Position numbers and translations under genes: made by a program
DNA from: an uncultured Candidatus Saccharibacteria bacterium
Lineage (GTDB): Bacteria > Patescibacteriota > Saccharimonadia > CAILAD01 > BJGX01
Length of the DNA stretch: 64,000 bases
Reading direction: 5' to 3'
Assembly: GCA_964552475.1 (NCBI GenBank)
Contig: CAZKFZ010000002.1
Location: 5,316 to 69,315, forward strand
Shown here: positions 1 to 64,000 of the stretch, piece by piece
Layout of the letters: every line of letters begins with the position of its first letter
Numbering within the stretch: the stretch's first letter is position 1
The notes under the pieces: generated by a model
Database searches by the model: none
What the model saw: the letters and a program-made list of their open reading frames with translations, nothing else
What the model was told of the DNA's origin: nothing

Positions 1-144
1 ATAAACTACGTGAAATCATCGAGGCTCTCAGAGTTTCTTAAAAAATAATATGCTCCAAGCCGTAATCAGTTTGGAGCCCTACCAGATATTTTGAAAATTC
101 GATATATATGGCGGGAAAGACCCGGTTAGTACCTACCTATATAG

Positions 145-360
145 GTGAAAATGACTAAAAGTAAGAAAAAGGGTCGTCGAAAGCGACAAGAAAATGCCCT
201 AAGGGGTCTAGATGCTGAGGCTAGAGAATACGAAGAAAGTACTGGCTATTCGATGGATGAGGGTACCTTTACCCCACGTTTTCAGCGAGTTGCACGCGAA
301 CGTAGCACGCTCAGACTTCGCCTCAATTTAAATACAGTCGAACTAAACAACAAACGATAG
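145..360 (+). CDS. hypothetical small basic protein (71 aa)
   Basis: ORF from the track. N-terminus is Lys/Arg-rich. No motif recognised. Confidence 0.3.
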   Translation: MKMTKSKKKGRRKRQENALRGLDAEAREYEESTGYSMDEGTFTPRFQRVARERSTLRLRLNLNTVELNNKR

Positions 361-363
361 AGT

Positions 364-954
364 TTGGTAAAAAATATAAATACACCCCAAGATAATTTGT
401 CTTGGGGTTTCAATTTACAGTTGAATAATATCGCTAAGTTTGCTAATGTTTTTAGAAGCTCTCTAAAAAGAGAAAGAACCTACGGTGAAAGGCTTATAGT
501 GGCGCAATTAGTAAAGGGAATTTATGCTGATGCTAAGAGTAAACTATATGTAGCTCCACCATTCGGCCTGCAACATGATCAATGGCGATCACAGAGCAAC
601 CGAATTGTTATGCAGGCACATTGGTACAATGCTAATGGTTTTTGGCTGGGCTCTGGAGATATAGCCGCTTACGATCTTGTGGTAGTAAGTAAACAAATAT
701 TGTCAAGTGAACTTTTTGTGGTTATTGCAGAGGAAAGTCTCAGGAGATATAACCTCCATGTAGGCAAAGATTTAGACATAAAGCTCATCTCTCAAATTGC
801 AAAATATGTAGTTGCTTTAGAAAAAATCTTCACTAATAGCGCTGTGGCTCCTAATGGTCAAGATTTGAAAATTGAAGGATATGGTGATGCAGAAGTGGTT
901 GATCCTGATGAAATATTAGAAATGATGCGATCTTATAGAATTGTGAATTGTTAG
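364..954 (+). CDS. hypothetical protein (196 aa)
   Basis: ORF 4 nt after the previous stop, same strand. No recognisable motif. Confidence 0.4.
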   Translation: MVKNINTPQDNLSWGFNLQLNNIAKFANVFRSSLKRERTYGERLIVAQLVKGIYADAKSKLYVAPPFGLQHDQWRSQSNRIVMQAHWYNANGFWLGSGDIAAYDLVVVSKQILSSELFVVIAEESLRRYNLHVGKDLDIKLISQIAKYVVALEKIFTNSAVAPNGQDLKIEGYGDAEVVDPDEILEMMRSYRIVNC

Positions 955-959
955 ACACA

Positions 960-3900
960 TCACTTAGCTTCAACTTTTGTTGGAGCTTTTTTAATTTCGA
1001 TATTGTTTTGGCCTACAATTTTATTAAGTTTGCTCAAAAAATCATCATTACATTCTACGCCACCTGGTATTTTGAGTTGTTGATTTTGGCCACTAAATTG
1101 CAGTAACACGCTCGTAGAGCCTGGGTGGGATTGTAGTATTTTCTTGATACCCAAAAGTTTTTCACTTTCTGTAGCTGACTCTAATGTTATAACTATCTTT
1201 ATTACATCTGCGTTCTTATTGCTGTTGACCTTCTCTGCTTGATCGTCAATATTACCCATAATGGTTTGATTGGGTGGCGGAAAATGTTTAGCAGTTTGAT
1301 GATTAATAAGCTTAGCTTGATTAGCTATAACTTTTAAGTCATCACTGGGATTGCCATCTCTATCTCTGGCATTTATCTTACCTTTAACTTCCAAAACATT
1401 ATCGAGCGCCCAAATAGCTTTGTCTTTCTCAAAAACTCTAGGAAAAACTATTACTTCTACATCACCGTGGATCGTCTCTAATTGTACAAAGGCCATAGGG
1501 TCGTTATTACGAGTATATATTTGCCGTAAACCTATTACGATACCTCCAATCGTGATTGGTTTGGAGTCGTCACTTTTACTAAAGTTTTTTATATTTTGAG
1601 TTTTAGAGTTAAGGTAATTATTAAAGTCATCTAGAGGGTGAGAGCTAATAAAGAGGCCAAGCAACTCTCTTTCCCACATAAGATGTGTGCGGGGGTCTGT
1701 TTTGTCTTTGGGTGCCACAAGTGCTAGTGGCGGACTTTCTTGATCCATTCCAATACTACCAAAAATATCTACCTGACCACTTAGGGCATTTTTTTGCACT
1801 CGCGATGCATAGCTTGTAATAATTTCTACATTGTTTAAAAGTATATCTCTATCGCCAAGGCCATCAAAAGCACCACACTTTATGAGTGATTCCATTACCT
1901 TTTTATTTACCACGGTAGCCTCTACTCTGCTGCAAAAATCTTCTAGGTTTTTAAATTTTCCTCCATCACTTCTGGCTTCTAAAATTTTCTCTATGGGACC
2001 TAAACCAACATTTTTTACCGCCCCTAACCCAAACCTAATATTTTGGGTATCTGGAACAACCGCAAATTCTGCAAAACTCTCATTAATATCTGGCGCCAGT
2101 AGTTCGAGCCCCATCTTTCGACACTCAGACACCTCAATAGCGATTCTGTCTAAGTTTTCATGATCACTTGTCATGAGAGCAGCCATAAATGCAGCCGGAT
2201 AATGAGCTTTTAGGTAGGCTGTTTGTACAGCAATAAGACCATAACAAGCAGCGTGACTTTTATTAAAACTGTAGGCGGCAAAATCTTCTAAACTTTTCCA
2301 AAGATCTTCAACAAACTTCTGGTCTACTTGAGAAGTTTCAATAGCTCCTTCTATAAATTCTTGCTTCATTTTAGCCAAAACCTCTGGTATTTTTTTACCA
2401 ATACCCTTCCGCAATGTATCGGCTTGACCGCCAGTAAAACCACAAAGATCTTTGGCGATTTGCATTACTTGTTCTTGATATACAATTATCCCGTAGGTCT
2501 CTTGCAGGGCAGATTGCATTTTAGGATGGCCATAAGCAATTAGGTCTGGATTGTGTTTGCGATTAATAAAGTCTTCTATCCATTGCATAGGGCCGGGTCT
2601 GTACAATGCGCCCATAGCAACTATATCTTCAAATTTATCAGGCTTGAGCTCGCGTAAATAACGTTTCATACCTGCAGACTCTAGCTGGAAAACTCCAGTC
2701 GTATCTCCCCTACTCATCAACTCGTAGGTTTTTATGTCGTCTATTGGAATATCGGTAACTTTTAGATCGATATTGTATACTCTTTTCAATATTCTAAGAG
2801 TGTTTTTTATTATAGTAAGGTTGGATAGACCAAGAAAATCAAATTTGAGTAAACCTAAATCTTCAACCGGATTCATAGAATATTGTGTTGCTATACCACC
2901 CTTACTAGCCCGTACTAGAGGTACGTACTCTACAAGGTTTTCTGGGGCAATTACAACTCCGGCAGCATGGGTACCAGCGTTTCTAATAGTGCCTTCTAGT
3001 TTTGTGGCAATATCAATAACTTGTTTGGCTTTTGGATTCGTTTGATATTCGGCCTTTAGTTCGGGATTATCAACGATTGATTTTTCGAGTGGTATATGTC
3101 GACCTTGTACGGGCGCCGGTATGAGCTTAGCGATAGCATCTACCTCGCCATAAGGCATGTCTAATACCCTTCCGGTGTCTCTCACGGCATTGCGCGCTGC
3201 CATTGTGCCGAAAGTAATAATTTGTGCTACCCTATCTTGTCCGTATTTTTGTGTAGCATAATTTATTACCTCTTCTCTACGGTCGTCGGCATAATCCATA
3301 TCGATATCTGGCATACTAATACGATCTGGATTTAGAAACCTCTCAAAGAGTAAATCGTATTTTAATGGATCTATCTCGGTAATATTGGTGACATAAGCAA
3401 TAATACTACCGGCCGCGCTACCACGTCCTGGTCCACAAATAATACCTTGGCTTTTACTCCAGTTAATAAGATCTGCAACTATAAGCATGTAACCCTCGTA
3501 GCCCATATCTGCAATCACCTCTAGCTCATACTCAATACGCTCCAGTACATTGCTTGGTAACTTTTCCACCACCTTATCTTCGGTAATTTCTAACAAATCT
3601 TCTTTTAGGACATCAGTGTATCGATTGGCGGCGCCGCTAAATACTAATTTACGTAGATAACTTCTTTCAGTCTCACCTTCTGGTAAATCAGGGAATCGTG
3701 GTATAAGTATGCGACCTAGTTCTATTTCTAAATCACACATTTGTGCAATCTTAACAGTATTAGCTATTGCCTCGGGATGATCGCTAAATTTTTCTAGCAT
3801 ATCTGCGCCGGAATGAATGCTGAGGTCTTGGTCTAGTTTAAATCTATTGGGGTCTTCAATTGTGCTACCTGTCTGTACGCAAAGTAAAATATCGTGCGGG

Positions 3901-4610
3901 TAGTGATCTTCTGGTTTGGTGTAGTGGGCATCACCAGTTACAACCAGCTGCAGGTCGAGTTCTTTACTGAGTTTTTTTAAACCATTGTTAACCTTTACTT
4001 GGGGTTCCCAGTCCAGGTGTGGTTGCATTTCTAAATAGTACCTATCGCGACCAAATATATCTTTATAGATTTGAGCAACTTTTTTAGCCTCTTTGTAGTT
4101 GTCGTTGTTGAGATGAGACCCTACCTCGCCACCAATACACCCAGATAGACAAATTATACCTTCATTGTATTTTTTTAATAGGTCGTGGTCTATACGGGGT
4201 TTGTAATAAAAACCCTCAAGGTTTGCTATAGTGCTAAGCTTCATTAGGTTTTTATAGCCAATAATATTTTGAGCTAACAAAATAAGGTGAAATGGATTTC
4301 GGTCTTCGGCACTATTTTTATCTAGATAAGTTCTAGGTGCTATATATGCTTCTATACCAATTATTGGCTTAATGTCTCTTTCTTTGCACGACTTGTAAAA
4401 TTCTATCGCACCAGACAAACTTCCGTGGTCGGTAATTGCGCAAGCTGTCTGACCCAACTCTTGTACATAATTTAGTAGAGAAGGTACTTTTTGCAGTCCG
4501 TCTAGTAAGCTATAGTGGGTGTGATTGTGTAAATGTACAAAATCAACAAAGCCCTTAGAATTACGGGCTTTGGTTATTATCGGATTAAGATTGTCTACAT
4601 TTACACTCAC
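960..4610 (-). CDS. dnaE: DNA polymerase III alpha subunit
   Basis: 1216 aa. N-terminal PHP domain (HLHNHTHYSLLDG ... AITDHGSLSG). Polymerase core and OB-fold follow with DnaE-typical order and length. Confidence 0.95.
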   Translation of the reverse strand: MSVNVDNLNPIITKARNSKGFVDFVHLHNHTHYSLLDGLQKVPSLLNYVQELGQTACAITDHGSLSGAIEFYKSCKERDIKPIIGIEAYIAPRTYLDKNSAEDRNPFHLILLAQNIIGYKNLMKLSTIANLEGFYYKPRIDHDLLKKYNEGIICLSGCIGGEVGSHLNNDNYKEAKKVAQIYKDIFGRDRYYLEMQPHLDWEPQVKVNNGLKKLSKELDLQLVVTGDAHYTKPEDHYPHDILLCVQTGSTIEDPNRFKLDQDLSIHSGADMLEKFSDHPEAIANTVKIAQMCDLEIELGRILIPRFPDLPEGETERSYLRKLVFSGAANRYTDVLKEDLLEITEDKVVEKLPSNVLERIEYELEVIADMGYEGYMLIVADLINWSKSQGIICGPGRGSAAGSIIAYVTNITEIDPLKYDLLFERFLNPDRISMPDIDMDYADDRREEVINYATQKYGQDRVAQIITFGTMAARNAVRDTGRVLDMPYGEVDAIAKLIPAPVQGRHIPLEKSIVDNPELKAEYQTNPKAKQVIDIATKLEGTIRNAGTHAAGVVIAPENLVEYVPLVRASKGGIATQYSMNPVEDLGLLKFDFLGLSNLTIIKNTLRILKRVYNIDLKVTDIPIDDIKTYELMSRGDTTGVFQLESAGMKRYLRELKPDKFEDIVAMGALYRPGPMQWIEDFINRKHNPDLIAYGHPKMQSALQETYGIIVYQEQVMQIAKDLCGFTGGQADTLRKGIGKKIPEVLAKMKQEFIEGAIETSQVDQKFVEDLWKSLEDFAAYSFNKSHAACYGLIAVQTAYLKAHYPAAFMAALMTSDHENLDRIAIEVSECRKMGLELLAPDINESFAEFAVVPDTQNIRFGLGAVKNVGLGPIEKILEARSDGGKFKNLEDFCSRVEATVVNKKVMESLIKCGAFDGLGDRDILLNNVEIITSYASRVQKNALSGQVDIFGSIGMDQESPPLALVAPKDKTDPRTHLMWERELLGLFISSHPLDDFNNYLNSKTQNIKNFSKSDDSKPITIGGIVIGLRQIYTRNNDPMAFVQLETIHGDVEVIVFPRVFEKDKAIWALDNVLEVKGKINARDRDGNPSDDLKVIANQAKLINHQTAKHFPPPNQTIMGNIDDQAEKVNSNKNADVIKIVITLESATESEKLLGIKKILQSHPGSTSVLLQFSGQNQQLKIPGGVECNDDFLSKLNKIVGQNNIEIKKAPTKVEAK

Positions 4611-4675
4611 AACTTTAACTCACCTCTTAGTCTTCTAAGTTGTATTATATCAGTTTTAAAATACTTGCGTTTTGA

Positions 4676-4924
4676 CTACTGAAGATTGGCAGCTTCACCA
4701 ATACTTCTAACAAACTCACCAATTAGTGGTAGTCCGCCAAGTCTTGAAACTAAAAAGCCAATTAGTAGAATTGCAATAGCCGCGCCTATAACACCCCCAA
4801 ACCCTCTCAACATCCCAACCTTAATGTTAAGCCAAGTTAACTTTCTTTGATTAGCCAGTAATTCATTTACGTGGTCTAGTCCGATTGTGTCGACAATCTT
4901 GTGTGATTTAGGGGTTTTGGACAT
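4676..4924 (-). CDS. small membrane protein (82 aa, one C-terminal TM helix)
   Basis: Hydrophobic stretch GGVIGAAIAILLIGFLVSRLGG. Abuts the YtxH-like gene. Confidence 0.5.
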   Translation of the reverse strand: MSKTPKSHKIVDTIGLDHVNELLANQRKLTWLNIKVGMLRGFGGVIGAAIAILLIGFLVSRLGGLPLIGEFVRSIGEAANLQ

Positions 4925-5431
4925 CTATTTTTTATCGGTAGGTTTCTTATTACTAGAGTAGTCTTTTTTAGCTCTTTCTTTGGCGGCCTTGGTTTTTAGT
5001 CTGCTTACTTCTTTTTGGCTCTGTTTAACAACTTTCTTAGTGCTCTTGGCAAGCTCAGATGTGAGATCTGCGGCTTTTTTAGCTAAGGCCTTGGCTTCTT
5101 CGGCGGTTACTTTACCTACTTTTTTACCACTTTTAGCTATCTCGTTACTTTGGCGCTCTAGTTGACGTTTTATATCTTCGGCTTTTTTTAAAAGTTCTTT
5201 AGTTTGATCACTTCCGGATTTTTGGGCTTCTTGTGCTTTATGGTTGAGTTCAGTATAGGCATCGTCTAGCTTACGCTTAATATCTTCTCTCGTTTCTTTA
5301 CCTGACTTAGGAGCATAGAGTAGTGCAGTGGCGCCACCTATAATACCCCCAATAATTACACCTTTAAAGAAGCCTTTTTTGTTGTCTTCGTTATTCATCG
5401 CTTTTGGCTTTCTTGGCTTTACTGCGCCCAT
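4925..5431 (-). CDS. YtxH-family protein (general stress-type, coiled-coil)
   Basis: N-terminal motif GVIIGGIIGGATALLYAPKSGKETREDI followed by Lys/Glu/Ala-rich coiled coil. True start is probably the internal Met (MNNEDNKK, about 5398), which reduces the overlap with the upstream gene. Confidence 0.7.
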   Translation of the reverse strand: MGAVKPRKPKAMNNEDNKKGFFKGVIIGGIIGGATALLYAPKSGKETREDIKRKLDDAYTELNHKAQEAQKSGSDQTKELLKKAEDIKRQLERQSNEIAKSGKKVGKVTAEEAKALAKKAADLTSELAKSTKKVVKQSQKEVSRLKTKAAKERAKKDYSSNKKPTDKK

Positions 5432-5660
5432 GCAAGTACTTTTCTATCATCATGGCAATAATACCAGGGTTAACTACGGTACGTCGTACTTCGTCTACTA
5501 GTTCAGTGGCTGAGTCGGCACTTTCTTGAACCTTTTCGGCAGCCAGCCGTATCTGCTTGAGTGCCTTAACCATTATCACCAAAAATACTACCGTATATAC
5601 AATTAAAATTATTAGTGCGATCGATGTAACAATTAATAGAGCTATTTCTACGCCATTCAT
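5391..5660 (-). CDS. DUF948-like membrane protein (89 aa)
   Basis: N-terminal TM helix then charged helix. DUF948 is commonly adjacent to YtxH genes. Confidence 0.55.
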   Translation of the reverse strand: MNGVEIALLIVTSIALIILIVYTVVFLVIMVKALKQIRLAAEKVQESADSATELVDEVRRTVVNPGIIAMMIEKYLHGRSKAKKAKSDE

Positions 5661-6280
5661 GATTTTTTGCCTTTCGTAAGTTTATGCTTTATTACTTTTA
5701 TTATATCACTTCTTTTAAGATGCGAAATAGTTATTTCGTCGCGCTCTAAAAGCGTCCACTCGTTTTTATCAACTACTGAGTTGGGTACTATATGTAAGTC
5801 GCCCTTGTTGTCTATAAGTCGAGTCTTCTTGGTGTCCATTTCTACTATATAGCCTTCTTGACGCATATCGCTATCACCCACAATTACTTTATCACCCACT
5901 CTAAAATCGTGATCGTTAGCTAATTGAATACCCGAGACCAAATCTGAAACCGTCTGTGTAAAGCCTTGGGATATACCTATAGAAAGCGCGGCAATAAAAC
6001 CTGTAAGTGCAAAGGCAATGTTTGTGAGCCCAAGTATTTGTAATATTCCAATAGCAAGCAGGGCCCACAATCCACCGCGAGCCAAAATTATCAAGATCTC
6101 TTTTAACCCGAGTGAAATATGAAAGTAGTCAATAAATCTAGACAGCAATCTCATTAATAGTCTAACCACTAAAATACCGATAACTACAAAAACTATACCT
6201 CGTCCAATTCGGGGCAAAGCCTGTACAATGGATTGCCACATTTCATTAAAGCTACTTAACAAATCAGACTCGAACAGCAT
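5657..6280 (-). CDS. small-conductance mechanosensitive channel (MscS family, short form)
   Basis: Three N-terminal TM helices followed by the MscS beta-domain region (DHDFRVGDKVIVGD ... GYIVEMDTKKTRL). Confidence 0.7.
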   Translation of the reverse strand: MLFESDLLSSFNEMWQSIVQALPRIGRGIVFVVIGILVVRLLMRLLSRFIDYFHISLGLKEILIILARGGLWALLAIGILQILGLTNIAFALTGFIAALSIGISQGFTQTVSDLVSGIQLANDHDFRVGDKVIVGDSDMRQEGYIVEMDTKKTRLIDNKGDLHIVPNSVVDKNEWTLLERDEITISHLKRSDIIKVIKHKLTKGKKS

Positions 6281-6312
6281 TACCTATAACTTTCTTGATT
6301 AAGATTACTAAT

Positions 6313-7758
6313 TTAGACAGATTGTTCTTCTAATAATTTAAGCACAAGCTCGTTGGCTTTGCCAGGGTTTGCCTGCCCTTTTGTAGCCTGCATTACTTGC
6401 CCCACAAAGAAGCCTGCTGCTTTGGCATTACCGTTTCGATAGTCAGCCAAAGCATTTGGGTTTTTTGAAATCAAATCGCGCACAATACTCTCTAGTTCTG
6501 TGTTATCGGAAATCTGTACAAGTCCTTGTTGCTCTACAATTTGCTTTGGCCGAGAGCCGTCAATCACATTTGCAAAAATACTCTTGGCGGTCTTAGACGA
6601 TATATCACCTTTTTGGATTAATTCAATAAGCTCAGCCAGATTTTCGCCAGTCAGTTTTGAGCTTTCTTCGCTATTTTCTGAAATCCAAGCCTGGTAGTCG
6701 CCAGTAAGCCAATTGATAATTTTTTTGTCTTTCTCAGGCTTGTTGCCAAGTAGCTTACTTGCCTTAAAAAATATTTTTCCAGTTGTATTTTGACTTACAA
6801 AAATATCTTGAGAATCTACATTAATACCAAGTTCAACAAGGTTTCTTCTTATTTGAATAGGCATTACTAAATCTGTTAAATGCGACTGTATATCTTCTAC
6901 AAATTCTGGCTTTAGTTTGAGTGGTGGGATATCTGGCTCTGGAAAATAGCGGTAATCATGCGCATGTTCTTTCCCGCGTTGGCTAAAAGTTTTACCTTTG
7001 CCATCATCCCAACCACGTGTTTCTTGGTCGACTTTTCCACCCGATTCGATAACCTCAATTTGTCGCTTGATTTCATAAGTTAGAGCGCGCTCAGCATTTC
7101 TAAAAGAATTGAGATTTTTTAGTTCCGTGCGAGTACCAAGCTCATCGTTATTACTTACTGAAATATTTAAATCAAACTTAAAATTACCATGTTGTAAGTC
7201 GCCATGAGTAACTCCAAGGGTGGTGGCGATTGCATAAACCTCTTGCAGGTACCTTTTTGCTTCAATTGGCGAATGCATTTCTGGCTCGCTGACTATTTCA
7301 ATAAGTGGTGTACCAGCTCTATTAAAGTCAACCAAGCTATAGTCTTTACCTACGGGATGGGTGAGTTTTCCGGCATCTTCTTCTAGATGTGCATGGTGAA
7401 TACCAATTTTTCTAAACTCTCCATCTACTAGAATTTCTACATAACCTTTTTGAATGATTGGTTCCTCCATTTGGGTTATTTGATAACCCTTGGGCGAGTC
7501 AGGATAAAAATAGTTTTTTCTATCAAAGCTAGTATTTTCGGCAATTTTGGCGTTTAGGCCCTTGCCTAGCTTTATGGCTAACTCTACCGCACCTTTATTG
7601 GGTACTGGTAAGACACCTGGTAGTGCTAAGCAAACTGGGCAAATATTAGTGTTGGGTTCTGACCCTACACTATGGTTGTCGCACGCACAAAACATTTTAC
7701 TTTTAGTAGCAAGCTGAGTGTGAATTTCTATTCCGATAGTTGGAGTATATTTTGTCAT
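6313..7758 (-). CDS. gatB: Asp-tRNA(Asn)/Glu-tRNA(Gln) amidotransferase subunit B
   Basis: N-terminus TIGIEIHTQL ... MFCACDN ... NICPVCLALPG and C-terminal GatB/YqeY domain. 481 aa. Confidence 0.95.
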   Translation of the reverse strand: MTKYTPTIGIEIHTQLATKSKMFCACDNHSVGSEPNTNICPVCLALPGVLPVPNKGAVELAIKLGKGLNAKIAENTSFDRKNYFYPDSPKGYQITQMEEPIIQKGYVEILVDGEFRKIGIHHAHLEEDAGKLTHPVGKDYSLVDFNRAGTPLIEIVSEPEMHSPIEAKRYLQEVYAIATTLGVTHGDLQHGNFKFDLNISVSNNDELGTRTELKNLNSFRNAERALTYEIKRQIEVIESGGKVDQETRGWDDGKGKTFSQRGKEHAHDYRYFPEPDIPPLKLKPEFVEDIQSHLTDLVMPIQIRRNLVELGINVDSQDIFVSQNTTGKIFFKASKLLGNKPEKDKKIINWLTGDYQAWISENSEESSKLTGENLAELIELIQKGDISSKTAKSIFANVIDGSRPKQIVEQQGLVQISDNTELESIVRDLISKNPNALADYRNGNAKAAGFFVGQVMQATKGQANPGKANELVLKLLEEQSV

Positions 7759-7762
7759 AGAT

Positions 7763-8251
7763 TTAACCTATAGGTACCCCTAGCTCTTCAATAGCCTTGC
7801 CAAGAGTTTCAATGGCATTTTTAACTTGGTTTGGCACAATATCGTGCTCTACCTCGTGAGCTAACTGGTTGCGTAATTTGTGAGCACCCCAAATAGCATT
7901 GATGTTGGTAAACGCTCCACCACCACTTTTTAGCCTGTCGCCCATAGTTTCTCCAGAAAAACCTTGTGAAACCATCACGTAATCTAATAATTTATCTGCC
8001 TCGTAAAGCGCATTTTTAAGCCCACTTGCTCCATTATTTTGCATAGCAACTATCTCGGCCCATTTAGTTTTAACCAAGTCTTTATTGACACTTGCAGTAT
8101 TAGTGTCTTCCGATCCTGACCGGTCTATTTGTTGAGCATCAAAATTACGATTTTTGTTGGGTGATTTATTGGCGCGAGTCTTTAAAAAATAGTAACCAAT
8201 AGCAGTAAAAACAACAACTGCTACGATAACCGATACTAAAGATGAAGTCAT
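7763..8251 (-). CDS. membrane-anchored hypothetical protein inserted between gatA and gatB (162 aa)
   Basis: N-terminal TM helix. C-terminal helical region with an R-x4-H-E-x3-H motif (HKLRNQLAHEVEHD). Start overlaps the gatA stop by 4 nt. Confidence 0.6.
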   Translation of the reverse strand: MTSSLVSVIVAVVVFTAIGYYFLKTRANKSPNKNRNFDAQQIDRSGSEDTNTASVNKDLVKTKWAEIVAMQNNGASGLKNALYEADKLLDYVMVSQGFSGETMGDRLKSGGGAFTNINAIWGAHKLRNQLAHEVEHDIVPNQVKNAIETLGKAIEELGVPIG

Positions 8252-9678
8252 AGTTTAATCTCCTCTAATTTTAAATGCCAACTTGTTTTCGACTGAAACT
8301 CACTCGCCAGAGCTAAGACCTTTTTGTCTGCTTTTTGTTGACCGATTATTTGAATACCCAGAGGCATATTAGTCTCGCTATCTATGCCGGCTGGAATACT
8401 TATAGCTGGTAAGCCGGCAAGATTTGCGGTTACGGTAAGTAGATCGGTCTTGTACATCTCTAACGGATCACTTTTAGCTCCAAACTCAAAGGCCGGCTGG
8501 AAAGTAGTGGGCATCACTATGAGATCGCAGTCTTTAAATATTTTGTCAAACTGTTCACAGACGAGTTGTCGCACCTGCATAGCTTTTTTGTAGTAGGCAT
8601 CATAATAACCAGAAGAAAGTGCATAAGTACCTATTAAGATACGGCGCTTAACTTCATCTCCTAAAAATTCTGCACGGGTTTTAGAATAAAGTTCAGAAGT
8701 ATTTTTCGCGACTTTATTAACCTGGCCATAGCGAATGCCATCGTATCTTTCTAGATTGGAACTAATTTCTGAAGGCACTAAAACATAGTATGCACTCAAA
8801 GCCAAAACGCTATCAACCATCTCTATTTCGCTCGCTTCAATATCTAGAGTGTTGGTCAACTCTTTTACTGTTGTTTGTTTTATGTAGTCCTTTGGGATAC
8901 CAATTCTCATGCTATTTACGGCAGAGTGATCTTCTGACGCATTTAGTGTGCTTAGTGTAGTGGCGTCCATTGGGTCTTGCCCAGAAATAACGTCTAGAAC
9001 AATTTGAGCATCGTCAGCTGACCTAGTAATTGGACCAATACAATCAAAGCTACTTGCCATTGCAATGACACCATATCTACTAACTCTACCATAGGTTGGC
9101 TTTAAGCCTGTTACTCCACAAAAAGCCGCTGGCTCTCGAATAGATCCACCGGTGTCGGTGCCGAGGCTAAAAACACAATAGTCTGCTGCTACTGCTGCAG
9201 CGCTACCACCACTACTACCGCCAGGAACTCTATTGATGTTCCAGGGGTTGGTGGTTTTAGCAAAGCTAGAGTTTTCGGTACTACCGCCGTGGGCAAATTC
9301 ATCTTGGTTGGTTTTGGCAAGTAGAATAGCTCCGGCCTCGTTTAGACTATTAATGACTGTTGCAGAATATGGAGGTATATAGCCTTTAAGTATTTGGCTA
9401 GCTGCAGTAGTCTGTACTCCTTTGGTAGAAAACATGTCTTTAGCTGTATACGGTATGCCTTCGAGCAAACCAATCTCTTCGCCAGCAGCAATCTTGTCGT
9501 CAATCTTTTTGGCTTGTACATTTGCATCGTCGCCACACAACGTAATAACTGCTTTGATCTGCGGCTCATGCTTTTCAATTCTGTCGAGGTAATATTTTAC
9601 GAGATCAACACAACTCACCCTTTTTGTTATTAATAGTTCGTGAGCTTGTCTTATGGATAAAAGCGACAAATTAGTCAT
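8248..9678 (-). CDS. gatA: Glu-tRNA(Gln) amidotransferase subunit A
   Basis: Amidase signature GGSSGGSAAAVAA. 476 aa. Lies between gatC and gatB. Confidence 0.95.
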   Translation of the reverse strand: MTNLSLLSIRQAHELLITKRVSCVDLVKYYLDRIEKHEPQIKAVITLCGDDANVQAKKIDDKIAAGEEIGLLEGIPYTAKDMFSTKGVQTTAASQILKGYIPPYSATVINSLNEAGAILLAKTNQDEFAHGGSTENSSFAKTTNPWNINRVPGGSSGGSAAAVAADYCVFSLGTDTGGSIREPAAFCGVTGLKPTYGRVSRYGVIAMASSFDCIGPITRSADDAQIVLDVISGQDPMDATTLSTLNASEDHSAVNSMRIGIPKDYIKQTTVKELTNTLDIEASEIEMVDSVLALSAYYVLVPSEISSNLERYDGIRYGQVNKVAKNTSELYSKTRAEFLGDEVKRRILIGTYALSSGYYDAYYKKAMQVRQLVCEQFDKIFKDCDLIVMPTTFQPAFEFGAKSDPLEMYKTDLLTVTANLAGLPAISIPAGIDSETNMPLGIQIIGQQKADKKVLALASEFQSKTSWHLKLEEIKL

Positions 9679-9968
9679 TATAAAACTTTCTTTACTACAA
9701 CGTAACCGTCTTGAGACTTTGGAGCGTTCGACAATAAGTCATCTCTGCTGATTTTGCAATCTACAACTTCATCTTCTCGCCAAACATCGCTTAAACCGGT
9801 AACTTGAGATATTGGCTCAATACTATCTGTATTAATAGCTTGTAAACTGTCTACAAAGCCTAGTATTGCACTTATGTCTGCAGTTGTAGACTCTGTTTTA
9901 TCGTCTTCAATCTCAATACGTGCTAGTGTAGCTACGTATTCTATCTCGTCATTAGTAAGTTTACTCAT
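9678..9968 (-). CDS. gatC: Glu-tRNA(Gln) amidotransferase subunit C
   Basis: 96 aa. Typical GatC N-terminus (LTNDEIEYVATLARIEIEDDK). Immediately upstream of gatA with a 1-nt overlap. Confidence 0.85.
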   Translation of the reverse strand: MSKLTNDEIEYVATLARIEIEDDKTESTTADISAILGFVDSLQAINTDSIEPISQVTGLSDVWREDEVVDCKISRDDLLSNAPKSQDGYVVVKKVL

Positions 9969-10078
9969 AGTGCTATTTTAGCATTCACCAGGTGAAAAGC
10001 CAACTCAATATTGACTTACACAGATATTTTGTTTATAATATTGTAGCTACATAGCTCTAAATTTCCAAGGAGATTCTA

Positions 10079-10399
10079 GTGCCAACAAAGACCTACAAGC
10101 TTGAGATAACAAGATGGAGTAATGTTTGTGACAATGAGTGGGAACCTTTGGCCCCAGAAGTTATTTTCAAAAGAGGATTTCGGTCTCTTGATAATGCAAT
10201 GAAAGCAGCCATACGTAAGGCAAAGAGAGTTGTGGAGTTTGCCTGGGATGAGCCCGGCGATGAATTCCACTTCTTTATACTGGATGATACAACGAAACGG
10301 TGGACTGAACTAAATTTTCCAGATGTTTATGTGACGCAGTGGAGTCCGATGTGGCCTCATAGTAAAAAGGTAGCTGAACATGAAAGATCTAGTAGTTAA
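10079..10399 (+). CDS. hypothetical protein (106 aa), isolated plus-strand gene
   Basis: ORF followed by a strong intrinsic terminator. No motif recognised. Confidence 0.5.
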   Translation: MPTKTYKLEITRWSNVCDNEWEPLAPEVIFKRGFRSLDNAMKAAIRKAKRVVEFAWDEPGDEFHFFILDDTTKRWTELNFPDVYVTQWSPMWPHSKKVAEHERSSS

Positions 10400-10410
10400 A
10401 TAACTATATT

Positions 10411-10437
10411 ACCCAAGCAATGCTTGGGTTTTTATTT
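10411..10437 (+). terminator. rho-independent terminator of the 10079..10399 gene
   Basis: Hairpin acccaagca-a-tgcttgggt followed by a T-run. Confidence 0.75.
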
Positions 10438-10451
10438 ATGGGTCGCCATGC

Positions 10452-10479
10452 AAAAAGGCGCTCCCCCGTGCGCCTTTTT
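10452..10479 (-). terminator. rho-independent terminator downstream of ligA (bidirectional-looking)
   Basis: GC hairpin ggcgc-tcccccgt-gcgcc flanked by an A-run 5' and a T-run 3'. Lies 50 nt past the ligA stop. Confidence 0.6.
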
Positions 10480-10530
10480 ACGGTTATCTATTATAACGCA
10501 ATTGTACGTGTACTCTGCAAGCGTGAAGTA

Positions 10531-13250
<2,720 letters not shown>

Positions 13251-13282
13251 AATAACTACTCCTTTTGCCTATTATATTACAT

Positions 13283-14188
13283 TTAAGCATGAGTGCCCAT
13301 CTGGCGTAAGCGTTTAATGCGCTCAGCGGTTGGCGGATGAGTGCTAAATAGACCCGAAAACCAGCTCTTTTTACTACCTTCTACATTTGCTCGCAGAGGA
13401 TTTACTATGTACAAATTAGATGTTGCTCTATTGGCTGCTTCAAGTGGCTCGGTACTACTCTCTATCTTTTCTAGGGCACTAGCCAAGCCTTCTGGATAGC
13501 GAGTAAGAAGAGCGGCAGAGCTATCTGCTAAATATTCGCGTTTGCGTGAAAAAGCTAGTTGCATAAGCATACCAATAATAGGCACTAGTATTGCCAATAC
13601 CAAGCTTACCAACATCATTATGCCCTGCATACTACCACCACCACTATCTCTATCGTCAGAAAATATTGTTATACGTATAAACCAATCAGACAATAAAACC
13701 AAAACCCCTACTAGAACTACCACTAGAGTCATAAATCGTACATCGTAGTTGCCGACATGACTGAGCTCATGCGCAATTACACCTTCAAGCTCTGCCTTGT
13801 TCATAATATCTATCAAGCCAGAGGTAACGCATATTACAGCGTGCTTGGGGTCACGACCAGTAGCAAAAGCATTGGGGGCGGAGTCTTGAATAATATATAT
13901 TTTAGGTACAGGCAGACCTGACGAAATACAAAGATTTTCTACAGTTCTATATAGCTTGGGGTTGTCTTTTTTTTCAATTTGTTTGGCTTTTGAAATGGCT
14001 AGTACTGTTTTACTAGCAGTAAAGTAGCTTATTAGTGCATATATTGTTGAGAATGCTACACCTAAATATAAAATTGCGGGTTCGTTGTAGGCAAGCGAAA
14101 TTACCCAGCAAAATCCTATTATCACCAATAAAAAACAAAAAATTAAAAAAATACTATTACGTTTGTTTTTGGCTATCTCGCTATACAT
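13283..14188 (-). CDS. htpX: M48-family zinc metalloprotease HtpX
   Basis: HELSHV zinc-binding motif (VIAHELSHVGNYD). TM helices flank the catalytic domain. Confidence 0.9.
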   Translation of the reverse strand: MYSEIAKNKRNSIFLIFCFLLVIIGFCWVISLAYNEPAILYLGVAFSTIYALISYFTASKTVLAISKAKQIEKKDNPKLYRTVENLCISSGLPVPKIYIIQDSAPNAFATGRDPKHAVICVTSGLIDIMNKAELEGVIAHELSHVGNYDVRFMTLVVVLVGVLVLLSDWFIRITIFSDDRDSGGGSMQGIMMLVSLVLAILVPIIGMLMQLAFSRKREYLADSSAALLTRYPEGLASALEKIESSTEPLEAANRATSNLYIVNPLRANVEGSKKSWFSGLFSTHPPTAERIKRLRQMGTHA

Positions 14189-14223
14189 AGTTATATTATA
14201 CCTTATTTGTAGTTCTAGTTATA

Positions 14224-14808
14224 TTGACAAAAACAGTTTTTAAGGGTAGTATCACATTGATTACATATCTACCAAAAGGAGTTGTAATGGCACTTTGGCG
14301 CAAACGCAAGATCAGAGTTGGTGACGTTTACCTAGATTGCGACAATCATCCTGTCTATTGTACTGAATCAGATGGCTACGATGTAGCTGGTAAATCGCTA
14401 ATTGACGGATCAAGCCCAAGAAGCTGCTCAATAAAAGATTGTGCAGTAATTAGGCTAAGCCCACGAAAAGTTGCGGAAATTTGCTGGGTTTGGGACCTTG
14501 TTTTGCCTACAAAGCTAAGAAATACTTATTATCATAGCGACAAAAGGCTAAACATAATCAATTTTGCGCACGAATGCGAAACATCTGTTGGTAGTGGTGT
14601 GGTAGATAAACGTGGTGCCTTTGAGTCGATCGATCAGATTGACGACAATATTGCCATGTGGGCAGAAGCTCAGGGTTATAGTTTTACAGATGAAGAGATT
14701 TGGACCATTTCTGGTCTAGTACTACTAAATCTCTATTTGAGAGATTGGATTAGTAAAGAAACCATCAGGCTGAATTACTATAGAAGTACAAGCAAACTCA
14801 CTGCTTAA
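14224..14808 (+). CDS. hypothetical protein (194 aa), isolated plus-strand gene
   Basis: ORF with its own terminator. Several Cys residues. No recognised domain. Confidence 0.55.
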   Translation: MTKTVFKGSITLITYLPKGVVMALWRKRKIRVGDVYLDCDNHPVYCTESDGYDVAGKSLIDGSSPRSCSIKDCAVIRLSPRKVAEICWVWDLVLPTKLRNTYYHSDKRLNIINFAHECETSVGSGVVDKRGAFESIDQIDDNIAMWAEAQGYSFTDEEIWTISGLVLLNLYLRDWISKETIRLNYYRSTSKLTA

Positions 14809-14828
14809 GCAGTGAGTTTTTATTTATT
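14796..14828 (+). terminator. rho-independent terminator
   Basis: Hairpin aaactcactgc-ttaa-gcagtgagttt followed by a T-run, overlapping the stop of 14224..14808. Confidence 0.75.
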
Positions 14829-14844
14829 TGTAGTGGCTATAAAA

Positions 14845-15411
14845 TTAAAATTTTACTTCTGGGGCTTTTTTGATAGCGGCTTTTTCACCTTCGGCTACAT
14901 CATAAAAGTCGCGCGATTTAAAACCAAGCATTCCACCAATTACACTAGTAGGAAAAACCTGCAGCTTCATATTGAAGTCACGAATATTGCCATTATAAAA
15001 TCGGCGAGCAGCTTGAATCTTGTCTTCAGTATCAGTAAGTTCACTCTGCAAACTCAAGAAGTTTTCATTTGCCTTTAGGTCTGGGTAGTTTTCGCTCACT
15101 GCAAACAAACTTTTTAGTGCACCCGAGAGCATGTTCTCAGACTCTGCCCTTTTGCTTAGATCGCCTTCAGGTGCCTTCATTACTGCTGTACGTGCCTTGG
15201 TTACTTCTTCGAATGTACTTTTTTCGTGCTTGGCATAACCTTTGACCGTTTCTATAAGATTGGGAATAAGATCGAGTCGTCGCTTTTCTTGAACTGTAAT
15301 ATCACTTAACGCCTCGTCGGCACGTAAACGAGCCTTAATTAACCCGTTATATGTAAACCACAACCATATCAGTACTACGGCTACTAGAGCCAGAACAATC
15401 CATAAAATCAT
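14845..15411 (-). CDS. lemA: LemA family protein
   Basis: N-terminal TM helix then the conserved LemA region (YNGLIKARLRADEALSDI ... RRLDLIPNLIETVKGYAKHE). Confidence 0.85.
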   Translation of the reverse strand: MILWIVLALVAVVLIWLWFTYNGLIKARLRADEALSDITVQEKRRLDLIPNLIETVKGYAKHEKSTFEEVTKARTAVMKAPEGDLSKRAESENMLSGALKSLFAVSENYPDLKANENFLSLQSELTDTEDKIQAARRFYNGNIRDFNMKLQVFPTSVIGGMLGFKSRDFYDVAEGEKAAIKKAPEVKF

Positions 15412-15457
15412 CTTTTAATTCTCCGTTTATATTGTCTTAAATTATAGCACAATCAAC

Positions 15458-16147
15458 CTATGTTGTGGCCTCATCTGTAATAGTTGATGAATTACTACTA
15501 TTAAGTAGTTTGCGATAGACCCAAATCTGACTCATTGCCGTAAGTGGAATAGTAAAGAGTAGACCTACTACTAAAGCTAAGAAGCCAGCAATATTTATAA
15601 GTCCAAGAACTAATGCAAAACCAAGCAACCAGCCTTTATGGCCTCTGGTCATTTGACCGCTTTTACTTAGTGATTCTGATAGGGTCATTTTTTTATCAAT
15701 AACAAGTGGTAGGGCAAACTGATACTTAAGAGCCCAAATGATTCCTGGCACTATAAGCAATATCAACCCACCTATAATAATTAGCCCGTAAACAATTGAA
15801 GTACCTAAATATCTCCAGAAAACATTCTCGGAGTTAAAAAGCAAACCAATACTGGTAGGTTTTTTATCTAGAATATTTAGCTGTATTTGTGTAAAACCAA
15901 TAGAGGTAAGATTTTGTATGCCTATTCTTAGAATTGTAGCAACTAGCGATGCTAATGCCAGAGAAAGCATTACGGTAGTAGTAGGATTATTATTTTTAGA
16001 AGCAGTAGTAATATTGTCGACAATAGAAAAGGCAATGCTAATGCCTAGGAGTATTGCAAAAGACCCTAAAAGTATTGGGTAGTTTGATTTGGTAAGTTGC
16101 CAACCTTCTGAGATTGCCTGTGATATAGTTGGTTTTGAATTTTCCAT
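15458..16147 (-). CDS. polytopic membrane protein (DUF975-like topology), start trimmed
   Basis: The track ORF (to 16246) runs through a tRNA-Leu gene. The start was moved to the internal Met (MENSKPTIS). Confidence 0.55.
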   Translation of the reverse strand: MENSKPTISQAISEGWQLTKSNYPILLGSFAILLGISIAFSIVDNITTASKNNNPTTTVMLSLALASLVATILRIGIQNLTSIGFTQIQLNILDKKPTSIGLLFNSENVFWRYLGTSIVYGLIIIGGLILLIVPGIIWALKYQFALPLVIDKKMTLSESLSKSGQMTRGHKGWLLGFALVLGLINIAGFLALVVGLLFTIPLTAMSQIWVYRKLLNSSNSSTITDEATT

Positions 16148-16166
16148 TAAATAATTGTACCACATT

Positions 16167-16252
16167 TGGTGCGCGGGGCGGGACTCGAACCCGCAAGCCC
16201 TAGGGGCAACAGATTTTAAGTCTGTCGTGTATACCAATTCCACCACCCGCGC
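16167..16252 (-). tRNA. tRNA-Leu (anticodon TAA)
   Basis: Cloverleaf read by eye. Acceptor gcgcggg/cccgcgc. Anticodon loop ctTAAaa. Long variable arm (type II). T-arm gcggg-ttcgagt-cccgc. 3' CCA is encoded. Confidence 0.9.
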
Positions 16253-16318
16253 TTAAGTAAATTGTCAGTATATTTTTATTAGTTTATAATAAACCAATAA
16301 ACAAGGAAAGCAAAAACC

Positions 16319-16567
16319 ATGACCGAACCAACACATGACGGCGACCACATTACACAAGGTTCAGATACACTTAATAAAAGTGCAGAACATGAAGATCTTG
16401 TGAGCCAACTTCGTGAAATGCGCGCCAAAAATGACCCCAATAAATCTTTGCGAGCCCAAGCCCTCAAAGAACTTGCCGATAGTGGTGTTCACACTATTTC
16501 TGACCCAAGAGTTATAGAGGCAAAAGAACTAGAGATAGCCCAGCGCAATCAAGCACCCAATAACTAG
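16319..16567 (+). CDS. hypothetical small protein (82 aa)
   Basis: ORF between two tRNA genes. Hydrophilic. No motif. Confidence 0.35.
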   Translation: MTEPTHDGDHITQGSDTLNKSAEHEDLVSQLREMRAKNDPNKSLRAQALKELADSGVHTISDPRVIEAKELEIAQRNQAPNN

Positions 16568-16583
16568 CTTTATAAAAAGTACT

Positions 16584-16656
16584 GGAGGCGCGTACCGGAT
16601 TTGAACCGGTGTACAGGGTTTTGCAGACCCTTGCCTAACCACTCGGCCAACGCGCC
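16584..16656 (-). tRNA. tRNA-Cys (anticodon GCA)
   Basis: Acceptor ggcgcgt/acgcgcc. Anticodon loop ctGCAaa. T-arm ccggttcaaatccgg. CCA is encoded. Confidence 0.9.
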
Positions 16657-16892
16657 TTAAAATTTCTTAAATAACTCACACATTATACCTGTTTTTTAGA
16701 GTAGCTGAAAGGGCTAGAAATCTAGTGTAGATTCTGCTATGATTATTCTCGTTATTCATATTTCTACATATTCTATTCTGCTCTCAACCAAACCAAGCTA
16801 CTTGTAGGTTGGTTTGAAAAGGAGAATTAATACGAAAATGTTAGAATTGATTGTAATTAATCAATTTGAAAATAGGAGTATTAATTGGACGC

Positions 16893-16968
16893 GGCGAGAT
16901 AGCTCAGTTGGTAGAGCAGTGGCTTGAAGAGCCTCGTGTCCTCGGTTCGATTCCGAGTCTCGCCACCA
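16893..16968 (+). tRNA. tRNA-Phe (anticodon GAA)
   Basis: Acceptor ggcgaga/tctcgcc. D-arm gctcagttggtagagc. Anticodon loop ttGAAga. T-arm ctcggttcgattccgag. CCA is encoded. Confidence 0.9.
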
Positions 16969-16969
16969 T

Positions 16970-17046
16970 GCGGGTATAGCTCAGTTGTTTAGAGCGCATC
17001 CTTGCCAAGGATGAGGCCGGGAGTTAGAGTCTCCCTACCCGCACCA
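16970..17046 (+). tRNA. tRNA-Gly (anticodon GCC)
   Basis: Acceptor gcgggta/tacccgc. Anticodon stem catcc/ggatg with loop ttGCCaa. The T-loop sequence ttagagt is slightly unusual. CCA is encoded. 1-nt spacer after tRNA-Phe. Confidence 0.85.
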
Positions 17047-17053
17047 AATACAT

Positions 17054-17130
17054 GGGTGATTAGCTCAGTTGGCTAGAGCGTCTCGTTTACACCGAGGATG
17101 TCGGGGGTTCGAGTCCCTCATCACCCACCA
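17054..17130 (+). tRNA. tRNA-Val (anticodon TAC)
   Basis: Acceptor gggtgat/atcaccc. Anticodon loop ttTACac. T-arm gggggttcgagtccctc. CCA is encoded. Confidence 0.9.
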
Positions 17131-17132
17131 AA

Positions 17133-17161
17133 AAAAGACCTTTTTTAAAGGTCTTTTTTTG
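17133..17161 (+). terminator. rho-independent terminator after the tRNA cluster
   Basis: Hairpin aaagacc-tttttta-aaggtcttt followed by a T-run. Confidence 0.75.
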
Positions 17162-17175
17162 TTACAATTAACCAT

Positions 17176-18021
17176 ATGACAAAAATAGTAGATGGTAAAT
17201 TGCTGGCACAAGAAATTGCAAATCAGCTTATAAGCCAAGTTGACAAGTTAAGGCAATATAAAATCAACCCCAAACTAGCTATTGTTGGTATAGAACCAGA
17301 CACTAGATCTTTGGTGTATATAAATATGAAGATCAAACGCGCCAAAGAAATTGGCATACAAGCCGAATTCATAGACCTGTCTGGCAATAGTAGATCTGAG
17401 TGTATTACAAAAGTGACTGAACTTAGCAAAAACCCCAAAATACACGGAATTGTAATTCAGTTACCTTTGTCTGGATGGTATGATCCGCAAGACCTTATTG
17501 ATTACATAAACCCCGCTAAAGATGTTGATGGGCTTACTAGCACTAGCCAAGACGCCCTAGAAGATGGTCACACTGGCCTTAGGCCAGCTACTCCACTTGC
17601 AGTAATGAGTATATTAAATACATACGATGTTGAGTTAAAAGATAAAACGGTAACGGTTGTGGGGAGAAGTCACTTGGTGGGTACACCACTTAGATACATG
17701 TTAGAAAATGCAGGCGCCAAAGTACTGGTAGCACACAGACAGACTCAAGACTTAAAAAGCCATACCTTAAAATCAGATATTGTAGTAAGTGCTGCCGGGT
17801 CACCAGGGTTAATCACCGGTGACATGGTAAAAAATGATGTTGTGGTTATAGATGTAGGGATAAATGATGTAGACGGCAAGCTGCGTGGAGATATAGATTT
17901 CGATTCTGTCGCCCCAAAAGCTAGTATTATTACCCCTGTACCAGGTGGTGTGGGGCCAATGACCGTAGTTATGCTACTTCAAAATATTGTTCAAGCAATT
18001 AAAATGAAAAACCAGTTATAA
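17176..18021 (+). CDS. folD: bifunctional 5,10-methylene-THF dehydrogenase / methenyl-THF cyclohydrolase
   Basis: 281 aa. N-terminal catalytic domain (KLAIVGIEPDTRSLVYINMKIKRAKEIGI) and Rossmann NAD(P) domain (VTVVGRSHLVGTPL) in the FolD arrangement. Confidence 0.95.
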   Translation: MTKIVDGKLLAQEIANQLISQVDKLRQYKINPKLAIVGIEPDTRSLVYINMKIKRAKEIGIQAEFIDLSGNSRSECITKVTELSKNPKIHGIVIQLPLSGWYDPQDLIDYINPAKDVDGLTSTSQDALEDGHTGLRPATPLAVMSILNTYDVELKDKTVTVVGRSHLVGTPLRYMLENAGAKVLVAHRQTQDLKSHTLKSDIVVSAAGSPGLITGDMVKNDVVVIDVGINDVDGKLRGDIDFDSVAPKASIITPVPGGVGPMTVVMLLQNIVQAIKMKNQL

Positions 18022-18051
18022 ATAATCAGGATCTTAATGATTATTTACAGC

Positions 18052-18138
18052 TGGTGCGGACGAGAGGACTCGAACCTCCACAGCCTTTCGGCCACAAGCC
18101 CCTCAAGCTTGCGTGTCTACCAGTTCCACCACGTCCGC
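18052..18138 (-). tRNA. tRNA-Leu (anticodon GAG)
   Basis: Type II tRNA. Acceptor gcggacg/cgtccgc. Anticodon stem caagc/gcttg with loop ttGAGgg. Long variable arm. CCA is encoded. Confidence 0.9.
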
Positions 18139-18178
18139 ATATAGGCCAAAACAATATGGTTTAGTATAGCTTATTTTA

Positions 18179-18496
18179 TCACTTTTGCAACCAAGCCAAG
18201 TATATAAATAAAACCCCCATAGCAATGCTGGCAGGTATAAATATATAAACACTCAAGTAATAGTAGATTCTTTTCGGCTCATTCCAGACTGTACGCTTTT
18301 TCTTAGGTAATTTCTTGTAATATTTGAGGTAATCATTCCATATAACTGGTGCCGTAATAAGCCACCAACCACTACAAATAATTAGTATACAACCTAGCCC
18401 TATAAGCCCAAAGCTATTATTTTGTAATGCCAGAAAACCAAACCATACAAATAGCACTGCTAACAAGTATTTATAAAGAGTTTTAATTTGCCTCAT
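18179..18496 (-). CDS. small membrane protein (105 aa, 3 TM)
   Basis: Hydrophobic ORF downstream of the FAD oxidase gene. Confidence 0.5.
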   Translation of the reverse strand: MRQIKTLYKYLLAVLFVWFGFLALQNNSFGLIGLGCILIICSGWWLITAPVIWNDYLKYYKKLPKKKRTVWNEPKRIYYYLSVYIFIPASIAMGVLFIYLAWLQK

Positions 18497-18507
18497 AAGC
18501 TATCTAT

Positions 18508-20142
18508 TTAGTGATTATAGGTTGAAGGCAGGTGTTCGTAGAGTTGTCGCATTGAGTACTCTTTACGCATTTTTATCATAGCGTCTTGTTTGGTAATATT
18601 TATCTTTACATCGGGGTTTAAGAAGTTAAGCGGGTCAAAAATATCTTTAACTTCTTCAAAAAGACTATAAACTTTTGCACCAAATAAATCTTTTAAATAA
18701 GGCCCGCGCATAATACCGTCGTTGTGTTCAGCACTCGTACTACCACCTAGTTTTATTACCATCTTATAATAATCATCGGTTAGATTAAAAATTTTCGCTC
18801 TATCACGCATATTGGCGAGGTCTAAAAATGGCTGCATGTGCATATTGGCATTGCCGGCGTGCCCCCATGTAGCAATTTTTATATTATATTTCTTAAATAA
18901 TTCATATGCACCTTGTAAATACTGTGACATTTTTTCTATAGGTACAATACCGTCTTCTATAATAGGTAGCGCCTTTTTAGAACCCGGGTGTGTCCATATT
19001 ACAGCAGCTGCACCTCTTCTAATACGCCAGAGCCTATCTTGCTCGGCAGGTTTTTCCGACTTTCTGGTCATTAATGAGTGTTTGTTGAGAATTTTCCAGC
19101 AAAGCTTACTTTTTTTATTACGATCACGAGTTTTAATATCGTCGAATTCAATAAGTACTATGAGCTTGGGTAGGTTGTTTATGTCTAGGCCGTGTAGCAT
19201 TTCGGGTTTGTGATCACGCATAAACTCTAGAGTATGAATGTCTACCATTTCGGCTGCACTTGGCTTAAGAGGTAGAATCATTCTTACAGCTTCTTCGGCT
19301 TTCTCAAGATCATCAAAATAACCAACCAACAGCGATGTCTGTGGATTAAACGGTGCAGTATAAAAAGTAATTTCTGTAACCACGCCAAGAGTACCTTGTG
19401 AGCCAATAAATAACTGGCTTAAATCAAAAGAACCATCTTTACCTTTAATATCCCACAAATCATAGCCCGTAGAGTTCTTACTTACTCTAGGTTTTGTTTT
19501 TTGTAATAAGGCGTGGTTTTCAATTAGTAGCCTATCTACCTCTCTATAAATATGTCCTTCAAAATCGGGTTGCTCTTTCTTCTTACGAAGCTGTTTTTTA
19601 TTGAGCCTCTCGGTATTAATGACATCGCCATTACTTAATACTACCTTAAGACCTTTTACCCAATGACGAGTAGCGCCATATTTAATAGTTTTTTCACCTG
19701 CTGCATTATTGGCAACCGCCCCACCGAGCGTGCAAAAGTCTATACTTGCAGGATAGGGTGGCAAAAACCTCCAATGACTCTGTAATATTCCCTGTAAATG
19801 TGAGTAGATCATACCGGGCTGTACCGTAACGGTCGTTTTTGTCATATCTACTAGCCCTTTCATATGTACCGGAAACACCAACATGGCACCATTGCCAAGA
19901 GCTCCTCCACCCTGATCAGTGCCTTTACCACGCGCCGTTAGAGATATCTTATTTTTTTCTTGTGCACTCCAATTTAATACTTTAATGGTATTTATTACGT
20001 CTTCATCGTTTTTGGGGTAAATAACCGCTTTTGGAATAACCTTAAAAATACTACCGTCGGTAGAGAAAAACGATCTTGATCTTTCAGAAGTCGAAACTTC
20101 TCCGTGTAATATTTTTGAGAGCTCGCGTATGGGGGACGACAT
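18508..20142 (-). CDS. FAD-linked oxidase (GlcD / D-lactate dehydrogenase-like, FAD_binding_4 + C-terminal domain)
   Basis: FAD-binding PCMH-type domain (VIYPKNDEDVINTIK ... RGKGTDQGGGALG). 544 aa. Confidence 0.85.
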   Translation of the reverse strand: MSSPIRELSKILHGEVSTSERSRSFFSTDGSIFKVIPKAVIYPKNDEDVINTIKVLNWSAQEKNKISLTARGKGTDQGGGALGNGAMLVFPVHMKGLVDMTKTTVTVQPGMIYSHLQGILQSHWRFLPPYPASIDFCTLGGAVANNAAGEKTIKYGATRHWVKGLKVVLSNGDVINTERLNKKQLRKKKEQPDFEGHIYREVDRLLIENHALLQKTKPRVSKNSTGYDLWDIKGKDGSFDLSQLFIGSQGTLGVVTEITFYTAPFNPQTSLLVGYFDDLEKAEEAVRMILPLKPSAAEMVDIHTLEFMRDHKPEMLHGLDINNLPKLIVLIEFDDIKTRDRNKKSKLCWKILNKHSLMTRKSEKPAEQDRLWRIRRGAAAVIWTHPGSKKALPIIEDGIVPIEKMSQYLQGAYELFKKYNIKIATWGHAGNANMHMQPFLDLANMRDRAKIFNLTDDYYKMVIKLGGSTSAEHNDGIMRGPYLKDLFGAKVYSLFEEVKDIFDPLNFLNPDVKINITKQDAMIKMRKEYSMRQLYEHLPSTYNH

Positions 20143-20226
20143 GCTTTTAGCATAACAATTTTAATACTAAATGTAAATTGGAGTATTTGATTCTAATAAG
20201 CATAAATAGTATAGTATGAGATAAGT

Positions 20227-21096
20227 ATGGCAAAAAACAAAAAAGAACACTTTTCTAAAAAATCGCTTACTAGCACCTCGCACAATAGGTTGTTGGCATT
20301 TGGGCTGATAGGTTTATTTTTGATAGTAGGAATATTTGTGATATATAAATCTTTTGCGGGTAGTGCGCCAGTCTTTAGAGATAATCCAGATTATTGGCGA
20401 CCGCGTATTGCACAGTGTGAGTCGGGTACATTTTATCAAAATAAGAAAAATCCAAATTATCGCGGTGCTTACCAGTACAGTCCAGCTACCTGGGGAAACT
20501 ATAAAGGTTACGCTGACCCAGCTGATGCTCCACCAGAGGTTCAAGACGAAAGATTTTACCTGTCTTTTGCCAAAAGTGGCACAGCACCGTGGAGCTCAAG
20601 TTATTCGTGTTGGATAAAAGGCGCTACAATACCAGGTAGCGTAGAAGATCAGTTAAACGCTGGTAGTACTGTGCCGGCAACAACAGCCGCGCCATCGCCT
20701 CCAGCCAAACCCTTTGGAGTAGACTCAGAAAGTTATAATGTCATTATAAATGGTCGGGTTACTTTAAATGATGCTGCGCTTGCCAATGTAGTGATAGCCA
20801 CTTGTAGTGCCGATAGAACAGTTACAACCGATGGTGAAGGAAGGTTTTCATTTGCGGTACCGGTAGGGAATACATTTTGTTTAAGACCACAAAGTGGTGT
20901 ACCAGCAGGCGCTATATTAGAGCGCACCGGTAACAATGTAGAGCACGCCAAAGATACAACCTTTGAAAATCAAATAGCCGGAATAGATTGCTATAAGCAA
21001 TTCTGGTGTCTATTAGGTTCGAGTTATACCTGGGATAGAAATAGAGATGGTGGATACAACTTCTTCTATACCACAACTCCCGCTCCTAAACCCTAA
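20227..21096 (+). CDS. secreted transglycosylase-like (Rpf-type) domain protein with C-terminal beta-rich domain
   Basis: N-terminal TM/signal anchor. Rpf-type transglycosylase motif IAQCESGTFYQN ... YRGAYQYSPATWG. C-terminal Gly/Thr-rich beta domain. Confidence 0.75.
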   Translation: MAKNKKEHFSKKSLTSTSHNRLLAFGLIGLFLIVGIFVIYKSFAGSAPVFRDNPDYWRPRIAQCESGTFYQNKKNPNYRGAYQYSPATWGNYKGYADPADAPPEVQDERFYLSFAKSGTAPWSSSYSCWIKGATIPGSVEDQLNAGSTVPATTAAPSPPAKPFGVDSESYNVIINGRVTLNDAALANVVIATCSADRTVTTDGEGRFSFAVPVGNTFCLRPQSGVPAGAILERTGNNVEHAKDTTFENQIAGIDCYKQFWCLLGSSYTWDRNRDGGYNFFYTTTPAPKP

Positions 21097-21104
21097 AAAA
21101 TTAA

Positions 21105-21130
21105 AAACCCCAAGCAAATTGCTTGAGGTC
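21105..21130 (-). terminator. hairpin terminator between convergent genes (best fits the minus-strand gene 21135..21536)
   Basis: Imperfect hairpin ccccaagc-aaatt-gcttgagg. On the minus strand it is followed by tttttaatttttt. Confidence 0.55.
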
Positions 21131-21134
21131 AGAT

Positions 21135-21536
21135 TTAGGAGATATTTTCTAGTAGTCTATTTTGCTTTCGTAAAGATCGCCGGTTTTTTCGTTTTAGCCT
21201 ACCTAGCTCACATTCGCTAGTGCCGACATCACTAAGGCTTAGGTTAGCTGCCCGTACGTAACGCCACAATTCTGATAGATGCCACCAGTAGTAGTTATTA
21301 CTACCACGTCGTAAAACTTCTAGTTCAAACCTAGCACGGTCTATATACCAATTGAGTCTGATTTGCTCTAGCTCTTGTTCGCTAGTACCAATCGTCCTCA
21401 AGAGCAAATTGTTATCTTGCATGTGTTTTACCAACTCAGCAATCTTTTTATCAGGTGGATAAATATCGCCCTTGCGTATACCTTCTAGCATGCGTAGGCC
21501 TATTCGACTAGTCTGTGTAGTGCTTGGTTGAGACAT
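21135..21536 (-). CDS. hypothetical protein (133 aa)
   Basis: Trp/Tyr- and Arg-rich ORF. No motif recognised. Confidence 0.5.
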   Translation of the reverse strand: MSQPSTTQTSRIGLRMLEGIRKGDIYPPDKKIAELVKHMQDNNLLLRTIGTSEQELEQIRLNWYIDRARFELEVLRRGSNNYYWWHLSELWRYVRAANLSLSDVGTSECELGRLKRKNRRSLRKQNRLLENIS

Positions 21537-21649
21537 TCCAAATCTCCTAGGTAGTAAGGTGCAGAATTTTTTGATAATAAAAACCTACTACACTTTAGTA
21601 TCAATAATAGTTGCTGTCAATAATAAAAATGGCCACATTGGGCCAAGGT

Positions 21650-21736
21650 TGGTGCGGATGAGAGGACTCGAACCTCCACAAGATTGCTCTCACTAGCTCC
21701 TGAAGCTAGCGTGTCTACCAATTCCACCACATCCGC
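21650..21736 (-). tRNA. tRNA-Leu (anticodon CAG)
   Basis: Type II tRNA. Acceptor gcggatg/catccgc. Anticodon stem ctagc/gctag with loop ttCAGga. CCA is encoded. It is a close paralogue of the tRNA-Leu(GAG) gene 3.5 kb away. Confidence 0.9.
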
Positions 21737-21793
21737 TTAAAAAACAGTAATAATCTACCGTTACATTGTACATTACCTATTCAATAGCCGGTA

Positions 21794-33058: not shown

Positions 33059-33655
33059 TTAAAATGGATTTCCGGTAGTCTTAGTAATATAGTATACAGC
33101 TCCAGCGGCAATTGCCAAAACTACCACTACTCCTAAAATAATTAGTACCCACTTAAACTTCTTGCCTTTCTTAGGTTGGTCAACATGTTTTTCTTCATTG
33201 CTTGGCGATGTTTCTGAAAGATTAATATCGTCTACACCTTTTTCTGACATTGCACTATCCTCTGCCGCAGTAGGCTGACCACTAGTAGTGGTAGAATCCA
33301 GACCCGATGTGTCGGTTGGCTTTGGAGAAATATCTTGTTGTTTAGTATCTTTTATTGATATTTCGTTCACAACAGGTGCAACTTTTGGAGTTTTATTGGC
33401 TGGTTCTGGTTGAGTTTCTTCATTAAGAAGTGGCGAATCTGCAAAGGTTGTAGGGGCATTTTTTAGATCAATCACATGTGCACTAGCATTATCAGGTGTT
33501 TTTGTTGAACTCGCGTTAGGCACCGAAGAAGTAGCTGTAACGGTATTACTAGCACGGCTCATACTGTCCATACTAGGTTTGCCTGGCAAAAAATCTGTGC
33601 TTTTAGTTTTGTTGTCGCTTTGCAATGTGTTCTCCCTTAAAAAAGCAATGGTCAA
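33059..33655 (-). CDS. Ser/Thr/Pro-rich low-complexity protein with C-terminal TM anchor
   Basis: 198 aa. No signal peptide. Single C-terminal TM helix (WVLIILGVVVVLAIAAGAVYYI). Confidence 0.5.
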   Translation of the reverse strand: MTIAFLRENTLQSDNKTKSTDFLPGKPSMDSMSRASNTVTATSSVPNASSTKTPDNASAHVIDLKNAPTTFADSPLLNEETQPEPANKTPKVAPVVNEISIKDTKQQDISPKPTDTSGLDSTTTSGQPTAAEDSAMSEKGVDDINLSETSPSNEEKHVDQPKKGKKFKWVLIILGVVVVLAIAAGAVYYITKTTGNPF

Positions 33656-33717
33656 TTTAATAGTTGTTATGCTATAGCTTTATATTGTAAATGATACTTA
33701 CAATACAGTCAATTTAG

Positions 33718-34653
33718 CTAAATCTCATTTTGCTTGGCAATATAACGAGCAGCTTCAATTGCTGCCTTTGCCCCTTCACCAGCAGCAGTAATAATTTGTT
33801 TTTCATTAATGTCGGTAATATCGCCTGCTGCAAATAACCCAGCCACCGAAGTTTGATTATCTTTGTTAATAATTATCTCACCAGCCTTATTGAGCTTAAC
33901 TAAATCTTTCAAGTAGTCTGTAGCAGGTAAGCTACCGGCCTCAATAAAAACCCCTTGTAGTGGTATGTCGGTAGAAGACTTGTTACTATGAGTTTGTATA
34001 GTAATAGAACTCACAAATTTCTCACCATTAATTTTAACCACTTCGGTATTATTTAGTATGCGAATGTGGGGTGAGGCAGTAACTTTTTCTATCATGATTG
34101 GATCGCCTGTAAGTTCTGGGGTGATATTAATTATTACTATAGATTTCACGCTGCGACCTATGTTTAAAGCGGCATCCAAAGCAGAATTACCGCCACCTAT
34201 TATAGCCACATCTTTGTCGGCAAAAAGAGGACCATCACACCAGGCACAGTAGGTTACGCCTCTATTTAGAAATTCTTGTTCGCCAGGCACCCCAAGTGGT
34301 CTTGGTAGCTTTCCGCCAGCAATAATAACTGCGCGAGCGTGTTCGCTATGACCATCGCCTGTTGTTACCGAAAAGTAGTTTTTATTTTTTTTAACAGAAC
34401 GAACTCCTTTGGTAGTTAGCCTGAGCTCGAGCACATCTTTAAACTTTTCTACATGATGCTCAAACTTCTCTACCAAGTGGGCACCGGTAATCATAGTAAA
34501 GCCCAAGTAATTCTCTACATCACTACTCCATGCTGCTTGCCCACCAATGTCGCGTGTCAGTATAAGTGTTTTGAGTTTTTTGCGAGCTGCATAAATACCC
34601 GCTGTCATACCAGCTGGACCACCACCAATAATAATTAAGTCATACATAAGCAT
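33718..34653 (-). CDS. trxB: thioredoxin-disulfide reductase
   Basis: FAD motif (DLIIIGGGPAGMTAG). Redox-active CAWCDG. NADPH motif (VAIIGGGNSALD). 311 aa. Confidence 0.9.
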   Translation of the reverse strand: MLMYDLIIIGGGPAGMTAGIYAARKKLKTLILTRDIGGQAAWSSDVENYLGFTMITGAHLVEKFEHHVEKFKDVLELRLTTKGVRSVKKNKNYFSVTTGDGHSEHARAVIIAGGKLPRPLGVPGEQEFLNRGVTYCAWCDGPLFADKDVAIIGGGNSALDAALNIGRSVKSIVIINITPELTGDPIMIEKVTASPHIRILNNTEVVKINGEKFVSSITIQTHSNKSSTDIPLQGVFIEAGSLPATDYLKDLVKLNKAGEIIINKDNQTSVAGLFAAGDITDINEKQIITAAGEGAKAAIEAARYIAKQNEI

Positions 34654-34696
34654 TATTATAGTCTATAGCCAACTAACTTGACCATAGACATTTTAC

Positions 34697-35701
34697 CTAA
34701 AGCACTTTTGCTATATAGCTTCTAGGAGCTTTTTTTAGTTCTAATTGAATTTCTTCTTGGCTTAGTAAGCCGGCTTGTGCACCAACTTTTTGCACTACAC
34801 TACAAGAGTTAATTCCCGCCCAAGCCAGAGCATCGCCCATATTTTTACCTTCTATTATTGCTGCCGTAAAAGTACTTGCGTAAGAGTCGCCTGCACCAGT
34901 TCTATCAACCGGTGGTTTAGGATCAGGATATGGTGGCATGAATACTATTTTTTGTCCATCCGATGCATAAGCGCCGTTTGGTCCGTCGGTGAGTAGTAGT
35001 GTCTTGGGGCCTAAAGCATGCATTTTACTTATTAGAGTTTTTTCGTCTTTTATGTCACTTTCTAAAATTTGTTGGTACTCTTCTTTGTTGGCCGCAAATA
35101 TCTCAGTTCTGCTATATAGTTTATGTAGTTTTTTTACTCCTTCACGTATCTGAAAAGTGCCAGGCTGAAAAGCCAGTTTAATATCTGGATTAGTAAACAA
35201 ATAGTCACTGAGACCTTTATGAACGATATCGCCTTTTTCGCCAATCGAACTTAAATATATCCACTCAGGTTTTTGATACGGTCTAATCTCGGGCCATTCG
35301 TAATTGTAATCTTCGTGTTTTATTAAAATAGTTCTATCGTCTTTATACCACAAGACATAATGATAATTACTCTTAAACCCTTCGTTGGTTCGGATAAACT
35401 CTGTAGAAACACCTTCTTGAGATAATGCATGTAGAATGTCTCGCCCCACCAAATCATCACCAATGTCGCTTCTTAGGGCCGATCTTATATCGAGACGAGC
35501 AAAGGCTACAGCGGCGTTGGCAGCATTACCTACTCCATTTATTATTATTGCGTCTTTAAAAGGTATTTTGGTGCCATATGTCATGCATAATAATGGATGT
35601 TTTTTAGCGTCGTGGTCTATCTCTGCCTCGGTCGGTAGTAATTCTATAAAAGCATCTGTGACAACATCACCTATAGACATTACTTGTAGTTTCTCTTTCA
35701 T
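34697..35701 (-). CDS. PfkB-family carbohydrate kinase (ribokinase-like)
   Basis: C-terminal PfkB signature DRTGAGDSYASTF. 334 aa. Confidence 0.85.
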   Translation of the reverse strand: MKEKLQVMSIGDVVTDAFIELLPTEAEIDHDAKKHPLLCMTYGTKIPFKDAIIINGVGNAANAAVAFARLDIRSALRSDIGDDLVGRDILHALSQEGVSTEFIRTNEGFKSNYHYVLWYKDDRTILIKHEDYNYEWPEIRPYQKPEWIYLSSIGEKGDIVHKGLSDYLFTNPDIKLAFQPGTFQIREGVKKLHKLYSRTEIFAANKEEYQQILESDIKDEKTLISKMHALGPKTLLLTDGPNGAYASDGQKIVFMPPYPDPKPPVDRTGAGDSYASTFTAAIIEGKNMGDALAWAGINSCSVVQKVGAQAGLLSQEEIQLELKKAPRSYIAKVL

Positions 35702-36684
35702 TACTTTACCTTTCTAACGAATTTTTTTGCCAACTTTACTATAGTAGGGGCATCTATGCCGTACTCGCTCCAAAGTTGGTCGATAGTGCCGGATTGGCCA
35801 AAACGATCTTGTATGCCTAATCTCATAACTGGCACAGGGTATTGTGCAGCTATTGTTTCAGCTACTGCACCACCCAAGCCACCTACCACTTGAGCTTCTT
35901 CTAAAGTAATCACTCTACGAGTCTTTTTGGCGCTAGTCACAATCGTCTTGGTATCTAATGGCTTAATAGTAGAACAATTAATTACTTCTACAGAGATATT
36001 GCTCTTGGTTAGTTCATTTGCGGCCTTCAAAGCCTCATACAGAAGTGGTCCGCAAGCAATTATGGTAAGATCTTTACCGTTTTGCAAAATTTGCGCTTTT
36101 CCTATTTCAAAAGGTGAACTATCGGTGGTTATAACAGCCGTCTTCTCACGAGCCAATCTCAAATAAGCCGGTGAGGTGTTTTTGGCGAGTGCAATTGTGG
36201 CTTTCTTGGCTTCTATGCTGTCAGCAGGAACTACTACTGTCATGTTAGGTAGTACTCGCATAAGCGCAATATCTTCTAGCATCTGGTGGGTTGCTCCATC
36301 TGGACCAACCGAAACACCTGAGTGACTACCTACTACCTTCACATTGCGGTTGTTTAGACAAATTGTAGTTCTTATTTGTTCCCAGTTTCTTCCCGGCGAA
36401 AAACTTGCATAGCTGGTAACGAAGGGTTTTTTTCCTACTGCCGCCAGACCAGATGCAACAGTTACTAGATTTTGTTCGGCTACGCCAATCTCTACAAATC
36501 TTTCGGGGTAAGCTTGCTTAAAGGCTTCCATTTGAGTTGACTCGGTTAGATCAGCACAGAGCGCTACGATATCTTTATCTTTTTTGCCAGCATCAAATAA
36601 ACCTTCGCCAAACCCCTTGCGGTTAGGCACAAGCTCTATATCTTTAGTAAATAGCTTAGTACTAAGCTTTTGTGAGCTATTCAT
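35701..36684 (-). CDS. tktB: transketolase, C-terminal subunit (pyrimidine-binding + C-terminal domains)
   Basis: Split-transketolase C-terminal half (FVEIGVAEQNLVTVASGLA ... GPDGATHQMLEDIALMR). Confidence 0.9.
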   Translation of the reverse strand: MNSSQKLSTKLFTKDIELVPNRKGFGEGLFDAGKKDKDIVALCADLTESTQMEAFKQAYPERFVEIGVAEQNLVTVASGLAAVGKKPFVTSYASFSPGRNWEQIRTTICLNNRNVKVVGSHSGVSVGPDGATHQMLEDIALMRVLPNMTVVVPADSIEAKKATIALAKNTSPAYLRLAREKTAVITTDSSPFEIGKAQILQNGKDLTIIACGPLLYEALKAANELTKSNISVEVINCSTIKPLDTKTIVTSAKKTRRVITLEEAQVVGGLGGAVAETIAAQYPVPVMRLGIQDRFGQSGTIDQLWSEYGIDAPTIVKLAKKFVRKVK

Positions 36685-37567
36685 GCTCGCTCCTTATTTT
36701 ACCCTGTAGAGTCCTAAGTTCTTTTAGGGCAACTTTTAATTGTTTTTTTGGAGCGGGCTCGCCACTTATCTCTTGCTTACCTGGTGGTATACCATGCCAA
36801 CGAAAGTCATCTTCCATAAAATCTACCCCTTTGCCAGCGATAGTATGCGCAATAATACAAGTTGGTCTCTCAAAGATTGCCTTAGCTTGATTAATAGCGC
36901 CTGCTATTTCTTCAAAATTGTGCCCATCTATTTCTATAACATGCCAATTGAAAGCCTGGTATTTCGCCGCAAGCGGTTCGAGTGGCATAACATCTTCGGT
37001 AAATCCATCGATCTGAATATTGTTTCTATCAACAATAACTGTAAGATTTCTCAATCGGTTGTTTCCTGCAAACATTATCGCCTCCCAAGTGTTACCTTCT
37101 TGATGTTCACCATCTGAGGTAAGGCAGTACACATGTTGTTTCTTGTGATTATCCATGCGCAAGCCATAAGCCATGCCAGCAGCTTGGCTAATACCCGAAC
37201 CAAGTGGACCACTGGTAGTTTCTATGCCGGGCAGACGAGTTCTTTCCGGATGTCCTTGTAGTCTGGTGCCGAACTGCCGTAAGGATTTAAGTTCACTTTT
37301 ATCAAAGTAGCCAGCATGTGCCATAGCGACATATAGTACCGGGTTGATGTGTCCGTTACTTAATACTAGCCTATCTCTTTGTTGCCAATCAGGTTTTTTA
37401 GGGTTGTATTGGAGAAGGTCACCAAAATACAGTGCCGTGAATATATCGGCCATACCAAGTGGGCCGGCGGTGTGTCCGCTTCCAGCATGTTCAAGCATAA
37501 TTAATATATCTTTACGTATATCATCAGCTTTTAATGCTAGTTCTAGTTGGGTAAGCCTTTTTTTCAT
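36677..37567 (-). CDS. tktA: transketolase, N-terminal subunit (TPP-binding)
   Basis: Split-transketolase N-terminal half (GHTAGPLGMADIFTALYF ... RDRLVLSNGH). 8-nt overlap with the C-terminal subunit gene. Confidence 0.9.
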   Translation of the reverse strand: MKKRLTQLELALKADDIRKDILIMLEHAGSGHTAGPLGMADIFTALYFGDLLQYNPKKPDWQQRDRLVLSNGHINPVLYVAMAHAGYFDKSELKSLRQFGTRLQGHPERTRLPGIETTSGPLGSGISQAAGMAYGLRMDNHKKQHVYCLTSDGEHQEGNTWEAIMFAGNNRLRNLTVIVDRNNIQIDGFTEDVMPLEPLAAKYQAFNWHVIEIDGHNFEEIAGAINQAKAIFERPTCIIAHTIAGKGVDFMEDDFRWHGIPPGKQEISGEPAPKKQLKVALKELRTLQGKIRSEHE

Positions 37568-38196
37568 AATGTTTTTTCCATTAAAAATGAGTAGGCGCTC
37601 AGAGAATCAAGCTCTGGGTTGTTAAACAAGAATGAGTTTACGTCTATAGTATCAAACTGTGCTTTTACTATTGCCGAGATTGTTTTGTCGCTCACTCCGC
37701 CATCTAGACCAATTTCTAGATCCGGCCTAATTTCTCTTACCTCTTTAGGCTTGCTTAAAACTGCCTTGTCTAGCTTGGTGCCAGCAAAACCAGCTTGGTA
37801 ACCCATAATTTGCAAATGACTTATTACGTTTAGATATTTTTTTATATCGTCAATTGAAGTACTTGGATTAATAGACAAACCAGCCCTAAAACCGTTTTTC
37901 ATTGTTAACTCGAGTGCGGCCATAACATCGCCTGGCGACTCAAACTGAACAATAATAATATGTGGGTTCAACTTAACACATTCGCGAGCATACCAAACAG
38001 GATCTTCAACCATTAGATGCATATCCATCTTGTTATCAATTTGTTTTTGAATGTCGCGTGGTTGAATAGTAAGGTTGTCTACATATTTGCCGTCAATAAT
38101 ATCTATATGAAACCTATCGGTTAGCTGACGAGCAGCTCTTAAATTTTTGCGATATTCGTCGGTAGTTTTTGCTAAAATGTCGGGGATTATTTTCAT
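37564..38196 (-). CDS. rpe: ribulose-phosphate 3-epimerase-like
   Basis: HIDIIDGKYVDNLT and MHLMVEDP match the Rpe HxDxMDG ... HLMV pattern. 210 aa. 4-nt overlaps on both sides. Confidence 0.75.
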   Translation of the reverse strand: MKIIPDILAKTTDEYRKNLRAARQLTDRFHIDIIDGKYVDNLTIQPRDIQKQIDNKMDMHLMVEDPVWYARECVKLNPHIIIVQFESPGDVMAALELTMKNGFRAGLSINPSTSIDDIKKYLNVISHLQIMGYQAGFAGTKLDKAVLSKPKEVREIRPDLEIGLDGGVSDKTISAIVKAQFDTIDVNSFLFNNPELDSLSAYSFLMEKTL

Positions 38197-38639
38197 TGTT
38201 GATCTTCAATGTTTTCAATTTCTTTTAATCTACGTTTGTGCCTAGGTAGTGCTGAAAAAGGTGTTTGTAAAAATTCGTTGGTAATTTTATACATTTCATC
38301 AACACTTAGCTCACCTGCAGGCAAACTTAATACATTACTATTATTGTCGTTGCGAGTTTCGTAAGCCAGATGTTCGTTCCAAACCAGTGCCGCCCTTACA
38401 CCGTCTACTTTGTTGGCAGCTATCTCCATACCTTCACCACTTTTACAAACTAGCACCCCAAAACTACCTTTGTCGTCTACTACCGAATCGGCAACTTGTT
38501 CTGCAAATAAGGGGTAGTCATCGGTAGGATCAAGTTGAGCGGGGCCCATATCTACTACCTCGTATTTTTTACTAAGACGCTCTACTAATAGATTTTTTTT
38601 TATAAACCCAGCGTGGTCAGAGGCTACATAAACTTTCAT
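38193..38639 (-). CDS. rpiB: ribose-5-phosphate isomerase B
   Basis: 148 aa. RpiB/LacAB fold (MKVYVASDHAGF ... GVLVCKSGEGMEIAANK). Confidence 0.9.
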   Translation of the reverse strand: MKVYVASDHAGFIKKNLLVERLSKKYEVVDMGPAQLDPTDDYPLFAEQVADSVVDDKGSFGVLVCKSGEGMEIAANKVDGVRAALVWNEHLAYETRNDNNSNVLSLPAGELSVDEMYKITNEFLQTPFSALPRHKRRLKEIENIEDQQ

Positions 38640-39649
38640 TTTAATAATTTTCCAACTTTTTGCACCATCTCTACTAAACGATTAGAGTATCCCCATTCGT
38701 TATCATACCAGGCCACTACCTTACACAGATTACCGTCGACTACGTTAGTTAGTTTTGTGTCTACTATGCAGCTATGAGGGTCACCAATAAAATCTCTACT
38801 CACTAATTCTTCTTCTGTAAAATCGATAATTCCTTTGTGGCTAGTCTGGCAAGCCTTTTTAATAATTTTATTAATTTCTTCCACAGTAGTATTACGCTTT
38901 GCTAAAAAAGTAATATCACTAAGCGAAACTACTGGGGTTGGTACTCGTATACTCAACCCATCAAACTTATCTTTTAGATCGGGAACAGTGAGCGCAGCGG
39001 CAGTAGCAGCACCAGTGGTGGTGGGCACAATGTTTTCAGCCGCAGCTCTAGCCTCTCGCAAATCTTTTGCAGGGCCGTCTTGTAGTTGCTGCGATTGTGT
39101 GTAGCTATGCACGGTAGTCATTAGAGACTTTTCTATGCCAATCTCTTTAGACAAAACTGCCATAATTGGTGCAATACAGTTTGTGGTACACGACGCATTA
39201 GAAACGACTGTTTGTGTAGATTTTAAATTCTCATCATTGGCACCAAATACAAATGTGTCACTGTTCTCACCCTTTTCTGGAGCGCTTAAGACAATTTTCT
39301 TTGCCCCAGCTTTTAGGTGCATTTCTAGGCTCGGTCGGTCAGTAAATCGACCAGTACATTCTATTACTACATCTATTTTTAGTTCTTTCCAGGGAAGCTT
39401 GCTAGGTTCTGGTTCAGCGGTAACTAGTATTTTTTTGCCATCAACTACTAAATGAGTGTCGGTACTCGTAACTTTTTTATGATAATGACCATAGCTACTA
39501 TCATGGCGTAATAAATGAGCTAGGGTAGCGTTATCTGTTAAGTCATTGATTGCAACAATCTCGATATCTTGTTTGGTAAAAGCTATTTTAAAGGCATTTC
39601 GGCCAATTCTACCAAAACCGTTAATAGCTACTCGGGTTTTACGACTCAT
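38636..39649 (-). CDS. gap: glyceraldehyde-3-phosphate dehydrogenase
   Basis: N-terminal NAD motif (VAINGFGRIGRNAF). Catalytic ASCTTNC. 337 aa. Confidence 0.95.
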   Translation of the reverse strand: MSRKTRVAINGFGRIGRNAFKIAFTKQDIEIVAINDLTDNATLAHLLRHDSSYGHYHKKVTSTDTHLVVDGKKILVTAEPEPSKLPWKELKIDVVIECTGRFTDRPSLEMHLKAGAKKIVLSAPEKGENSDTFVFGANDENLKSTQTVVSNASCTTNCIAPIMAVLSKEIGIEKSLMTTVHSYTQSQQLQDGPAKDLREARAAAENIVPTTTGAATAAALTVPDLKDKFDGLSIRVPTPVVSLSDITFLAKRNTTVEEINKIIKKACQTSHKGIIDFTEEELVSRDFIGDPHSCIVDTKLTNVVDGNLCKVVAWYDNEWGYSNRLVEMVQKVGKLLK

Positions 39650-39734
39650 CTAGGCTTCTCCTTAATATGCTTATGTATATATTGTATCTGATACAATCAT
39701 AGGCTTCAAGGTAAAAGCAAATAAATATGGTGGT

Positions 39735-40067
39735 CTATTTTTTCATTTTACTATGGGACATACACACGTTTTCGGTGCAGTCTTCGCCATTGAGTAGCGC
39801 AACTATTTCAGCTTCGTCGTGAGCTCCACAAAGTGCTTGGTTGGTTTTGGTATTTACAAAACTTGGTACAGCAGCAAAGCCTCCACAGGCAATTGAAATA
39901 ATATCTTCATATTTTTTCATAACTGTTTGGTTTTCCTTGTCGTTCCAAACCTCAAGCTTTTTTATCTCTACTTTGTTATCAGCTTCAATTTTTTGCACAA
40001 CTGGTTTCATACTTAAACAGTGCGGACAAGTTTCGCCGTAAAATTCAATTACATCACTTTTAACCAT
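39735..40067 (-). CDS. thioredoxin-fold protein (CPHC active site)
   Basis: 110 aa. EFYGETCPHCLSMKP. Additional Cys pairs at the C-terminus. Confidence 0.7.
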   Translation of the reverse strand: MVKSDVIEFYGETCPHCLSMKPVVQKIEADNKVEIKKLEVWNDKENQTVMKKYEDIISIACGGFAAVPSFVNTKTNQALCGAHDEAEIVALLNGEDCTENVCMSHSKMKK

Positions 40068-40069
40068 AA

Positions 40070-40525
40070 TTATTCCTTCTTAGTCTTTTTAAAAACTTCT
40101 TTACTGCTTAAGTATAGCACGGTGGTTAGTACAAAAATAAATATCGATGTAAATGCCGATAGAAGACAATACTGACAAAAGGCGTTTAACACAAATGCCT
40201 GAATATAGAGTAGATAAATAGTCGAGAAAAGACCTATTACACCCCAGGCACTCAACCACCAATGGTATGTTTTGTGCTGAATAAAGAATATGCTTGCAGA
40301 AAGCACTACAGTGTAAAATACCATACCAAGTGCAGCTATTGGCACGCCCAAAATTTCTGAATAACTACTGGTAAGCACTGTCTCGCAAGCGTGGGTAAAA
40401 TTACACGGCACCAAGGCGTTGGTGTAGTGAGTAACAGTTAGATACATAGAATCAAAAAGTCCAACAAGAGCGACAATACCAAGAAGTATGAGTATTATAT
40501 TTTTAGTTTTAGAACTTAGTTGCAT
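40070..40525 (-). CDS. vitamin K epoxide reductase (VKOR) family protein
   Basis: 151 aa, 4-5 TM. Loop Cys pair (CNFTHAC) and a CxxC at the start of the last TM (CQYC), characteristic of VKOR. Confidence 0.75.
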   Translation of the reverse strand: MQLSSKTKNIILILLGIVALVGLFDSMYLTVTHYTNALVPCNFTHACETVLTSSYSEILGVPIAALGMVFYTVVLSASIFFIQHKTYHWWLSAWGVIGLFSTIYLLYIQAFVLNAFCQYCLLSAFTSIFIFVLTTVLYLSSKEVFKKTKKE

Positions 40526-40536
40526 AAAAGTTTAGC

Positions 40537-41205
40537 CTACTGGGTTTCACTTAGAGCTTTGTCAATTGCAGCTAAAAGCTCAGCCTCTGAGTTGGGTTTT
40601 ACTTGAACCCCATTTATTAAAAAGCTTGGGGTTCCTTGTAGACCAAGCTTTTCACCTAGTGCTACATCGGCCTTTATTAAGTCTTTGACTTTGGCAGAAT
40701 CTCTATCTTTTTTCCATTGATCTACATTGAGTCCTATTTGCCGTGCATAATCTTCAAACTTACTATTGGGGTCTTTTTCGTTCTCCCAATCTTTTTGATT
40801 TTCGTATACTATATTGTGCATCTCCCAAAACTTGCCCTGCAAAGCCGCGGCCTCAACTGCTTGAGCGCTAGATTGGGCGTTTTTGTGCAAATCTACTAAA
40901 GGAAAGTTTTTAAATACAAACAATATTTTATCTTGATACTTAGGTATAAGAGTATCTTTAATAAAAGGGTGCCAAGCTCCACAAGCTGGGCACTGATAGT
41001 CACCAAATTCGGTTACCACTACTTTGCTGTTAGTATTGCCTACAGTACCGCCAGTTCTTAGGGCGTCTTTGTCGGCCTGAGTAATCTCTTTGTTTGTTGT
41101 AGCACCATTTTGTGTTGAATCTGGCGTAATGAGAGCTTTTATTATAAATCCGCCGATTAAGAGCACGACAATCACTATAAGAGCTGTTGGTAGATATTTC
41201 TTCAT
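40537..41205 (-). CDS. DsbA-like thiol:disulfide oxidoreductase (membrane-anchored)
   Basis: N-terminal TM anchor. Thioredoxin fold with CPAC (FGDYQCPACGAWHP). Confidence 0.85.
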   Translation of the reverse strand: MKKYLPTALIVIVVLLIGGFIIKALITPDSTQNGATTNKEITQADKDALRTGGTVGNTNSKVVVTEFGDYQCPACGAWHPFIKDTLIPKYQDKILFVFKNFPLVDLHKNAQSSAQAVEAAALQGKFWEMHNIVYENQKDWENEKDPNSKFEDYARQIGLNVDQWKKDRDSAKVKDLIKADVALGEKLGLQGTPSFLINGVQVKPNSEAELLAAIDKALSETQ

Positions 41206-41260
41206 ACGCTAAATTGTATCAAACTACACGCCTTACTTCTAGCACAAGAGTTTTAAAAGC

Positions 41261-41434
41261 CTATTTGAGTTTGGCTTTGACTTCTGTAAAAGTTTCTACC
41301 TTACGAGTTTTGGGATCGAACTTGTTTAGCTCAATCTTGTCTACAGTATTTTTGGGGTTTTTACGAGTATAATAACGGCTACCGGTAGCCTTGTTTTTTA
41401 GTATTACAATTTGTTCTTGGGTTTTTTTCGACAT
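41261..41434 (-). CDS. rpmG: 50S ribosomal protein L33
   Basis: 57-aa minus-strand ORF below the track cutoff (MSKKTQEQIVILKNKATGSRYYTRKNPKNTVDKIELNKFDPKTRKVETFTEVKAKLK). Closely parallels bacterial L33 ([38 protein letters not shown]). Confidence 0.8.
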   Translation of the reverse strand: MSKKTQEQIVILKNKATGSRYYTRKNPKNTVDKIELNKFDPKTRKVETFTEVKAKLK

Positions 41435-41462
41435 AATGCAGATTAGTATATCTTAAATTTAG

Positions 41463-42263
41463 CTACAAATCAAGAGTAACACTTATAGGGCAATGGTCTG
41501 AGCCCATCTGTTCGGCATGTATCTCGGCTTTTTTAACAGCTGTTTTGAGTTTAGACGACACCAAGAAATAATCAATACGCCAGCCTACGTTGTTGGCTCT
41601 GGCATTAGCCCAGTGTGTCCACCAGGTATAGTAGCCGTTGCCTTTTTTAAAAAGTCGTAATGTATCTACAAAACCGGCATCGATAAAATTTTGAAATCCC
41701 TCACGCTCCTCGACTGTAAAACCTTTTTTGCCAATATTAGGTTTGGGCCGAGCCAAGTCATCCTCCGTGTGAGCAACATTAAGATCTCCACAAAAAACCA
41801 CTGGCTTGGTTTTTTCTAATTGTTTGCAGTACTCTAAAAACGCTGGGTCCCAATGCTTGTGTCGCAATGGTATACGAGAGAGATCGTCTTTAGAGTTTGG
41901 GGTATAAACTGTCACTACAAAATACTTATCATACTCAGCGGCTATTACCCGACCTTCAGCATTTGGGTCGCCATAATTGTCGGCCATTTTGTATTTTTTA
42001 ACGATACTCTCTGGTAAGCCCTTTACTACCTGTATAGGCTTGGTTTTGGTAAATATGGCTGTACCGCTATAGCCAGCCTTCTCGGCATCACACCAATACT
42101 CTTTGTACTCCGGCAAATCTATCTCAGCTTGGCCTTGTTTGGCTTTGGTTTCTTGTAAGCACAAAATATCTGGCTTGTATTTTTTTATGAATTTATCAAA
42201 CTCACCTTTTTTTATTACAGATCGTATGCCGTTAACGTTCCATGAATAAATAGTTGTTTTCAT
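41463..42263 (-). CDS. xth: exodeoxyribonuclease III (AP endonuclease)
   Basis: 266 aa. N-terminus IYSWNVNGIRS ... DILCLQETK. C-terminal GSDHCPI motif. Confidence 0.9.
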   Translation of the reverse strand: MKTTIYSWNVNGIRSVIKKGEFDKFIKKYKPDILCLQETKAKQGQAEIDLPEYKEYWCDAEKAGYSGTAIFTKTKPIQVVKGLPESIVKKYKMADNYGDPNAEGRVIAAEYDKYFVVTVYTPNSKDDLSRIPLRHKHWDPAFLEYCKQLEKTKPVVFCGDLNVAHTEDDLARPKPNIGKKGFTVEEREGFQNFIDAGFVDTLRLFKKGNGYYTWWTHWANARANNVGWRIDYFLVSSKLKTAVKKAEIHAEQMGSDHCPISVTLDL

Positions 42264-42281
42264 ATTATTGTATTATAGCAA

Positions 42282-42306
42282 ATAAAACCCCACCAGATTG
42301 GTGGGG
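42282..42306 (-). terminator. rho-independent terminator of the 42314..42589 gene
   Basis: Hairpin ccccaccagattggtgggg, followed on the minus strand by ttttatttg. Confidence 0.7.
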
Positions 42307-42313
42307 ATAAGTT

Positions 42314-42589
42314 TTAAGCTTGTAAGTGGCTATTTAGCCCCTTCACAATACCCATTAGCATTCTATTTCTAGCATTGAGTGCATCAATTATATTTAAAAG
42401 CCGAACGTGACCAATACCTTCTAGCTTAGTCTGGCATTGCTCACATCTGTACACTCTATCGCAGTGAATTACTAAACTACCTCTGCCCGGCAGTTGCTTA
42501 CCGCACCCAATAGACAATACATTGGCAACAGTAGCCACTAGCTCGGGGTCTTCAGGCACCACCCAATCAGTTTGCGAGCTACTCATCAT
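42314..42589 (-). CDS. small Cys-rich (zinc-ribbon-like) protein, 91 aa
   Basis: Cys cluster HCDRVYRCEQC plus an upstream GCGK. Start overlaps the stop of the upstream acidic ORF by 4 nt. Terminator downstream. Confidence 0.5.
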   Translation of the reverse strand: MMSSSQTDWVVPEDPELVATVANVLSIGCGKQLPGRGSLVIHCDRVYRCEQCQTKLEGIGHVRLLNIIDALNARNRMLMGIVKGLNSHLQA

Positions 42590-42816
42590 TCAAGCCTCTC
42601 TTCGGCATCGTCGGCGTCATGTAATATGCCACATCTTTCAAGTAGCCACTCTGGATTATCTATCTCTGCGTCATATAGAATACCTACTAGAGAGCCTGCC
42701 ACATCATCTTCATCTTCACAATGTTCTCGCAAGCTTGCAATATCAGCTTTCGTAACAATCTCAAATAATTCTCTAAAAGCATCTAGTTTCTCTAATAGTG
42801 CTAAGTTGGTACTCAT
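42586..42816 (-). CDS. small highly acidic protein, 76 aa
   Basis: Asp/Glu-rich ORF. Translationally coupled to the Cys-rich ORF. Confidence 0.45.
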   Translation of the reverse strand: MSTNLALLEKLDAFRELFEIVTKADIASLREHCEDEDDVAGSLVGILYDAEIDNPEWLLERCGILHDADDAEERLE

Positions 42817-42909
42817 TGCGTCTCCCTGTCTAAAAGGTACTGGCGTTATATTAACATATTTGTAGATGGTACATAAATAAAAACCCCAAGTAAACTTGGG
42901 GTGTTGTTA

Positions 42910-43626
42910 TTAGTTACGACTAGTCATTACTTTTAGTGGGTCGCTAGCTCGCTCAGCTTCTTCACGTGCTTTATTTAGCATGGCAATATCTAACTGGGTA
43001 GATTCACGAATCTCTCGGGCTCTAATCCTGTCTAGATCGCTATAATTATCTAGTTGATTTAGCTCAAGTTCTATAAAATAGTCTAGAGTTCTTTGAGCTT
43101 CGTTTAGTGCAGCCTTGGTCCTGGAGGAGTCGGGCAACTTACGAAGACGCTTAATAATTTTACGAGTCTCATAAATTTGCGAGTAAAATGGGTTTACCCT
43201 TCGGCGATGAATTTTACGCCAGGCCCAGGTAGTAACTAGCTTGAGACCCAATATCGGATTAAAAATGCTTGCAAAAAAGATAGATAGCCTACCGTTAGTA
43301 GTAAGGGGGGCTTCACAGTCTTTAATACGAATACTTGCCCTCCTAAATACGGTGTTTTTTACCCAATAGTAGGCTACCAAGAGGTACGCTGGCACGCCCA
43401 ACGGTAGTTCAAGCCATGGTGCTATTAAGGCCATAGCGATCATTGTGAAAAACGAAGTCATAAACCCGAATACAAAACCAAAGAACGTTTCAGTGGTTAG
43501 ATCGAACGAACTAGGTATGTCGTCCCAACTGTAATACTTATCTATACTATCGTTCGGCATTGTCTCTCCTCTAGAGCTTAGAAGGTGCTGAGGACAAATT
43601 ATAACATAATAATAAAAGTAATACAA
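42910..43626 (-). CDS. membrane protein with C-terminal coiled-coil (238 aa; true start probably internal MPNDS)
   Basis: 2-3 TM helices then a charged helical tail. No motif. Confidence 0.55.
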   Translation of the reverse strand: MYYFYYYVIICPQHLLSSRGETMPNDSIDKYYSWDDIPSSFDLTTETFFGFVFGFMTSFFTMIAMALIAPWLELPLGVPAYLLVAYYWVKNTVFRRASIRIKDCEAPLTTNGRLSIFFASIFNPILGLKLVTTWAWRKIHRRRVNPFYSQIYETRKIIKRLRKLPDSSRTKAALNEAQRTLDYFIELELNQLDNYSDLDRIRAREIRESTQLDIAMLNKAREEAERASDPLKVMTSRN

Positions 43627-43916
43627 TAGTTCTTAACGACCCTTTACAAAACACAAACGGACGATTGATGTTTCAAACGTCCGTTTGTAGAACCTGCCTG
43701 GGAAGGTTTTTCTAGTTCATAAGTTGATTTTCAGTGGTAAGGTGTTCATTTTTTTGTGACAAAGCGTAATTGGTATTACGGAGCGGAGCAAAAAATGGAC
43801 GGATTTCTGCTGGAATCAGGTTTGAGTAAAAAAACATTCTCAGGCAGGTTCTTGATCTTTTACGCTAATCAAAACGCTATTTCCTTTCTAGCACCAATAC
43901 AATTTCAAGTATTAGC

Positions 43917-44081
43917 TTATTTGGTCTTGGTATACATTTTATTGAAAGTTTTAGACTGCAACTTCTCAGCTTTGGTCGCCCACTTGGTCGCCATTTCGTC
44001 TAAAATATCTTCCATTACTTGCTTGTCGCGGAGTAAATTTTGGGGCATCTTACGAATACTGCGTAATACGCGTCTCTTCAT
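43917..44081 (-). CDS. candidate small basic protein (54 aa) with a strong Shine-Dalgarno
   Basis: agaggaggtg lies 7 nt upstream of the ATG (minus strand). Below the track cutoff as annotated here. The competing 139-aa plus-strand ORF looks non-coding (no RBS, low-complexity composition). Confidence 0.35.
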   Translation of the reverse strand: MKRRVLRSIRKMPQNLLRDKQVMEDILDEMATKWATKAEKLQSKTFNKMYTKTK

Positions 44082-44247
44082 TGCACTCACCTCCTCTCTT
44101 AGCATGTTTACACCTATATTATACACACGCTGGTCAAACGAATTTCGTGTAAATATTTATAACTTCAGTGCATAAACTAAGCATAAGCATACAAGCTGAG
44201 AGCAAGCTTAAAAATACTTTATTACAAAAACTTTTTTACAATTTAGC

Positions 44248-44502
44248 TTATTTTATAGCACCTTCAGATAGTAAAATCTGTTTTTTATTTTCACTGCCAC
44301 CACGATTATAATTTCCTAGTTTGCCATCGGCACGAATAACTCTGTGGCATGGAATTCTGGGGTTAAAGTTTTTACTAAGTATAGTACCAACAGCACGTGC
44401 AGCACCCGGCGAGCCTGCCAAGGCAGCTACCTCGCTGTAAGTCAAAGTTTTGCCTTTTGGGATACTTGAGACAACCTCGTAAACTTTATTAGTAAAGCTC
44501 AT
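44248..44502 (-). CDS. ogt: methylated-DNA-protein-cysteine methyltransferase, DNA-binding/active-site domain only
   Basis: 84 aa. PCHRV active-site motif (RIPCHRVIRADGKLGNY). Confidence 0.8.
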   Translation of the reverse strand: MSFTNKVYEVVSSIPKGKTLTYSEVAALAGSPGAARAVGTILSKNFNPRIPCHRVIRADGKLGNYNRGGSENKKQILLSEGAIK

Positions 44503-44539
44503 AATAACTATTATTATAAAATAAAAAGCTATAAATATC

Positions 44540-44947
44540 TTAAAATTTGAACAAGATTGCAGCCATAACTAGCAGGGTAACTAGTTGGTTACCCAAATTT
44601 ATAGCCATTAGCTCTGGTGAACGTCTTTCAAACACTCCACCGCCAACTGCGTAAGTAACTACAAAACCAAACCATATCCACATAGCTAGTTTAAGTGCCT
44701 GCAAGATGTCTTCTGGGTTGGCTATTACTATAAATCTTTTCAGCACAAAGGCAGATACAAATGCCATTACTAGCATCACTACCATACCCTTTAGCATGCC
44801 TTTCTTCATATCACTGTCTTTTAGGCCAACCAACTTTTGCCAATGCTTACCAAACATTACTTGTGAATACCACAAGCTACCAATTGCCATAGCGGCAACG
44901 GTTGCAAGTAGTATACCTTGCCAGTTGTTAGTAAAAAATTCTAACAT
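44540..44947 (-). CDS. DUF1761-like membrane protein
   Basis: 135 aa, 4 TM. LWYSQVMFGKHWQKLVG resembles the DUF1761 signature. Confidence 0.5.
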   Translation of the reverse strand: MLEFFTNNWQGILLATVAAMAIGSLWYSQVMFGKHWQKLVGLKDSDMKKGMLKGMVVMLVMAFVSAFVLKRFIVIANPEDILQALKLAMWIWFGFVVTYAVGGGVFERRSPELMAINLGNQLVTLLVMAAILFKF

Positions 44948-45051
44948 TATTTAATTCTCCTTTTTAAAGTTGTTATGTTTAAATATATTATGCTCTTTGT
45001 AAGATTATTTTTCAAATGCTTAACCACTTTGTTGTAACTTTATAGATAAGT

Positions 45052-45279
45052 CTAGGCACTACTTATCAATTTAAATCGTGGTACCGTTTTACCCCTGTAC
45101 TCAACAACTTCACTAAACATCTTGGCCGGACGTACCCACACTTGACTCTCGAGGTTGTCATATAAACTTACATATACCACCATTTCTTCAAGCGTTTCGC
45201 TATGCTTAGCTAAAGCCAAAACTAAGTATTTATTACCTTTGTAGTGTTTATAAATACCTGGCTCAATTTTCTTCATCAA
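45052..45279 (-). CDS. DUF1653 domain protein
   Basis: 75 aa. YKHYKGNKYLVLALAKHSETLEEMVVY matches the DUF1653 core. Confidence 0.6.
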   Translation of the reverse strand: MMKKIEPGIYKHYKGNKYLVLALAKHSETLEEMVVYVSLYDNLESQVWVRPAKMFSEVVEYRGKTVPRFKLISSA

Positions 45280-47129
45280 TAACTCTCTTTCTTGTTAAAA
45301 ACTCCCTTGGAGTGAGCGCGCAAGGCATTGAGTATTACGGCTACATCCACAACTTCTTGTAGTACCGCACCATAAAGTGGCGGAATTTTTCCGAGTGCCG
45401 CAAAAATCATTAGTACTATACTAAGCCCAATACCTACCAATATACTCTGTTTGGCAATAAGTACACTTCTCTTGGCTACAGAGATTGCATCGGCAACCTT
45501 GCTAATGTCGTCTAGCATTATAACCACATCGGCAGATTCTGAAGCTGCGGTTGAACCCTTCGCGCCTAGCGCAATACCTACATCGGCTGCTGCTAGAGTT
45601 GGGGCGTCATTTACACCGTCACCCACCATACCAATAACGTTTTTGTGGGATGTGTATTCTTCTATAACATGTAGCTTGTCTACCGGTAAAAGCGAGGCGT
45701 GTACATCGCCTATACCCACCTCTTGAGCAATGGTCTTAGCCACCTCTTCTTTGTCGCCGGTCAACATTAATGTCTTGTTTATACCAAGATTTTTTAGAGA
45801 TTTAAGTGTATTTAATGCATTAGTTCTAATGGGGTCGGCAAAGACAATCGAGCCCAAAAACTTCTTACCTTCGGCAATAAACATAGTTGTTTTGACGCTC
45901 TTACTATCTTGTTTAGGAATTTTTACACCAAACTCAGCTAAGAAACTTAGCTTACCCACATGAATATCTCTACTACCAAATTTAGCACTTATACCTCCGC
46001 CAACCAGCTCATGAGCTTCATTGGGTTTGGCGAGAATAATATGTCTTCGCCTTGCTTCGGCCACAACAACGCTGGCAAGTATATGATTACTATCTTGTTC
46101 AACAGAAGCAGCAAGTTTTAATAATCTAGCTTCACTTACGCCATTTGGATTTATTGTAGAAATAGTAGGTTTGTTTTGAGTAAGAGTGCCTGTTTTATCA
46201 AAGGCCAAAACTTTTAGCATTGCTAGCTTTTCAAGGCTCGCACCATCTTTAATTATTATACCCAAATGTGCTGCTCGACTCATACCAGATACAATAGCTA
46301 CAGGGGTAGCAATAATAAGCGGGCAAGGTGTAGCTACTACCAAGACCGCCAAGGCTCGTACTGGATCTCCACTAATAAACCATGCAATAGCCGCCAACCC
46401 AAAGGAAATAATAGTAAAAGGCACACTATAGGCATCTGCTAGCCTAACTATTGGCGACTTACTAGATGCTGCCGAACGAACCAACTCAATAATTTGTTCA
46501 TATTGGCTATCACCACTTGAACGAATTGCTCTTATTTGCACTGGTGAATCTTGATTAATAGTACCAGATAATACCGAATCATTTTTTTGTTTGTCGATTG
46601 GTAGGCTCTCGCCGGTTATTGCCGATTCGTCAAAACTACTGTTACCACTTAAAATAGTTCCATCTACTGGCACTACCTCTCCAGGTTTAATAAGTAGGGT
46701 GTCGTTTGGGTTAATCTTTGTGACAGCAACATTTACAAACTCTTTGCCACGTTTTACATGTGCTATTTTTGGTACTCTACTAAGCAAGCTTTTTAATTCT
46801 TTTTGAGCACGAGATTTGGCATATTCTTCTAGGGCGGTACCGCCTGTAAACATTAACAGTATTACGCCTGCTGTAGCATATTCGCGCAGTGCCAATGAAG
46901 ACAAAACTGCTACAACAGCAATAATATCTACACCAAACCGTTTATTCCACAAGTCTTTTGCTATCGCTTTCAGTTCTGGCAATATTCCAATTACACAAAG
47001 TATTACTACTAGTTTTTGGCTGACCGCAATACTGCCTAGTATATAAAACAAAATACTTACAGTTAGCCCAATACCCACAAAAACAAGCCAGCCATATTTT
47101 TTTAAAAATGAATTTTTTAAAAGTCTCAT
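45276..47129 (-). CDS. heavy-metal P1B-type ATPase lacking an N-terminal metal-binding domain (TPC transmembrane motif)
   Basis: DKTGTLT and GDGVNDAP motifs. The TM metal motif is TPC (VATPCPLIIATP) instead of CPC. Starts directly with TM helices. 617 aa. Confidence 0.85.
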   Translation of the reverse strand: MRLLKNSFLKKYGWLVFVGIGLTVSILFYILGSIAVSQKLVVILCVIGILPELKAIAKDLWNKRFGVDIIAVVAVLSSLALREYATAGVILLMFTGGTALEEYAKSRAQKELKSLLSRVPKIAHVKRGKEFVNVAVTKINPNDTLLIKPGEVVPVDGTILSGNSSFDESAITGESLPIDKQKNDSVLSGTINQDSPVQIRAIRSSGDSQYEQIIELVRSAASSKSPIVRLADAYSVPFTIISFGLAAIAWFISGDPVRALAVLVVATPCPLIIATPVAIVSGMSRAAHLGIIIKDGASLEKLAMLKVLAFDKTGTLTQNKPTISTINPNGVSEARLLKLAASVEQDSNHILASVVVAEARRRHIILAKPNEAHELVGGGISAKFGSRDIHVGKLSFLAEFGVKIPKQDSKSVKTTMFIAEGKKFLGSIVFADPIRTNALNTLKSLKNLGINKTLMLTGDKEEVAKTIAQEVGIGDVHASLLPVDKLHVIEEYTSHKNVIGMVGDGVNDAPTLAAADVGIALGAKGSTAASESADVVIMLDDISKVADAISVAKRSVLIAKQSILVGIGLSIVLMIFAALGKIPPLYGAVLQEVVDVAVILNALRAHSKGVFNKKESY

Positions 47130-47293
47130 GCTTATATTATTATACAGGTAATTTAAGTGTAGTTATGGTATCTCAATAGTGGTTAATATCTATTCTTTAT
47201 TAGCATAAATAGTATTGACTTATACTTAATAATTTGTTAGCATTGTAATTCGTCCAAAAATGGATGTGCCGCTAATTTAGGGGGGTAAAAGAG

Positions 47294-47509
47294 TTGGTTA
47301 GCAGTAAAATCACTAGTACCTTACTTGCACCATTGAGACTAGTTTCTTCGGTTGCAACAGTTCTTCATGGGGTAGAAAGTGCCAGGCGAGCCGAAGCAGG
47401 TCTACAAAGCGCAATGGAAAATAGAGCACTTCATCATCATTACGTAACTAAACGCCTAAATGACATAACATCTACAACTCAAGTGGTTGTTGACCCCAGA
47501 GCGGCATAA
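47294..47509 (+). CDS. candidate small ORF (71 aa, TTG start) between the two ATPase genes
   Basis: Preceded by a G-rich RBS (gggggtaaaagag) and followed by a clean terminator. Composition is weakly protein-like. Confidence 0.3.
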   Translation: MVSSKITSTLLAPLRLVSSVATVLHGVESARRAEAGLQSAMENRALHHHYVTKRLNDITSTTQVVVDPRAA

Positions 47510-47519
47510 CAACTACACG

Positions 47520-47550
47520 CCCATACCTTTTACAGGGTATGGGTATTTTT
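47520..47550 (+). terminator. rho-independent terminator
   Basis: Hairpin cccatacc-ttttacag-ggtatggg followed by tatttttatatttt. Confidence 0.7.
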
Positions 47551-47566
47551 ATATTTTCTAAAGAAA

Positions 47567-50005
47567 TTAATTTTTTCTATAAAGTTTTTGATATAATCTG
47601 TCGCCAAAATGATTGTTGGCTAGTAGTTTTTGTAAAGTAATGCCTATAAAAGACATAATAATCGCGATCAGAACCGTTAGTATTGAGGTGGGCTTATCTA
47701 AACCAAAAAAGTTAGACAAGGGGTGTACCCAGAAAACCAAGACAACAACTAGCCCCATCACCACATAAGACAGATAAATATAAGCTTGTTGGGTGCTATT
47801 TTTATTCGCCTGCATAGCGCCAGGAATAATACTAATTGTAAAAACACTCATTATTGCAAAACAAATATAAGCAACTATTTGTGGGTTAGCGCTACTTAAA
47901 TTAAACACCGAGATAGCTATGTAGTAAGTGATAAGAGTCAGCAAAGCAATTACCGTGCCATTAGTAATAGAAAATGGTAGTGTGCGTTTCAAAAAACTTG
48001 CATCATGTATACTGCGTTCGCGACTACGTGGCCAAATTCCCCAGAGAAATATAGGAAACCCAACTATAAAGAGGTTTAGTAAAGTAATATTTCTGGGTGT
48101 AAATGGATAATTTACATTAATAACTAGCGTGCCAGCCAACAACAATACTCCACTCCAAACCCTGCTAAAAAACAGGCAGGCAATCATTTCTAGGGTGGTA
48201 ATGATTGTGTCTGATAGCTTTACTCCTGCCGGTAGTGCCGCAAATGAATCGTTAATAAGTATCGCATCGGCGATTTGACGACTAGCCGGTGCACCAGAAA
48301 ACATCGCTATACCTACATCTGCTCTTTTGATGGCCAAGGCGTCGTTGGCACCATCACCAATCATAGCGGTTGGGCCAGATTTTTGTGCTGCTCTAATAAT
48401 TTGTTCTTTTTGGCTAGGCAGTACTCTGGCAAACAGGGGTTTTTGCTTGATTAGTTGAGCGAGTTTGGTAATGCTGTATTTTTCTATACGTGAGCCCTCA
48501 ATAACCCTACTGTTATGATCTATGCCAGCAAGATCGGCAATTGCTCTTACTGTCTTGGCATTATCACCAGAGATAACTAATATTTGTACTCCTCTATCTT
48601 GTAAATAATTTACTATGTCTTTGGTAGCAGCCTTCAAAGGGTTGTTCATGAGTATTAACCCAGATACGGTTAAGTTTTTTAAACTCTTTGGCTTAGTCAT
48701 GTCGCCATCGTCTGCAACACCCACAAACAATACTCTCTTGGCCATAGTTGTATATTGCTGAAGTTGGCTTTCTAGCCATTTTTTTTGACTAGCTGGAAGT
48801 TGGTTTACAAAATAATCACTAGCACCTACTATGACAATCTTTTTGGTTTTTTCCAATTTAAAGGCCGCATATTTTCGTTCTGAAGAGAACGACAAAAGAT
48901 CGCTTATTTTGTATGGTTTTTCGTTTATAGAGGCTTCTCTAAGTGCCATCATGGTACTTGTATTGGTAGATTCACCCAAAGAGTACGAGGCAACAAGCTT
49001 TGCTAGTTCATTTTTACCTGCTAGCGAATCCTCATAACTTATCAACTTTTCAAATACTGGCTGATTCTCTGTAAGCGTACCGGTTTTGTCTACACACACA
49101 GTTGCCACTCTACCGAGTATTTCAATAGAATTGATTTGTTGTAATAAGACTTTTTGTTGAGACATCTTAATTGCCCCATAAGTAAAAAATACTGTACTAG
49201 TCAGTACCAAGCCTTCGGCAATAATAGTAGACGCAATTGCCGCTATTTGATTTATAGCAGAAGACAAATGACCTCCCGCAGAATGAGATCGTATAAGTAT
49301 AGCTACCGCAATTATTACCAGTATAACTGCCATTTGTTGAATAAAAGTTAGCATACTGCGTTGAATAGGTGAAAGATTACGGCTGTATTTTTTTAAACTT
49401 TCTGTCATTGTAGCCAAATAGCTTGACTCGGCAGTTTTTTCCGCCTTCAGCTCGGCTGAGCCAGCGACTATTATGCTACCAGCTAGTAATTTGTCATTAA
49501 CTCGTTTGGTAATATTATCAGATTCACCAGTCAGCATAGCCTCGTTACATTCACAACTACTAGACTTAATAATAATTCCGTCTACAGGCACCTGGTCGCC
49601 TAAAGTTGTTTTTATTATGTCGCCAACACAAATTTCTTCGGCAAGCACTTTAAGCTCTTTTGACCCGCGTTGAATGCTATATTTTGTAGCTATTGAAGTT
49701 TGAAGTTTTTCTAGAGCTATTCTAGAACGTAGTTCTTGGGTAATACCTATAATAATATTGATAGTTATTACTAGCCCCAAAAAAAAGCCGTCGCGGGTAT
49801 CACCAATAAATATTAGTATTAGCGACAATCCGCCAATTATTACCGACACTAAAGAGAATATATTGCGTAGTAAAATTGGGCCAAGGTCTTTTAGAATAGC
49901 TTTGAGTAGTGGCTTTTTCATGGCTAGTCTGGGCAGGTAGAGTTGTATTCCGAAAGCTGAAGGCTCTTTTCGGATTCGTTGTAGTTGTATACAGTTATTC
50001 CGCAA
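47567..50005 (-). CDS. cation-transporting P-type ATPase (P2-like, HAD superfamily)
   Basis: DKTGTLTEN, GDGANDALAIKRADVGIAM and 8-10 TM. The true start is probably the internal MKKPLL (about 49921), which removes the overlap with the upstream gene. Confidence 0.85.
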   Translation of the reverse strand: MRNNCIQLQRIRKEPSAFGIQLYLPRLAMKKPLLKAILKDLGPILLRNIFSLVSVIIGGLSLILIFIGDTRDGFFLGLVITINIIIGITQELRSRIALEKLQTSIATKYSIQRGSKELKVLAEEICVGDIIKTTLGDQVPVDGIIIKSSSCECNEAMLTGESDNITKRVNDKLLAGSIIVAGSAELKAEKTAESSYLATMTESLKKYSRNLSPIQRSMLTFIQQMAVILVIIAVAILIRSHSAGGHLSSAINQIAAIASTIIAEGLVLTSTVFFTYGAIKMSQQKVLLQQINSIEILGRVATVCVDKTGTLTENQPVFEKLISYEDSLAGKNELAKLVASYSLGESTNTSTMMALREASINEKPYKISDLLSFSSERKYAAFKLEKTKKIVIVGASDYFVNQLPASQKKWLESQLQQYTTMAKRVLFVGVADDGDMTKPKSLKNLTVSGLILMNNPLKAATKDIVNYLQDRGVQILVISGDNAKTVRAIADLAGIDHNSRVIEGSRIEKYSITKLAQLIKQKPLFARVLPSQKEQIIRAAQKSGPTAMIGDGANDALAIKRADVGIAMFSGAPASRQIADAILINDSFAALPAGVKLSDTIITTLEMIACLFFSRVWSGVLLLAGTLVINVNYPFTPRNITLLNLFIVGFPIFLWGIWPRSRERSIHDASFLKRTLPFSITNGTVIALLTLITYYIAISVFNLSSANPQIVAYICFAIMSVFTISIIPGAMQANKNSTQQAYIYLSYVVMGLVVVLVFWVHPLSNFFGLDKPTSILTVLIAIIMSFIGITLQKLLANNHFGDRLYQKLYRKN

Positions 50006-50622
50006 TTTTTAGGTTCACTACCTGGTGGCCACGAAATAGCTTGCTCGTAATCCCAATGCTCGAGTAAGAATCTAAAGGCTCTTATAGTGCCCCCGTGTGT
50101 TACTACCATTATTTTTTGGCCGGCGTGCTGAGCAAAGATCATACCTAAAAACTGGTGTACACGCTCAGTCATCTTAGCAATACTTTCACCACCCACCGGG
50201 TAAGCAAAAAAACCGCCGTAAGTGCTCCAGTATTCTTGAAGCCATGGAAAAGCTTCTTTCGCTTCGGGCTCGGTCATGTCATAAGCGTAGCCAGGGTCTC
50301 GCTCGCGAATAAATAGATTGTGACGATACTTCATTTTGTCTCTTTCTTCGTCTGTGTAGGCTTTTAGAATTGCTTGTAGGGTATCTTCTGTGCGTTTATA
50401 ACCAGAGTGGTAAATATAATCGAAAGAACCAAACCGTTCGCGTATGTATTTACCGGTTTTTTGTGCATGCTTCTCGCCCACTTCGGTTATGGGTATTTTA
50501 TAATCGGCTATACCTTGTACATGACGCCTTGCATATTCGTCGGCAAAATACACCGAACTTTTAGCTTTGTTGCGTACGCTCTCGGCATGACGTACTAGTA
50601 TAAGTTGTTTTGGTCTATCCAT
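49924..50622 (-). CDS. histidine phosphatase family protein (phosphoglycerate-mutase-like)
   Basis: RHG motif LVRHAESVRN. 232 aa. Confidence 0.8.
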   Translation of the reverse strand: MDRPKQLILVRHAESVRNKAKSSVYFADEYARRHVQGIADYKIPITEVGEKHAQKTGKYIRERFGSFDYIYHSGYKRTEDTLQAILKAYTDEERDKMKYRHNLFIRERDPGYAYDMTEPEAKEAFPWLQEYWSTYGGFFAYPVGGESIAKMTERVHQFLGMIFAQHAGQKIMVVTHGGTIRAFRFLLEHWDYEQAISWPPGSEPKNCGITVYNYNESEKSLQLSEYNSTCPD

Positions 50623-50672
50623 GTTTTAATTATAACAAAACCCAAGTTTAAATCTTGGGTTATTTTTAGTAT

Positions 50673-51038
50673 TTAATTTAGAGAAGACTTGTTTAAGATT
50701 CTAGAGCTATTCAATTCTTCAATGACATCATCGACGTACTGCTTAGCTTGTTCTTCATCAAAATCTGGATTAGATTCCATAAAAAGTTCCAGAAGGCAAG
50801 CAACTAGTTTCTCTTCACCCAAAATAAGTACAAAGTGCCAGTCGGAAGCATGTGGGGTCATAGCACCATCACGCCACACGTATGTTCCTCTGGTGTTGGC
50901 TGTGATACTAGAACCTCTAAAGAATGCTCCTTCGCCCTTTACCATTGCCCCTTGTGAATATTCCTCAACAATAATTTGAAGCAAGCTTCTTTTACGTAAG
51001 TTGAAATCAATTTTGTATAACATAGTGGGCTTGGTCAT
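50673..51038 (-). CDS. hypothetical protein (121 aa)
   Basis: ORF with no motif. Confidence 0.5.
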   Translation of the reverse strand: MTKPTMLYKIDFNLRKRSLLQIIVEEYSQGAMVKGEGAFFRGSSITANTRGTYVWRDGAMTPHASDWHFVLILGEEKLVACLLELFMESNPDFDEEQAKQYVDDVIEELNSSRILNKSSLN

Positions 51039-51102
51039 CTAAAAACTCTTTTCTTTTATATAAGGTGCGTGTATCTAATCTTTATACTTTTATAATTATT
51101 TT

Positions 51103-51141
51103 TCAAGCATGAGTAAAACCCCTCACCATTTCGGTGAGGGG
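51103..51141. repeat. 39-nt hairpin-containing repeat, copy 1 (terminator of 51148..51975)
   Basis: tcaagcatGagtaaaacccctcaccatttcggtgagggg is identical except for 1 nt to copy 2 at 52048..52086. The shared sequence extends 5' beyond the hairpin. Confidence 0.8.
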
Positions 51142-51147
51142 CGTAGA

Positions 51148-51975
51148 TTATATATCTTGAGCTTGCCTAAGTAAGTCTACAAGCCTACTTTTTGCAGTAT
51201 TTACGTCTTCAATGTCTGGGCCAAAAACTGGTCTATGTAGAAGTTTATCACCTTGAGTAGATGTAAGAACTTTTTCGCCGTCTGGATCCAATACTTCATA
51301 ATGCCACTCTTGTGCCATATTACTGTGTCCTGGCAAGAATGCTATTGCGATCCAGCCATCTTCTTCATATCTGGTGTACTCTTCCCATTTTGGTGGTTGC
51401 GGTTCATGATAATCAGTTATAACCGCCCCTTCAAGACCAATTTTCTTTTCCTTGAAAAGTTCTCTAATTGGCTCCCACATGTGACCCACGAATCTATCAA
51501 CAATTTCCGCTAGCGTTTGAATGTAAAAGTAGCCACCCCAAAAGGCTGCACCACCAGATATTTCACCAATAAATTCACCGTTTTTTACTTTTTCAATCAA
51601 ATCGTTTACTACCAATTCAACGTCAATAAAGCCGATGTCATGCCAATTACCTGAGAATCTTTCAATATATTCGTGTCTTAGCTCAAGAATCCTTAAGTGG
51701 GCTGCAGTTGCTTTATAAAGACAATTTGTAGTTGAACCCAAATTGATTTTTTGATTGGGCCGTACAGGGTCTTGTATCCACCCAACGCCTTCGGTAAATT
51801 CACATACACACTTGAATTCGCGACCTTGGTATTGTCTTCCTTCTATTGTCTCACCTTCGAGATGCATCCATGCACACTCATGACCATCAATAGTAATTAG
51901 ACGTACTATGTCGTAGCTTGGATTAGCTGTTCTGGCCGCGTAATACCTAGGTAGCAATTCAACAATTGATGCCAT
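51148..51975 (-). CDS. hypothetical cytoplasmic protein (275 aa) flanked by the duplicated terminator element
   Basis: ORF rich in Trp/Tyr/Glu. No recognisable motif. Confidence 0.6.
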   Translation of the reverse strand: MASIVELLPRYYAARTANPSYDIVRLITIDGHECAWMHLEGETIEGRQYQGREFKCVCEFTEGVGWIQDPVRPNQKINLGSTTNCLYKATAAHLRILELRHEYIERFSGNWHDIGFIDVELVVNDLIEKVKNGEFIGEISGGAAFWGGYFYIQTLAEIVDRFVGHMWEPIRELFKEKKIGLEGAVITDYHEPQPPKWEEYTRYEEDGWIAIAFLPGHSNMAQEWHYEVLDPDGEKVLTSTQGDKLLHRPVFGPDIEDVNTAKSRLVDLLRQAQDI

Positions 51976-52047
51976 ATTATTTCCTTAGGTTCGCTTGTCA
52001 TTGTCTAGACAAGATCTGAAGATATTTTACAGTATTTTCGTAAAAAC

Positions 52048-52086
52048 TCAAGCATAAGTAAAACCCCTCACCATTTCGGTGAGGGG
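52048..52086. repeat. 39-nt hairpin-containing repeat, copy 2 (terminator of the ABC exporter gene)
   Basis: tcaagcatAagtaaaacccctcaccatttcggtgagggg. Confidence 0.8.
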
Positions 52087-52095
52087 TGGGGTGAT

Positions 52096-53880
52096 CTAAA
52101 CTAGCCCTCCGCTCATTTCTAAGTCTCGGAGTCGCTTGTAAAGACCATTATGTCGTTCTAGTTCGGCATGGGTGCCAATCTCGGCAATCTCGCCATGCTC
52201 TAGTACAACCACGGTGTCGGCCATCTCGATAGTCGAGAAGCGATGTGCAATAATCACAATTGTGCACTCTCGACGCGCAATTAGTAATTCAATACTACGT
52301 TGCACCTCAGCTTGGGAGATGGCATCTAACGCACTAGTAGCTTCGTCGAGCACCAAAAGCTTTGGCCTCTTAATAAGCGCACGGGCAATAGCGAGTCTTT
52401 GTATTTGACCGCCACTTAAACGAATACCGTCTTGGCCAACAATCGTGTCATAACCATCAACGAGTTCGGTGATGATAAACTCATGAATATCAGCGCGCTT
52501 GGCAGCCTCTATTACATCGGCATCGGTAGCGTATGGGCTGCCTAAGCGAATGTTATCGGCAATACTAGCATCAAAAAGTTGTACTTTTTGGCTTACTACC
52601 GAAACAGTTTTTTTGCGATATTGCTCAAAATCTAGTTGTGGTAGAGGGTTTTCGTCGAAGTATATTGACCCTTCTGTTGGGTCAAACTCCCTAAGTAGCA
52701 AGCTAGCTACAGTAGACTTGCCCGACCCAGAAGGGCCAACAAGCGCAATTGCTTGGTGTGGTTTAATAGTCAGATTTATGTTCTTAAGAGCATGCTCTTC
52801 ACTATCATCGTAGGCAAAGCTAACATCACTCAATTGAATTGCGCCAGTCAAACTATCTACCGCAATAGGTTCGTCTGCTTGTTCTACGGCAGGTTTGGTT
52901 TGCAGCATCTCGGCAAGTTCGTGCAGAGCTTCTTCGCCCTCATTTTTGTAACGCTGAAAATGCACGAACTGATACAAGTTGCTATAAATCTTTTCAAGCC
53001 AAGCAATCACCAAGAAAATCTCGCCAAGCGAAATTTGACCTTGCATGAACTGCCAGGCCAAAAAGCCATACAGCGATGCTCTACTAAAAGACACTACAGC
53101 ATCTTGCATACGAACATCGCGAAGCCAGCTATCAAAGCGCAAGCGCTCGGCATCTACATAAGCATCGAGCATAGAAATGTACCCTCGGCTCTGATCTCGC
53201 TCTAGGCCAAATTGCTTAATTGTGCGCCAGTTGGTAATTTGCTCGCTACCACAGCGGTTAAATGCTTTGTCTTCGGCATGAGCTTGTTGCCTACTAGGCT
53301 CGTAACGACGTTCTGTTCTGGTGGCCGCAATCGTATAAACAATTGCCGTACCAGCCGAAAACAGGGTGTATTGCCAGCCAATAAAGAGTAGTCCAAAGCT
53401 TACACACACCACTCGCATAGTTGCTGGTAGAGCCTCAAAGATCAACTCATCGGTTAGTCTATCGATCTTACGAATGTTTTTACTTAAGACCGACTCTTTC
53501 TCGCCAGTTGAATGACGAGAATGCCAATTAACATCTAATAGTAATAGGTGTTGGTGACTATAGCCCAGAATTGTCATGTAGTTAAGCCACATAGCCCAAA
53601 TACGAAAATGATCCATTCGCAAGTAAAGCATCGAGCCTGCCAGATATACTACTAGAATTACCAAAGCAATTTCTAGCATATAGCTAAATGGCTGGCCGGA
53701 TGTGAGGCCATCAATAAACGACTTAGCCGGGTAAATCTGAGCAATCACTACTGCCTCAACAATAGCTAGCCAGATAAAGGCTTTTATTGATAGACTTTTT
53801 AGTTTTAACAGGTTGGCTTTGGCACCGTCTTCTTGCAAAAGTGCCGTATATAACGCCTTGTAGCTTCTAAAGCTTTTCAC
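52096..53880 (-). CDS. ABC transporter, fused permease/ATP-binding (MsbA-like exporter)
   Basis: 6 TM N-half. Walker A GPSGSGKST. ABC signature LSGGQIQRLAIARAL. Walker B LLVLDEATSALD. 594 aa. Confidence 0.9.
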   Translation of the reverse strand: MKSFRSYKALYTALLQEDGAKANLLKLKSLSIKAFIWLAIVEAVVIAQIYPAKSFIDGLTSGQPFSYMLEIALVILVVYLAGSMLYLRMDHFRIWAMWLNYMTILGYSHQHLLLLDVNWHSRHSTGEKESVLSKNIRKIDRLTDELIFEALPATMRVVCVSFGLLFIGWQYTLFSAGTAIVYTIAATRTERRYEPSRQQAHAEDKAFNRCGSEQITNWRTIKQFGLERDQSRGYISMLDAYVDAERLRFDSWLRDVRMQDAVVSFSRASLYGFLAWQFMQGQISLGEIFLVIAWLEKIYSNLYQFVHFQRYKNEGEEALHELAEMLQTKPAVEQADEPIAVDSLTGAIQLSDVSFAYDDSEEHALKNINLTIKPHQAIALVGPSGSGKSTVASLLLREFDPTEGSIYFDENPLPQLDFEQYRKKTVSVVSQKVQLFDASIADNIRLGSPYATDADVIEAAKRADIHEFIITELVDGYDTIVGQDGIRLSGGQIQRLAIARALIKRPKLLVLDEATSALDAISQAEVQRSIELLIARRECTIVIIAHRFSTIEMADTVVVLEHGEIAEIGTHAELERHNGLYKRLRDLEMSGGLV

Positions 53881-54527
53881 AAGCGTCCTTTCTGTTGATA
53901 TTTAAGGTACAGGGATGGTACTTTTTTGGGCGTTTATTCGCCAATCAAAAAAGCTCGAGGTTTTTCGTATTCCCGAGCTCTGTCGATTACAAATAAATGC
54001 TTAAATCATATAACTCGGGAATGGCATGCACTAACCGCACCAGTTTGGACTGGGTTTTGTGCAAAACGTATTAATTTGGTTGCTATGGTGTTCATAGTGT
54101 TAGTTATACTACCGTATAGCTTAAGCACTGTCAAGCCCTTATGCTTACTTTTTAAAAAAATGTTAAGTTATAAGGTGAAACAGAAAGATCCGAGTTGTTT
54201 GAGCGAAAACTTCGCTAAAAGTGTTGGCAATAAGCTATTAATGTCTTATTCGCCAAAGAATGTGTTTCGGACCTTTTTGCATAACCTTATATGGTTAAAA
54301 AGTATTTTAAATCGATATTTACCTGGCCCCTGCAACAGATGAGTTCGTGTGCAAAGAAATATTGATAAAAGTAGTATAGCACAGGCAAGTGTTAATGTCA
54401 ATAGCCATTACGTTTAGTTAGGTTTTCTCGTTTCGTCTTGTAGAGTTTGAGCTCTAAGACTCATCAGACAAAATACTTATTTTGTGACGAGGGCCGGTGG
54501 AGAGGAACTCTCCACCGGCCAAAAAAA

Positions 54528-54833
54528 CTAGACCAAAGGCCTCAAGAAGCCCTTTCGGTCCCGAGTGTTGAAAAATCCTTCTCGGGAAGAGTAGCTTCCA
54601 TCGACTTTCCTGAATCTCGCGGTAAAGATCCAGTTGTTGCCAGAGCCGTCTTCGGCGGCCAGCGACATGATCTGAGCTTCACACTTGATTTCAGGTACCT
54701 TACGGGTACCGGAGACACGAACACTGCTCTCGAGTGTGAACTCGACCTTGCGAAACTCATCGAAGAGTCGCAGAGCATCGAAGAGCTCTTCACGCGACGG
54801 GCCATGGGTGATCTGGACAGTGCTAGTAGTCAT
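54528..54833 (-). CDS. small hypothetical protein (102 aa) in a GC-rich islet
   Basis: Good RBS (aaagaaagg) 7 nt before the ATG of MTTSTVQITHGPSREELFDAL.... Local GC is clearly higher than the flanks (by eye). The competing plus-strand ORF 54447..54896 is Arg/Ser-rich and looks spurious. Confidence 0.5.
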   Translation of the reverse strand: MTTSTVQITHGPSREELFDALRLFDEFRKVEFTLESSVRVSGTRKVPEIKCEAQIMSLAAEDGSGNNWIFTARFRKVDGSYSSREGFFNTRDRKGFLRPLV

Positions 54834-54989
54834 ACGACTACCTTTCTTTTTCAATATCTCCCGATGGCGGAGAGACGACGCCGTTACCTGGTTTAGACCC
54901 AAGCCACTCCTTCATACGAAGAAGAATTACAGCTATTCTATCATGCATTTTGCTATTTGTCAATACTTTTTAACAATTTATTTGTATAT

Positions 54990-55028
54990 ATAAAAAACCC
55001 GTATCTTATTACAGATACGGGTTGGTTT
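54990..55028 (-). terminator. rho-independent terminator of the 55029..56360 gene (bidirectional-looking)
   Basis: Hairpin aacccgtatct-tattaca-agatacgggtt directly after the stop. T-run on the minus strand and also T-run on the plus strand. Confidence 0.7.
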
Positions 55029-56360
55029 TTAACCGCGAGCGTACGGCTTACACACTCTTGCTTTGAGATTTCGCCACCGCAAGTGGATAGTGCGATGCTG
55101 CTTGGGCAAAGCATCTAGCCGAGCCGGCAACGCCTTGTTGGTTTCGCAGCTAAGCAACTCTAGCTCTTTGAACAGAGCTTCTTTATCAATAGTCTTGAAG
55201 TTGGGATCTCTCTCGCGACGAGATTTACCAACCCAACTAAAGAAGTCACCAGTAGAGTCTTTTAGGAACCCAAATGCTGTAGCGATACCAAACATGATTA
55301 GTGCCAACCCAAGTAGTGCCAACATAAAAGCTGGTACCACTAGCGGAGCAAGCAAATAGAACTCAAGTGGTAGGTTCCAAGTATTACCATGGTCTAGAAC
55401 AGCTAGAGCAACTACACCAACAAGAACGAATGGTGGGAAGATTGTGGCTGTAGCAAATAACCTAACAGCATCGCTAGGCTTGTCTAGGTCGTCAATGTCG
55501 TACTTGCTCCTACCTCGCTTATTGGTCCAGAAAATACTGCCGCCACCTGGCGAACAAGTCTTACTAACAGGACGAATATCTACGTCTCGCCAAAACTGCG
55601 CGGAGGTAGCTAGGGGGTTAAATAGCTTGCGCCACTTAACAGAGCGAATGCCAAACATGGCAAAGCCAAAGCCCGCCACAGACTTCACAAGGGTGTGAAA
55701 CAATATAGCTAGGGGTGACAAAAGCCACAAACCCCAACGCTTACGTCGGCCGCAGTCGTTAGGGCCTTTGCTACCCACCCCAAACAGCCTAAGCATGTTC
55801 ACAAGAGCTTTGGAGGGCTCTTTGGCAAACATCTCGTCTGGTACTACTACATCTAGTCTGGTTTCTACGCCAACACTACTAATTTGATAGGTTTCGTACA
55901 GATCACGAAACTTTAGTGGTGAGTCGTAATCAAATACGCTATTCTCGTAACTACCATTACGACGAGGCTTATCTAGCAAGTCACGATGCAGACGAGCAAT
56001 TTGCTCTGGCGTATCGCCATGCACAATTGTGGCCATTACCGTATTGGTGTCACGGCACACAAATTCAACAAACTCGGCTTCTTGCTGTAGCGGCACTAGC
56101 AAACGCTGCTCGTAAGCCATTTCTGCGCCATATCCATAGTCCCGAATCCTACCAATTACAATCAAAACGTACGGGTTGGTGACGTTTTGGTTCTTTAGTA
56201 GTTCAATTAGCTCTGGCGTAACACACCAGCGCAACATTGTAGCAGAATCTGCTCTGCCTTCAGGATCAACATCTACCTTAAGGCCCAAGTCAATGTCGAC
56301 TGGACTTTCAATAGTACTCATATTTAACTCCTTAGGTGCTCTTGTCTCTACCTGAGACAA
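55029..56360 (-). CDS. hypothetical membrane protein (443 aa) with moderately elevated GC
   Basis: N-terminal soluble domain then about 5 TM helices. No motif recognised. Confidence 0.6.
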   Translation of the reverse strand: MSQVETRAPKELNMSTIESPVDIDLGLKVDVDPEGRADSATMLRWCVTPELIELLKNQNVTNPYVLIVIGRIRDYGYGAEMAYEQRLLVPLQQEAEFVEFVCRDTNTVMATIVHGDTPEQIARLHRDLLDKPRRNGSYENSVFDYDSPLKFRDLYETYQISSVGVETRLDVVVPDEMFAKEPSKALVNMLRLFGVGSKGPNDCGRRKRWGLWLLSPLAILFHTLVKSVAGFGFAMFGIRSVKWRKLFNPLATSAQFWRDVDIRPVSKTCSPGGGSIFWTNKRGRSKYDIDDLDKPSDAVRLFATATIFPPFVLVGVVALAVLDHGNTWNLPLEFYLLAPLVVPAFMLALLGLALIMFGIATAFGFLKDSTGDFFSWVGKSRRERDPNFKTIDKEALFKELELLSCETNKALPARLDALPKQHRTIHLRWRNLKARVCKPYARG

Positions 56361-56461
56361 AACTTATACGATTATACATTTTTAGGGCTATTTTGCAAGC
56401 ATAAGAAATACAAAAAACCACCTTACTGGTGGCCTCTATGATTCTACTAATCTTTCAATCT

Positions 56462-57085
56462 TTAATAGGTCTTGGCCTGCAACTCATCTACCCTTTCCAC
56501 TATCATGCCACAAATATCTTTTACCGACTCTTTGTAGCGCTTGGGAGTGACTTTGATTGTAGGTTCAAAAAGTGGATATACTTTGTCTTGGGTTTCTATA
56601 AGTTTGCGTTTTTGCTTGCCAAGATCTACATCGCCAAGAGTACGAAGGTTGTGCATTCTATCAGCCAATTTACAAACCGCGGCCCGCCAATCTCCAGTTC
56701 GCAGTAGTCTATTCCAATAGTCGTCACCTACTAGACCATCTTCTTTGGTCATATACTTTACCCCCATGGCTACCTCGTGCCCAAAATTTATCTCTAGTCG
56801 TTTGGGGCGCATAATAAACGAGTCTTCAATCATGTCGTGTAAGAGTGCAATGCAAATAAGCTGCCAATCGTATATGTGCAGTTCATCAAATATCATCCAG
56901 GCGACTGCCCTAGGGTGTTCAAAATACCTTAGGCCGTTGGCACGCTTTTGCCCTCTATGAGCATATTTACTAAAAAAATATGCGGCCTCTATGTCTTCCA
57001 TCTCGGTCTCAGAAAAATAGGGTCGCAATGCATTCATAAACTCCATGCGGTTAATTTTGGGGTATGAATCTACTTTTTTGGTCAT
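56462..57085 (-). CDS. HD-domain (p)ppGpp hydrolase (RelA/SpoT-type HD, small alarmone hydrolase-like)
   Basis: HD motif HRGQKRANGLRYFEHPRAVA ... LLHDMIED. Start set at MTKKVD, which has an RBS (aagaaaagaaggg). The track ORF extends 26 codons further. Confidence 0.8.
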   Translation of the reverse strand: MTKKVDSYPKINRMEFMNALRPYFSETEMEDIEAAYFFSKYAHRGQKRANGLRYFEHPRAVAWMIFDELHIYDWQLICIALLHDMIEDSFIMRPKRLEINFGHEVAMGVKYMTKEDGLVGDDYWNRLLRTGDWRAAVCKLADRMHNLRTLGDVDLGKQKRKLIETQDKVYPLFEPTIKVTPKRYKESVKDICGMIVERVDELQAKTY

Positions 57086-57215
57086 AATTTTGGCCCTTCT
57101 TTTCTTATAGTATAACTCCTTTATGTGGTATTTGCTATCTGTAAAACATTTTAGTTGCAGCATAAGCGTTGTTGTGTAATAATAAGAACAAATTAAGATT
57201 AATTAAGGAGTAGCA

Positions 57216-57770
57216 ATGGACAATTCAGTGGCGATGCCAAGTCAAAATTCATTAATATTAAGAGGTATAGCAAATCTAATGTTGGGACTAGTGGCACTTA
57301 TGTGGCCTGGTCTTACACTATACATCTTGGTTATATTCTTTGCTGTAAATATTATGTTTGTAGGTATAGTAGAGTTATTTAGACCAGTAGTAGAAAAAGA
57401 TACCAAGCACGGCGTGCTTTCGGTAATACTAGGTATTCTAGGTATAGTAGCTGGCTTGTACTTACTAAGTAACCCAATGGTCTCGGTAAGTATCGTAGCT
57501 CTACTAGTAGCTTTCTGGGCTATACTATTTGGTATAGGTGATTTAATGCTAGGTTTTGTAGACTCTAGCTCAAACGCCGGATACAGAGTATTGTTTGTGC
57601 TTATTGGAGTGCTTTCGGTACTATTTGGTTTTTACCTAATATTTTACCCAGCCACTTCACTTCTGGCCTTCATATGGATACTTGGTCTATACGCCGCCAT
57701 TACTGGTGTGCTATACATTATTGGTAGTTTCTTTTTACCAAAAGCAAAAGCCAAAAAAAGTAAAAAATAG
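57216..57770 (+). CDS. HdeD/DUF308 family membrane protein
   Basis: Repeated GxxxLxxGxxxLxxP TM units typical of DUF308. 184 aa. Confidence 0.75.
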   Translation: MDNSVAMPSQNSLILRGIANLMLGLVALMWPGLTLYILVIFFAVNIMFVGIVELFRPVVEKDTKHGVLSVILGILGIVAGLYLLSNPMVSVSIVALLVAFWAILFGIGDLMLGFVDSSSNAGYRVLFVLIGVLSVLFGFYLIFYPATSLLAFIWILGLYAAITGVLYIIGSFFLPKAKAKKSKK

Positions 57771-57792
57771 TCTCGTAGACAACCTAACGAAA

Positions 57793-57821
57793 AACACTCG
57801 CAACCCAGCGAGTGTTTTTTC
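57793..57821 (+). terminator. rho-independent terminator
   Basis: Hairpin aacactcgc-aaccca-gcgagtgtt followed by tttttt. Confidence 0.75.
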
Positions 57822-57885
57822 AATTTGCATATGCTTAAAAAGGCGTACTATAATAATAGATAAATGAAGGTATTGTTATAATAAT

Positions 57886-58467
57886 ATGGAATTTCTAAAC
57901 GCTCCATCACGCGCCGCTCTTGCCTGGCGAGGTCTAGCAAATGTTTTAATGGGTGCAGTTTTGTTAGTTTGGCCTCAAGCTACTGCCTACGTAGTAATAG
58001 CTTTGTTTGCGCTAAATCTTATATTAGTAGGTTTGTTTTGTATATTAGAACCATTATTCAGAAAAGATAACCCCCACGTTTGGGCCACCATATCTCTCGG
58101 TGTGCTTGGAGTAACTTTTGGTGTTTACTTAATAATAAAGCCCGAGTTTGCGGCCGGTCTGGTAGGTTTAATGATTGCTCTGTGGGCCATATTATATGGC
58201 GCATTTGATATTGCTGTAAGTACCAAGCTATTTAAAGATAAGTTACATTTTGGTTGGTCGTATTTGTTAGTTGGTATTGTTTCTCTATTATTTGGCGTAT
58301 ATATGCTACTCTCACCTGTCGAAGGGGTGCTTACTATAGTTTGGCTGTTTGGACTATATTCTGTTACAGTTGGAGCAATACTACTAATGGCAAGTATATT
58401 AATGAATATAAAGGTAACTGCCCCTAAAAATATAAGGAGAAAAAGCAATGCCCGAAGCAAAAAATAA
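57886..58467 (+). CDS. HdeD/DUF308 family membrane protein (paralogue)
   Basis: Same architecture as the upstream gene and recognisably similar (RGLANVLMGAVLLVWP vs RGIANLMLGLVALMWP). Confidence 0.75.
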   Translation: MEFLNAPSRAALAWRGLANVLMGAVLLVWPQATAYVVIALFALNLILVGLFCILEPLFRKDNPHVWATISLGVLGVTFGVYLIIKPEFAAGLVGLMIALWAILYGAFDIAVSTKLFKDKLHFGWSYLLVGIVSLLFGVYMLLSPVEGVLTIVWLFGLYSVTVGAILLMASILMNIKVTAPKNIRRKSNARSKK

Positions 58468-59416
58468 TAAAAAAAGACAATGGCCAGTGCGACTAGCTGT
58501 GGTAATAATGGCTATTTGCTTGTTTATGGTGCCATACCTCACAGTTACAAAGACAACACTTTCAAGCCCAGAAAACACCATTACTTTCTTAGAGAAATCA
58601 AACACTTTTACCTATACAAGTCAGATAGTAAAAAATGAAATTGAGACTCGCCTACCAGAGAGTGTACAACAAAACCTCATTAAGCGATCGTTAGTAGATA
58701 AACTTATGGATCTAGTTATTACTCCCCAGCTTTTGCAGTCTATATCTGAACCGATAATAAAACTACAAATAACTTTACTCAATCGTGACACCAAAAACAT
58801 TCAGTTAGTAAACAACAAAGTCGAGCTAAATATTGAGCCTTACAAACAAAATCTCAGTCGCTACATTGCATCGTTTGGTTTACCAAGTGGTATACAAGAA
58901 ACTGTTAATGATTTTTCTGGAGCGTTGCCCAATACCATCACAATTGTAGATGGCAACAAAAACCCAAATAGCCCAATTATTACTGCTATAAAAATAAAGA
59001 ATTGGTATAACACCTTGGTGCAAGTAACAGCAGTGGTGTGGGTAGTGCTAATAATAAGCGTACTAACACTCGTTGCACTACTGTTTAGAGACGCACATAA
59101 GTTGTTTAGGGCCAACGCCAAAACCTTTGGTGTGTTGGGTGCGATAGTATTGGTATTGAGTTATGTTGCACCTCCTAGCCTCAATTTGCTTATCCCTAAC
59201 AACCTTACCGAAGCCAGTGGTACAGAAATAAGCCAACTCATTAGCTCTCTCAATGCTCATTTCTTTGTTCTTACCAGAACCTATGCTTGGTGGTATATTG
59301 GCATTGCTCTGTCTTGCGCGCTAATAGCTTGGTACCTAGGAGCTTTTGGCTTTAGCTTCTCTACTGAAGAAATAAAAAAATACTTCAAAACAAAGTTTAA
59401 AAGAAAACACAATTAG
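58448..59416 (+). CDS. hypothetical membrane protein (322 aa)
   Basis: N-terminal TM, periplasmic-type middle region, 3 C-terminal TM. Overlaps the previous gene by 20 nt. Confidence 0.55.
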   Translation: MPEAKNNKKRQWPVRLAVVIMAICLFMVPYLTVTKTTLSSPENTITFLEKSNTFTYTSQIVKNEIETRLPESVQQNLIKRSLVDKLMDLVITPQLLQSISEPIIKLQITLLNRDTKNIQLVNNKVELNIEPYKQNLSRYIASFGLPSGIQETVNDFSGALPNTITIVDGNKNPNSPIITAIKIKNWYNTLVQVTAVVWVVLIISVLTLVALLFRDAHKLFRANAKTFGVLGAIVLVLSYVAPPSLNLLIPNNLTEASGTEISQLISSLNAHFFVLTRTYAWWYIGIALSCALIAWYLGAFGFSFSTEEIKKYFKTKFKRKHN

Positions 59417-59488
59417 TTGACTGGCAAATGTAGCTTGACGTACCAGATTTGTCGTATATTATAGAAGCATGAAACAAGGTAACAATAA

Positions 59489-60631
59489 ATGAGCTTTACA
59501 TCTAAAACTAGTGCTTTTGTAAAAAAGGCCTACTATGGAATTGTGGGCACCAAAGCAAACCCCAAAGACGAAAAGCAAGTAGAGTATATTTTGCAGGACG
59601 TGGGCGCAAAGGTGTTTTTTGGTATGGTTTTTGTGTTGCTAGGCGCACTTCTTTACTACACCCTAAGACCATATATGAGCGCTCTAATACTAGCTATGTT
59701 GGTAGCGGCACTTTTACACCCTGTTTATAGGAAGTTACATCGCAAACTTGGTTGGTCACCTAGAGTTATTACTGGGTTAATTATTACCGCTCTGGCCGCT
59801 ATCTTGTTATTGCTTGCCTTTTTTATCATCCGTAGTCTTGCAGTTGAGGCTATCAGCTTAAGTAGCTCTATAAACAACTACATTAGTAGTGGTCAAACTG
59901 GTGAGCTACAAGAAAAAATCCAGAACCTAATAAATACTAGTGGGATACAAAATCAAAATACTTCTGGGATGGTCACCAGTGCATTACAGCAAATCAGTGG
60001 CAGGTTAGCAGGTTTTGCTTCTAGCTTAATAAAGAATAGCTTTGCGTTCTTTGTGAGCGTAACGATATTTCTGTCTAGTCTAGTTCTGCTTATTCCAAGA
60101 ATGAGCCAAATAAAAAAAATGGCTATAGATATATCTCCGTTAGGCAAAGAGATTACCACCGACTATATAGAAAAAACACGCCTACTTCTTAGAGGCGCAG
60201 TGGTAGGATCTTTTTTTATAAGTTTGACTGCCTCTAGTATTATGGGGATTACTTTTTGGCTACTGGGAATACCCAATGCGGTTTTGTTTGCTACAATTGC
60301 GTTTATACTCGGTTTTATACCCTATCTAGGTACTACTATATTCACTTTTGGTGCTGCCATTATTTTTGTTCTGCTAGGTGTGTACGACAAAGCTATTATT
60401 CTTGTACTAGTACAGCTGGTAGTACTCAACCAATTAGATTTGGTATTTAGACCCATATCTATGCCCAAAAAAGTGCGCATACACCCATCTCTTATGATAA
60501 TTGCAGTACTTACAGGGCTAGCAACATTCGGAATGATAGGTATTATTTTTGGGCCAGTAATACTAGTACTTTTTATGAGCTCGGTACAGATATACCGCCA
60601 AAACTATGGCGCTCATGTTTTACATAAATAA
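59489..60631 (+). CDS. AI-2E family transporter (UPF0118 / PerM-like)
   Basis: 380 aa, about 8 TM, with the organisation and length of the AI-2E family. Confidence 0.6.
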   Translation: MSFTSKTSAFVKKAYYGIVGTKANPKDEKQVEYILQDVGAKVFFGMVFVLLGALLYYTLRPYMSALILAMLVAALLHPVYRKLHRKLGWSPRVITGLIITALAAILLLLAFFIIRSLAVEAISLSSSINNYISSGQTGELQEKIQNLINTSGIQNQNTSGMVTSALQQISGRLAGFASSLIKNSFAFFVSVTIFLSSLVLLIPRMSQIKKMAIDISPLGKEITTDYIEKTRLLLRGAVVGSFFISLTASSIMGITFWLLGIPNAVLFATIAFILGFIPYLGTTIFTFGAAIIFVLLGVYDKAIILVLVQLVVLNQLDLVFRPISMPKKVRIHPSLMIIAVLTGLATFGMIGIIFGPVILVLFMSSVQIYRQNYGAHVLHK

Positions 60632-60697
60632 AATTGGTTTTTTATTTTATCATTATGCTATAATGTGGTTAGAATAAATTAATAAGGAGTCTATATT

Positions 60698-61099
60698 ATG
60701 GCAAGTAAAAATAATGAAGTAACAGGTTGGGCTGGCTGGGCAGCTTTTGCCGGTCTACTAATGGTTTTAGCAGGCTTTTTCCAGGTACTAGTTGGAATAA
60801 GTGCAATTGTTAGAAATACTGTATATTTTGTTGGTCCGTACAACATTCTATCGGTAGATATTGCAAATTGGGGATGGCTACACCTTCTATTGGCAATACT
60901 TTTACTAGGTGCTGGTCTTTCAGTACTAAAAGGTAATGCTTATGGTAGAGTTGTGGGTGTAATCTTGGCTGCAATAAGTGCAGTTGTAAACATGGCCTTT
61001 ATCCCTGCTTACCCCGTATGGTCTATACTAGTAATGGTAGTAGATATTGTAATTATCTACGCTCTAGTAGTACATGGTGGCGAACTAGGCGAAGCCTAA
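60698..61099 (+). CDS. small four-TM membrane protein (133 aa)
   Basis: Good RBS (aaggag) upstream. Followed by a terminator. Confidence 0.6.
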   Translation: MASKNNEVTGWAGWAAFAGLLMVLAGFFQVLVGISAIVRNTVYFVGPYNILSVDIANWGWLHLLLAILLLGAGLSVLKGNAYGRVVGVILAAISAVVNMAFIPAYPVWSILVMVVDIVIIYALVVHGGELGEA

Positions 61100-61123
61100 T
61101 AGCTTACTATATAGAAACTTTAA

Positions 61124-61157
61124 AAATACTCCTTTTTAAGTAAAGGAGTATTTTTTG
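61124..61157 (+). terminator. rho-independent terminator
   Basis: Hairpin aatactccttt-ttaag-taaaggagtatt followed by ttttt. Confidence 0.75.
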
Positions 61158-61160
61158 TAT

Positions 61161-61199
61161 AAAAAAAAGGGGGGTGATAGTCTTTCGACTATCACCCCC
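61161..61199 (-). terminator. perfect 13-bp GC hairpin with minus-strand T-run (terminator-like), left boundary of the GC-rich end segment
   Basis: gggggtgatagtc-tttc-gactatcaccccc preceded on the plus strand by aaaaaaaa. Confidence 0.6.
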
Positions 61200-61839
61200 A
61201 TGTTCTGGGGCGTAGGCCGTTGGGCAACCCTAGAACGGGGTACTACTGAATTGCAAAAATTAGCATAATTTAAGGTGGACCAAACATGTGCTCTACATTC
61301 AGCTAGGCTGAAACTACTAGTAGACCACTACATTGGCTTTGTCGCGGCAGCCACTGGCCACCACCTAGGATTTCTCCACCAAACGAGCTTTGCTTTCTTA
61401 CTGTCCAGGTAAGAAAACTTATGCGTTGCTTGCAGCCGCGCCGCAGGTCGCTAACCTGCATTTATTTACTCACCACTCGGTGGCGAGCTCTTTACACCGT
61501 CCAGCCTGCAATACTGGAGTCAAAACCCTCAAATCAACACGATATTCGATCGGGTTAAATTGAGTATGGTCTTTGCGGCGCCCCATCTTGTCTCTCAGGG
61601 GTGAGAGCTCTCTTAAAAGTATTTTTTCACTTTTTAAGAGAGTCCACTTTGTCAGCTAAATTTTAAAATGTGCCGACTTGGTGGTTATTACTGATATCTT
61701 TTCTAAGGTACAATCCGAGCTCAGTCTTCCCTGGTCCTCTCGGTCGAACCAGCATAGTAGAAGTATTATAGCATAGTAGTACAAGAATTGCAAGGGTTTT
61801 TTATTACTTTTTTTAAGTATTTAGTTTGTAATAAAAATA

Positions 61840-61883
61840 GCCTGAATGGTAAAGGCCCCGCCTCTCATAAGAGAGGCGGGGCC
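61840..61883 (-). terminator. perfect 13-bp GC hairpin, terminator of the 61926..62276 gene
   Basis: ggccccgcctctc-ataa-gagaggcggggcc. On the minus strand it is followed by a T-rich tract. Confidence 0.6.
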
Positions 61884-61925
61884 TGGTGCTACCTTGGTGA
61901 GGTAGTCTTTAATCCTTGCGAGGGA

Positions 61926-62276
61926 TTAGTTGGAGGAGGCTAGTGAGCCTCGCACGTACTTACGGCCACGCCAGCCGAGTGCCTTGCGAGCCAGCTGGAT
62001 GGCAGCGAACGCTTCGGCGTTGGTGTTGGCAACGATGCTGAAGCGATCCTGACCACCGTCACCGGGCTGCTTCCAGCCGGCCTCTGGAGTGAGGTGCTTG
62101 GCCATCTTGGCGGCAGCCTTAGGCGAGCTAGGCTCTACCCGCACCCGCATTCGCTCGATGCCGAGCTCACGGAACCCCACCCGGCCACGTCGACTGGTGT
62201 GGGTCACCTGGTACTCACCGGTACCCTCGGTACCCGCCATGTAGAGCGAGTTGGCCTGCTTGGTACTTGCGGTCAT
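61926..62276 (-). CDS. hypothetical protein (116 aa), GC-rich
   Basis: ORF in the high-GC segment. 4-nt overlap with the upstream phosphatase gene. No motif recognised. Confidence 0.55.
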   Translation of the reverse strand: MTASTKQANSLYMAGTEGTGEYQVTHTSRRGRVGFRELGIERMRVRVEPSSPKAAAKMAKHLTPEAGWKQPGDGGQDRFSIVANTNAEAFAAIQLARKALGWRGRKYVRGSLASSN

Positions 62277-62830
62277 TTTTGACCCTTTCTGTTGTTGGGA
62301 GTTGGCCGCGGGGTGAATTCCTCGCGGTATTTCTGGGGTACTTCTTGGCTGCGCAGAGCAAAGATGCCCTCAACCTGCGCGATTGTCTCAACGGCGTGGC
62401 CACAGTGACGAAGACGTACCGCCAAGACAGGATCTGGTGTATCCTCTTCGCTCTCAAGAAGAGCAATGAGAGATGCCAGAAATGTACCTGTACGACCATG
62501 TGAGGCCGAACAATAAGCCAGCATGGTGTCGCCAGCCACAAGGCGTGGCACCACCAATCTCTCTAGCTTGTATCGCCAATCGCTTGGCACACCACCGAAG
62601 TCAGGCAACTCGAGCTCGGTGAGCTCATCCTGATCATCGTAAAGGTGCTTCTCGTCAATTAGCCTGCCATTGAGAGTGACTATCACGTCAAACTCGTCGA
62701 GGTTGGCCGGAAGGGCATACATTGTCCCCCAAGCTCCTACCTCAAACTCGCCAACTCTTACTAGTCCACCTCTATGTTCTTGGTGTACGCGAGCCACTTC
62801 TGGGCCCGCGCTTGAATGAGCTTCGCTCAT
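62273..62830 (-). CDS. dual-specificity / PTEN-like protein phosphatase (CX5R)
   Basis: P-loop YCSASHGRTG (compare PTEN HCKAGKGRTG). Candidate general-acid Asp in PDFGGVPSD about 30 residues upstream. 185 aa. Confidence 0.75.
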   Translation of the reverse strand: MSEAHSSAGPEVARVHQEHRGGLVRVGEFEVGAWGTMYALPANLDEFDVIVTLNGRLIDEKHLYDDQDELTELELPDFGGVPSDWRYKLERLVVPRLVAGDTMLAYCSASHGRTGTFLASLIALLESEEDTPDPVLAVRLRHCGHAVETIAQVEGIFALRSQEVPQKYREEFTPRPTPNNRKGQK

Positions 62831-62867
62831 TTAGGCTCCTTACCTAAGTCGCGGCAAAAGCAGGGGC

Positions 62868-63974
62868 TCACCAGAGCCCCTGCTTTACACCTTTGTCGAA
62901 TAGGGCCTGTACCCGAGGGTCAAAGCCATAATCTTTCAGTCCATTATGCAGACTGGTTACTCCGGTAACGTTTTTCTTGATCTCGAGCTGTTGGTCGATT
63001 CCTCGACCACCATAGCCCCTAGACGTTTCATGAACAATGCGGTGCTTGTTGAACAGCACCCCACCGTTATGACGAAGATCCCACACGTGATCAACAAACG
63101 CAACCAGTGGCAACTCTTTGCTTAGGTACCGTGCCAATGTTCTGGCAATATCGGCCCAAAGCTTACCACCCATTGACCCCCACCACTTGCCAAACTCAAA
63201 CACATCGCCGATAAGCGACGCGTACTGAGCTTGTTCAAGGAGGGAGTGGCCTTTAAGGCCGGTACTCCTATTCCACATCTCATCGCGTTGATTCGACATA
63301 GTGAAATTAAAGGAGGTACGTAGCTTCTGCATGGCTGCATCGGCTTTGGGCGTTTTGTACGGATTGTCGTAATACCGCACCTCGCCAGTAATAGCGATTG
63401 CCAGGTAAGTAGCTAATAGCTCGGCCACGTTTGCCTGAACGTCTCGCTGCAACTTAAACGCTTCTGCCTCAAGCGAGCTACCTTTAGCCGCGCGGGCCAT
63501 GGCATCGCTTAGGTAGAAGTCATTAAGAAGTTGGTTGGCGGTATGCGATTCACTCATCCGCTCAAATGCCAGATGTGGTTCTGGTGTGGCAAACAGAGAA
63601 TGCCAGCGCAAGAAGATATTGGCCTCCTTGGTGAGATCCACCGACGTAGTCGGCAACTCGCCTCGGTAAACCAATCCGCTAGTGCCGTTGACCGACACCA
63701 CCTCTCCAGGCTCTAGGCTACTCAGATCGAACTGAGCACCCACTACAGCCGGCAGACCTATTCCACGGGCCACTACAGCAGCATGACAAGTAGCTCCACC
63801 AACACTGGTTACGACGGCCGAAGCCGCCAATAGTCCTGGTAGATCATCGGGGTTGGTATCTGGACGAACCAGAATTGCCTTGGTACCCGATGCAGCAATC
63901 GCTTGTGCCCCGTTAGAGGTATGAGCAACCACTCCTGTCACGCAACCAGGTGAAGCTGGCAAACCCTCAGCCAA
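62868..63974 (-). CDS. PEP-utilising-enzyme mobile (phosphohistidine swivel) domain protein with unrecognised C-terminal domain; 5' end probably beyond the window
   Basis: VGGATCHAAVVARGIGLPAVVG is the conserved phospho-His swivel motif. The following roughly 250 aa match no domain I recognise. The reading frame stays open to the window edge. Confidence 0.7.
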   Translation of the reverse strand: MAEGLPASPGCVTGVVAHTSNGAQAIAASGTKAILVRPDTNPDDLPGLLAASAVVTSVGGATCHAAVVARGIGLPAVVGAQFDLSSLEPGEVVSVNGTSGLVYRGELPTTSVDLTKEANIFLRWHSLFATPEPHLAFERMSESHTANQLLNDFYLSDAMARAAKGSSLEAEAFKLQRDVQANVAELLATYLAIAITGEVRYYDNPYKTPKADAAMQKLRTSFNFTMSNQRDEMWNRSTGLKGHSLLEQAQYASLIGDVFEFGKWWGSMGGKLWADIARTLARYLSKELPLVAFVDHVWDLRHNGGVLFNKHRIVHETSRGYGGRGIDQQLEIKKNVTGVTSLHNGLKDYGFDPRVQALFDKGVKQGLW

Positions 63975-64000
63975 CAGTCGCCCCTCGGCCTTGGCTTGCG

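Follow-up and report, generated by a model that had tools for sequence, protein, structure and literature searches.

The GC-rich patch analysed here, from a Saccharibacteria-like genome, is probably a monocistronic, autonomous unit that takes up about 560 bp of the minus strand; the membrane-protein gene beside it, which has a promoter and terminator of its own, is in this explanation an unrelated neighbour. Read 5' to 3', the unit consists of a strong sigma-70-type promoter, a 96-nt leader, the gene for a 101-aa protein, a U-run with a 13-bp hairpin, and a type III hammerhead. The window is the whole stretch of DNA that was analysed (64,000 nucleotides). L001 and L002 are stretches from its close relatives, and L003 is 97.5–99.4% identical to L001. 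The components of the unit are:

54935..54965, minus strand, promoter of the small-gene unit (-35 TTGACA at 54963..54958, 17-nt spacer, extended -10 TGaTAGAAT at 54943..54935)
54834..54929, minus strand, structured 5' leader RNA of 96 nt (covariance models R1, 84 bits, and R2, 76 bits)
54528..54833, minus strand, coding sequence of the 101-aa protein, stop included in the coordinates (Patescibacteria-wide uncharacterised family)
54492..54527, minus strand, U7 run (54527-54521) and perfect 13-bp GC-rich hairpin (54520-54492), from an inverted-repeat search
54427..54491, minus strand, type III hammerhead ribozyme (Rfam RF00008 and descriptor), abutting the 13-bp hairpin

Composition and protein family of the small gene

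The GC-rich patch at 54440-54910, picked out in a sequence-only reading, is real: windowed GC is 51.4% for the patch and 53.1% for the small open reading frame (ORF), against a window mean of 40%. These values correspond to z of approximately 3.7–3.9 when the GC-rich last 2.5 kb of the window is excluded, and 0.02–0.1% of equal-sized windows have GC as high. The GC excess of the ORF is located at synonymous sites, its GC3 of 0.62 being about 3.2 sd above the mean of 0.353 (sd 0.084) and the second highest among the 59 ORFs of the window; the small gene is thus a compositional outlier at synonymous sites. GC3 is likewise raised for genes of the same family in many unrelated hosts, and these genes are often GC-richer than their own host, a pattern that could reflect selection rather than transfer. 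In the explanation preferred here, the high GC3 would be a mark of descent from a GC-richer Patescibacteria lineage.

The protein has 101 residues, not the 102 first counted, with its ATG at 54833 and stop codon at 54530-54528, and the good ribosome-binding site (RBS) ascribed to it is present as an RBS-like AAAGG 7 nt 5' of the ATG. Comparison of the ORF with L001 gives a dN/dS of 0.14, and the gene is therefore under purifying selection. The family has three invariant motifs, GPSREELFDxLRL, EDGSGxSW and RxG, and its predicted fold comprises an N-terminal helix and a small antiparallel beta-barrel without a clear relative. No recognisable motif had been seen in this protein or in the neighbouring membrane protein, and neither the two proteins themselves nor the family alignments gave a meaningful match in Pfam, NCBIfam, PHROGs, PADLOC or the PDB sequences; a Foldseek search of the small-protein model against the PDB gave no match better than E 0.2. 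The family shows no sequence similarity to Sm/SH3-like barrels (Hfq, WYL domains, L19) or to CBF-beta, and its invariant motifs differ from those of Sm and WYL proteins. Homology to Hfq was rejected (probability 0.2 when hhalign compared the family profile with E. coli Hfq; no Pfam match), as was a phage or viral origin, the protein having no relative in IMG/VR or among GenBank phages. Genes of the family are often found close to genes for tRNA, tmRNA and IS200-type transposases.

A structured leader confined to one gene family

The promoter scores 11 of 12 in a consensus scan, with the extending TG, and homologous -10 boxes are found about 7 nt upstream of the leader at other loci. The leader begins approximately at the transcription start and contains two hairpins followed by an H-type pseudoknot, which lies about 15 nt upstream of the RBS:

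54924-54918 / 54913-54907, minus strand, leader helix P1, loop GUAU
54904-54899 / 54891-54886, minus strand, leader helix P2
54882-54879 / 54869-54866, minus strand, pseudoknot stem S1
54876-54870 / 54862-54856, minus strand, pseudoknot stem S2, with the RBS and ATG 3' of it

These helices are backed by compensatory changes. A plain MAFFT alignment of 11 leaders has 94% of its cells paired, compared with 36–50% when the pairing partners are slid, and 21 of its 26 pairs have changed on both sides. A set of 31 distinct sequences gives 93.5% pairing, with all 22 of 22 pairs changed on both sides. Covariation scores are 0.83 and 0.80 in the two alignments, compared with at most 0.22 for slid partners, and were matched by none of 500 shuffles. 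A four-helix parser recovered the pseudoknot stems in three leader subtypes of differing sequence and scored 25 of 30 untranslated regions above all 40 of their shuffles; in the AT-rich subtype, where MAFFT misaligns the pseudoknot strands, the alignment was corrected by this structural parser and by model-based alignment.

The covariance models returned 38 and then 48 matches, every one directly 5' of a small-family gene, on the same strand, in Patescibacteria. In the 422 kb scanned on both strands no leader occurs away from such genes, and the leader is exclusively linked to the family in that set. Rfam 15 gave no match to the window leader at E≤10, and none to 39 other leader loci at the gathering score or E≤1; the leader is a new structured RNA, absent from Rfam 15. 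Literature searches that paired Patescibacteria or Parcubacteria with riboswitches or RNA motifs brought up no relevant title. An upstream ORF within the leader (25 codons, AUG in the P1 loop) was rejected as unconserved, its counterpart in L001 reaching a stop after two codons.

We propose that the leader controls translation of the small gene, most likely by binding the gene's own product, the small beta-barrel protein. Autoregulatory leaders with pseudoknots are found in E. coli rpsO (S15), the alpha-operon (S4) leader and phage T4 gene 32 mRNA. Like these, the present RNA is a structured 5' leader with a pseudoknot near the RBS for a protein that is small and probably abundant, and it is linked strictly to one gene family; part of it also repeats sequence of the start region, the P1-loop and start-codon regions sharing a run of at least 6 in 9 of 30 own-locus pairings versus 4.8% of cross pairings. 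Unlike in those systems, the 101-aa protein, a putative binder of the leader, is not ribosomal and has no known nucleic-acid-binding domain, and the leader has no sequence or Rfam relation to theirs. By analogy with ribosomal-protein and T4 gene 32 mRNAs, our best guess is that the leader would serve as an autoregulatory operator.

It is rather unlikely that the leader is instead a riboswitch, with the pseudoknot binding a small molecule or ion to control the RBS and the protein acting on that ligand. Such a reading draws on the compact, pseudoknotted form of the RNA just 5' of the RBS, on the anti-SD-like 5' arm and SD-like 3' arm of P1, which permit alternative pairing, and on the restriction to one gene family, as in orphan riboswitch candidates such as yjdF, reportedly also linked to a single gene family. 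It is weakened by the unpaired nucleotides, few of which are conserved across the three subtypes, and by the junctions, which vary by subtype (AAC versus UC, with L1 and L3 differing in length and sequence); moreover, the protein offers no hint of a ligand and the leader matches no Rfam aptamer. The differing joining regions argue against a shared small-molecule pocket; they do not prove protein binding.

In type III toxin–antitoxin systems of the ToxIN kind, too, a pseudoknot-forming RNA is encoded immediately 5' of a small protein gene. The RNA here is, unlike in those systems, a single copy and not a set of tandem repeats, no terminator separates it from the gene, and PADLOC and Pfam give no match to ToxN, AbiEii or CptN. 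Since it carries the RBS of the gene, it is a leader and not a separate RNA.

Hairpin and hammerhead at the 3' end of the small gene

The small gene is followed by a perfect 13-bp inverted repeat with a 3-nt loop (54492-54504 / 54508-54520), preceded on the coding strand by the T-run noted earlier (T7, 54527-54521). The hairpin resembles an intrinsic terminator in being GC-rich, perfect and immediately 3' of the stop codon, and differs from one in that its U-run lies on the 5' side, with CUCGUCACAAAA on the 3' side; its 3' flank, CUCGUCAC, holds no U-tract, and the terminator scan that called the neighbouring terminators did not call it. Dedicated terminators had been assigned to both genes of the patch: the membrane-protein gene indeed has a canonical one at 54996..55023, whereas the small gene has this hairpin, directly followed by a hammerhead. 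The hairpin stem of L001 differs by compensatory substitutions, C>U / G>A. We propose that the hairpin is not an intrinsic terminator but a protective 3'-terminal structure of the processed mRNA.

The hammerhead is made up of the following elements:

5' strand CUCGU, then C17 (54486), and 3' strand ACGAG (54431-54427), minus strand, stem III, open end
between 54486 and 54485, minus strand, predicted cleavage site, GUC triplet
54485-54468, minus strand, stem I hairpin
54467-54461, minus strand, core CUGAUGA, agreeing with C3-U4-G5-A6-N7-G8-A9
54460-54435, minus strand, stem II
54434-54431, minus strand, GAAA, agreeing with G12-A13-A14, its last A (54431) being A15.1, the first base of the stem III 3' strand

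The catalytic core is complete and all three helices are present. Acceptance rules for hammerheads call for H17 (not G), U16.1 paired with A15.1, and canonical core-flanking pairs in the three stems (PMC3088659). The sequence agrees with all of these: the closing pairs A15.1-U16.1, G10.1-C11.1 and A1.1-U2.1 are present, the stems measure 7, 5 (extended) and 5 bp, and, in the descriptor and in the cmscan structure line, stems I and II are closed by loops and stem III is open. The RF00008 model scores 24.3 bits in the window (local) and 36.1 bits in L001 (full length), with all core positions matched in both; these scores lie below the Rfam gathering score of 48.5, bits being lost where stem II has its long insertion and in stem I, which is AU-rich. 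A strict descriptor matches only the two homologous sites, in the window and L001, in 402 kb searched on both strands. The hammerhead region is 92% identical between these two, with differences only in loops and in distal stem II, which has been replaced; with two homologous copies the covariation is thin. Synonymous divergence of the small gene between the window and L001 is saturated (dS about 1). A hammerhead common to the whole family was rejected, as it occurs in the window and L001 only and the other small-family genes end in canonical terminators.

Bacterial and phage hammerheads flank single genes and cut long transcripts to gene-length mRNAs, and the role of most bacterial examples is still unclear (Perreault et al. 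2011, PMC3088659). The present one shares with the RF00008 and PMC3088659 ribozymes the CUGAUGA...GAAA core, the GUC triplet, canonical closing pairs in its three helices and an open stem III; its position at a gene boundary is also alike, and cleavage would there free a single-gene mRNA. Similar hammerheads are abundant in viral contigs, and at least 120 of these have the same stem II base, GUCUU/AAGAC. It departs from known examples in its host, a Saccharibacteria-like chromosome without nearby prophage genes, in being a single ribozyme and not one of a flanking pair, in its long, extended stem II, in its direct fusion to a 13-bp hairpin that replaces the terminator, and in its score under the Rfam gathering threshold, activity being predicted from sequence. 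A literature search for hammerheads in Saccharibacteria brought up no relevant title.

According to the mechanism we favour, the hammerhead would cut the transcript 6 nt 3' of the hairpin, leaving an mRNA whose 3' end would be the stable hairpin followed by CUCGUC with a 2',3'-cyclic phosphate. Cleavage would uncouple the strongly promoted small gene from the regulated leader of the ABC exporter just downstream, and the ribozyme would thus stand in place of the intrinsic terminator carried by other family members. An inactive relic or a chance match is improbable; in that reading the hairpin would terminate with the help of a factor or by some unconventional route, or would simply stabilise. 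The sub-threshold scores speak for it, as do the bare motif CTGATGA...GAAAC, which arises by chance in 18% of shuffled windows, and the minimum-free-energy fold, in which the U-run pairs with the A-run instead. However, nothing is missing from the core nucleotides, the GUC triplet or the three closing pairs, chance would yield the full descriptor 0.04 times per shuffled window even with stems of minimal length, and the 92% identity to L001 persists despite saturated synonymous sites, the changes being in loops or compensatory.

The membrane-protein gene is a separate neighbour

55029..56321, minus strand, membrane-protein gene, 430 aa, a separate neighbour belonging to a large unannotated family
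54996..55023, minus strand, canonical intrinsic terminator of the membrane-protein gene, an 11-bp stem then a U-run, kept in L001 and L003
56371..56398, minus strand, candidate promoter of the membrane-protein gene (TTGCAA and TATAAT, spaced by 16 nt)

The membrane protein, earlier given as 443 aa from an upstream TTG at 56360, most likely has 430 residues and starts at the ATG at 56321, behind AAGGAG. It has an N-terminal FN3/Ig-like beta-sandwich, no signal peptide, approximately 3–4 transmembrane helices and a conserved helix-rich C-terminal tail; four cysteines are conserved in its family. Identity to L001 across 56300-56399 is 92%. A 62-member alignment of the family had no conserved block usable for a scan of the genome collection, and a scan with a 3-member alignment returned one Saccharibacteria MAG contig, which ends inside the gene and so yields the lineage without additional synteny.

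A moderate GC elevation had been ascribed to this gene. Its GC content is indeed 47.4%, but the effect is weak and forms no sharp islet: GC3, at 0.45, exceeds the mean by about 1.2 sd and is similar to that of the HD_4 and ABC genes, most of the rise falls in the first and second codon positions, and the ABC gene, with 44.9% GC, shows an elevation too.

The sequence-only reading had joined the two genes into one independently acquired cassette, a proposal that the comparison largely refutes and that is now very unlikely. What speaks for it is that the genes are adjacent on the same strand, that both lie above the window GC mean, that neither protein has known domains and that both diverge from L001 faster than the surrounding genes. 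Against it, the two genes have separate promoter-like sites and separate 3' ends, and synonymous sites deviate in the small gene (GC3 0.62) and not correspondingly in its neighbour (0.45). Nor are the two genes gained, lost or found together: L003 has the membrane-protein gene without the small gene, members of the two families are adjacent only in L001/L002, the close relatives of the window, among 57 stretches with a small-family gene, and the membrane-family member P0124 stands alone in an unrelated context.

Boundaries and probable loss of the unit

54965..54958, minus strand, upstream copy of the 8-bp direct repeat TATTGACA, at the edge of the block absent in L003
54396..54403, minus strand, downstream copy of TATTGACA, containing the -35 box of the next promoter
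54401..54373, minus strand, promoter that drives the conserved ABC-exporter leader region, its -35 box within the downstream TATTGACA

A block of 550 bp, 54952..54403, which holds the small-gene unit only, is exactly absent in L003, a metagenome assembly in which the deletion rests on one contig. The presence/absence polymorphism expected of the islet thus holds for the small-gene unit and not for the membrane-protein gene, which L003 keeps. The unit is present in the window and in L001; the simplest account of its absence from L003 is therefore a deletion running from one TATTGACA repeat to the other, and the unit would be dispensable. The gene occupies the same site in a relative at saturated synonymous divergence (dS about 1), which indicates that it is not a recent acquisition. 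The spacer of about 550 nt between the islet and the ABC exporter gene, described before as AT-rich and non-coding, is non-coding, but it is highly conserved regulatory DNA and not filler.

The same boundaries could be read as those of a small non-autonomous mobile element of 562 bp, inserted in the -35 box of the ABC-leader promoter with TATTGACA as an 8-bp target duplication, perhaps by a transposase or a ribozyme-linked RNA intermediate; this we regard as a poor prospect. The direct repeat does lie exactly at both ends of a unit precisely missing from L003, and the family's genes, often GC-richer than their hosts, keep the genomic company of tRNA, tmRNA and IS200-type transposase genes. Yet the window and L001 share the site and L003 is nearly identical to L001, making deletion more parsimonious; no terminal inverted repeats were seen when the ends were read by eye, the window has no second leader copy, the protein is absent from the viral contigs and phage genomes searched, and TATTGACA is itself a promoter consensus.

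Discussion

Patescibacteria (CPR) have small genomes, are mostly uncultivated and carry many unannotated genes; to our knowledge, very few regulatory RNAs have been described for them. Beyond the organization of the unit itself, it is possible, though some way short of probable, that the leader pseudoknot and the 101-aa protein form an undescribed, Patescibacteria-wide RNA–protein regulatory pair. In such a pair the protein would bind RNA, recognising a hairpin that contains UCG-N-AUG, and would repress its own translation via the leader; the 3' end of the unit's mRNA would, in this Saccharibacteria lineage, come from a hammerhead and a protective hairpin, not from a terminator.

For annotation, the locus counsels caution, in that a GC islet with an odd hairpin, once read as an acquired cassette with a faulty terminator, is a compact and well-organised expression unit. 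The covarying leader and the widespread uncharacterised protein family can both now be searched for and tested. A hammerhead at the terminator position, behind a protective hairpin, may likewise offer a testable natural case of ribozyme-defined mRNA 3' ends on a bacterial chromosome.

A GC-rich patch with a single small gene

The GC-rich patch picked out by the sequence-only reading is real: the windowed calculation which that reading proposed gives 51.4% GC for positions 54440–54910 and 53.1% for the small ORF, against a window mean of 40.4%. With the final, GC-rich 2.5 kb of the window left out, the ORF and the patch have z-scores of about 3.7–3.9, which at most 0.1% of equal-sized windows reach. 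The excess sits at synonymous sites, the GC3 of the small gene (0.62) being the second highest in the window (mean 0.353, s.d. 0.084, 59 non-overlapping ORFs). The membrane-protein gene upstream on the minus strand, described as moderately GC-elevated, does have 47.4% GC, but its GC3 of just 0.45 is similar to those of the downstream ABC exporter gene (0.41; 44.9% GC) and the HD_4 gene on the other flank (0.44), so it forms no sharp islet. Both gene models were shortened slightly, the small protein from 102 to 101 residues and the membrane protein from 443 to 430, its most likely start being ATG 56321 behind AAGGAG.

A second GC-rich block (61900–64000, minus strand, 51–65% GC) holds a 116-aa ORF (62276..61929) with the window maximum of GC3, 0.74, together with one of 185 aa and a third that continues past the window end; in L001, the syntenic gene has PPDK_N and PEP-utilizers domains.

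Features of the two genes (window coordinates)
56398..56371, minus: promoter-like site of the membrane gene, from consensus scan
55023..54996, minus: terminator of the membrane gene, from consensus scan
54963..54935, minus: promoter-like site of the small gene (TTGACA, 17 nt, TGnTAGAAT), from consensus scan
54929..54834, minus: leader RNA, from comparison of family upstream regions
54833..54528, minus: small-protein CDS, 101 aa

Separate units and probable loss in a related locus

Consensus scans for promoter-like sites and 3′ structures gave each gene its own of both. The dedicated terminators previously assigned to the pair hold for the membrane gene, whereas the small gene ends in a hairpin and a candidate hammerhead. 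When 63 loci were scanned with HMMs of both families, the two were adjacent only in the related loci L001 and L002, and the membrane-family member P0124 stands alone in a different context; an independently acquired two-gene cassette is therefore unsupported, and the membrane gene is an independent neighbour of the small-gene unit.

Two metagenomic contigs, L001 and L003, are syntenic with the window. L001 has both genes, with HD_4 on one side and the ABC gene on the other. L003 is 97.5–99.4% identical to L001, yet lacks exactly the sequence of window 54952..54403, its next promoter following directly after the membrane-gene terminator. An 8-bp direct repeat, TATTGACA, bounds the missing block (54965–54958 and 54403–54396). 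As the block is carried by both L001 and the more distant window, the simplest history would be its loss from L003 through deletion between the repeats. The presence/absence polymorphism suspected for the pair thus affects the small-gene block, the membrane gene being kept in L003.

At L003 6590–6800 and 7600–7800, the L003 membrane gene has an in-frame TGA, after which the frame is open to the normal C terminus, and the ABC gene an in-frame TAA near its start; locus decay, sequencing error or recoding could account for these stops. A second presence/absence difference is a block of about 900 bp (51141–52048), missing from both L001 and L003, which holds a 275-aa ORF (51975..51148) with no match in Pfam, NCBIfam, PHROG or PADLOC.

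The two protein families

Homologs of the small protein numbered 11 by single-sequence search and 382 by profile search, all unnamed or ‘hypothetical’ and without Pfam domains. Those with a lineage name belong to Nomurabacteria, Falkowbacteria and Minisyncoccia; the lineage of the window itself was placed through its synteny with L021, a Saccharibacteria MAG contig. The motifs GPSREELFDxLRL, EDGSGxSW and RxG are invariant, and a dN/dS of 0.14 shows purifying selection. The fold predicted by AlphaFold (pLDDT 80) consists of a short strand, a helix and six antiparallel strands arranged as a sheet or barrel.

Small-family genes stand alone in variable neighbourhoods, often adjoining tRNA, tmRNA or RNase P RNA genes. 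On three unrelated contigs, the long ‘intergenic’ stretch adjoining the family gene contains an RNase P RNA or tmRNA gene (L007 7289–7653, L019 4233–4629 and L031 618–1016). Across 28 loci the genes exceed their surroundings by 0.069 in mean GC, and by up to 0.24 in hosts of 34–41% GC; high GC is thus a recurrent trait of some small-gene lineages, through repeated transfer or selection. GC3 reaches 0.50–0.76 in stretches otherwise of 34–41% GC in L022, L023, L026, L029, L043, L050 and L060; such genes occur on many unrelated Patescibacteria contigs, often with tRNA genes just upstream. Copies with the AT-rich leader subtype match the composition of their AT-rich hosts.

The membrane family comprises 1346 representatives at E ≤ 1e-3, and the 62 members scanned gave no consistent Pfam match. 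It conserves VPxEMFAKEP, DQCxFRRR and RTVxLRFxxLKAKVCRPFAR, with C190 invariant and C33, C392 and C424 present in at least 90% of members.

A structured leader RNA

The upstream regions of about 30 distinct small-family genes have one architecture in common, which starts about 7 nt past a −10 box: hairpin P1, then a second, variable hairpin (P2) and an H-type pseudoknot of stems S1 and S2, with the ribosome-binding site and ATG last. The pseudoknot was recovered in three subtypes despite their quite different sequences.

Pseudoknot stems, one example per subtype
Example 1: GGCG/CGCC with GUCUCUC/GGGAGAU
Example 2: CAGAG/CUCUG with UCUUUAU/AUAAAGA
Example 3: CGGGGC/GCCUCG with UAUUUCCC/GGGAAAUG

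When 11 sequences were aligned with plain MAFFT, pairing held in 94% of cells, compared with 36–50% for slid partners; both sides changed in 21 of 26 pairs, and none of 500 shuffles reached the covariation score. With the structural parser that recovered the pseudoknot, 25 of 30 UTRs outscore all 40 of their dinucleotide shuffles. A covariance model of the 11 aligned sequences gave 38 hits and, in a second round, 48, every one directly upstream of a small-family gene on the same strand, with none away from family genes in 422 kb searched on both strands. With 31 distinct sequences, 93.5% of cells are paired, and each of the 22 modelled pairs varies on both sides. Rfam 15 gave no family match, even at permissive thresholds, and a literature search returned no relevant paper. 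On this comparative evidence, the new leader’s structure and gene association are almost certainly real.

The 5′ arm of P1 is pyrimidine-rich and anti-SD-like, the 3′ arm is SD-like, and the apex often repeats the start-codon surroundings, UCG-N-AUG. Apex and start codon share a run of at least 6 in 9 of 30 own pairings, compared with 4.8% of cross pairings. In the window, UCGUAUGA occurs in both P1 (54924–54907) and the start region (54840–54831), and over about 30 loci the two tend to change together. The shared repeat and its joint change suggest that one binder may recognise both. The joining regions vary from subtype to subtype, which would fit an operator that is structural or bound by protein better than a small-molecule pocket; our preferred reading is that the encoded protein autoregulates through the leader.

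The spacer before the ABC exporter gene

The AT-rich spacer (53881–54400, minus strand) lies where it had been described, but is more than non-coding DNA: it is 86–93% identical to L001, compared with 72–82% for the flanking genes, and contains two promoter-like sites (54401..54373 and 54134..54106). The leader that would start from the second is about 160 nt long and includes an ORF of 29 codons, MNTIATKLIRFAQNPVQTGAVSACHSRVI; the end of this ORF, UUCCCGAG, can base-pair with the 5′ arm of a strong terminator at about 53987..53945. This leader looks like a ribosome-mediated attenuator of the ABC exporter.

A candidate hammerhead at the 3′ end

The 13-bp hairpin reported after the small-gene stop is a perfect inverted repeat (54492–54504 and 54508–54520), preceded on the minus strand by T7, as had been seen. 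The sequence past it has a complete type III hammerhead layout.

Minus-strand order after the small-gene stop
To the predicted cleavage site: UAG, UUUUUUU, hairpin GGCCGGUGGAGAG UUC CUCUCCACCGGCC, CUCGUC
After the predicted cleavage site: ACAAAAU AAGU AUUUUGU, CUGAUGA, GUCUU...AAGAC, GAAA, CGAG

CUCGU/ACGAG forms stem III, including the A15.1–U16.1 pair, and GUC the cleavage triplet; stem I is a hairpin of 7 bp, CUGAUGA and GAAA make up the core, and G10.1–C11.1 closes stem II. The Rfam model RF00008 aligned all core positions, with 24.3 bits for the window and 36.1 bits, full length, for L001, both below the gathering score of 48.5, chiefly because stem II has a long insertion. Across both strands of 402 kb, a strict descriptor matched these two homologous sites alone, with a chance expectation of 0.04 per shuffled window even at minimal stem lengths. 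The hairpin and ribozyme stretch is 92% identical between window and L001, even though the flanking genes show saturation at synonymous sites (pS 0.58–0.69); the hairpin differs by a compensatory C>U/G>A pair, and the ribozyme by loop changes and a replaced, still paired distal stem II. The U7 run (54521–54527) is complementary to an A-run past stem III (54423–54426). Both runs are kept in L001, and their pairing in the MFE fold would turn the 13-bp hairpin into a branch on the side of an extended stem III.

Known bacterial hammerheads number in the hundreds; many of them flank single genes in prophages, and their proposed role is to divide long transcripts into mRNAs of single-gene length (PMC3088659). 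The window’s stem II base, CUGAUGAGUCUU...AAGACGAAAC, recurs in hammerheads of at least 120 IMG/VR contigs (L064–L183; 113 matches type I, 9 type III); one type III viral copy, in L122, likewise has a hairpin, of 16 bp, directly upstream. Taken together, the 3′ element is very probably a genuine hammerhead in place of a terminator. Since the other small-family genes end in ordinary terminators, the candidate ribozyme is a lineage-specific substitute.

Cleavage 6 nt past the hairpin would leave an mRNA protected by it, which would explain the T-run-before-hairpin order, and would uncouple the small-gene unit from the downstream ABC-exporter leader. The best explanation of the patch is an expression unit for a single gene, compact and dispensable, that carries two RNA elements: the new structured leader and, replacing the terminator, a candidate hammerhead.

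Follow-up and report, generated by a model that had tools for sequence, protein, structure and literature searches.

Large, richly structured RNAs are rare in bacteria, and nearly all that are known are ribozymes, ribonucleoprotein (RNP) scaffolds or sophisticated sensors. Some RNAs are tied to neighbouring genes: YrlA and Y RNA are thought to work with the proteins of the neighbouring operon, and the RNAs of type III toxin-antitoxin (TA) systems (ToxI-like) consist of tandem repeats of ∼36 nt directly upstream of an endoribonuclease toxin gene. Riboswitches and other cis-regulatory leaders are consistently placed in the 5′ UTR of the gene that they regulate and have an expression platform that overlaps a terminator or the ribosome-binding site, and CsrB-type sponge RNAs carry many GGA-loop hairpins to which a dimer of the CsrA family binds. 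On the protein side, members of the PPDK family in which the C-terminal domain is swapped transfer phosphate to a variety of compounds, for example rifampicin and alpha-glucan, and glucan-water dikinase and the DSP phosphatase SEX4 run a starch phosphorylation cycle; to our knowledge, none of the known dikinase/phosphatase systems has an associated RNA. OLE RNA, which is about 600 nt long, works in an RNP (PMC9723947), and an RNA-repair operon, rsr-rtcBA, has been described (PMC7790460).

The locus reported here lies in a 64,000-nt stretch of DNA from an uncultured Candidatus Saccharibacteria bacterium, which was analysed as a whole and is called the window below. Positions 61161-61758 of its minus strand are read as a stand-alone gene for a structured non-coding RNA of ∼600 nt that would be the partner of a module of three genes, encoding a dikinase, a cysteine phosphatase and a small protein, S116; we give this reading about an even chance. 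By comparison of the homologous loci, the RNA is conserved and strand-specific, looks independently transcribed, is genetically linked to the three-gene module and moves with it, and from these relations we infer that it works with the proteins of the module. Neither the RNA nor the dikinase-phosphatase-S116 cassette was found to be described in a full-text literature search.

The sequence-only reading had drawn attention to 61200-61853 as a stretch with no open reading frame (ORF) of 60 aa or more, and this was borne out by six-frame translation (longest ORF 57 aa); the ORF-free stretch is even larger, extending over 826 nt from 61100 to 61925, and is the longest in the window. The second and third longest (608 and 257 nt) are both tRNA loci. 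Seven distinct perfect hairpins of at least 12 bp were counted in the window and none in any of 20 shuffles, and three of the seven fall within 61122-61884. The two perfect 13-bp hairpins reported at the outset were found exactly as described, but they do not bracket one element, as had been supposed: both are minus-strand intrinsic terminators, and they belong to two successive transcription units. The arrangement around the RNA gene is as follows.

60698-61099, convergent to the RNA gene: DUF7144 gene (Pfam DUF7144)
61127-61152, plus strand: terminator of the convergent DUF7144 gene, a perfect hairpin of 13-14 bp followed by a T-run
61170-61199: hairpin 1, a perfect 13-bp stem, GGGGGTGATAGTC/GACTATCACCCCC
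61161..61199, minus strand: intrinsic terminator of the RNA from the terminator scan, with a 13-bp stem, a GAAA loop and then C and U8
61161..61758, minus strand: predicted primary transcript, ∼600 nt, from the promoter and terminator positions
61793..61765, minus strand: putative RNA promoter, TTGCAA-17-TGnTATAAT, from the consensus scan (10/12 matches, with TG)
61854-61883: hairpin 2, a perfect 13-bp stem, GGCCCCGCCTCTC/GAGAGGCGGGGCC
61854..61883, minus strand: terminator hairpin of the upstream three-gene operon, 43 nt past the S116 stop codon and ahead of the RNA promoter; conserved in the related locus L005

It is from this position, between the S116 stop codon and the RNA promoter, that the hairpin at 61883..61854 was assigned to the preceding operon as its terminator; it is thus outside the RNA. 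In the promoter, the −35 hexamer TTGCAA (61793..61788) is separated by a 17-nt spacer from an extended −10 element, TGcTATAAT, the hexamer of which occupies 61770..61765. The 5′ end of the transcript was placed at ∼61758 from the −10 box, and its 3′ end is predicted to lie within the U8 tract. One Logan contig (L001, run DRR774218) is identical to positions 60697-61759 of the window and breaks off where the RNA is predicted to start. Folding compared with shuffled sequence gave a minimum free energy z-score of −7.8 for the minus strand and −5.2 for the plus strand. The minus strand is the RNA strand, as fixed by conserved G·U pairs, which are A·C mismatches on the other strand.

Known RNA families were searched for with the 4227 models of Rfam 15. 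At gathering score, seven tRNAs and nothing else were found in the whole window, and ARAGORN likewise called seven tRNAs and no tmRNA. When matches up to E=10 were admitted for 61000-62000, only weak ones to unrelated small RNAs appeared, all far under their gathering scores and the best of them on terminators; the best low-stringency match, RsaE (34.7 bits against a cut-off of 79), merely reflects the two back-to-back terminators at 61122-61195. The locus L009 and 14 further loci yielded only tRNAs and chance matches driven by terminators. Thus the Rfam check that the sequence-only reading had proposed found no known family at gathering score or at E≤10. OLE, ROOL, GOLLD, the raiA motif, HEARO and all other Rfam 15 families were rejected on the basis that no model matched in the window, L009 or the 14 further loci.

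Two ordinary explanations of the stretch are extremely improbable in the light of these searches and of the comparisons given below, namely a decayed pseudogene, which had been one of the options first considered, and an unannotated standard RNA (tmRNA, RNase P RNA, SRP RNA or 6S RNA). Both could appeal to the absence of ORFs and to the place beside a foreign island, and the minus-strand segment CUGGUUCGAC is by eye faintly like the 5′ end of a tmRNA. For tmRNA (RF00023 and permuted forms), which is recognised by tRNA-like acceptor and T-arm ends and a frame for a tag peptide, however, there was no ARAGORN call and no Rfam match at E≤10, and the putative tag region is completely different between the window and L005; RNase P RNA, SRP RNA and 6S RNA were not found at gathering score anywhere in the window or at E≤10 in 61000-62000, where the matches up to E=10 were terminator-driven. 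The element ggatttctccacca, which had been likened to the 3′ end of a tRNA, lies on the strand that is not transcribed; the complementary segment, UGGUGGAGAAAUCC, contributes to helices 6 and 7 of the core, and neither ARAGORN nor Rfam gave a tRNA or tmRNA there. Against a pseudogene, the short ORFs in the stretch had no match in Pfam, and the conserved part consists of covarying helices in which the changes are compensatory and the insertions and deletions are not triplets.

Close copies were found by way of a flanking gene for an AI-2E transporter, which retrieves metagenome-assembled genomes of Candidatus Saccharibacteria. L005 (94 % protein identity) has a copy of the RNA that is 84 % identical in nucleotide sequence along ∼650 nt, and it retains the operon terminator, the RNA terminator and the −35 and −10 hexamers unchanged. 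A third close copy, L008, has kept promoter, RNA and terminator; the promoter hexamers are identical in L005 and L008 despite diverged flanks. The terminator stem at 61170-61199 covaries in both (U-A to C-G and C-G to U-A). RNAalifold identified 8 compensatory pairs with two sequences (window and L005) and 15 when L008 was added as the third; in one such case, the hairpin GCAGG/CCUGC of the window corresponds to GUAGA/UCUAC in L005. Insertions and deletions among the close copies are of 1-4 nt. The option of a structured non-coding RNA, raised in the initial reading beside the pseudogene, is therefore strongly supported by the conserved promoter and terminator, the covariation and the family of homologues.

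The RNA also goes together with the genes beside it. L002-L004, at ∼70 % identity, have the AI-2E and DUF7144 genes and lack both the island and the RNA. The GC content of the window is ∼0.37-0.40 and climbs to 0.54-0.56 past 62000; in L005 a block at ∼5500-9500 has 0.48-0.59 against 0.35-0.38 in the flanks, and this block comprises exactly the RNA and the three genes on the same strand; the island itself was put at 50-58 % GC and its flanks at 36-38 %. With the RNA as its fourth component, the module measures ∼4 kb; it is GC-rich and was acquired horizontally, and its host-side edge is marked by the plus-strand terminator at 61127-61152. A link to the adjacent foreign island had been suggested from the window alone; that was right but understated, as the RNA itself belongs to the island.

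In the distant cassettes, large gene-free gaps were noticed that have motifs in common with the window RNA by eye. In distant loci nhmmer, even when iterated, found only the core; covariance models were needed. Three were used: R1, a 50-nt model of the hallmark motif; R2, a 192-nt model of eight helices, for which the three close copies were combined with a structure derived by hand; and R3, a rebuilt version of R1. The elements of the RNA to which they refer are given here together with a candidate pseudoknot.

61517..61326, minus strand: conserved core, 192 nt, with helices H1-H8 (model R2)
61331..61380, minus strand: hallmark motif, consisting of an outer helix UUGGU/GCCAA, a mini-hairpin GGA-GAAA-UCC, an invariant UAG, a 9-bp hairpin GUGGUGGCC/GGCUGCCGC and an invariant GAC(A)A
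61581..61607, minus strand: candidate H-type pseudoknot, read from the sequence, with a hairpin CUCUCA-CCCC-UGAGAG, the loop CCCC of which can pair with GGGG 7 nt downstream

Full-length units were found with R2 in L094 (2), L017, L009 (3), L068, L064, L100 and L023, and in L055 and L012 when the filters were switched off. In the core alignment (A12), 93.9 % of the cells are paired, compared with 36-45 % when the partners are slid, and 42 of the 49 pairs have changes on both sides; none of 500 shuffles reached any of these measures, although the pairing figures are somewhat inflated because the alignment was fitted to the structure of the model. The 9-bp hairpin of the hallmark motif holds a conserved tandem U·G/G·U and is 96 % paired, with double changes at seven of nine pairs (no shuffle as good among 500). 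For the window itself the scores were 242 bits (R2) and 55-58 bits (R1 and R3), values that are circular since it is in the seed alignments; independent support comes from the distant loci.

Unpaired letters are conserved in the H1 loop, ACUGC(U/A), an A-rich linker, the H3 loop, (U)UAGCGA, and the H4 loop, GCNGCAGGCAA, and the junction letters UAG before H8 and GAC(A)A after H8 are invariant; about half the units have GGA in the loop of H5. All of the defining elements of the proposed family, that is, the eight helices, the loop letters and the junction of UAG, tandem-GU hairpin and GAC, are present in the window RNA, in which 240 nt on the 5′ side and 165 nt on the 3′ side are specific to its lineage. 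On the evidence of these alignments, the RNAs with this eight-helix core form a new family that is absent from Rfam. In the lineage-specific 5′ domain, the putative pseudoknot at 61581..61607 is weakly indicated by one covariation event, a single compensatory change in L005 (loop CUCC, downstream GGAG).

About 95 cassette loci were gathered by gene-context retrieval and a metagenome scan. About 18 distinct loci from metagenomes carry the core, in Saccharibacteria and in other Patescibacteria, the census of distant members being incomplete. R1 gave 26 matches in 0.64 Mb, all on the strand of the cassette, and five more in later loci; R3 returned the R1 set and one marginal upstream match, with no stray ones. 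Taken over both models there were 25-26 matches in about 0.65 Mb, 100 % of them on the cassette strand and adjoining the cassette. The same holds in the window, where the genes at 61926-64000 (minus strand) are directly upstream of the RNA. No match to R1, R2 or R3 was obtained in about half of the cassettes with enough flank, so that the RNA is either not obligatory or has diverged there past detection.

The placement of the RNA bears directly on the main rival reading, in which it is a cis-regulatory leader or has a mixture of both roles. As a leader it would be riboswitch-like or protein-responsive, the core would be the aptamer, and the downstream copies would be orphaned or trans-acting derivatives; we consider this rather less likely than a partner RNA. 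It draws on about six lineages in which the RNA stands right before the first cassette gene (L012, L023, L029, L030/31, L034, the second unit of L055 and perhaps L016), with the end of the core 20-60 nt from the ribosome-binding site (RBS) or start of that gene. In L029 and L034, moreover, the outer helix has a 3′ strand, GGUCCUCC, that is anti-Shine-Dalgarno-like, and the size and pattern of the core, with variable helices and invariant junction letters, resemble those of large riboswitch aptamers. In about 11 of the 18 loci, however, the RNA comes after the last gene, S116 (window, L005, L008, L017, L068, L025, L064, L018, L094, L100 and L009), the core lying 290-560 nt past the stop codon, and the genes beyond the cassette differ from locus to locus. 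Units also occur in tandem, three in L009 and two in L094, spaced about 405 nt apart, which would be unusual for a leader, and separate promoter- or terminator-like signals were seen in L064, L068, L055, L009 and L018.

A regulatory leader had also been among the options first considered for the stretch. For the window copy this does not hold, as it stands behind the operon terminator, is provided with a separate promoter and terminator and points towards a convergent gene; for the copies directly upstream of a cassette it is still live. A partner RNA is preferred over a leader because of the same-strand placement on either side of the cassette, the separate promoters and the tandem units.

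The three genes of the module were identified in the window as follows.

61926..62276, minus strand: S116, 116 aa, a new arginine-rich family and the third cassette gene in most loci
62273..62830, minus strand: CX5R cysteine phosphatase (DSP/PTP-like), 185 aa, with weak Pfam matches to PTP-SAK and Tc-R-P and a match to phrog_17568
62868..64000, minus strand: 3′ part of the gene for a PPDK-like dikinase, which runs off the window; 725 aa in L005

According to crude gene maps, the order dikinase, phosphatase, S116 is kept in most loci. The dikinase has a PPDK_N ATP-grasp domain, a phospho-histidine swivel domain as in PEP-utilisers and a C-terminal all-alpha domain of ∼250 aa (PPDKc), which is sometimes a separate ORF and for which HMMER retrieved 718 representatives. 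PPDKc is a new all-alpha fold, and no nucleic-acid enzyme was found among its structural neighbours. The phosphatase bears the signature CSASHGR; D77 and C107-x3-HGR113-TG are invariant in 61 aligned homologues (A5), and 175 homologues were found in a large protein collection. S116 is 114-116 aa long, with the motifs MAGTEGTGEY, GRVGxR, RVRVEP, GWKQP and RFS and with R44, R46, R78 and S80 invariant in 27 orthologues (alignment A15). A profile of S116 found no relative in Pfam or the PDB, and the AF2 model from the single sequence was poor (pLDDT 58).

Relatives of the enzymes are encoded by phages. With Foldseek, PPDKc was matched to four unnamed viral models at probability 1.0; it also matches phrog_20946, and 41 phage records contain it according to tblastn. 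The gene order in Vibrio phage V-YDF132 is dCTP deaminase, PPDK, CsrA-domain protein, tyrosine phosphatase, PPDKc-like protein, second DSP phosphatase, DNA polymerase; the gene for the CsrA-domain protein (158 aa, Pfam 31.6 bits) thus separates that of the dikinase from that of the phosphatase. The triad of Stenotrophomonas phage DLP3 lies beside thymidylate synthase and DNA polymerase I, and DLP3 DNA is resistant to 15 restriction enzymes (PMC7326821). The phage phosphatase aligns to the P-loop region of the cassette family (hhalign probability 71 %). The small phage proteins are unrelated to S116, and hhalign gave no match between S116 and the phage CsrA-like protein. The RNA core was not found in the phage loci, distant-mode blastn against phage and plasmid collections gave no DNA similarity, and an exact-pattern scan of IMG/VR with two conserved blocks of the RNA gave no match. 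By analogy, the phage CsrA domain suggests that an RNA-binding component belongs to the logic of the module.

These enzymes raise the alternative that the RNA is their substrate, with the dikinase, through PPDKc, phosphorylating a hydroxyl group of the RNA and the cysteine phosphatase removing the phosphate. The starch cycle of glucan-water dikinase and SEX4 is a parallel, and the range of substrates among domain-swapped PPDK relatives and the NCBIfam matches fit the idea. So do the neighbours of the phage triad (dCTP deaminase, thymidylate synthase and DNA polymerase), the restriction-resistant DNA of DLP3, the assignment of phrog_17568 to DNA, RNA and nucleotide metabolism, and the weak match of the phosphatase to PTP-SAK, the DSP-PTPase domain of 'Swiss Army Knife protein'. 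We nevertheless consider it unlikely, as PPDKc lacks a neighbour among nucleic-acid enzymes, the RNA is absent from the phage loci, and S116, with its invariant Ser80, offers just as good a candidate for the acceptor.

An RNA antitoxin or decoy in a mobile defence or TA-like module, as in type III TA, would account for an island of foreign GC content that is present or absent among close relatives, for tandem RNA units adjoining genes on the same strand and for the homologous genes in phages. PADLOC, however, matched none of the three cassette proteins to a defence system, and the proteins showed neither a nuclease domain nor any other toxin domain; this explanation is very unlikely. A type III TA RNA in particular was rejected: the units are ∼400 nt long and richly structured rather than short repeats, and are mostly downstream.

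For the preferred reading, in which the proteins of the module would bind the RNA as their partner, the following mechanism may be proposed. The likeliest point of contact would be the junction formed by UAG, the tandem-GU hairpin and GAC, and the likeliest binder S116, which is favoured because the phage version of the module has a CsrA RNA-binding domain. Dikinase and phosphatase might set the phosphorylation state of S116, at the invariant Ser80, or of nucleic acid. Copies just 5′ of the operon could serve in its autoregulation, and stand-alone or tandem copies could act in trans as scaffold, decoy or substrate. The CsrA-domain protein of the phage triad and the position of this triad among genes for nucleotide metabolism and DNA polymerase support a partner RNA; S116 is without a recognisable RNA-binding fold, and this, the lack of an RNA match in about half of the cassettes and the six or so leader-like placements were counted against it. 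A more specific and rather doubtful proposal is a four-part system of the CPR, evolutionarily tied to the phage triad, in which dikinase and cysteine phosphatase would reversibly phosphorylate the modular RNA or the RNA-bound S116.

Whatever its function, the RNA is a new family for Rfam and for the annotation of CPR genomes. The mobile island on which it travels, along with the genes for three uncharacterised proteins, is found in ultra-small symbionts whose genomes have little spare room, and the RNA offers a handle on a new dikinase-fused fold, a widespread family of orphan phosphatases and a phage triad amid genes of DNA metabolism, in phages with restriction-resistant DNA. Should the RNA or its binding protein be the target of the enzymes, the module would be a new type of phospho-controlled RNP; if the phosphorylation reading is true, the starch dikinase/phosphatase cycle would have in it a counterpart that works on nucleic acid or an RNP.

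Among known RNAs, OLE, ROOL, GOLLD, the raiA motif and HEARO are similar in their length of hundreds of nucleotides, many covarying helices, invariant junction letters, characteristic neighbour genes and independent transcription (predicted here), and in a function that is not obvious from the sequence. The new family differs from them in that it matches no model at E≤10, occurs in Patescibacteria, has dikinase, phosphatase and S116 as neighbours and is built from a unit that can be repeated in tandem. With CsrB/RsmZ and their protein CsrA it shares repeated structured units in a separate gene, a true CsrA domain in the phage module and, in about half the units, a GGA in the loop of H5; its units, however, have ∼190-400 nt and eight helices and are not short GGA hairpins, and S116 is not detectably CsrA-like. 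As with Y RNA/YrlA beside rsr-rtcBA, a structured non-coding RNA is encoded on the same strand as enzymes of phosphate chemistry, but Ro, RtcB and RtcA are missing, the size is different and there is no similarity in sequence or structure. The cobalamin, lysine and glmS leaders resemble it in a conserved core of ∼190 nt with variable helices and, in some loci, in the position directly upstream of an RBS, whereas most copies of the new RNA are not upstream of a conserved gene and have promoter and terminator signals of their own. As for the proteins, the C-terminal domain of the dikinase is all-alpha and unrelated to its counterpart in the glucan-water dikinase/SEX4-laforin systems, the carbohydrate-binding modules of which are absent; yet the cassette is like these systems and like rifampicin phosphotransferase in its plan, which combines PPDK_N and a swivel histidine with a substituted C-terminal domain and a DSP-type phosphatase as partner.

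The window's other long ORF-free stretches were accounted for by seven tRNA genes, which lie there in two segments:

Window 16167-18138 and 21650-21736: seven tRNA genes (Leu x3, Cys, Phe, Gly and Val).

For the predicted structured RNA of about 600 nt (window 61758..61161, minus strand), the best sub-threshold Rfam match was RsaE (window 61122-61195), which was rejected with a score of 34.7 bits (cut-off 79). This match was due solely to two back-to-back terminators, one of the RNA gene and one of the convergent DUF7144 gene, and is an instructive case of a false lead caused by terminators. A public Logan contig of 1063 bp (L001; DRR774218) is identical to window 60697-61759; it begins 1 nt ahead of the DUF7144 start codon, and its other end is 1 nt away from the point where transcription of the RNA is predicted to begin. 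Either the assembly may have broken here, at an island edge that varies between strains, or this end may derive from a transcript.

At two distant cassette loci, the RNA core unit was found in tandem, with a spacing of about 405 nt:

L009, 7084-8100: array of three core units, 3′ of the cassette.
L094, 3868-4466: array of two core units, 3′ of the cassette.

The array of three contains an internal terminator (7727-7766), which is followed by a promoter-like site.

The adjoining module of dikinase, cysteine phosphatase and S116 genes has a GC content of 50-58 %, against 36-40 % for the genome (window 62000-64000; 5500-9500 in the close relative L005), and the top NCBIfam model for its dikinase was PRK05878 ("pyruvate, phosphate dikinase", 534 positions). 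Taken together, these sequence features indicate that the module is an island gained horizontally. Within it, a further hairpin was located in the 37-nt gap between the dikinase and phosphatase genes:

Window 62857-62886: perfect 13-bp GC-rich hairpin AAAGCAGGGGCTC/GAGCCCCTGCTTT, spanning the dikinase stop codon.

Processing or attenuation within the operon may take place at this hairpin.

Homologues of PPDKc, the all-alpha C-terminal domain of the cassette dikinase, were collected by exhaustive HMMER searching (718 representatives); a word-indexed protein search with the same domain returned no matches despite these, and its negatives are therefore not equivalent to absence. A triad of dikinase, cysteine phosphatase and PPDKc-like genes is carried by two phages:

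L105, Vibrio phage V-YDF132: triad at 2803-7498.
L106, Stenotrophomonas phage DLP3: triad at 2383-7793.

The triad may be part of a nucleic-acid modification pathway, since it lies among genes for dCTP deaminase, thymidylate synthase and DNA polymerase, a gene for a CsrA-domain protein lies between the dikinase and phosphatase genes in V-YDF132, and DLP3 DNA has been reported to resist 15 restriction enzymes (PMC7326821).

In the core-unit alignment, about half of the units carry GGA in the loop of helix H5 (columns 188-218); the window's loop reads CUGGACA (about 61408-61414). The motif may be meaningless because GGA is common; in this loop it resembles CsrA-binding sites.
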